NCBI RefSeq assembly: GCF_044324785.1 | Contig: NZ_CP172127.1 | Origin: Escherichia coli | GTDB lineage: Bacteria; Pseudomonadota; Gammaproteobacteria; Enterobacterales; Enterobacteriaceae | Length of the DNA stretch: 64,000 nucleotides | Direction: 5' to 3' (one strand) | Shown: in pieces, positions 1 to 64,000 of the stretch | Numbering within the stretch: position 1 is the stretch's first letter | Layout: every line of letters starts with the position of its first letter | Translations under genes and position numbers: made by a program | The notes under the pieces: model-generated | The model's input: only the letters and a program-made list of their open reading frames with translations | Told to the model about the DNA's origin: nothing | Database searches by the model: none

Positions 1-12420: not shown

Positions 12421-12861
12421 ATGGACAAGCAACGCGGTTTTACACTTATCGAACTGATGGTGGTTATTGGCATCATTGCCATTTTAAGCGCCATTGGTAT
12501 TCCCGCTTATCAAAACTACCTGCGCAAAGCCGCACTCACCGACATGCTACAAACCTTTGTGCCTTACCGTACCGCCGTAGAGTTGTGCGCGCTGGAACAT
12601 GGTGGATTAGATACCTGCGACGGTGGCAGTAATGGCATCCCCTCGCCTACCACCACCCGCTATGTTTCAGCCATGAGTGTGGCAAAGGGCGTGGTGTCGC
12701 TGACCGGGCAAGAAAGTCTCAATGGGCTAAGCGTCGTCATGACGCCGGGTTGGGATAACGCAAACGGCGTCACCGGTTGGACGCGCAACTGCAATATTCA
12801 AAGTGACAGCGCATTGCAGCAAGCCTGCGAAGATGTCTTTCGCTTTGATGACGCCAACTAA
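12421..12861 (+). CDS. ppdD: Type IV prepilin-like major pilin
   Basis: 146 aa starting MDKQRGFTLIELMVVIGIIAILSAIGIPAYQNY (class III signal peptide, G-FTLIE motif). Confidence 0.94.
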   Translation: MDKQRGFTLIELMVVIGIIAILSAIGIPAYQNYLRKAALTDMLQTFVPYRTAVELCALEHGGLDTCDGGSNGIPSPTTTRYVSAMSVAKGVVSLTGQESLNGLSVVMTPGWDNANGVTGWTRNCNIQSDSALQQACEDVFRFDDAN

Positions 12862-12870
12862 GGAGCGGCA

Positions 12871-14256
12871 ATGAATATTCCACAGCTCACCGCCCTGTGT
12901 CTGCGTTATCAGGGAGTCTTGCTGGATGCCAGCGAAGAGGTGGTTCATGTTGCGGTAGTCGATGCACCTTCGCATGAGCTACTGGACGCATTGCATTTCG
13001 CTACCACCAAACGTATTGAGATCACCTGCTGGACGCGCCAACAGATGGAAGGTCACGCCAGTCGCACACAACAGACATTGCCCGTAGCTATTCATGAGAA
13101 GCATCAGCCCAAAGCAGAGTTGCTGACTCGAACGTTACAATCTGCGCTGGAACAACGCGCGTCTGATATTCATATCGAACCAGCGAACAATGCCTACCGC
13201 ATCCGCTTGCGTATCGACGGCGTATTGCATCCTTTACCGGATGTTTCACCGGATGCCGGAGTCGCATTAACCGCCAGATTAAAAGTGCTGGGAAACCTGG
13301 ATATTGCGGAACATCGCCTGCCGCAGGACGGGCAATTCACTGTCGAACTGGCAGGAAACGCCGTCTCATTTCGTATTGCGACCTTACCATGTCGGGGTGG
13401 TGAAAAGGTGGTATTAAGGTTGTTACAGCAGGTGAGCCAGGCACTGGATGTCAACACGCTGGGAATGCAGCCGTTACAACTGGCGGACTTTGCTCATACA
13501 TTGCAACAACCACAGGGATTGGTGCTGGTAACTGGCCCTACAGGCAGCGGCAAAACGGTCACGCTTTATAGTGCCCTGCAAACGCTGAATACCGCTGACA
13601 TTAATATTTGTAGCGTCGAAGATCCGGTTGAGATCCCCATAGCCGGACTAAACCAGACGCAAATCCATCCGCGTGCCGGACTCACCTTTCAGGGCGTTTT
13701 GCGTGCGTTATTGCGCCAGGACCCTGACGTCATCATGATCGGAGAGATCCGCGATGGCGAAACAGCAGAGATCGCTATTAAAGCCGCGCAAACCGGTCAC
13801 CTGGTGTTGTCCACGCTACACACCAACTCCACCTGCGAAACGCTGGTACGTTTACAGCAAATGGGAGTCGCCCGCTGGATGCTCTCATCAGCGCTTACGC
13901 TGGTAATAGCCCAGCGTCTGGTACGCAAACTTTGCCCACATTGTCGCCGACAGCAAGGGGAGCCAATCCATATTCCAGACAATGTATGGCCGTCGCCGCT
14001 GCCCCGCTGGCAAGCACCCGGTTGTGTACATTGCTACCACGGTTTTTATGGTCGTACGGCCTTATTTGAAGTTCTACCCATAACACCGATCATACGCCAG
14101 CTTATTTCCGCTAATACCGACGTTGAATCGCTGGAAACACACGCCCGACAGGCGGGTATGCGTACGCTTTTTGAAAACGGCTGCCTGGCCGTGGAGCAAG
14201 GCTTAACCACCTTTGAAGAGTTAATCCGCGTATTGGGGATGCCGCATGGCGAGTAA
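12871..14256 (+). CDS. hofB: Type IV pilus/T2SS-type assembly ATPase (GspE/PilB family)
   Basis: 461 aa with Walker A GPTGSGKT and a tetracysteine motif (CPHC...CVHC). Confidence 0.93.
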   Translation: MNIPQLTALCLRYQGVLLDASEEVVHVAVVDAPSHELLDALHFATTKRIEITCWTRQQMEGHASRTQQTLPVAIHEKHQPKAELLTRTLQSALEQRASDIHIEPANNAYRIRLRIDGVLHPLPDVSPDAGVALTARLKVLGNLDIAEHRLPQDGQFTVELAGNAVSFRIATLPCRGGEKVVLRLLQQVSQALDVNTLGMQPLQLADFAHTLQQPQGLVLVTGPTGSGKTVTLYSALQTLNTADINICSVEDPVEIPIAGLNQTQIHPRAGLTFQGVLRALLRQDPDVIMIGEIRDGETAEIAIKAAQTGHLVLSTLHTNSTCETLVRLQQMGVARWMLSSALTLVIAQRLVRKLCPHCRRQQGEPIHIPDNVWPSPLPRWQAPGCVHCYHGFYGRTALFEVLPITPIIRQLISANTDVESLETHARQAGMRTLFENGCLAVEQGLTTFEELIRVLGMPHGE

Positions 14257-15448
14257 GCAACTCTGGCGCTGGCATGGCATAACCGGCGACGGCAATGCGC
14301 AAGATGGGATGCTATGGGCAGAGAGCCGTGCTTTGCTGCTTATGGCACTACAGCAACAGATGGTTACCCCACTAAGCCTGAAGCGAATCGCCATCAATTC
14401 TGCGCAGTGGCGAGGAGATAAAAGCGCGGAAGTCATTCATCAACTGGCGACGCTACTCAAAGCCGGGTTAACGCTTTCTGAAGGGCTGGCACTGCTGGCG
14501 GAACAGCATCCCAGTAAGCAATGGCAAGCGTTGCTGCAATCGCTGGCGTACGATCTCGAACAGGGCATTGCTTTTTCCAATGCCTTATTACCCTGGTCAG
14601 AGGTATTTCCGCCGCTCTATCAGGCAATGATCCGCACGGGGGAATTGACTGGTAAGTTAGATGAATGTTGCTTTGAACTTGCTCGACAGCAAAAAGTCCA
14701 GCGTCAGTTAGCCGATAAAGTGAAATCAGCGTTGCGTTATCCCATCATCATTTTAGCGATGGCAATCATGGTGGTTGTGGCAATGCTGCATTTTGTGCTG
14801 CCGGAGTTTGCTGCTATTTATAAGACCTTCAACACCCCACTACCGGTACTAACGCAGGGGATCATGACGCTGGCAGACTTTAGTGGCGAATGGGGCTGGC
14901 TGCTGGTGTTGTTCGGCCTTCTGCTGGCGATAGCCAATAAGTTGCTGATGCGCCGCCCGACCTGGCTTATCGCGCGGCAGAAATGGCTGTTACGCATCCC
15001 GATTATGGGTTCACTGATGCGGGGACAAAAACTCACGCAGATCTTTACGATTCTGGCGCTGACTCAAAGTGCAGGCATTACTTTTTTACAGGGCGTTGAG
15101 AGCGTCAGAGAAACAATGCGCTGCCCGTACTGGGTGCAACTTCTGACACAAATCCAGCACGATATCAGTAACGGTCAACCCATCTGGCTGGCGCTAAAAA
15201 ATGCCGGTGAGTTTAGCCCACTCTGTTTGCAATTAGTGAGAACAGGAGAGGCATCCGGCTCGCTGGATCTCATGTTAGACAACCTCGCCCATCATCATCG
15301 GGATAACACAATGGCGCTGGCGGATAACCTCGCAGCCTTACTGGAACCGGCGTTGCTGATCATAACGGGAGGAATTATCGGTACGCTGGTGGTGGCAATG
15401 TATCTGCCAATTTTCCATTTAGGCGATGCGATGAGTGGAATGGGATAA
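14246..15448 (+). CDS. hofC: Type IV pilus platform protein (GspF/PilC family)
   Basis: 400 aa polytopic membrane protein. Overlaps hofB by 11 bp. Confidence 0.93.
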   Translation: MASKQLWRWHGITGDGNAQDGMLWAESRALLLMALQQQMVTPLSLKRIAINSAQWRGDKSAEVIHQLATLLKAGLTLSEGLALLAEQHPSKQWQALLQSLAYDLEQGIAFSNALLPWSEVFPPLYQAMIRTGELTGKLDECCFELARQQKVQRQLADKVKSALRYPIIILAMAIMVVVAMLHFVLPEFAAIYKTFNTPLPVLTQGIMTLADFSGEWGWLLVLFGLLLAIANKLLMRRPTWLIARQKWLLRIPIMGSLMRGQKLTQIFTILALTQSAGITFLQGVESVRETMRCPYWVQLLTQIQHDISNGQPIWLALKNAGEFSPLCLQLVRTGEASGSLDLMLDNLAHHHRDNTMALADNLAALLEPALLIITGGIIGTLVVAMYLPIFHLGDAMSGMG

Positions 15449-15482
15449 CGCTGGCGTGTTGCTCCACGCCAGCGTTGGGAGA

Positions 15483-16526
15483 TTACAGGTTGTTGAAGAT
15501 GCGGTTTTCTTGTTCCAGCACACGGATAAATGTGGTGCGCTTGGTCAGCTCTTTCAGGCGTGAAGCCCCAACGTATGTACAAGCTGAACGCAGGCCGCCC
15601 AAAATATCACGCGCGGTATTTTCAACCGGGCCTCGCAGCGGCAGCTTAACGGTTTTACCTTCTGCTGCGCGATATTCCGCAACGCCGCCAACGTGACGTT
15701 TCATCGCAGACTCGGAGCTCATGCCGTAGAACAGCATAAATTTCTCGCCGTTCTCCTCAACGATGCGACCGCCGCTCTCTTCGTGGCCCGCCAGCATGCC
15801 GCCAAGCATGACGAAATCGGCACCGCCGCCAAAAGCTTTCGCGACATCGCCCGGCGTGGTGCAGCCACCATCGCTGACGATCATTCCGCCCAGACCGTGC
15901 GCAGCATCGGCACATTCGATTACCGCAGAAAGTTGCGGATAACCGACGCCTGTTTTGACACGAGTTGTACAAACAGAACCTGGGCCAATGCCAACTTTAA
16001 CGATATCGGCACCGGAGAGGATAAGCTCCTCACACATTTCACCAGTCACTACGTTGCCAGCACAAATGGTTTTGGTCGGCCACGCTTCACGCGCTTTCGC
16101 AACGAACTGCACGAAGTGTTCGGAATAACCATTCGCCACATCAATACAAACGAAGTTTAATGCCGGGTTCAGGTCGAGAATCTGTTTAGTTTTTTCGAAA
16201 TCCGCATCAGACGTACCGGTAGAAACCATCACATGTTTCAGCACATCAGCGGAAGAATTGTTGATAAACGCTTGCCACTCTTCGACAGAATAGTGTTTAT
16301 GCACAGCAGTCAAAATATCAAAAGAAGCCAGCGCAGAGGCCATAGAAAATGTGCCTACGGTGTCCATATTTGCGGCGATAATCGGCACGCCGGACCAGCT
16401 CTGACCTGAATGTTTGAAGGTGAATTGACGTTCCAGTTCAACATCGGAACGGCTTTTAAGAGTGGAGCGTTTAGGGCGGATGAGAACGTCTTTAAAACCT
16501 AACTTCAGATCTTCTTCAATACGCAT
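15483..16526 (-). CDS. guaC: GMP reductase
   Basis: 347 aa starting [33 protein letters not shown] (IMPDH/GMPR TIM barrel). Convergent with hofC. Confidence 0.95.
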
Positions 16527-16750
16527 GTGCGGATTCCTGGGGTTAATGGCTATAAGGGTAAGAGCGCAACTCCAGTGACGCTATCATACGCACTAATCAA
16601 TGCGGCGCAAGACTGCGAAATTGTCTTTTTTTACGCTACAATCCCATAAATTTACCTGGTAAATAGTGAGCGAACGTTTCATCAATTTCGCTTTCGTGCG
16701 CTCATTTTTAACGTTTTGATAATCATGATGAATTCCCGGGAATATAAATT

Positions 16751-17371
16751 ATGAGGTATATAGTTGCCTTAACGGGAGGCATTGGCAGTGGCAAGAGTAC
16801 CGTTGCCAATGCGTTTGCTGATCTCGGAATTAACGTCATTGATGCCGATATTATTGCGCGTCAGGTGGTTGAACCAGGTGCACCTGCGCTACATGCCATT
16901 GCTGATCACTTTGGCGCTAACATGATTGCTGCTGATGGAACATTGCAGCGCCGGGCCTTGCGCGAGCGGATCTTCGCCAACCCGGAAGAGAAAAACTGGC
17001 TTAACGCCCTGCTGCATCCGCTGATTCAGCAAGAGACGCAACACCAGATCCAGCAAGCAACTTCCCCCTATGTACTGTGGGTTGTGCCATTGCTGGTAGA
17101 AAACTCACTGTATAAAAAAGCGAATCGAGTGCTGGTGGTGGATGTCAGCCCAGAAACGCAACTTAAGCGCACCATGCAGCGCGATGATGTAACTCGCGAG
17201 CATGTCGAACAAATCCTTGCTGCTCAGGCACCGCGCGAAGCTCGCCTTGCCGTGGCAGATGACGTCATTGATAATAACGGCGCACCGGATGCTATCGCAT
17301 CGGATGTTGCCCGCCTGCACGCACACTATTTGCAGCTTGCGTCGCAGTTTGTCTCACAGGAAAAACCGTAA
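16751..17371 (+). CDS. coaE: Dephospho-CoA kinase
   Basis: 206 aa starting [22 protein letters not shown] (P-loop). Confidence 0.95.
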
Positions 17372-18114
17372 TGCAGACCCAGGTCCTTTTTGAACATCCA
17401 CTAAATGAAAAAATGCGTACATGGCTGCGCATTGAGTTTTTGATTCAGCAACTTACCGTTAATTTACCCATCGTTGACCACGCTGGCGCGCTGCATTTCT
17501 TCCGTAATGTCAGTGAATTACTGGATGTTTTCGAGCGTGGCGAAGTCCGCACTGAGCTGTTGAAAGAACTTGACCGGCAGCAACGTAAACTCCAGACCTG
17601 GATTGGCGTGCCTGGCGTGGACCAGAGCCGTATTGAAGCATTAATTCAGCAGTTAAAAGCGGCGGGGAGCGTATTAATTTCCGCGCCGCGTATCGGGCAA
17701 TTTCTGCGTGAAGATCGTTTGATTGCTCTGGTGCGTCAGCGACTGAGCATCCCAGGCGGCTGTTGTAGCTTTGATTTACCTACATTGCACATTTGGCTGC
17801 ATCTACCCCAGGCGCAGCGCGACAGCCAGGTAGAAACCTGGATTGCCAGCCTGAACCCGCTCACCCAGGCACTTACCATGGTGCTGGATTTAATTCGCCA
17901 GTCGGCCCCCTTCCGTAAACAAACCAGCCTGAATGGTTTTTATCAGGATAACGGTGGCGATGCCGACTTGCTGCGCCTGAATCTGTCACTCGATTCACAG
18001 CTTTATCCGCAAATTTCCGGTCATAAGAGCCGTTTTGCCATTCGTTTTATGCCGCTGGACAGTGAAAACGGACAGGTACCGGAACGTCTGGATTTCGAAC
18101 TGGCCTGTTGCTAA
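17371..18114 (+). CDS. zapD: Cell division protein ZapD
   Basis: 247 aa starting [24 protein letters not shown]. Start overlaps the coaE stop by 1 nt. Confidence 0.93.
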
Positions 18115-18123
18115 GGAGTAAAA

Positions 18124-18321
18124 ATGTCAGAAACTATTACGGTGAATTGCCCAACCTGCGGGAAAACGGTGGTGTGGGGTGAAATCAGCCCGTTTCGGCC
18201 ATTTTGCTCCAAACGTTGTCAGCTGATCGACCTCGGAGAATGGGCTGCTGAAGAAAAACGAATCCCCAGCAGTGGCGATCTTTCCGAAAGCGATGACTGG
18301 AGCGAAGAGCCAAAGCAGTGA
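18124..18321 (+). CDS. yacG: DNA gyrase inhibitor YacG (zinc finger)
   Basis: 65 aa with CPTCGK...C..C motifs. Confidence 0.93.
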
Positions 18322-18325
18322 CATT

Positions 18326-18420
18326 TTGTCTGATGCGACGCTGGCCTGATAAGACGCGCCAGCGTCGCATCGGGCATCTTGTGCAAATGTTGGATGCGGC
18401 ATAAACGCCTATCCGACATA
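18326..18420. repeat. REP/BIME cluster between yacG and mutT
   Basis: tgatgcgacgctggcctgataagacgcgccagcgtcgcatc is palindromic, followed by ggatgcggcataaacgcctatccgacat. Both match E. coli REP consensus types. Confidence 0.85.
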
Positions 18421-18807
18421 TACACGCTTAAGCTTCGCAAGTACCGGTTCATTGGCTGGCGGAAAATCATCGGCATTCAGACCGACCAGCGCCATCCACT
18501 CACCGGGTTGCCCTTCTTTACCCCACGGCTCCCCTTCCCAGCTTTCGACCAGCCAAAACCACAGTGTTATATGCCTGTCCGGGAATTCATATTCCAGTTT
18601 TTCAAATAGCGAAAAATGTTGTGGGGTAATCCCGACCTCTTCCTGAAGTTCACGCACCACCGCCTGTTCCGGCGTTTCGCCCATTTCAATTTTACCGCCG
18701 GGAAACTCCAGTTTATTCGCCATGTGCGCATCTGCTGCGCGACGCGTTATAAAGATTTCATTGTTCTCGTTGCGAATAATACCTACCGCAATTTGCAGCT
18801 TTTTCAT
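18409..18807 (-). CDS. mutT: 8-oxo-dGTP diphosphatase (Nudix)
   Basis: 132 aa starting MKKLQIAVGIIRNENNEIFITRRAADAHMANKLEFPGGKIEMGETPEQAVVRELQEEVG (Nudix box). The last three codons and the stop lie inside the REP element. Confidence 0.93.
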   Translation of the reverse strand: MKKLQIAVGIIRNENNEIFITRRAADAHMANKLEFPGGKIEMGETPEQAVVRELQEEVGITPQHFSLFEKLEYEFPDRHITLWFWLVESWEGEPWGKEGQPGEWMALVGLNADDFPPANEPVLAKLKRVYVG

Positions 18808-18866
18808 TGTCTTAAACCTATAAAAAAGGCGCAGAATCCTGCGCCTTTTACTTCAACTGTTAGCTT

Positions 18867-21572
18867 TTATTGCAGGCGACCATGGCACTGCTTGTATTTT
18901 TTACCAGAACCGCACGGGCAAGGATCGTTACGTCCTACTTTGCGCTCACCGGTTTGCGCCGCCAGTGCAGCTGCGGCTGCAGAGTCGTCATCCTGATGGC
19001 TAAGCTGCTGCATTTGCGCTAAACGCTCGGCTTCCATACGACGCTGTTGTTCCAGCTCCTCAACCTCTTCAGGCATACGTACCTGAACTTTGCTCAGCGT
19101 GCTGATAACTTCATATTTCAACGACTCCAGCATCGCTGCAAACATGGAGAACGATTCACGTTTGTATTCCTGCTTCGGATCTTTCTGTGCATAGCCACGC
19201 AGGTGGATACCCTGACGCAGATAGTCCATCGCTGCCAGGTGCTCTTTCCACAGGGAGTCAAGCGTTTGCAGCATGACGCCTTTCTCGAAGTGACGCATCA
19301 TCTCAGCACCAACCACTTCTTCTTTACGCTGATACACTTCGATGGACTGCGCCAGAATGCGCTCACGCAGCGTCTCTTCATGCAGTTCTGGTTCTTTATC
19401 CAGCCACTCGGCAATTGGCAAATCGAGGTCGAAATCGTTCTTCAGACGTTCCTGCAGCCCCGGAATATCCCACATTTCTTCCAGCGACTGTGGCGGAATG
19501 TAGGCATCAATGGTCGCTTTGAACACATCTTCACGAATGCTGTTGATGGTTTCGCTCACATCGCTGACATCCAACAGTTCGTTACGCTGGGAGTAAATGG
19601 CGCGACGCTGATCGTTAGCCACGTCATCATATTCCAGCAGTTGCTTACGAATGTCGAAGTTACGACTTTCAACTTTACGCTGGGCGTTGGCAATCGCTTT
19701 AGTCACCCACGGGTGTTCAATGGCTTCGCCTGGCTTCATACCCAGTTTACGCATCATGCCGGATACTCGGTCGGAAGCAAAAATACGCATCAGCGCATCT
19801 TCCATCGACAGGTAGAAACGGGAAGAACCAGCATCCCCCTGACGACCAGAACGACCGCGCAACTGGTTATCGATACGACGGGATTCGTGACGCTCGGTAC
19901 CGATGATATGCAGGCCACCTGCTGCCAGTACCGCATCGTGACGTACCTGCCAGTCGGCTTTAATTTTTTCAATTTGCTCTGCGGTCGGATTTTCCAGCGC
20001 GGCAACTTCTGCCTGCCAGCTACCACCGAGCACAATATCTGTACCACGACCCGCCATGTTGGTCGCGATAGTCACCGCAGCCGGATAACCTGCCTGAGCA
20101 ACAATCGCCGCTTCGTTGGCATGGAATTTGGCGTTCAGGACATTGTGCTTAATACCGGCTTTGGTCAGTTCGTTTGACACCAGCTCCGATTTTTCGATGG
20201 AGATAGTACCCACCAGCACCGGCTGGCCTTTCGCAGTACGCTCTTTGATATCTTCAATGATCGCCTGAATTTTTTCCGCTTCAGTCATGTAGACCAGGTC
20301 CGGCAGATCTTTACGAATCATTGGACGGTTGGTCGGAACAACGACGGTATCCAGCTTGTAGATGGAGCTGAATTCGAAAGCTTCGGTATCAGCAGTACCG
20401 GTCATCCCCGCCAGTTTTTCATACAGACGGAAGTAGTTCTGGAAAGTGATCGACGCCAGCGTCTGGTTTTCGTTCTGGATCTGTACACCTTCTTTCGCTT
20501 CCACAGCCTGGTGCAGGCCATCGGACCAACGACGTCCCTGCATGGTACGACCGGTGTGTTCGTCAACGATGATAACTTCACCATCTTTAACGATGTAGTC
20601 GACGTCTCGGGTAAACAGCGCATGAGCGCGCAGCGCCGCCGTTACGTGGTGCATCAGCATGATGTTGGCCGGAGAGTACAGAGACTCCCCTTCATCCATG
20701 ATGCCTTCTTTCACCAGCAGTTCTTCAATCAGCACCAGACCACGTTCGGTCAGGTTCACCTGGCGAGATTTTTCGTCCACCGAGAAGTGGCCTTCGCCCT
20801 GGAAGGTTTCGGAGTCTTCTTTTTCCTGACGGATCAGGTGCGGAATAATTTTATTCACGCGTTTATACATTTCCGAGCTGTCTTCTGCCGGGCCGGAAAT
20901 GATCAGCGGTGTACGCGCTTCATCGATCAGGATGGAGTCCACTTCGTCCACCAGCGCATAGTGCAGTTTACGCTGTACACGTTCTTCAGGGCTGAACGCC
21001 ATGTTATCGCGCAGGTAGTCAAAGCCGTATTCGTTGTTCGTACCGTAAGTGATGTCAGCTGCGTAAGCTTCACGCTTCGCCGGTGCTGGCATGCCCGGCA
21101 GGTTGATACCGACAGTCAGGCCAAGGAATTCAAACAGCGGACGGTTGTTTTCGGCGTCACGTTGCGCCAGGTAGTCGTTGACGGTAACAACGTGTACGCC
21201 CTTACCGGTTAATGCGTTCAGGTAAGCAGGCAGCGTTGCGGTCAGGGTTTTACCTTCACCGGTACGCATTTCGGCGATGCAGCGTTCGTTAAGAACCATA
21301 CCGCCGAGTAACTGAACGTCGAAGTGACGCATACCAAAGACGCGCTTACTTGCCTCACGCACCACGGCGAAAGCTTCCGGGATCAGATTTTCCAGCACTT
21401 CGCCTTTTTCCAGACGTGCACGAAACTCTGCGGTTTTCCCTTTCAGTTCTTCGTCGGAGAGTTTTTCCATCTCCGGTTCCATGGCATTGATGATGTTGAC
21501 CACTTTGCGCATCCGGCGCAGGGTGCGATCGTTACGACTACCGAAAACTTTAGTTAATAATTTGATTAGCAT
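18867..21572 (-). CDS. secA: Preprotein translocase ATPase SecA
   Basis: 901 aa starting [26 protein letters not shown]-terminal zinc-binding [14 protein letters not shown]. Confidence 0.97.
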
Positions 21573-21633
21573 AATAAAATCTCAAACGCCCCGCGTTGCG
21601 GAGTCAATAAAATGAAGTAAAGGTTTATTGTTG

Positions 21634-22314
<681 letters not shown>

Positions 22315-22376
22315 TCACCTGGCCGGAGAGAGTGCCAGATTTGCCAGTCGAATTTTATACGACAGTATAAATGTCG

Positions 22377-23315
<939 letters not shown>

Positions 23316-23394
23316 CTATCCAACCGAAGTGTACTATACATTCGGCGGGCCAGTTTAGCACAAAGAGCCTCGAAACCCAAATTCCAGTCAATTC

Positions 23395-24546
23395 TTAATC
23401 AGCTTGCTTACGCAGGAATGCTGGGATATCCAGATAATCCGGCTCTTTCGCAGTTTGCGGTGCATTGTCATTCACGACTTTAGCAACCGGCTTCTGCTCC
23501 TGGGTCAGCGGAGCCATCCCGTGCTGCTGGTAGCGATCCATCACTGGCTGCTGAACCTGCTTATTGGTCACCAGAGTGATTTCAGGACGTTTGTCCATGC
23601 CGATACCTGTCGCAACAACAGTTACGCGCAGCTCGTCATTCATATCCGGGTCAAGAGAAGTACCGATAACCACAGTCGCGTTGTCGGAAGCAAATGCACG
23701 GATGGTGTTACCTACCGTTTCGAACTCATCCAGACGCAGGTCGAAGCCCGCCGTGATGTTAACCAGCACGCCGCGTGCGCCAGACAGGTCGATATCTTCC
23801 AGCAGCGGAGAAGAGATAGCCATTTCAGCAGCTTCTTCCGCACGGTCTTCACCACTCGCCACGCCAGAACCCATCATTGCGTAGCCCATTTCAGACATTA
23901 CGGTGCGTACGTCTGCAAAGTCCACGTTCATCAAACCCGGACGAGTAATCAGTTCAGCGATACCTTGCACAGCGCCTTTCAGTACATCGTTCGCTGCGCC
24001 AAACGCATCCAGCAGGGAGATACCGCGGCCCAGAACTTTCAGCAGTTTGTCGTTCGGGATAGTGATCAGAGAGTCCACATGTTTGGACAGTTCAGTGATC
24101 CCCTGCTCCGCGAATGCCATACGCTTCTTGCCTTCAAAGTTGAAAGGCTTAGTGACGACAGCAACGGTCAGGATACCCAAATCTTTTGCCACTTCAGCGA
24201 CGACTGGTGCTGCACCTGTACCGGTACCACCACCCATACCCGCTGCGATAAAGACCATGTCTGCACCTTCCAGCGCCGCACGCAGTGCATCGCGATCCTC
24301 ATCAGCCGCATTACGGCCAACTTCTGGATTAGCGCCAGCGCCCAGTCCTTTGGTGATACCGCTACCGATTTGAATCGTCTGTCCAACCGCTGTTTTACGC
24401 AGCGCTTGTGCATCGGTATTTACCGCGAAGAATTCAACACCTTCAATGCGCTCGCGCACCATGTGTTCAACAGCATTACCGCCGCCGCCGCCGACGCCGA
24501 TGACTTTAATCACCGCGTCATTGGTAAGTTCCATTGGTTCAAACAT
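23395..24546 (-). CDS. ftsZ: Cell division GTPase FtsZ
   Basis: 383 aa with the tubulin signature GGGTGTG. Confidence 0.97.
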
Positions 24547-24606
24547 AGTTTCTCTCCGATTTGTGCCTGTCGCCTGAGGCCGTAATCATCGTCGGCCTCA
24601 TAAAAA

Positions 24607-25869
24607 TTAAAACTCTTTTCGCAGCCAACTATTGAGTCGCTTGATCCACGAGCCAACTGATGCTGTAACACGTTTTTCTACTTCAGCTTCACCGTTAAGA
24701 TGTGACTCTTTCCCATAGTGAAGCAATCCCACCGCCGTCGAATAATACGGCTCCTGAGCATAATCCGTTAAACCGGTAATGTTCAGCGGCGCGCCGATAC
24801 GCACTTGCGTATGAAACACGCGCTGAGCACAGGCTGCAAGACCTTCGATCTGCGCTGCGCCACCAGTTAAAACAATGCCTGCCGCCAGGTGATGTTTAAC
24901 CCCTTGTTGGCGAAGCTTTTCCTGCAACTGCAATATCTCTTCGTTGACCAGGTTGAGCAGCTCGGTATAGCGCGGCTCGATCACCTCTGCCAGGGTCTGA
25001 CGTTGCAGACTCCGCGGCGGACGACCACCTACGCTCGGCACTTCCACGCTCTCATCTTTTCCAACGATGGAACCCAGCGCACAACCGTGGCGAACTTTAA
25101 TCGCTTCGGCGTCGCTTGGCGGCGTGCCAAAGGCGTAAGCGATATCACTGGTCACGACATTGCCAGCATAAGGAATTACCTTAGTGTGGCGCAATGCCCC
25201 ACCGGTATAAACGGCGATATCCATTGTACCACCACCGATATCGACGACGCAGACACCCAGTTCACGTTCATCTTCCGTCAATACCGAATAACTTGATGCC
25301 AGTCCGGCAAATATCAGTTGGTCAACTTTCAGCCCACAACGTTCAACCGCTTTGACGATGTTTTTCGCCATATCGTTGTGACATGTGATCAGGTGCACTT
25401 TTGCCTGCATCCTCACGCCCGAAAGTCCTACCGGATTCTTGATCCCTTCCTGATAGTCAATCGCATACTCTTGCGGGATCACATGCAGCACACGATGCTC
25501 ATCGCGCACACGCACCGATTTCGCGGTATGGACGACGTTTTCCACATCTTCTTGCGTCACTTCTTCTTCAGAAATAGGCACCATACCAATTTCATTCTGG
25601 CAGCTGATGTGCTTACCAGAAAGCGCCAGATATACCGAAGAGATCTGACAATCTGCCATCAATTCTGCCTGGTCAATGGCGCGTTGTACGCACTTGACCA
25701 CGGATTCGAGGTCGTTCACCCCGCCTTTATCCATACCACGTGACGGGCAGCTGCCCACGCCAATGATATTGACCATACCGTCGGGCAGAACTTCCCCTAC
25801 TAAAGCGGCAACCTTCGCGGTACCAATCTCCAGTCCTACTACCAGTTTTCTGTCCGTCGCCTTGATCAT
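24607..25869 (-). CDS. ftsA: Cell division protein FtsA
   Basis: 420 aa starting [27 protein letters not shown] (actin-like ATPase). Confidence 0.97.
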
Positions 25870-26696
25870 TGTTGTTCTGCCTGTGCCTGATTTTGTTGCT
25901 GAGTAGATTCCTCTGGCGGCAAGGGCGCCCAGCCTACTGCCGCTCCAGAGTCATAACGCAAATCAACGTAGCTAATCCGTTTGCCATCGGTTTGCGCCTG
26001 CTGCTGTAAAACCGGATAAAGTTCTACAAAGCGAGCCAAACGTTTCATCGTATCGCCCCGGCCAAGATTGAGCTTAATATCGTTATTCAGCGTCAACTGC
26101 CAGGAACGCCGCGCGGTCATCGCCGCTTCCTTCAGAGTAAATCTGTCCTTTGCCAGCATCTGCCCCATTTCGCGATAGCCCTGCAACACTTCATTAGCGC
26201 TGCCTTCCGGGCCATACAGCATTGGAAGCACCTGCTTGCTGGTGCGATCTGGCGGCACGCTGAAGGTGTTTCCTTCCGCGTCTACCATGTGTTGATCATT
26301 CCACCGCGCAATCGGCACATATTCAACCAGATGAATCTTCAATTCATCAGGCCACTGCTTTCTGACGCTCACCTGCTTAATCCACGGCAGGCGTTGTTCT
26401 ATTTGCGTCTGGATGATGTTGACATCCTGGGTCATAAAGGTACCCGGCTCACCCAATGCCAGGATCGACTGCCGGATATCGTCATTACGCGTGTAATGGC
26501 GTTCACCGGTCAACACCAGCTTTGAGAGCGGCAGGCGTTGCGCATCTTCCATCCAGCCCAACACGACCCAGCCGCTCACCAACACTGTCGTTAAAACGGT
26601 CAGCAGGAAAAGGATCCCCGCCAGACGCGTTCCATTATTGCGGCGAGAAGAAACCTCTTCTTCGCTGTTTCGCGTGTTCAGAGCAGCCTGCGACAT
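25866..26696 (-). CDS. ftsQ: Cell division protein FtsQ
   Basis: 276 aa starting [32 protein letters not shown]. Overlaps ftsA by 4 bp. Confidence 0.95.
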
Positions 26697-26697
26697 A

Positions 26698-29086
<2,389 letters not shown>

Positions 29087-29139
29087 TCTTTACGCCATTA
29101 ACTTCTTAAATTCATACGATGCAAAAGGCATCGCTACAA

Positions 29140-30207
29140 TTACGCCCGGGCAGCCCGGCTCACTTCATTTGCCACTCGCTCGGTGGCATCCGGAATGGAT
29201 GCAGCGCGGGCGCGTTCTGCCATGGTTAATAAGGTTTCTCGCGACCACCCGGCCAGGGTGTTGGCGACAGCATCCACGCTAAGCTGTGGCTGCTCGATAA
29301 TTTTGGCTGCGCCCGCTTTTTCCAGCGGTAGAGCATTCCAGTATTGCTGGCGGTCTTTATGTTGAAACGGCACAAACAACGCCGGTAGTCCTGCCGCAGC
29401 GATTTCACTCACCGTTAACGCACCGGAGCGGCAAACGACGACATCCGCCCACGCATACGCCGCCGCCATATCATCAATAAATTCCGTCACTTTATGCTGC
29501 GGTTGCCCCGCTTCGGCATACGCCTGTTCAACGGATTGTTGCGAACCTTTACCGCTCTGATGCCAGATAGTGACTGAATCACCCAGTTTCGCAGCAACCT
29601 GCGGCATTGTCTGGTTAAGAATGCGTGCGCCCTGGGACCCCCCCACTACCAACACACGAACCGGACCTTCACGTCCAGCCAAACGTTGCTGCGGCAACGG
29701 CAGCGCCAGCACATCGGTACGCACCGGGTTACCCACCACTTCCGCATTAGGGAAAGCGCCTGGAAACGCCTGCATCACTTTGGTGGCAATCTTAGCCAGC
29801 CATTTATTGGTTAAGCCCGCAATACCGTTTTGTTCATGAAGCACAACCGGAATGCCTAACGACCACGCGGCCAGACCACCTGGACCTGATACGTAGCCGC
29901 CCATTCCGAGCACCACGTCAGGTTTGTACGCTTTCATAATCGCCCGCGCCTGACGCCAGGCGTTGAAGATTCGCAGTGGCGCAGCTATCAGTGCTTTTAT
30001 ACCTTTTCCACGCAGACCAGAGATACGAATGAAATCAATTTCGATGCCATGTTTTGGCACTAAGTCCGCTTCCATACGGTCGGCAGTCCCCAGCCAGCGA
30101 ACTTGCCAACCCTGAGCCATTAGATGGTGCGCAACCGCCAGTCCCGGGAATACATGTCCACCGGTTCCGCCTGCCATCACCATTAATCGCTTTCCTTGAC
30201 CACTCAT
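29140..30207 (-). CDS. murG: Lipid II-forming GlcNAc transferase MurG
   Basis: 355 aa starting [26 protein letters not shown]. Confidence 0.96.
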
Positions 30208-31448
30208 CGTGAACCTCGTACAAACGCCTGCGCTTTCTCCAGACGCGTTTCATAATCAATACGCAACAGCATCATGATGGCTGTCGACATAATCAGTAAG
30301 CTCGAACCACCGTAACTGATCAACGGCAATGTCAGACCTTTGGTCGGTAACATCCCCGCGGCCGCGCCTACGTTCACCAGCGCCTGGAAGCTAAACCAGA
30401 TGCCAATGGAACAGGCGAGAAAACCGGAAAAACGATGGTCAATTTCTAATGCTTTACGGCCAATCGACATCGCACGAAAAGCGACGAAGAATACCATTAA
30501 AAGTGCTAGTACCACACCGACATAACCTAATTCTTCGCCGATAATGGCGAAAATAAAGTCAGTGTGCGCTTCCGGCAGATACTCCAGTTTTTGTACGGAG
30601 TTACCTAAGCCTTGCCCCCACAGTTCGCCGCGACCAAACGCCATCAGCGATTGCGTTAACTGATAGCCGCTGCCAAAGGGATCTTCCCACGGGTTCCAGA
30701 ATGCGGTAACACGGCGGATACGGTACGGTTCGGCGAGGATCAGCAACACAACCGCTGAAATGCCCATACCGATAATGGCAATGAACTGCCACAATTTCGC
30801 TCCCGCCAGGAATAACATCGCCAGCGTAGTCACAAACAACACCACCACCGTACCAAGGTCTGGCTGTGCCAGCAGTAACACTGCCAACACCAGAATCACG
30901 CCCATCGGTTTCAGGAAGCCGCGCAGGTTATTACGTACTTCGTCGCCTTTACGCACCAGATAGTTGGCGATATAGCAAAACAACGACAGTTTTGTCAGCT
31001 CCGCAGGCTGGATACGTAGCAAGCCGAGATCGATCCAACGCGATGCCCCTTTAACAGAGCTACCCACTACCAGAACGATCATCAACAGGATGATTGATCC
31101 GAGTAGCATCGTAGCGCTGTAACGTTGCCAGAATTCCATCGGCAGACGCAGCGTAATGATCGCCAGAATGAATGCCAGGATCAGATAGACGCCATCACGC
31201 TTCGCGAAGAAGAACGGATCGTTGGTTAAGCGTTGCCCGATGGGCATTGACGCCGAGGTCACCATGATAAAGCCAATCGCCGCGAGGCCGAAGGTCAGCC
31301 ACAGTAAGGTGCGATCGTACATGATCAGGCTGTCGGTATCTTTTTCCCGCGAGCCCATCACCCAGCCCTTTAGCGCCGTGGAGATCCAGACCAGAATACT
31401 GAATCCTGGCAGGCGCGGCATTTTCAGGCGAGGGAGAGATAAACGCAT
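30204..31448 (-). CDS. ftsW: Peptidoglycan glycosyltransferase FtsW (SEDS)
   Basis: 414 aa from ATG at 31446-31448 ([15 protein letters not shown]...). The track start at 31451 is a TTG one codon upstream. The ATG overlaps the murD stop. Confidence 0.93.
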
Positions 31449-32764
31449 CAACCTAACTCCTTCGCCAGACGGGCAAACTCATTGCCTCGTTGTTCAAAGT
31501 TCTTGAACTGATCAAGGCTGGCACAGGCCGGGGAGAGCAGAACCATATCGCCCGGCTGAACACGCGGAGCCAGCAAGCGCATCGCCTGTTCCATAGTTTC
31601 GGTTTGTTCTGCCACTTCCGGGCGTAGCGCCGCCAGCTGCGCGCCGTCACGACCGAAACAATACAGACGTACGTTATCGCCATTCAGGTAACGCGCTAGT
31701 GGGCTAAAGTCCGCCGATTTACCATCGCCGCCCAGCAACAAATGCAGCGTGCCGTCTACGTGCAGGCCATTCAGCGCCGCTTCCGTACTGCCGACGTTGG
31801 TCGCTTTTGAATCGTTAATCCAACGTACGCCGTTATGCTCCAGCACAACTTCAAAGCGATGCGGCAGACCAGTGAATGTGGTTAATGCTTTCAGGCTGCT
31901 GGCGCGCGGCAAACCAGCTGCGTCTGCCAGTGCCAGTGCTGCGAGCGCATTGGTGTAGTTATGCTGCCCGGAAAGTTTCATTTCTTTCACGTTCAGCACT
32001 TTCTCGCCTTTCACCCGCAGCCAGGTTTCGCCCTGCTGATGATTCAGGTGATAGTCACCCATGTTGACGCCAAAGCTGACGCAGCGTTCATCCGCACCGC
32101 GAATCGGCATTGTTAAGGCATCATCAGCATTAACCACGCAAATTTTTGCGTTTTCGTAAATGCGCAGTTTTGCTGCACGATACTGTTGTAAACCAAACGG
32201 ATAGCGATCCATATGATCTTCAGTTACGTTCAGAATGGTCGCTGCTACCGCCTGTAAACTGGAGGTGGTTTCAAGCTGGAAGCTCGACAGCTCTAGCACG
32301 TACAGTTCGCACTCATCATCCAGCAGCATCAACGCAGGCAGGCCAATATTGCCACCCACACCAACGTTAACCCCCGCCGCTTTCGCCATTTCACCCACTA
32401 GAGTGGTGACCGTGCTTTTGCCGTTAGAACCGGTGATCGCCACAATCGGTGCTTGTGCTTCACGACAGAACAGCTCGATATCGCCAACGATTTCGATTCC
32501 GGCATCAGCGGCAGCGCTTAAGGATGGATGCGCCAGTGCAATACCGGGACTGGCGACAATCAGATCTGCCGCCATCAGCCATTCATCATTCAGACCGCCC
32601 GTGTGGCGTTCTACGGCTTCGGGTAATTTATCCAGGCCAGGCGGTGTCATACGCGTATCCATAACGCGCGGCGTCACACCGCGAGCGAGGAAAAAGTCCA
32701 CGCAAGAAAGCCCGGTGAGGCCCAGGCCGATAATGACGACATTTTTACCCTGGTAATCAGCCAT
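31448..32764 (-). CDS. murD: UDP-MurNAc-L-Ala--D-Glu ligase
   Basis: 438 aa starting [25 protein letters not shown]. Confidence 0.96.
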
Positions 32765-32766
32765 GA

Positions 32767-33849
32767 TTAACGTACCTTCAGCGTTGCCAGACCAATCAGG
32801 ACCAGCATCAGCGAAATAATCCAGAAACGCACAATGACGCGCGGTTCCGGCCAGCCTTTCAGTTCATAGTGGTGATGAATCGGTGCCATGCGGAAAATAC
32901 GTTGTCCGCGCAGTTTAAAGGAGCCGACCTGCAGGATGACGGAAAGTGTTTCTACCACGAACACGCCCCCCATAATCACCAGCAGGAATTCCTGACGCAG
33001 CAGTACGGCGATAATACCTAACGCACCACCTAACGCCAGCGAACCGACATCGCCCATAAAGACCTGCGCCGGATAGGTGTTAAACCACAGGAAGCCCAGC
33101 CCTGCCCCGACTATCGCGGTACAGACAATGACCAGTTCCCCGGCGTGTCGTAGATACGGTATGTGTAAATAGCTGGCAAAGTTCATGTTGCCGGTCGCCC
33201 ACGCCACCAGCGCAAAACCACCGGCGACAAATACGGTCGGCATAATTGCCAGACCGTCGAGACCATCAGTCAGGTTTACCGCGTTGCCTGTACCCACAAT
33301 GACGAAGTAAGCCAGCAGAATGTAGAACAGCCCCAGTTGCGGCATCACATCTTTAAAGAACGGAACCACCAGCTGCGTTGCGGGCGTGTCTTTGCCGGCA
33401 AGGTACAGCGCGAAGGCAACACCCAGCGCGATCACCGACATCCAGAAATACTTCCAGCGCGCAATCAGGCCCTTGGTGTCTTTACGCACCACTTTGCGAT
33501 AGTCATCAACAAAGCCAATGATGCCGTAACCTACCAGCACCACCAGTACGCACCAAACGTACGGATTGGATGGGTAAGCCCACAGCAGTACGGAGATCAC
33601 AATTGCTGTCAGGATCATAATCCCGCCCATGGTCGGCGTACCGCGCTTGCTGAAGTGTGATTCAGGACCGTCGTTACGCACTACCTGACCAAAGGAAAGT
33701 TTTTGCAAATGAGCAATCATGCGCGGGCCCATCCACAATGAGATGAACAGCGCAGTCAGCAGGCTGACGATGGCGCGAAACGTCAGATAGGAAAAGACGT
33801 TAAAGCCGGAATAATATTTGACCAAATGTTCGGCCAGCCAAACTAACAT
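32767..33849 (-). CDS. mraY: Phospho-N-acetylmuramoyl-pentapeptide transferase
   Basis: 360 aa starting [28 protein letters not shown]. Confidence 0.96.
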
Positions 33850-35201
33850 GTCCCATTCTCCTGTAAAGCGCGTACTACCTCTTCCATGGCAGCACTACGT
33901 GAACCCTTAACTAAAATCGTAATTACCTGTTGCTCAGCAATCAGTGATTTAATACGCGCGATAAGCGCTGTTTTATCTGCAAAATGTTCGCCAACGCCGC
34001 TGGCGGTGCTGATAGCATGGCTTTGTTTACCCACGCTTAACACGCGGTCAATACCAGCAGCTTTTGCCGCTTCGCCCACCTGTACATGGCAGGCTTCGCT
34101 TTCAGCGCCCAGTTCCGCCATATCGCCCACCACCAGCACGCGGTAGCCCGGCATTTCAGCCAGTACCTGGACTGCTGCGGTCATTGAACCGACATTGGCG
34201 TTGTAGGAGTCGTCGAGCAGCAACTGGTTTTCTGCCAGTTGGATGGGGAACAGACGGCCTGGAACAGCTTTCAGATTTGCCAGCCCCGCTTTGATAGCAT
34301 CAAGCGTTGCGCCCACGGACATGGAGAGCGCAGCGGCTGCCAGCGCATTCGCAATATTGTGACGCCCCGGCAACGGCAGCAGAACATCCACGCTACCGGT
34401 TGGGGTTTGCAGGGTAAATTCCGTACCGTGCGAAGTCACATGGATGTTGGTGGCGGTGAAATCGCTGTTGGCGGCATTGGGTGAGAAACGCCACACTTTG
34501 CGTGAGCCAATTACGCTCTGCCAGTTCAGCCAGTCGTTGTTGTCGGCATTCATAATGGCGATACCGTTTTCCGGCAGGCCGCTAAAGATTTCACCTTTCG
34601 CTTTCGCGACACCCGCAAGCGAGCCAAAACCTTCCAGATGTGCCGCTGCCAGGTTGTTGACCAGCGCCGCTTCCGGGCGAGTCAGACTCACAGTCCAGGC
34701 AATTTCGCCCTGATGGTTCGCGCCAAGTTCAATGACTGCGTAATCGTATTCCGGCGTTAAGCGCAGCAGCGTCATCGGTACGCCGATGTCGTTGTTGAGA
34801 TTGCCTGCCGTATAAAGCGTGTTGCCGCACTGGCTTAAAATCGCCGCCGTCATCTCTTTAACGGAGGTTTTGCCGGAGGAACCCGTCAGAGCAACCACGC
34901 GCGCCGGAACTTGCTGGCGAACCCATGCAGCCAGTTCACCAAACGCCAGACGCGTATCCTTGACGATTAACTGCGGCAGATCGATATCCAGCGGACGGCT
35001 GACCAGTAGTGCGCCCGCGCCGCCAGCTTTCGCCTGGTCGGCAAAATCATGAGCATCGAAACGTTCGCCTTTCAGGGCAACAAACAGGCAGCCCGGCGTC
35101 AGTTTTCGCGTGTCAGTGGTTACAGCATCAAGGGTAATATCTGCACCTTGCAGTTCACCGTTGAGAATATCGGTAAGTTGGCTAAGGGTTACGCTAATCA
35201 T
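33843..35201 (-). CDS. murF: UDP-MurNAc-tripeptide--D-Ala-D-Ala ligase
   Basis: 452 aa with GSSGKTS motif. Confidence 0.95.
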
Positions 35202-36685
35202 GCAATCACCCCCAGCAGACGCGCCACCGTGACGCGATCGGAGTAGTCCAGACGCTGATTGCCAACAATCTGGTAATCCTCATGACCTTTGCCCGCGACC
35301 AGTACCACATCATTCTCTTTAGCCTGCATAACGGCGCAAGTCACCGCTTCAGCACGGCCTTCCATCACTTTGGCATGTCCGGCATCTAACATTCCCGCCA
35401 GAATATCGTTGATGATGGCACGCGGTTCTTCGGTACGCGGGTTATCGTCCGTCACCACCGCCACGTCAGCAAACTCTTCAGCAATTGCGCCCATCAGTGG
35501 ACGTTTGCCTTTATCACGATCGCCACCACAGCCAAAGACGCACCACAGCTTGCCTGCACAGTGCAGGCGCGCCGCCTGTAAGGCTTTTTCCAGTGCATCT
35601 GGCGTATGCGCGTAATCCACCACCACCGTCGGTTTGCCTGGTGCAGTGAACACTTCCATACGTCCGCAAACCGGTTGCAGACGCGCGGCGGTTTTCAGCA
35701 AATCAGCCAGCGGATAGCCGAGTGCCAGCAGCGTCGCCAGCGCCAGCAGCAAGTTGCTGACGTTAAAAGCGCCCATCAGATGGCTTTCAATTTCGCCATC
35801 GCCCCAGCTTGAGCTAAAGCGAATCGTCGCACCGCTGTCGTGATAGTTCACGTCGGTCGCTTTCAACCAGCGTCCGTGACAGTTTGGATTGATATGATCT
35901 TCCATTGACACCGCAACTGCGTCTGGCAGTTTTGCCAGCCAGCGGCGACCCACTTCATCGTCGGCGTTAACAATCGCCTGACCGCAATGATGTGCAGAAT
36001 AAAGCAGCCATTTCGCGGCTTCGTAGTGTTCCATATCACCATGATAATCAAGGTGATCGCGGCTTAAGTTGGTAAAGACCGACGCCGCAAATTTCAATGC
36101 CGCCACACGGTGCTGTACCAGCCCGTGGGAGGAAACTTCCATTGCGCAAAAAGTCGCGCCCTGATCCACCAGCCCCGCCAGCTCATGCTGAACATCGACT
36201 GCCGAACCGGTGGTATTTTCTGTCGGGATCACTTTCCCCAGCAGGCCGTTACCAACGGTGCCCATTACCGCGCTGGTTTCGCCAAGCAGTTGGCTCCACT
36301 GCGCCAGCAGCTGGGTCGTCGTGGTTTTGCCGTTGGTGCCCGTTACGCCTACAAGACGTAAATTGTCAGAGGGTTCATGGTAAAAGCGGCCCGCCAGTGC
36401 AGATAAACGCTCGTTGAGCTGGCTGAGATAGATGACCGGTACGCCGTGCATTTCACGGATTTCACCGTCGGTCGCCTCATCTTTCGCCTCTGCAATAATG
36501 GCAGCCACACCTTGCGCTATCGCCTGCGGGATATATCGACGCCCGTCCGCCTGATGACCTACTACAGCTACAAAGAGATCGCCCGCCGCAGCCACACGGC
36601 TGTCGAGTGTCATCTCTCGCAGTGCTCGCGAAGGTGCGTCTGGCACCCACGGAGCAAGAAGGTCGCGCAAATTACGATCTGCCAC
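35198..36685 (-). CDS. murE: UDP-MurNAc-dipeptide--meso-DAP ligase
   Basis: 495 aa with GTNGKTTTT motif. Confidence 0.95.
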
Positions 36686-38438
36686 CTGTCCCCTCGCCTT
36701 GATTAATCACAAATTCATTTTTATCGCCCGTTGTCAGCGCATCCGGCTCGATGTTCATGGTACGCAATACGCCGCCCATGATGGCACCAAAGACCGGCGC
36801 GGAAACGGCGCCGCCGTAGTATTTACCCGCCTGCGGATCGTTGATAACAACAACCAGCGCGAAGCGCGGCTGACTCGCAGGCGCAACGCCTGCGGTATAA
36901 GCAATATATTTATTGATGTAGCGACCGTCCGGCCCGACCTTTTTCGCGGTACCGGTTTTAATGGCGATACGATAGCCCTTAATCGCCGCCTTCACGCCGC
37001 CACCACCCGGTAGCGCCACGCTTTCCATCATATGCACCACGGTGCGAACAATGGATTCCGGGAAGACACGTTCACCGGGAACCGGGGGGTCAACTTTGGT
37101 AATCGACAGTGGGCGATAAATGCCGTAGCTGCCGATAGTTGCGTAGACTCGCGCTAACTGTAACGGTGTTACCATTAGCCCGTAGCCGAAAGAGAAGGTG
37201 GCCCTCTCTATGTCAGACCACCGTTGTTTTTGAGGATATAAGCCACTGCGTTCTCCGACCAACCCCAAATTGGTCGCTTTTCCCAGTCCAAAACGTGAGT
37301 AAGTATCTACTAACGCTGAGGACGGCATCGCTAACGCCAGCTTGGAAACACCGACGTTACTCGACTTCTGTAATACCCCGGTCAGGGTTAATTCGCTGTA
37401 GCGTGCCACGTCTTTGATTTCGTGGCCGTTAATTCGATAAGGAACGGTATTCAGTACCGAGTTTTCCCGCACTACGCCACGTTGCAACGCGGTCATCACC
37501 ACCATCGGTTTAACCGTTGAACCCGGTTCAAACACGTCAGTGATGGTACGGTTACGCATCGCCTCTTTCGGCGTGCCACTCAGATTGTTTGGGTTGTATG
37601 ACGGGCTGTTAGCCATCGCCAGCACTTCACCGGTGTTGACATCCACCAGCACGGCGCTACCAGATTCAGCTTTGTTAAAGGCCACCGCGTTGTTCAGTTC
37701 GCGATAAACCAGCGCCTGCAGGCGTTCATCAATACTCAGCGCCAGGTTGTGCGCCGCCTGACTGTCGGTGGAAGAGATATCTTCAATTACGCGACCATAG
37801 CGGTCTTTACGCACAATGCGCTCACCCGGCTGCCCGGTAAGCCATTTATCGAAACTCTTCTCGACGCCCTCAATCCCCTGACTATCGACGTTAGTAAAGC
37901 CGATGAGGTGAGCGGTCACTTCGCCGGATGGATAATAACGGCGAGATTCTTCACGCAGATGAATCCCCGGCAGTTTCAGTTTTTTGATGTACTCTGCCAT
38001 GTCAGGGTTTACCTGACGCGCCAGATAAATAAAGCGCCCTTTCGGGTTGGCGTTAATGCGGGCTGAAAGCTGATCCAGCGGAATATTGAGTGCGTTAGCC
38101 AGCGCCTTCCAGCGATCACCGACGCTGATACCGCCAGCGTCATGCACTTCTTTCGGGTCAGCCCAAATCGCTTTTACCGGCACGCTCACCGCTAACGGGC
38201 GACCAGAACGGTCAGTAATCATGCCGCGGGAGGTGGAAACTTGCTGAACGCGAAGAGAACGCATGTCGCCCTCTTTCACCAGCATATCCGGGGAGATAAC
38301 TTGTAACCACGCTACGCGTCCGAGCAGAAAAGCCAGCGCCAGGAGAATACAGCCGCATAACAACGCAAAACGCCAACTGATAAAGTTGGCATGTTCTTCC
38401 TGACGTTTTGGTTTCTGCGTTTTCGCCGCTGCTTTCAT
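36672..38438 (-). CDS. ftsI: Peptidoglycan transpeptidase FtsI (PBP3)
   Basis: 588 aa with active-site STVK, SSN and KTG motifs. Confidence 0.96.
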
Positions 38439-38453
38439 GCGTCGCGTTTATCC

Positions 38454-38819
38454 TTATTTTTGCACTACGATATTTTCTTGTGACGGATCAACATGCTGCA
38501 TTTGCAGCTTTTCCGTGGCGATCCTTTCCACCCGGCTATGGTCGCCGAGCGCATTCTCTTCAAGGATCAGGTTGCGCCATTCAATGTCTAAAGCATCTCG
38601 CTCCAGCACCAGTTGTTCGCGCTGAGCGGTCAGTAAACGGGTATGGTGCGCCGTGGTTACCACGGTCACCGCCGTCAAAATAATGCAAATGAACAGGCAG
38701 AGTGGCAGCTTCCCAAATCGCAAAAGATCGTCACCGATAACACCAGGCAATGCATGGCGCTCGTGGCTTCCCATCGATCCTTTAACTTTGCTTAGAGCTT
38801 CTGTCACTCTGCTGATCAT
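38454..38819 (-). CDS. ftsL: Cell division protein FtsL
   Basis: 121 aa bitopic protein starting [27 protein letters not shown]. Confidence 0.93.
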
Positions 38820-39757
38820 GCGTTCGTCCTCTCTGCAATACGCAGAACTGAACTACGGGCACGAGGGTTCTCAGCCACCTCTTCTTCGCCCGGCATTAAC
38901 TTGCCTAGTGCTCGCAGCTGACGGCCACCCAGTTTTTTGAGCTGCTCTTCAGTCATCGGTAACCCTGCCGGAACTTGCGGACCGCGGCTGTTTTCACGCA
39001 TAAAACGTTTCACAATACGGTCTTCCAGCGAGTGGAAGCTGATGATCGAAAGTCGCCCACCCGGGGCCAGCACGTTGAGCGAGCTTTTTAGCGCCTGCTC
39101 TATCTCCTCCAGTTCACTGTTTACCCAAATGCGCACCGCCTGGAAGGTACGGGTCGCGGGATGTTTAAACTTATCTTTCACCGGCGTTGCGGCAGCCACG
39201 ACTTCCGCCAGTTCTTTGGTGCGGGTCATCGGCTGTTCGCGGTTTCGCTCGACAATGGCGCGGGCAATGCGTTTAGCAAAACGCTCTTCACCGTAGGTTT
39301 TCAATACCCAGGCGATATCGGCTTCTTCTGCGGTTTGTAGCCATTCAGCGGCTGACTGCCCACGGGTTGGGTCCATACGCATGTCCAGCGGACCATCGCG
39401 CATAAAGGAAAAGCCGCGTTCAGCATCATCAAGTTGCGGTGAAGAGACGCCAAGATCGAGGAGAATGCCGTCGATCTTGCCGATAAGATCGCGCTCGGCA
39501 ACGTATTCGCCCAGCGCGGAGAAAGGTCCGTGGATGATGGAGAAGCGCGGATCATCAATAGTCTTCGCAACGGCGATAGCCTGCGGGTCGCGATCGATCG
39601 CCAGCAAACGCCCCTCTTCGCCAAGCTGCGAGAGGATCAGACGTGAGTGACCACCGCGACCAAAAGTCCCATCAATGTAGATGCCATCAGGACGGATATT
39701 GAGGCCATTAACGGCTTCATCCAGCAGCACCGTAGTATGTTTATAGTTTTCCATCAT
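38816..39757 (-). CDS. rsmH: 16S rRNA m4C1402 methyltransferase RsmH (MraW)
   Basis: 313 aa from conserved [38 protein letters not shown]. Track ORF (356 aa) trimmed to the ATG at 39757. Confidence 0.93.
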
Positions 39758-39758
39758 T

Positions 39759-40217
39759 TTATAGAGACAAGTCCTGCAGTCGCTCTGATAAGTCTCCAGT
39801 AGCCAACTGCTCTGCGTCGATATCTTCCTTGACCTGTTGATGCCAGGTTGTTTCATCCCACAGCTCAAACTTGTTGAACTGTCCAACCAGCATCACTTCT
39901 TTTGTCAGCCCGGCATGTTGCCGCAGTACTGGCGCGATTAACAATCGACCTGCGCCATCCATCTGACATTCGCTGGCATGACCTAACAGTAGGCGCTGCA
40001 CACGGCGCTCAACCGGGTTCATGCTCGACAGACGCGATAATTTTTGCTCGATAATTTCCCATTCAGGCAGGGGGTAAAGCAGCAGGCACGGGTGATGAAT
40101 GTCAATGGTGCAAACCATTTGACCGGCAGCGTTCTCAAGCAGCTGCTCCCGATAACGGGTAGGCACTGATAAGCGCCCTTTGCTGTCGAGATTGACTAAC
40201 GTTGCTCCCCGGAACAT
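39759..40217 (-). CDS. mraZ: Transcriptional regulator MraZ
   Basis: 152 aa from [26 protein letters not shown]. Track ORF trimmed to the ATG at 40217. Confidence 0.93.
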
Positions 40218-40230
40218 GCCAGCCTCACCC

Positions 40231-40300
40231 CTTATTCCCACTTTGCCCCACAATTTCCCACTGAAAGGAGTTTACGGAGCGGAGGAAAAGCTTGTCAAGC
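40231..40300 (-). promoter_or_regulatory. Pmra promoter and MraZ operator direct repeats
   Basis: Minus strand reads TTGACA-18 bp-TAAACT, followed by three GTGGG repeats at exact 10-bp spacing (plus-strand cccac at 40237, 40247, 40257) in the mraZ 5'UTR. Confidence 0.65.
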
Positions 40301-40818
40301 CAGTCACAAGGCATACCGAGGTAAAAAACCCGATGTTTACGGCTAATATCAGCGTTGTTTATTTTACGTCCAACGTGCGAAGCAAATTAACGTTATGAAT
40401 AGCTGTAAGAAAAAATCCCTCATCGTCATCACCGTTTTAAAATGACTAACTATTTTCCACAGCAAATATAAAGTGTCAGTTTGCGACGCGAGCGGCATTT
40501 TAGGACATATCTTCCCCGGTTAACAGTCCCTGTTGCGTCTGTGTGGCGCTTGATGCCAGCAGGTTTGCGCAAAAACAAAGAAAAGTGTTTGTTAAATCGG
40601 CAATTCATCTCTGCATGTAACAAAATAATGCAAAAACGCGCTGTCAATATCATTTAATTATTGTGAATTTCAGCAGGTGAGTTAATTAACGGGCGGGTTT
40701 AAAAGCATTTATCAATAATAGCCAGGAATAGTCTTATTTACTTTAAGGATATTGATGTCCATTCCCGTACTCAACGCGCCAGAGAGAAATTCACCTGGCG
40801 CGTATTTTTGTTCGCGGC

Positions 40819-41823
40819 TTAGCTACGGCTGAGCACGCCGCGGCGATAGAGATTACGTTTAATGCGCGTTAAACCAGGTTTTGGCTTACGCGGTTCGTCC
40901 AGGCTAGCCAGGACAATCTCCAGCACACGCTCTGCGACATCGCGGTGACGTTGAGCCACTGCCAGCACCGGGCACTGTAAGAAGTCGAGCAGTTCGTTAT
41001 CGCCAAAGGTGGCAATTGCCAGGTCAGAAGGCAGTTTGCCGTCACGACGTAGCGTGACATCCATCACCCCTTGCAACAACGCAAACGACGTTGTGAACAG
41101 TGCCTGCGGCATCGGATGCGTTTCCAGCCATTTTTCGAATAACTGGGCAGCCGCCTCCCGCTCATAGCTGTTGGCATAAAGGAAATGCACTTCGCGCGGA
41201 TCATCTTTCCAGGCAGTACGGAAACCTTGTTCACGCAGGAAGCTGACAGAAAGCTCCGGCAGTGCGCCAAGATAAAGTACCGTCTCGGCGGGAAACTTAC
41301 GTAACTCTTCCGCCAGCATTTCGGCATCATCCTGATCGGCACCAACCACGCTGGTGAAATGTTCACGATCGAGGGCGCGGTCCAGCGCGACAATCGGGAA
41401 CGGGTCGTTAGCCCAGCGTTGATAAAAAGGATGCTCAGGTGGCAACGACGTCGAAACAATAATGGCATCAACCTGACGCTGTAAAAGATGCTCGATACAA
41501 CGCATTTCGTTGTCGGGCTGATCTTCCGAGCAGGCAATCAGCAGTTGATAACCCCTTTGCCGCGCCTGGCGTTCAAGATAGTTAGCGATGCGGGTATAGC
41601 TGGTGTTCTCCAGATCGGGGATCACAAGACCAATAGAACGTGTGCGTCCAGCACGAAGCCCAGCTGCCACGGCGTTCGGGTGGTAATTGTGCTCACGCAC
41701 CACAGCCATGACTTTTTCAACGGTTTTGTCGCTCACACGGTATTGCTTCGCTTTGCCGTTAATAACATAGCTTGCAGTGGTCCGCGACACTCCCGCCAGC
41801 CGAGCGATTTCATCCAGTTTCAC
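40819..41823 (-). CDS. cra: Catabolite repressor/activator Cra (FruR), LacI family
   Basis: 334 aa starting [38 protein letters not shown] (HTH). Confidence 0.95.
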
Positions 41824-41947
41824 AATTGCCCCTTGCGTAAAATGTAAAAACCATAGCCATTGTACTGGTATGGGTTAAATTCATTAACATCTAAGCGCAG
41901 AAAATTAACTGCGGCAACTGCTTTTATTCCAGGTTCCCACTGATTTC

Positions 41948-41980
41948 GCAAAAAAAGCCCAACGTGACATGTTGGGCTGC
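41948..41980 (-). terminator. Rho-independent terminator after ilvH
   Basis: Minus strand agcccaac-atgtcacg-ttgggct followed by TTTTTTT, 25 bp past the ilvH stop. Confidence 0.6.
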
Positions 41981-42002
41981 AAATTGCGCATTGAGATCAT
42001 TC

Positions 42003-64000: not shown

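Follow-up and report, generated by a model that had tools for sequence, protein, structure and literature searches.

The locus hcpABC of EHEC O157:H7 (filament 6gv9, pilin domain 6gms) is orthologous to the E. coli locus described here, with about 96.7% nucleotide identity. In Haemophilus influenzae, the orthologous set of pilin, ATPase and platform forms part of the pilABCD competence operon, which has a Sxy-requiring CRP-S promoter (PMC1635313). The pilA, pilB and pilC genes of Pseudomonas aeruginosa, Myxococcus and Geobacter code for the same pilin (short leader, G|F...E5), extension ATPase and platform, and a homologous architecture of pseudopilin, ATPase and platform is found in type II secretion (GspG, GspE and GspF), with the Pfam domains T2SSE and T2SSF in common. 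Compared to the pilA/pilB/pilC systems, the E. coli operon has neither a pilD peptidase nor a pilT retraction ATPase gene next to it, and pilD, the fourth gene of the H. influenzae operon, is also missing. The window analyzed here, i.e., the whole stretch of 64,000 nucleotides of E. coli DNA, almost certainly carries, judging by its sequence, the intact chromosomal ppdD-hofB-hofC operon (hcpABC in EHEC), which encodes the central parts of the type IVa pilus and competence machinery of enterobacteria.

Layout of the operon and its pilin

The ORF listing contained three same-strand frames at this place, all of them free of internal stops when translated. They are given below together with the Shine-Dalgarno sequences recognized by reading the sequence.

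12407 to 12412, plus strand: Shine-Dalgarno sequence AAGGAG of ppdD, 8 nt before the ATG
12421 to 12861, plus strand: ppdD (hcpA), type IVa major prepilin, 146 aa (K-12 identity, Pfam, NCBIfam, PDB match)
12860 to 12865, plus strand: Shine-Dalgarno sequence AAGGAG of hofB, overlapping the ppdD stop codon, 5 nt ahead of the hofB ATG
12871 to 14256, plus strand: hofB (hcpB), hexameric assembly ATPase of the PilB/GspE family, 461 aa (Pfam, NCBIfam, PDB relatives)
14246 to 15448, plus strand: hofC (hcpC), polytopic inner-membrane platform protein of the PilC/GspF family, 400 aa (Pfam, NCBIfam, PDB relative)

The genes are tightly packed, with only 9 nt between ppdD and hofB and 11 nt shared by the end of hofB and the start of hofC (14246-14256), an arrangement expected of a single operon. 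The overlap suggests that the translation of hofB and hofC may be coupled. The Shine-Dalgarno sequence of ppdD did not vary across four E. coli lineages. Upstream, a spacer of 202 bp separates ppdD from nadC (stop codon 12216-12218) and, downstream, hofC is followed after 34 nt by the convergent guaC. By synteny with strain N3, the gene order along the window is yacH-lpd-aceFE-pdhR ... dcw cluster ... leu ... thiBPQ-araCBAD. The corresponding genes of K-12 MG1655 (b0108, b0107 and b0106) match in order, strand relationship, lengths (146, 461 and 400 aa) and flanks, and share the gap and the overlap. The interval between the nadC and guaC stops (3,264 bp) could be aligned to K-12 MG1655 without gaps, i.e., with no indel, frameshift or premature stop.

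The original prediction had described 12421-15448 as a ppdD-hofB-hofC pilus module of three full-length genes with intact motifs, to be checked for frameshifts and premature stops by alignment to a reference. The gene identities agree both with how RefSeq annotates the syntenic locus and with the NCBIfam equivalogs, the lengths equal those of K-12, the motifs were all located and the alignment turned up neither kind of lesion, so the annotation of these genes in the window is safe. The term module holds for the core of pilin, motor and platform but not for a self-sufficient unit; hofMNOPQ, the minor pilin genes (ppdAB-ygdB-ppdC) and a prepilin peptidase gene were all absent from the 64-kb window.

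The amino acid sequence of PpdD is 100% identical to that of K-12 (NP_414650). Residues 1-11 read MDKQRG|FTLIE, with a six-residue leader (MDKQRG, 12421-12438) and F1 and E5 in the mature protein. The class III signal peptide is thus complete (MDKQRG|FTLIELMVVIGIIAILSAIGIP), with a basic leader ending in Gly, Phe at +1 and Glu at +5, and the hydrophobic segment spans aa 4-32. The scores were 39.9 bits against PF07963 N_methyl (threshold 21.2), 35.9 against TIGR02532 (threshold 16.3) and 269.3 against the NCBIfam equivalog NF007862 (cut-off 138), the latter aligning aa 1-145 to profile positions 1-144 of 145. The match to the EHEC pilus structure 6gv9 had E = 3e-91, and its chain begins at query residue 7. 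The precursor has cysteines at 56, 66, 124 and 136, that is 50, 60, 118 and 130 of the mature pilin, which by position would correspond to the two known disulfides. The bonds of PpdD-type pilins, including a second disulfide (C50-C60) of the enterobacterial subclass, have been described (bioRxiv 10.1101/2021.04.14.439816); this predicted second bond sets PpdD apart from the pilins of the pilA/pilB/pilC systems. Comparison with the functional residues listed in the same work showed that G11, P22, K30, D35, C50, E53, H54, C60, E92, C118, C130, E131, D132, R135 and D137 are all retained. Relative to the EHEC system, every residue reported as important for assembly, disulfides or calcium binding is kept.

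Going by the papers cited here and by what is established about type IV pili, a prepilin peptidase encoded elsewhere would cut PpdD after Gly6 and methylate Phe1; processed pilin of the K-12 protein, identical to ours, has been seen after sxy induction (PMC3330819). A HofB hexamer would then dock on HofC and spend ATP to lift pilins from the inner membrane into the growing filament, which would exit via the HofQ secretin; HofMNOP and four minor pilins (PpdA, PpdB, YgdB and PpdC) would also be required. According to published experiments, the resulting pilus would serve DNA uptake and/or adhesion. It is quite possible, although we lean slightly away from it, that the main job in this strain is adhesion to the host and virulence (the “haemorrhagic coli pilus”), and not DNA uptake. 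The reports on EHEC O157:H7 describe PpdD pili assembled on minimal casein medium (PMC2649431) and mediating adherence, invasion and cytokine induction (PMC2920817; PMC2649431), and the latter also mentions that the hofQ secretin aids kidney colonization by UPEC and that hcpABC expressed in K-12 leads to surface PpdD. The pilin of the window is one residue apart from that of O157:H7 strain F7349 (T115 instead of A115, mature numbering). However, the three genes are members of the Sxy/CRP-S competence regulon (PMC1635313), and DNA uptake that is induced by sxy and depends on hofQ has been demonstrated (PMC3330819), even if uptake in E. coli is very low and natural transformation was not obtained under the tested conditions without the help of recombineering (PMC3330819). 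The two roles are compatible with each other, and the sequence does not tell them apart. Piliation has been demonstrated for EHEC.

The promoter region and the hairpins

The regions bordering the operon contain the following features.

12227 to 12259, plus strand: nadC 3' hairpin, just past the nadC stop and followed by a C/T-rich stretch (MFE -16 kcal/mol, z = -1.89, weak)
12274 to 12295, plus strand: candidate CRP-S site at a putative position, core 12277-12292 (TTCGTAACGCCTCGCA)
15446 to 15477, no strand assigned: hofC-guaC hairpin, perfect, 13 bp, G+C-rich, filling the 34-nt convergent gap (-23.2 kcal/mol, z = -3.78)

In ordinary culture the operon would be off, and Sxy (TfoX) together with cAMP-CRP would switch it on through a weak CRP-S site, most likely the one at 12274-12295. 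In K-12, ppdD showed a 90-fold induction that needed both Sxy and cAMP-CRP, its transcript had gone undetected in earlier attempts, and the fragment shifted by CRP (primers ppdDF/ppdDR) contains the position of the candidate (PMC1635313). On the minus strand the candidate reads ATTTGCGA-GGCGTT-ACGAAGAA; one of its half-sites is a perfect TGCGA, and there are two mismatches overall. It is the sole match to TGCGA-N6-TCGCA with two mismatches or fewer in the 202-bp spacer and is identical in the four E. coli lineages, although by pattern alone it is not distinguishable. Along the whole window the pattern was not above chance (33 matches vs. 47.8 expected) and therefore has no discriminating power by itself. 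A scan of 12100-15700 for the sigma-70 consensus gave no promoter (2.5 expected by chance), which fits an activator-dependent promoter, a class for which such a scan is uninformative.

At 12314-12319, on the downstream side of the candidate site and about a class II spacing (roughly 41.5 bp) from its center, the window has CGTAAT in place of the CGAAAT of K-12, O157:H7 and strain 131, and CGTAAT is the better of the two as a predicted -10 hexamer. It seems very unlikely to us that this allele would raise basal, Sxy-independent expression and make the pilus constitutive or easier to express in this lineage, a proposal built on a single SNP and predicted sites.

We recognized both hairpins when we read the sequence and folded it. 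A canonical U-tract is missing from each of them, in the case of the hofC-guaC hairpin on either side. The arms of the nadC hairpin are kept in K-12, O157:H7 and strain 131, and it could plausibly act as a nadC terminator shielding ppdD from read-through. The hofC-guaC hairpin is kept in the same three strains, except that a G-C pair has become A-C in O157, and none of 200 shuffles folded as well; it is probably the 3' end or a stabilizer of both transcripts. A terminator scan detected nine weak intragenic matches (4.4 expected) and none at the ends of the operon, the repeat search of 12100-15700 found just short pairs at chance level, and the search of the whole window against Rfam gave no RNA family within 12200-15500.

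Conservation and selection

Among complete E. coli genomes, 5,424 of 5,426 contain the 3,264-bp interval between nadC and guaC with an identity of at least 96.3%. Nucleotide identity to K-12 was 97–99%, with a few SNPs in the promoter spacer, and strain N3 differed from the window by one base over the interval. The original prediction had considered the cluster not novel, usually cryptic under laboratory conditions and nevertheless worth noting for its intactness. Its presence in nearly all complete genomes confirms the first point, and on the second the literature agrees (PMC1635313, PMC3330819), Sxy and cAMP-CRP being required. As to the third, the genes are indeed intact, but this is what the species normally shows and is hardly remarkable. 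Nearly all E. coli genomes have the operon intact, and for this reason we regard it as real but not new, a core-genome feature already characterized genetically, structurally and for its regulation.

Among the four lineages, the pairwise dN/dS values of ppdD, hofB and hofC were all between 0.00 and 0.15 (dS 0.02–0.15), which indicates purifying selection and not decay, in spite of the silence of these genes in the laboratory. We give next to no credit to the idea that the cluster is an evolutionary relic, with ORFs still open but no longer under selection and heading to pseudogenes. The lack of expression in K-12 or the 72 ECOR strains when grown in the usual laboratory conditions (PMC3330819; PMC1635313), with PpdD pilin detected in none of the 72 (PMC3330819), the missing sigma-70-like promoter in 12100-15700, and dS and dN values of hofB and hofC that exceed those of their neighbors nadC and guaC would be in its favor; however, it is contradicted by the four-lineage dN/dS estimates and by the conservation of the locus, without a single indel against K-12 and with all the catalytic motifs intact, while Sxy induction and processed pilin have both been published (PMC1635313; PMC3330819), and it was dropped.

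The HofB ATPase and the HofC platform

HofB carries every box of the T2SSE/PilB-type ATPases plus the tetracysteine motif. We located Walker A (GPTGSGKT) at aa 222-229 (nt 13534-13557), the Asp box (EDPVE) at 250-254 (nt 13618-13632), Walker B (LRQDPDVIMIGEIRD) at 281-295 (nt 13711-13755), with DPDVIMIGEIRD inside it, the His box (GHLVLSTLHTN) at 309-319 (nt 13795-13827), and the tetracysteine pairs CPHC at 355-358 (nt 13933-13944) and CVHC at 385-388 (nt 14023-14034). The protein scored 485.6 bits against PF00437 T2SSE and 820.5 against the NCBIfam equivalog NF007755, labelled “GspE” (cut-off 617), with aa 2-460 aligned to positions 6-464 of 465. Residues 79-454 align to the PilB of Geobacter with every box conserved. 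The N-terminus is about 100–125 residues shorter than in PilB, and Pfam recognized in it a single short MshEN-like domain (aa 8-69). HofB remained below the PilB equivalog TIGR02538 (484.6 bits, cut-off 675.65), only profile positions 169-561 of 564 being matched. HofB is predicted to work like PilB though outside the PilB equivalog.

HofC has two T2SSF stretches (PF00482, 187.2 bits) and, in a simple hydropathy scan, three stretches of hydrophobic character (roughly aa 159-192, 212-237 and 361-395), in keeping with the tandem domains and three transmembrane regions of a PilC/GspF platform. It scored 656.8 bits against the NCBIfam equivalog NF007861 (cut-off 401), aa 1-399 covering positions 1-401 of 401. 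It aligns to the PilC of Myxococcus, and the match to PilC 3jc8 had E = 5.5e-43 over aa 64-395. The E-values of PpdD, HofB and HofC against their curated family models (7.6e-81, 3.5e-247 and 1.2e-197) point to homology rather than chance.

The reading of hofB and hofC as parts of a type II secretion system, working in protein secretion and not in pilus assembly, can be practically discarded. PGAP and NF007755 do call the HofB family “GspE” (“type II secretion system protein GspE” in RefSeq), the two kinds of machine are homologous, and the Vibrio EpsE/GspE structures (E about 1e-99) are matched nearly as well as the best solved relatives, PilB 5zfr, 6olj and 5tsg (about 1e-104). However, HofB and HofC were below the equivalog cut-offs of GspE (TIGR02533, 455.9 vs. 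630.25 bits) and GspF (TIGR02120, 267 vs. 424), PpdD was likewise below that of GspG, and their operon partner is a true type IVa pilin that forms an extracellular filament with a solved structure (6gv9), not a GspG pseudopilin. In addition, gspC, D and H-M genes were not found nearby, and the type II secretion gene clusters of E. coli are described as separate from the type IV pilus genes (PMC2649431). Cut-offs and genomic context led us to drop this reading, and we consider the RefSeq product name of hofB a labelling quirk and no evidence of a secretion role.

From K-12 to the window, HofB has nine substitutions (H14Q, V74I, Q75H, D106N, G189S, A210T, K238T, H379R and V407I) and HofC eleven (T29A, H102Y, A151V, T156A, A201V, S217G, F225L, V243A, L247W, T320A and E353D), none of them within the catalytic motifs. 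Residue 353 of HofC is D in the window; N3 has N there and K-12 has E.

The pilus operon and its products

In the window, ppdD, hofB and hofC form a tightly coupled operon encoding a type IVa pilin, a PilB-type ATPase and a PilC-type platform protein. According to the ORF list of the region, ppdD and hofB are separated by 9 nt and hofB overlaps hofC by 11 nt, and the outer ends of the ORFs coincide with those of the original prediction. The remaining ORFs in the span, on either strand, are short and wholly nested in one of the three genes, and were treated as mechanical by-products. The locus reads aroP-ampE-ampD-nadC-ppdD-hofB-hofC-guaC-yacM-coaE-zapD-yacG-mutT-secA, and the gene order around the operon is identical in K-12, although on the opposite strand there.

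Genes and ribosome-binding motifs (Shine-Dalgarno motifs from reading of the sequence)
12407-12412, plus strand: Shine-Dalgarno AAGGAG of ppdD
12421-12861, plus strand: ppdD, ORF of 146 aa
12860-12865, plus strand: Shine-Dalgarno AAGGAG of hofB
12871-14256, plus strand: hofB, ORF of 461 aa
14246-15448, plus strand: hofC, ORF of 400 aa

All three products pass their curated NCBIfam equivalogs: PpdD NF007862 (269.3 vs. a cut-off of 138), HofB NF007755 (the HofB family, named "GspE"; 820.5 vs. 617) and HofC NF007861 (656.8 vs. 401). The generic PilB, GspE, GspF and PilC equivalogs gave strong matches, yet under their cut-offs. Of the 564 positions in the PilB model HofB covers only 169-561, and it falls below the cut-off because most of the long N-terminal region of PilB is missing; it is best described as PilB-like in working but an enterobacterial subfamily of its own. 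Among Pfam families, PpdD matched N_methyl and, marginally, Pilin (21.6 bits, just below the cut-off of 22), HofB matched T2SSE (485.6 bits) and has a short MshEN domain at its N-terminus, and HofC contained two T2SSF stretches. The RefSeq product name invites the reading of hofB and hofC as type II secretion components, but this is contradicted by the true pilin in the same operon, by the failure of both proteins to reach the GspE and GspF cut-offs and by the absence of other gsp genes.

The motifs of the pilus machinery (prepilin leader, Walker A ATPase and platform protein) had been predicted to be intact, and a direct motif search recovered them all: the PpdD leader MDKQRG/FTLIE, three hydrophobic regions in HofC and the HofB boxes listed below. 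None of these motif boxes carries a substitution relative to K-12.

HofB motifs (residues)
222-229: Walker A
250-254: Asp box
281-295: Walker B
309-319: His box
355-358 and 385-388: CPHC and CVHC pairs

Solved relatives agree with these assignments. PpdD matched the EHEC type IV pilus filament (PDB 6gv9, E = 3e-91), whose chain starts at PpdD residue 7, the mature N-terminus expected from cleavage after Gly6, and also the pilin domain 6gms. In EHEC PpdD the linker ends (G11, P22), two disulfides (C50-C60, C118-C130) and the calcium/assembly residues K30, D35, E53, H54, E92, E131, D132, R135 and D137 have been described (bioRxiv 10.1101/2021.04.14.439816), and the pilin of the window carries every one. 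The O157:H7 F7349 pilin differs solely at mature residue 115 (T in the window, A in F7349). The best solved relatives of HofB were the PilB ATPases 5zfr, 6olj and 5tsg (E ~1e-104), with Vibrio EpsE/GspE close behind, and that of HofC was Myxococcus PilC (3jc8, E = 5.5e-43).

Conservation and selection

The region 12000-16000 was matched by megablast in 5,424 of the 5,426 complete E. coli genomes. In their annotation, the matched stretch carries nadC, ppdD, "gspE" (the PGAP name for hofB here), hofC and guaC. The 3,264-bp interval from the nadC stop to the guaC stop was at least 80% covered in 5,423 genomes, with identities from 96.3% to a rounded 100.0%. Its best match was strain N3 (NZ_CP031609.1), differing by one base (position 15302) that alters HofC residue 353 (D in the window, N in N3, E in K-12). 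Against K-12 MG1655 the interval aligned without gaps and the three genes had equal lengths; PpdD was 100% identical in amino acids (5 synonymous differences), while hofB had 41 nucleotide and 9 amino-acid differences and hofC 38 and 11. Lengths were also equal, with no internal stops, in the window, O157:H7 F7349 and strain 131. The genes are thus full length as predicted, alignment to references showing no frameshift or premature stop. The original prediction had also judged the cluster not novel, and intactness is indeed the rule in E. coli: this is a textbook core-genome locus, already known, with structures solved and regulon described.

Nei-Gojobori estimates (four alleles only: window, K-12, O157:H7 and strain 131)
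ppdD: dN/dS 0.00-0.15, dS 0.02-0.08
hofB: dN/dS 0.04-0.12, dS 0.06-0.11
hofC: dN/dS 0.10-0.15, dS 0.07-0.15
nadC and guaC (neighbors): dN/dS 0.00-0.07, dS below those of hofB and hofC

Over these four sequences the pilus genes are clearly under purifying selection, and evolve somewhat faster than their housekeeping neighbors. The locus could be taken for a relic or pseudogene in decay, but purifying selection together with near-universal retention contradicts this idea, which is therefore rejected.

Regulation and role of the pilus

The promoter scan found no sigma-70-like promoter in 12100-15700, which is explained by the published CRP/Sxy-dependent induction. Expression of ppdD mRNA rises 90-fold on Sxy induction and needs CRP plus cAMP, and purified CRP weakly but specifically shifts the K-12 fragment between primers ppdDF and ppdDR (PMC1635313), approximately 12209-12336 in the window. 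The view of the cluster as cryptic in the laboratory is borne out by the ECOR collection, where 0 of 72 strains made PpdD unless sxy was induced, processed pilin being seen on induction (PMC3330819).

Within the 202-bp nadC-ppdD spacer, 12277-12292 is the sole match with at most two mismatches to TGCGA-N6-TCGCA, the pattern of CRP-S (Sxy-dependent CRP) sites, and lies within a 43-bp block invariant in four lineages; in the window as a whole, the pattern occurs no more often than expected by chance. We propose it as the candidate CRP-S site of ppdD. About 41.5 bp downstream of its center, 12314-12319 reads CGTAAT against CGAAAT in K-12, O157:H7 and strain 131, one step nearer to a -10 hexamer; that this single promoter SNP might improve a -10 element, and matter, is speculative and very improbable.

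Hairpins flanking the operon
12227-12259: modest hairpin after the nadC stop (folding z = -1.89), which could limit read-through from co-directional nadC
15446-15477: strong, conserved 13-bp hairpin filling the gap between convergent hofC and guaC

What is established about type IV pili, together with the cited experiments, leads us to infer that a prepilin peptidase encoded elsewhere would cut the 6-residue PpdD leader and methylate Phe1, that a HofB hexamer engaged with HofC would insert PpdD subunits into the filament, and that HofQ would form its outer-membrane passage, along with HofMNOP and four minor pilins. None of these partner genes lies within the 64-kb window, whose gene content, running from yacH to polB, matches that annotated in strain N3. 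DNA uptake depends on sxy and hofQ (PMC3330819); two papers describe a role in adhesion and virulence in EHEC, under the name haemorrhagic coli pilus (PMC2920817; PMC2649431), and kidney persistence of UPEC was shown via the hofQ secretin (PMC2649431). Adhesion and DNA uptake are not exclusive as physiological roles, and the sequence does not discriminate between them.

Other features of the window

As in N3, the window lacks setA, a sugar exporter gene found in K-12 between sgrS/sgrT and leuD: the gap 51003-51308 between leuD (50397-51002) and sgrR (~51309-52988) holds only SgrS (Rfam RF00534, 51036-51262, minus strand). A 189-aa ORF (53217-53786, minus strand) occupies the spacer from sgrR to the thiB TPP riboswitch (54027-54126), a spacer that in K-12 contains nothing but sroA and the riboswitch. 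This ORF is the counterpart of a gene annotated "T3SS effector EspY2" in syntenic N3, and looks like a small strain-variable insertion.

MutT (18409-18807, minus strand) has 132 aa ending in AKLKRVYVG, as against 129 aa ending in AKLKRL in K-12, and also carries R89S, S105A and I123V; the N3 protein has the same length as that of the window. An Rfam naRNA4/CssrE match (18343-18418) overlaps the mutT 3' end.

Of 97 mismatches to N3 in 1-30000, the first 7 kb (yacH-lpd-aceF-aceE) account for 87 and 9001-15000 for none, while identity drops to 98.4% beyond ~57.5 kb. This clustering suggests a mosaic produced by recombination between lineages. The N3 RefSeq record labels mraY and ilvI as frameshifted pseudogenes, whereas both ORFs are uninterrupted in the window (32767-33849 and 42497-44311). 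Errors in the N3 assembly, or lesions specific to that strain, are the probable source of its frameshifts.

Three further Rfam matches at gathering score, unrelated to the pilus operon, belong to known enterobacterial sRNA and leader families.

6956-7069, plus strand: tp2, between aceE and pdhR
18822-18891, minus strand: STnc40, secA 3' end towards mutT
24538-24627, minus strand: PssrA, ftsA-ftsZ junction

Follow-up and report, generated by a model that had tools for sequence, protein, structure and literature searches.

Alternative in-frame stop codons within a conserved REP element at the 3' end of mutT in Escherichia coli

Results

Genes and repeats at the yacG-mutT junction

The DNA analysed, referred to here as the window, is a 64,000-nt stretch from Escherichia coli in which mutT converges on yacG, the pair being flanked by zapD and secA (Table 1). 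The mutT product is an 8-oxo-dGTP diphosphatase of the Nudix family, based on 97% identity to PDB 1mut over residues 1-129 (E 3.5e-85), and the Nudix box (GX5EX7REUXEEXGU) is intact in the translated protein as G38-x5-E44-x7-R52-E53-L54-x-E56-E57-x-G59-I60. The translated ORF gives a MutT of 132 residues that ends ...AKLKRVYVG and is followed by a TAG stop, whereas the mutT of K-12 MG1655 is 390 nt long and encodes 129 residues that end ...AKLKRL, again followed by TAG. This difference in length had been proposed in an initial annotation of the window and was confirmed here. All solved structures of E. coli MutT, 1mut and others, are of the 129-residue form. Outside the tail, three residues of the window protein differ from K-12: S89 (R in K-12), A105 (S in K-12) and L123 (I in K-12). 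The 731-bp locus has 100% identity with that of E. coli strain N3, for which a 399-nt mutT is annotated (WP_000736011.1; PGAP/RefSeq).

Table 1. Positions of genes, REP elements and related features in the window.
Feature	Position	Strand	Remarks
yacG CDS	18124-18321	plus	convergent with mutT (ORF list; N3 annotation)
19-nt inverted repeat	18327-18376 (arms 18327-18345 and 18358-18376)		89% complementary; predicted 14-bp perfect stem in RNA
z2-type REP, opposite in orientation to the y REP	18340-18375	plus	29/29 identity to the K-12 z2 copy
Crossover interval of the one-unit deletion	18346-18358		in CTGATAAGACGCG; from comparison with APEC17 (L005, 201-bp spacer) and other loci
Linker joining the z2 and y REPs of the BIME-2 unit	18376-18388		13 nt, read from the sequence
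Degenerate y-type REP	18389-18421	minus	26/34 to the REP consensus, 1 deletion; orthologous copies 29-32/34
mutT CDS	18409-18807	minus	132 codons and TAG stop (ORF list)
Stop in use, TAG	18409-18411	minus	at the AA-mismatch position of the REP stem (GGATAAGG)
Position of the REP GTAG box	18418-18421	minus	reads ATAT here
y REP	57419-57450		blastn-short
z2 REP	57466-57501		blastn-short
z2 REP	62825-62859		blastn-short

The mutT reading frame runs into a degenerate y-type REP whose 5' box lies on the mutT mRNA strand. The two overlap by 13 nt, comprising the third base of codon 129, codons 130-132 and the stop, so this REP is not fully extragenic; in K-12, 4-5 nt of the y REP are inside the mutT CDS. 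The initial annotation was therefore right to place the mutT stop within a REP. It had also assigned all of the last residues, ...KRVYVG, to REP sequence, and this applies to Y130, V131, G132, the stop and the third base of V129, but not to K127 and R128. The REP string that it quoted, ggatgcggcataaacgcctatccgacat, is present at 18392-18419, one base away from the position given for it (18393-18420).

On its own, the window y REP matches the REP consensus weakly (17/19, E 0.3 by blastn-short; the consensus used, GCCGGATGCGGCGTGAACGCCTTATCCGGCCTAC, is quoted from PMC12306157), and without orthologues this copy would not be confidently called a REP. It aligns base for base with the mutT-proximal REP of K-12, and orthologous mutT-proximal copies match the consensus at 31/34 positions in O157:H7, 29/34 in K-12 and 32/34 in Ceylon31. 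Judged from these alignments, the window y REP is best read as a decayed copy of a true REP and not as a non-REP sequence. The GTAG box, which reads ATAT in the window, is GTAT or GTAC in the other 132-residue alleles; K-12 and every other 129-type E. coli allele retain it unchanged.

Further REPs elsewhere in the window comprise a y and z2 pair (57419-57501) and a z2 copy that is followed by another REP-like palindrome; at both sites the repeats lie 10-22 nt from the flanking ORF ends, with no overlap. Used as a query, the locus matched a median of 4 places per genome in complete E. coli genomes.

Two in-frame stops in the mutT-proximal REP

Read in mRNA sense, the mutT-proximal REP has the form G TAG GTC GGA TAA GG, which contains two stops 9 nt apart in one frame. 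The first, TAG, is the GTAG box without its leading G, and the second, TAA, is formed at the AA stem mismatch. K-12 (CGT CTG TAG GTC AGA TAA GGCG) uses the first of these, so that its own mutT stop is REP sequence as well. In the window (CGT GTA TAT GTC GGA TAG GCG) and all other 132-residue alleles, the first stop is gone (TAG to TAT or TAC) and termination occurs at the second. MutT of the window is longer by three residues because this substitution opens the frame to the second REP stop. TAA is kept at the second stop in many 132-residue alleles (loci L007, L008, L012, L014 and L015); the window has a 1-nt deletion (TAAGG to TAGG, giving GGATAGG) that changes this stop from TAA to TAG and leaves a single A at the AA/GC stem mismatch, where most alleles keep AA.

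Relative to K-12, the window REP differs by substitutions and the one 1-nt deletion, and the 128-bp indel that separates the two loci lies wholly on the yacG side. We accordingly set two changes apart. The three-residue difference is interpreted as the loss of a stop codon within a conserved REP, and the three added residues as translated REP stem sequence. The proposal in the initial annotation that REP turnover had remodelled the 3' end of mutT is thus upheld in part: a REP does encode the end of the gene, and the spacer does differ by gain or loss of REP units, but the C-terminus changed through a stop substitution in an orthologous REP.

Distribution of the two forms in E. coli

We read the tails and spacers of 20 E. 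coli loci, spread over the similarity ranking. The C-terminus and the spacer are not the same in all E. coli; the strain alignment shows both to be polymorphic. Among these loci, the 129-residue tail is encoded by CTG TAG GTC [G/A]GA TAA and the 132-residue tail by GT[G/A] TA[T/C] G[T/C]C [G/A][G/A]A TA[A/G], the added residues being YVG, YAG, YVE or YVR. Spacers are either short (87-99 bp) or long (201-215 bp), and all four combinations with the two protein lengths occur: short with 132 residues (window, N3, O157:H7), short with 129 (Ceylon31, strain 1943), long with 132 (APEC17, ECA64, STEC299, O145) and long with 129 (K-12, ATCC 8739).

A census of 5,426 complete E. coli genomes was conducted with 40-nt haplotype probes, whose design placed the diagnostic sites within every 28-mer megablast seed. 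The two main 129-type probes matched 3,157 genomes and the six 132-type probes matched 1,948, including O157:H7, O25b:H4-ST131 and O127:H6 E2348/69. Single-nucleotide-variant probes accounted for 187 more genomes (60 rows sampled, 41 of them 129-type and 19 132-type); these probes covered 5/8 parental haplotypes (7,987/12,373 nt), and 134 genomes are thus outside the assigned totals. Overall, about 60% of the 5,426 complete genomes are 129-type and about 37% are 132-type, with about 134 in neither class, these being proportions for probes that cover only about 30-40 nt and for a collection biased to clinical and laboratory strains rather than for a natural population. The allele in the window is ordinary and widespread in E. 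coli, and the 132-residue MutT, carried by roughly one in three sequenced E. coli, is a normal allele rather than a peculiarity of one strain or a mistake of annotation. The exact haplotype of the window, GTA TAT, is a minority form (2/60 sampled 132-type rows). Three of the 3,157 129-type probe matches were on records typed as plasmids.

One sequence, NZ_OZ197100.1 (locus 84-482, long spacer), has CTG TAT and encodes ...KRLYVG, without the usual change of Leu129 to Val; the existence of this allele indicates that stop loss alone is viable. A neighbour-joining tree of mutT (384 nt, 30 variable sites) was poorly resolved and had the 129-type in two places. The two types do not sort cleanly by this tree or by strain background (ST648 is 129-type and IAI39 is 132-type), and between O157 and Ceylon31 there is essentially no difference beyond the two tail sites. 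The 132-residue form may thus have had one or more origins, with recombination, recurrent mutation or both contributing to its distribution.

Template switching that perfects the hairpin was considered as a source of the paired C to G and G to T changes, which are 5 nt apart, and was rejected as a simple explanation on the grounds that the bases between them mismatch the complementary arm. Further evidence against it is that the gain in predicted stability is only 1.8 kcal/mol, that C to G alone brings no gain and that the CTG TAT intermediate exists.

Other Escherichia and other genera

A scan of one genome per species yielded five other Escherichia lineages: E. albertii, E. whittamii, Escherichia sp. 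MOD1-EC7003, Escherichia sp. E1V33 and SCPM-O-B-8794. MutT has 129 residues in all five, with the stop at codon 130 (TAG in three, TAA in two) followed directly by the REP stem (GTC[G/A]GATAA), and in all five the spacer contains about two or more BIME-2 units in tandem. K-12, every sampled E. coli and the five other Escherichia species share one orthologous mutT-proximal REP. Based on the 129-residue proteins and the adjoining REP stem of these outgroups, the overlap of gene and REP predates E. coli, and the 129-residue form is ancestral and the 132-residue form derived within E. coli. Similarly, the presence of about two or more units in the outgroups implies that the window spacer, with its single unit, is derived and arose by deletion.

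The GTAG box is intact in three of the five other Escherichia and reads TTAA in MOD1-EC7003 (L021) and E. whittamii (L023), in which GTAG persists in the internal y REPs of those arrays (box loss just after locus 1587). That the stop is kept in these two lineages and the GTAG lost suggests that the stop, not the box, is under constraint there. The SCPM-O-B-8794 sequence (NZ_JAATUR010000005.1, L024) is labelled E. coli; its MutT is 89% identical to that of the window and groups with those of E. whittamii and E1V33 on the mutT tree, and it is probably from a cryptic-clade strain filed as E. coli.

For other genera, 80 loci were classified by direct reading; a crude motif scan, which misclassified L022, L024 and L043, was used only alongside this reading. 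Many Enterobacter and Leclercia have a mutT that ends at the TAG of its own REP (...TAG GCCTGCTAAGCGAAGCGCCAGCAGGC). Some Citrobacter end at TAG GCCGGATAAGG (L045), and another (L047) ends at GCC GGA TAA GGC, which is the same second-stop position as in the window. The REP is 7-11 nt past the mutT stop in most species of the C. freundii group, and in Buttiauxella and Kosakonia, which are without REPs here, mutT almost abuts yacG. Over longer time scales, then, the arrival of REPs at the convergent junction probably helped to define the end of mutT, and to this extent the turnover proposal of the initial annotation holds. A Salmonella-like mutT (...RQFAP) was also found on a 424-bp contig with 0.83x coverage (QXHL01000193.1) in an assembly labelled 'Alicyclobacillaceae bacterium', and this looks like contamination.

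The yacG-mutT spacer and its BIME-2 units

The spacer between yacG and mutT measures 87 bp in the window and 215 bp in K-12, a difference of 128 bp that is close to the shortfall of about 120 bp given in the initial annotation. The z2 REP of the window has GCTG in place of the GTAG box, and the linker that joins z2 and y REPs is identical in all E. coli loci compared. Long spacers contain two z2-linker-y units about 35-40 bp apart. There is one BIME-2 unit in the window and two in K-12, compared with two to three or more in other Escherichia.

Sequence to the left of the crossover interval in the window corresponds to unit 1 of long-spacer relatives and sequence to its right to unit 2; the window thus keeps the left edge of unit 1 together with the z2 and y REPs of unit 2. 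In the short spacers of O157:H7 and Ceylon31, unit 1 is fused to mutT within the y REP, and in EC0585 the crossover falls inside the y REP. Because different parts of the units are retained among short spacers, the deletions are considered independent. We interpret the short spacers as products of recurrent unequal recombination between tandem BIME-2 units, which is how such arrays are known to behave (PMC3333891), and the spacer difference of 114-128 bp as the deletion of one such unit on the yacG side, separate from the change at the C-terminus.

The inverted repeat in the spacer starts 6 nt past the yacG stop and is formed by a partial z2-like fragment, the pairing partner of which is the inner arm of the z2 REP. 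Like mutT, yacG thus has a predicted hairpin of REP origin within 15 nt of its stop. Neither a sigma-70-type promoter-like site nor an intrinsic terminator was predicted in the spacer.

Insertion sequences occupy the yacG-mutT spacer in two strains. GDAR2-2 (NZ_CP074407.1, locus 200-1577) carries IS621 (IS110 family) between a GTAG box and the foot of a z2 REP, the order being ...CACGTAG, IS621, GGCCTGATAAG..., and 23AR0806 (NZ_CP195434.1, locus 1-1564) carries IS1397 (IS3 family) in the loop of a z2 REP. Both are classic REP-targeting insertion sequences, and their targeting is documented (PMC1525189). About 325 of the 5,426 genomes are without contiguous coverage of the locus, so large insertions at yacG-mutT may be fairly common.

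Predicted properties of the protein tail and the transcript

An alignment of 34 enterobacterial MutT proteins is conserved up to L126 (...FPPANEPVIxKL), after which there are tails of 3-9 residues without conservation. The AlphaFold2 model of the 132-residue protein has a mean pLDDT of 90.4 and a terminal helix at 117-130, with residues 131-132 non-helical and of lower confidence. Given the variable tails across the Enterobacteriaceae, the free variation of residues 131-132 and this model, the added tail residues are most likely neutral for the enzyme.

Folded as RNA, the 119-nt mutT 3' region has two strong predicted hairpins (-50.8 kcal/mol, z -4.7), and the last four mutT codons and the stop are in the 5' arm of the first. 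When an otherwise identical pair of sequences is compared, the hairpin with the two usual substitutions is predicted to be 1.8 kcal/mol stronger (-26.2 vs -28.0 kcal/mol), a gain that we do not take as evidence of selection. The distance from the REP hairpin to the mutT stop is 0 or negative, and is thereby within the <16 nt associated with ribosome stalling (see below). By analogy, a REP hairpin at or before the stop would be expected to lower mutT translation in both allele types. The yacG stop, 6-9 nt from the predicted REP-derived 14-bp stem, appears to be within the distance for translational damping by REPs as well.

Discussion

Origin of the MutT tail and the short spacer

We propose that stop loss in a conserved REP and a separate, recurrent deletion of a BIME-2 unit explain the MutT tail and the spacer, respectively, and we give this explanation a probability of roughly 85%. 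A BIME-2 array of alternating z2 and y REPs separates the convergent mutT and yacG, and a y REP with its GTAG box on the mutT mRNA strand abuts the reading frame. The ancestral mutT, like that of K-12, stops at the TAG of the box, and its 129 residues end KRL. Many E. coli, the window among them, have a changed box in which TAG has become TAT or TAC, as a rule together with CTG to GTG or GTA, and translation proceeds through Tyr-Val-Gly to the second stop to give 132 residues. Separately, unequal recombination between tandem BIME-2 units deleted one unit, repeatedly, in different lineages.

A different possibility is that the polymorphism is functional, in that a stop 9 nt deeper in the hairpin, or the YVG residues themselves, would alter the level or activity of MutT and with it the rate of A:T to C:G mutation, both alleles being maintained by selection. 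The high frequency of both alleles is consistent with this, as is the slight strengthening of the predicted hairpin by the usual substitutions (-26.2 vs -28.0 kcal/mol), and REPs near stop codons are reported to stall ribosomes, according to the account in PMC12306157. However, the difference in hairpin energy is small, the extension residues vary freely (G/E/R at 132 and V/A at 131), following mutations of the REP stem, and the tail region is unconstrained across the MutT family. We therefore consider selection on the two alleles unlikely. It is very unlikely, in our estimation, that the y REP is a two-position terminator cassette, with a stop switch that alters ribosome stalling, tmRNA tagging and MutT dosage and also inactivates the REP as a transposase substrate; were this the case, lineages would differ heritably in 8-oxo-dGTP sanitisation and in A:T to C:G mutation rates. 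If control by REPs at stop codons does apply here, the antimutator gene mutT would be among its targets and the two alleles would constitute a natural experiment.

The new C-terminus and the shorter spacer could also have been produced in one event, through a REP being newly inserted, replaced or deleted at the 3' end of mutT. Whole REP-containing units are indeed gained and lost in the spacer, IS621 and IS1397 insert there in some strains, and the mutT tail, which varies from genus to genus, is frequently terminated by REP sequence. A single event is nonetheless highly improbable, based on the fact that the proximal REP is collinear base for base within Escherichia and the C-terminal change amounts to one or two substitutions, and that strains with a long spacer and 132 residues exist alongside strains with a short spacer and 129 residues. 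Repetitive elements such as REPs might in principle be assembled wrongly, but the chance that the tail is an artefact of sequencing or assembly error in a repeat, or of annotation choice, is negligible, since at least 1,948 complete genomes, all independent, have the same tail type and PGAP annotates the 399-nt mutT.

Comparison with known REP systems

Stop loss combined with unit deletion, the explanation we prefer, can be set against several systems described previously. BIME-2 elements consist of inverse z2 and y REPs in tandem, with a copy number that varies between strains (Bachellier et al.; PMC3333891). The mutT-yacG locus is alike in having z2 and inverse y REPs, a short linker and one to three or more tandem units; there is nothing unusual in this arrangement, and the window represents a minimal single unit in which both GTAG boxes are degenerate. 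Binding and cleavage by TnpA-REP depend on both the GTAG box and the AA/GC stem mismatch (Ton-Hoang et al. 2012, PMC3333891). By analogy, the REP-associated transposase would be expected to act poorly on a copy with a mutated box, and it probably no longer uses the window REP, which has ATAT for GTAG and a single-A bulge.

Ribosome stalling and reduced translation are reported for REPs that are <16 nt from a stop codon, as summarised in PMC12306157 (Liang, Rudd and Deutscher 2015). Against that summary, mutT is alike by distance, the hairpin being at the stop in the 129-residue type and before it in the 132-residue type, and it differs in that the stop of the 132-residue type sits inside the stem. 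The supplements of PMC12306157 do not mention mutT or yacG.

Small repeats that are fused to the 3' ends of ORFs are known to extend proteins (Delihas 2007/2011, PMC3184786; Rickettsia RPEs). As in those cases, repeat-derived codons at mutT specify the C-terminal residues of a conserved protein. The differences are that only three residues are involved and that they were gained via stop loss and not by insertion of a repeat into the gene.

A further parallel is with the GTAG REPs whose termini often supply the TAG stop of flanking ORFs (Di Nocera et al. 2013, PMC3733652). The K-12 and ancestral mutT conform to this pattern, as their stop is the TAG of the y-REP box and the REP lies between convergent genes, unlike the window, where the box is mutated and a second stop from the AA stem bulge is used. 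REP-donated stops are already known, then, and mutT is a further documented instance. We found no description, in the literature searched, of the backup-stop arrangement or of the pair of 129- and 132-residue mutT alleles. As we read the aligned loci, the twist at mutT is a modest one: two conserved REP motifs form in-frame tandem stops, such that one substitution yields a fixed allele, longer by three residues, that is now common. The locus shows how conserved REP motifs can double as stop codons, and is otherwise mostly a matter of bookkeeping.

Follow-up and report, generated by a model that had tools for sequence, protein, structure and literature searches.

The published MraZ operator is composed of GTGG repeats separated by six-base spacers and serves autorepression, and binding and repression by MraZ in Escherichia coli K-12 are known from the literature. 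MraZ-repressed promoters of this kind (Pmra, also mraZ1p) have been described in E. coli, Bacillus and Mycoplasma, and in M. genitalium the start site is reported to lie inside the first MraZ box. A different arrangement precedes mraZ in the dcw cluster of Rhodobacter sphaeroides, where a 268-nt leader with a Rho-independent terminator inside it gives the 206-nt small RNA UpsM, and where mraZ has no separate start (PMC5089854).

In the present study, we analyzed the spacer between cra and mraZ in a 64-kb stretch of E. coli DNA (hereafter the window). The minus strand carries, in order, ilvIH – cra – spacer – mraZ – rsmH – ftsL; from the cra stop codon to the mraZ ATG (40217), the spacer comprises 601 bp (40218..40818). 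It was matched in 5,423 of the 5,426 complete E. coli genomes. As the first-pass annotation of this DNA had stated, it is AT-rich (42.1% G+C, versus 52.6% for the window) and unannotated: nothing is annotated inside it in the best-matching genomes listed or in the K-12 RefSeq record. The equivalent K-12 segment (89033..89633) differs from the window at 16 positions but without any indel; thus, a K-12 coordinate is obtained as 129851 minus the window coordinate. Our reading of the spacer, which we consider probable, is that it is a tandem-promoter control region of the dcw cluster and holds no hidden gene; its hidden content is cis-regulatory DNA, not a small RNA or a small protein. Toward mraZ, the proposed layout would run from the cra terminator through two weak starts (one specific to E. 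coli, one in a conserved block, A) to an upstream promoter in block B, designated P_B, then to block C, and finally to Pmra, which sits on the MraZ boxes (Table 1).

Table 1. Features of the cra–mraZ region and their positions in the window
Feature	Position	Strand	Description
cra	40819..41823	minus	upstream neighbour of the spacer
cra terminator hairpin (CGCGCCAG..CTGGCGCG)	40772..40799	minus	about 20 nt past the cra stop codon; read from the sequence
Weak start site, E. coli-specific	40708..40720	minus	-10 TATTAT 40720..40715, TSS 40708
ORF	40481..40657	plus	58 aa
ORF	40450..40653	minus	67 aa
Block A, TTTGT-ATTATTTTGTTACAT	40612..40632	minus	-10-like TATTTT 40627..40622, weak TSS 40614
Block A', (A)TTGCCGAATTAACAAACACTT	40578..40597	minus	semi-conserved companion of block A, identity 0.62
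Block B / P_B	40463..40527	minus	-35-like CTGTTA 40526..40521, 18-bp spacer, -10 TAAAAT 40502..40497, discriminator GCCGC, TSS about 40491
ORF	40364..40498	minus	44 aa, hydrophobic C-terminus
Block C, TTTTTTCTTACAnnTATTCATAACGTTAATTTGC	40378..40416	minus	39-bp AT-rich conserved element midway between P_B and Pmra
CRP-like site TGTGA-N6-TGACA	40293..40308	minus	overlaps the Pmra -35; one mismatch to the CRP consensus
Pmra core promoter	40262..40298	minus	TTGACA 40298..40293, 18-bp spacer, TAAACT 40274..40269, TSS A40262 or G40261
MraZ operator, GTGGG x3	40261..40257, 40251..40247, 40241..40237	minus	exact 10-bp period, first box at the TSS
Rest of the mraZ 5' UTR (45 nt in total)	40218..40236	minus	Shine-Dalgarno GGGGTGAGG
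mraZ	39759..40217	minus	downstream neighbour of the spacer

The part of the spacer proximal to mraZ is the published MraZ autoregulatory system. Pmra is the top promoter-like match of the region in the promoter scan, and both its TTGACA-18-TAAACT core and the three GTGGG repeats just downstream, at a period of exactly 10 bp, were found as the first-pass annotation had described them. As in the published MraZ-repressed promoters, the GTGG(G) boxes lie just past the -10 element, and, as in M. genitalium, transcription starts at the first box: two independent K-12 maps place the start at 89589/89590 (window 40262/40261), which is the first base of box 1, with a Cappable-seq score of 27.2 at 89590. 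A start-site map covering E. coli and Klebsiella gives the identical arrangement in Klebsiella, with a 45-nt UTR. Two data sets give the mraZ 5' UTR a length of 45 nt, against 38 nt quoted in the literature. Furthermore, a reporter screen assigned a minimal promoter to Pmra (K-12 89547–89587). The pattern GTGGG-N5-GTGGG-N5-GTGGG is unique within the window, where 0.01 chance matches would be expected. The earlier proposal of MraZ autoregulation of the dcw cluster agrees with the published operator and with the position of the TSS on the first box.

For comparison within the Enterobacteriaceae, 80 loci were collected via MraZ, reaching down to about 85% MraZ identity, a range that leaves Yersinia and Serratia outside. 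In all 80 loci cra lies upstream, with a spacer of 553–733 bp, and Pmra with its MraZ operator is kept, as it is in four further loci. Conserved blocks were called from a MAFFT alignment and by an alignment-free 12-mer test, and the two agree, besides Pmra, on block A (40632..40612), block A' (40597..40578), block B (40527..40463) and block C (40416..40378). Among the non-Escherichia loci, identity to the window is 0.98 in Pmra, 0.85 in the MraZ boxes, 0.91 in the discriminator and transcript start of block B, 0.85 in block C and 0.82 in block A, and at least 90% of 75 such loci contain each 12-mer of block A when up to two mismatches are allowed. Identity at the four-fold degenerate sites of mraZ, taken as a neutral proxy, is 0.565, and the variable parts of the spacer reach 0.33–0.54. 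Three more distant loci retain B and C. The AT-rich genome of a symbiont has lost blocks A to C and kept Pmra and the MraZ boxes.

Block B contains a second promoter. In the K-12 Cappable-seq data, four start sites were recorded on the mraZ strand of the spacer, at 89143, 89237, 89360 and 89590 (window 40708, 40614, 40491 and 40261), and all four lie 6–8 nt past a -10-like hexamer (TATTAT, TATTTT, TAAAAT and TAAACT, respectively). The start at 89143 has a score of 6.2 and is surrounded by sequence that is not conserved, and that in block A (89237) has a score of 2.1. The start at 89360 lies 6 nt past the TAAAAT of P_B and has a score of 9.4, versus 27.2 for Pmra; around it, the window is identical in sequence to K-12, from which the data come. 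In the reporter screen, a second minimal promoter (K-12 89317–89357, window 40534..40494) covers the -35 and -10 elements of block B, and a 40-bp fragment with only these two elements drives the reporter alone. The legend of one figure in the preprint of that screen refers to 'two distinct promoters' in the mraZ region. Block B is a real second σ70 promoter, which initiates in vivo and works by itself in a reporter, the start-site and reporter evidence both being from K-12. The suspicion in the first-pass annotation that the long spacer hides something was justified: the mraZ strand carries three more K-12 start sites, a second minimal promoter and three conserved blocks. Initiation is not confined to Pmra, nor is conservation, as the start-site data and the conservation analysis show.

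P_B is under purifying selection across the Enterobacteriaceae. In 42 diverse species, the CTGT of the -35-like element, the -10 element, the G/C positions of the discriminator and the motif GTCGCAA are invariant, and there is no indel between -35 and -10. The TAAAAT is followed in all species by GCNGNNCGCG, that is, a GC-rich discriminator with a non-optimal base behind the -10, and the start of the transcript, CGCGTCGCAAAC, is likewise invariant. The -10 matches the consensus at five of six positions, with the A and the T in the second and sixth places, respectively. The -35-like CTGTTA matches at only three of six positions, with 18-bp spacing, and a simple promoter scan made no call here. 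P_B is not listed in the lower-depth start-site map of E. coli and Klebsiella, in which Pmra stands alone; thus, P_B is the weaker of the two promoters. Its start lies 230 bp, or about 22 helical turns, upstream of the Pmra start. Since no terminator was found between the promoters, transcripts from P_B would read through Pmra and add a minor species of mraZ mRNA whose leader is about 275 nt long; these transcripts would still have to pass the MraZ operator.

Two same-strand σ70 promoters in series before one operon resemble the P1/P2 pairs of the rRNA and tRNA operons. The tandem promoters of rrn and tRNA operons have GC-rich discriminators and are controlled by ppGpp/DksA, and those of rrn operons lie about 120 bp apart. 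P_B shares with the rrn P1 type a near-consensus -10, a GC-rich discriminator and a C as the second base after the -10. However, the -35 of P_B is poor and an UP element is not apparent; P_B is also the weaker partner, and lies 230 bp upstream of Pmra rather than about 120 bp. The combination of a poor -35, an 18-bp spacer and a GC-rich discriminator in which C is the second base past the -10 suggests, as a prediction from sequence, that P_B may be sensitive to growth rate or to ppGpp/DksA.

A further property of the region is its fixed geometry. From the -10 of P_B to block C the distance is 100–103 bp, and from block C to the -35 of Pmra 101–104 bp; block B and Pmra are separated by 202–207 bp in every locus (about 80 loci and the three more distant ones), and the distance from one -10-like element to the next is 113–115 bp. 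The DNA between B, C and Pmra has diverged freely in sequence, whereas the distances are held within ±2 bp. By comparison, A and B are 125–141 bp apart, the cra stop codon and A 132–310 bp, and the mraZ 5' UTR, at 80–91 bp across the loci, is also more variable than the spacing of B, C and Pmra. Because the former distances are fixed while the latter vary, indels between B and Pmra are selected against.

Several identities for block C were considered and rejected. As a promoter it has no acceptable -35/-10 spacing on either strand, and the K-12 Cappable-seq list has no start in it on the mraZ strand. Its T-run is not preceded by a conserved stem, as an intrinsic terminator or attenuator would require. 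Blocks B and C are not a repeated element, each being present in one copy per E. coli genome. No match in block C was found to the motifs of LexA, PdhR, FNR, ArcA, Fur or Cra or to boxA, and IHF gave only matches with one or two mismatches. Given that B–C and C–Pmra distances are held within ±2 bp while the intervening sequence is free, we infer that block C is a putative protein-binding DNA site in helical phase with both promoters.

Phase-dependent DNA loops with operators about 90–115 bp apart are formed by gal OE-OI, with HU at the apex, by lac O1-O3 and by the nag operators. The fixed intervals of about 102 bp between B, C and Pmra, across DNA that is free in sequence and bound in length, are similar to those of these systems. 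However, B, C and Pmra do not share a common operator repeat; the one exception is a short inverted repeat with an arm in block B (GCGnnGCAAA) and an arm in block C (TTTGCnnCGC). By analogy, looping between B, C and Pmra may be conjectured. A more elaborate possibility is that B, C and Pmra form a phase-locked module of about 230 bp, in which a putative protein bound at block C would bend or loop the DNA, perhaps together with the GCGnnGCAAA…TTTGCnnCGC repeat, so that a growth-responsive P_B and the MraZ-repressed Pmra would be controlled together and, in the Enterobacteriaceae, the nutritional state coupled to dcw transcription; alternatively, the repeat would close a regulatory leader RNA domain of about 112 nt. 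We regard this extended model as speculative and unlikely.

The leader RNA just mentioned leads to one of the two alternatives to a purely promoter-based reading that survive best, although we consider it unlikely. In this alternative, the RNA transcribed from P_B is functional, either as a leader or as a small RNA derived from the 5' UTR, similar to UpsM; base pairing of its invariant 5' end (GCGUCGCAAAC) with UUUGCnUCGC in the 3' part of block C would close the domain of about 112 nt, which would act in cis or in trans. A small RNA or long leader before mraZ has a precedent in UpsM, and the P_B transcript has its own start site. As in R. sphaeroides, the start lies far upstream of mraZ (268 nt there, about 275 nt here) and the leader is conserved within the family; unlike there, no terminator, 3' end or conserved fold was detected here, and Pmra, the main promoter, is a separate one close to mraZ (PMC5089854). 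UpsM is therefore a functional analogue of the P_B leader in position only.

The candidate arms of a helix between B and C, GCGUCGCAAA and UUUGCUUCGC, can pair in 94.6% of alignment cells, compared with 29–59% when the partner is slid, and five sequences have A–U double changes; this covariation is weak, since related sequences can exceed shuffles in such a count without any structure and the double changes probably come from a single clade. The mean pairing probability of the helix is 0.57 in a 125-nt context, exceeding 0.5 in 25 of 42 species, but only 0.32 in the full leader. Hairpins around block C recur in the single-sequence minimum-energy folds of several genera. However, RNAalifold found no consensus structure of the P_B leader on either strand (energies of -1.7 to 0), and the folds around block C have mean z-scores of -0.9 (mraZ strand) and -1.0 (opposite strand), with individual values scattered from +0.8 to -3.2. 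The hairpins are thus not strand-specific, which points to symmetry of the DNA or to its base composition and not to an RNA. The long-range B–C helix is thus a lead, not a result.

The search for the end of a small RNA was similarly negative. No terminator-like site was called in 40100..40950 by the terminator scan, which also misses the cra hairpin because of the 12-nt loop and weak T-run of the latter; Term-seq lists no 3' ends between K-12 83641 and 89783, a list in which sensitivity is low here because the cra terminator is missing as well; and the spacer has no Rfam match at E <= 10. A small RNA on the plus strand ending at the hairpin beside cra was also considered and rejected, the hairpin being the cra terminator in all species and the scan having found no plus-strand promoter. 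A strong hairpin is present at this position in 21 species, in sequences that are not homologous. The proposal in the first-pass annotation that the spacer may hide a small RNA thus finds no support in the present data: terminator, Term-seq 3' end, consensus structure and Rfam match were all absent.

The other alternative is that transcription factors or nucleoid proteins bind A, B and C to regulate Pmra only, and that the upstream starts are by-products of AT-rich, -10-like sequence with no role of their own. Such an explanation accords with the conservation of block B for about 30 bp past the TSS, which is operator-like, and with the scores of the upstream starts, which are low (2.1 to 9.4, versus 27.2 for Pmra). 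Other factors do bind the region: weak PdhR binding upstream of mraZ has been published, and mraZ is among the CRP genomic-SELEX targets. The only good motif matches were the CRP-like site at the Pmra -35, whose TGTGA half is confined to Escherichia and Citrobacter, and a DnaA-like box found only in E. coli. However, no known factor motif matches the blocks: LexA, PdhR, FNR, ArcA, Fur, Cra, boxA and the RfaH ops element gave no match in the motif search, and IHF only matches with one or two mismatches. By-eye comparison of blocks A and C with the motifs of OmpR, CpxR, RcsB, MalI and H-NS was also unconvincing. Furthermore, the -10, the spacer length and the GC-rich discriminator of block B are each invariant, as would be expected for a promoter, and the 40-bp fragment of block B is active in the reporter alone. 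An exclusive role of the blocks at Pmra is thus improbable, and we retain the reading of block B as a second promoter.

It is very improbable that the spacer encodes a small protein, whether from the 67-aa, the 44-aa or a shorter ORF. Such ORFs are present in E. coli; the first-pass annotation recognized 40450..40653 on the minus strand as the only one, whereas at least six others of at least 20 aa lie in the spacer or overlap it. In favor of coding, the ATG at 40498, which opens the 44-aa ORF with its hydrophobic C-terminus, is present in 79 of 80 species. However, this ATG is part of the -10/discriminator of P_B and lies upstream of the P_B start, and an SD-like motif precedes it in only eight of 80 species, compared with all 80 for mraZ. 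In the two frames concerned (67-aa and 44-aa ORFs), ORF lengths vary between 7 and 106 aa from species to species, with scattered starts and stops, a premature stop in Citrobacter and a frameshift in Buttiauxella. Start codons conserved in position are confined to the conserved blocks and have no SD, and within the blocks none of the three codon positions varies, unlike in an evolving coding sequence. Families of ORFs that appeared conserved on clustering were an artefact of translating conserved DNA blocks, coding being rejected by the ORF lengths and by the start and SD counts. We thus agree with the first-pass annotation that ORF 40450..40653 has neither a ribosome-binding site nor conservation, as judged from ORF lengths and SD counts, but not with its suggestion that the spacer may hide a small protein, for no ORF in it is conserved.

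Least probable of all is a spacer without function beyond Pmra and the MraZ boxes, its blocks being chance islands of slow divergence: the absence of annotation is all that speaks for it, and against it stand block identities of 0.82–0.91 (0.565 at four-fold sites and 0.33–0.54 in the flanking spacer), a spacing held to ±2 bp across genera, and start-site and reporter evidence that is independent of conservation.

The cra–mraZ spacer is thus an ordinary but under-described tandem-promoter region, explained for the most part, with block C and the constant distances as the only exceptions. P_B was already visible in public high-throughput tables of start sites and reporter activity, and no description of it was found in searchable texts; conservation of A, B and C throughout the family, together with the fixed spacing, appears to be new. 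The practical gain is modest, and the understanding of MraZ autoregulation is unchanged. However, most essential genes of cell division and wall synthesis lie in the dcw cluster, and control at the 5' end of the cluster is usually ascribed to Pmra and MraZ alone. An additional promoter that has rRNA-like features, a 39-bp element and a spacing of about 102 bp on either side of this element, kept across the Enterobacteriaceae, provide defined targets for mutagenesis and protein pull-down.

The loci form two classes by the distance that separates the -35 element of Pmra, the main mraZ promoter, from the ATG of mraZ: approximately 81 bp versus approximately 91 bp. The difference arises from an insertion of approximately 10 bp between the third MraZ box and the Shine-Dalgarno sequence in Buttiauxella, Cedecea, and their relatives, and the length of this insertion equals one period of the MraZ boxes. 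The -35 element is overlapped by a CRP-like site centred approximately 38-39 bp upstream of the transcription start site. The published list of CRP targets from genomic SELEX includes mraZ; among the loci compared, the TGTGA half of the site is found only in Escherichia and Citrobacter.

Features in and around the cra-mraZ spacer (coordinates of the window)
Feature	Position	Strand	Remark
cra terminator hairpin	40772..40810		
DnaA-like box TGTGGAAAA	40453..40461	-	fits loose pattern TTWTNCACA
TTTTAACG motif	~40435..40442	-	semi-conserved; ~25 nt upstream of block C T-run
CGTTAA of block C	40386..40393	-	
CRP-like site TGTGA-CTGGCT-TGACA	40293..40308	-	near-consensus, one mismatch
Pmra-to-mraZ spacing	40218..40236		with equivalents in other loci
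Coincident RNA ends in mraZ	~40068		K-12 89783
'osmY RNA' match	39815..39882	-	sub-threshold; 3' part of mraZ

Two further motifs accompany the conserved spacer segments. Just downstream of block B, which carries an upstream promoter, lies a DnaA-like box that differs by one base from the strict DnaA box TTATCCACA; it occurs in E. coli alone and shows no conservation across other genera. The TTTTAACG motif is an inverted repeat of the CGTTAA in the AT-rich block C, and in most genera the two are a fixed distance apart. The motif could represent either a second half-site or the foot of a hairpin stem.

The U-tract that follows the cra terminator hairpin is poor, whereas an A-tract flanks the hairpin 5'; read on the opposite strand, it therefore resembles a better intrinsic terminator (the hairpin followed by TATTTTTGTT); a search for a plus-strand promoter able to use it found none. 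In Escherichia sp. ESNIH1 (locus L074), the first ~100 nt past the cra stop contain an inserted REP-like palindrome that is GC-rich and very stable (-56.7 kcal/mol); this insertion explains why the spacer of that species measures 716 bp. In Citrobacter youngae (locus L006), a perfect hairpin, ACGTAACG-GCG-CGTTACGT (2554..2582), immediately precedes the conserved block A, and thus the T-rich start of this block scores as an intrinsic terminator. E. coli has no counterpart of this hairpin before block A.

Within mraZ itself, 149 nt into the gene, a Term-seq 3' end and a Cappable-seq 'TSS' share one coordinate. A published study reported that mraZ, ftsL, and ftsI are sources of stable RNA fragments ('decRNAs'). 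The weak Rfam 'osmY RNA' match (19.9 bits, E = 0.1, with a gathering score of 46.9) is probably due to chance, but it falls within a gene from which a stable RNA fragment has been reported.

In the AT-rich genome of Enterobacteriaceae bacterium ESL0689 (locus L084, 1160..1500), blocks A, B, and C have been lost entirely, but cra is retained, as are Pmra and all three MraZ boxes. ESL0689 is a natural deletion, which could reveal the need that blocks A, B, and C serve.
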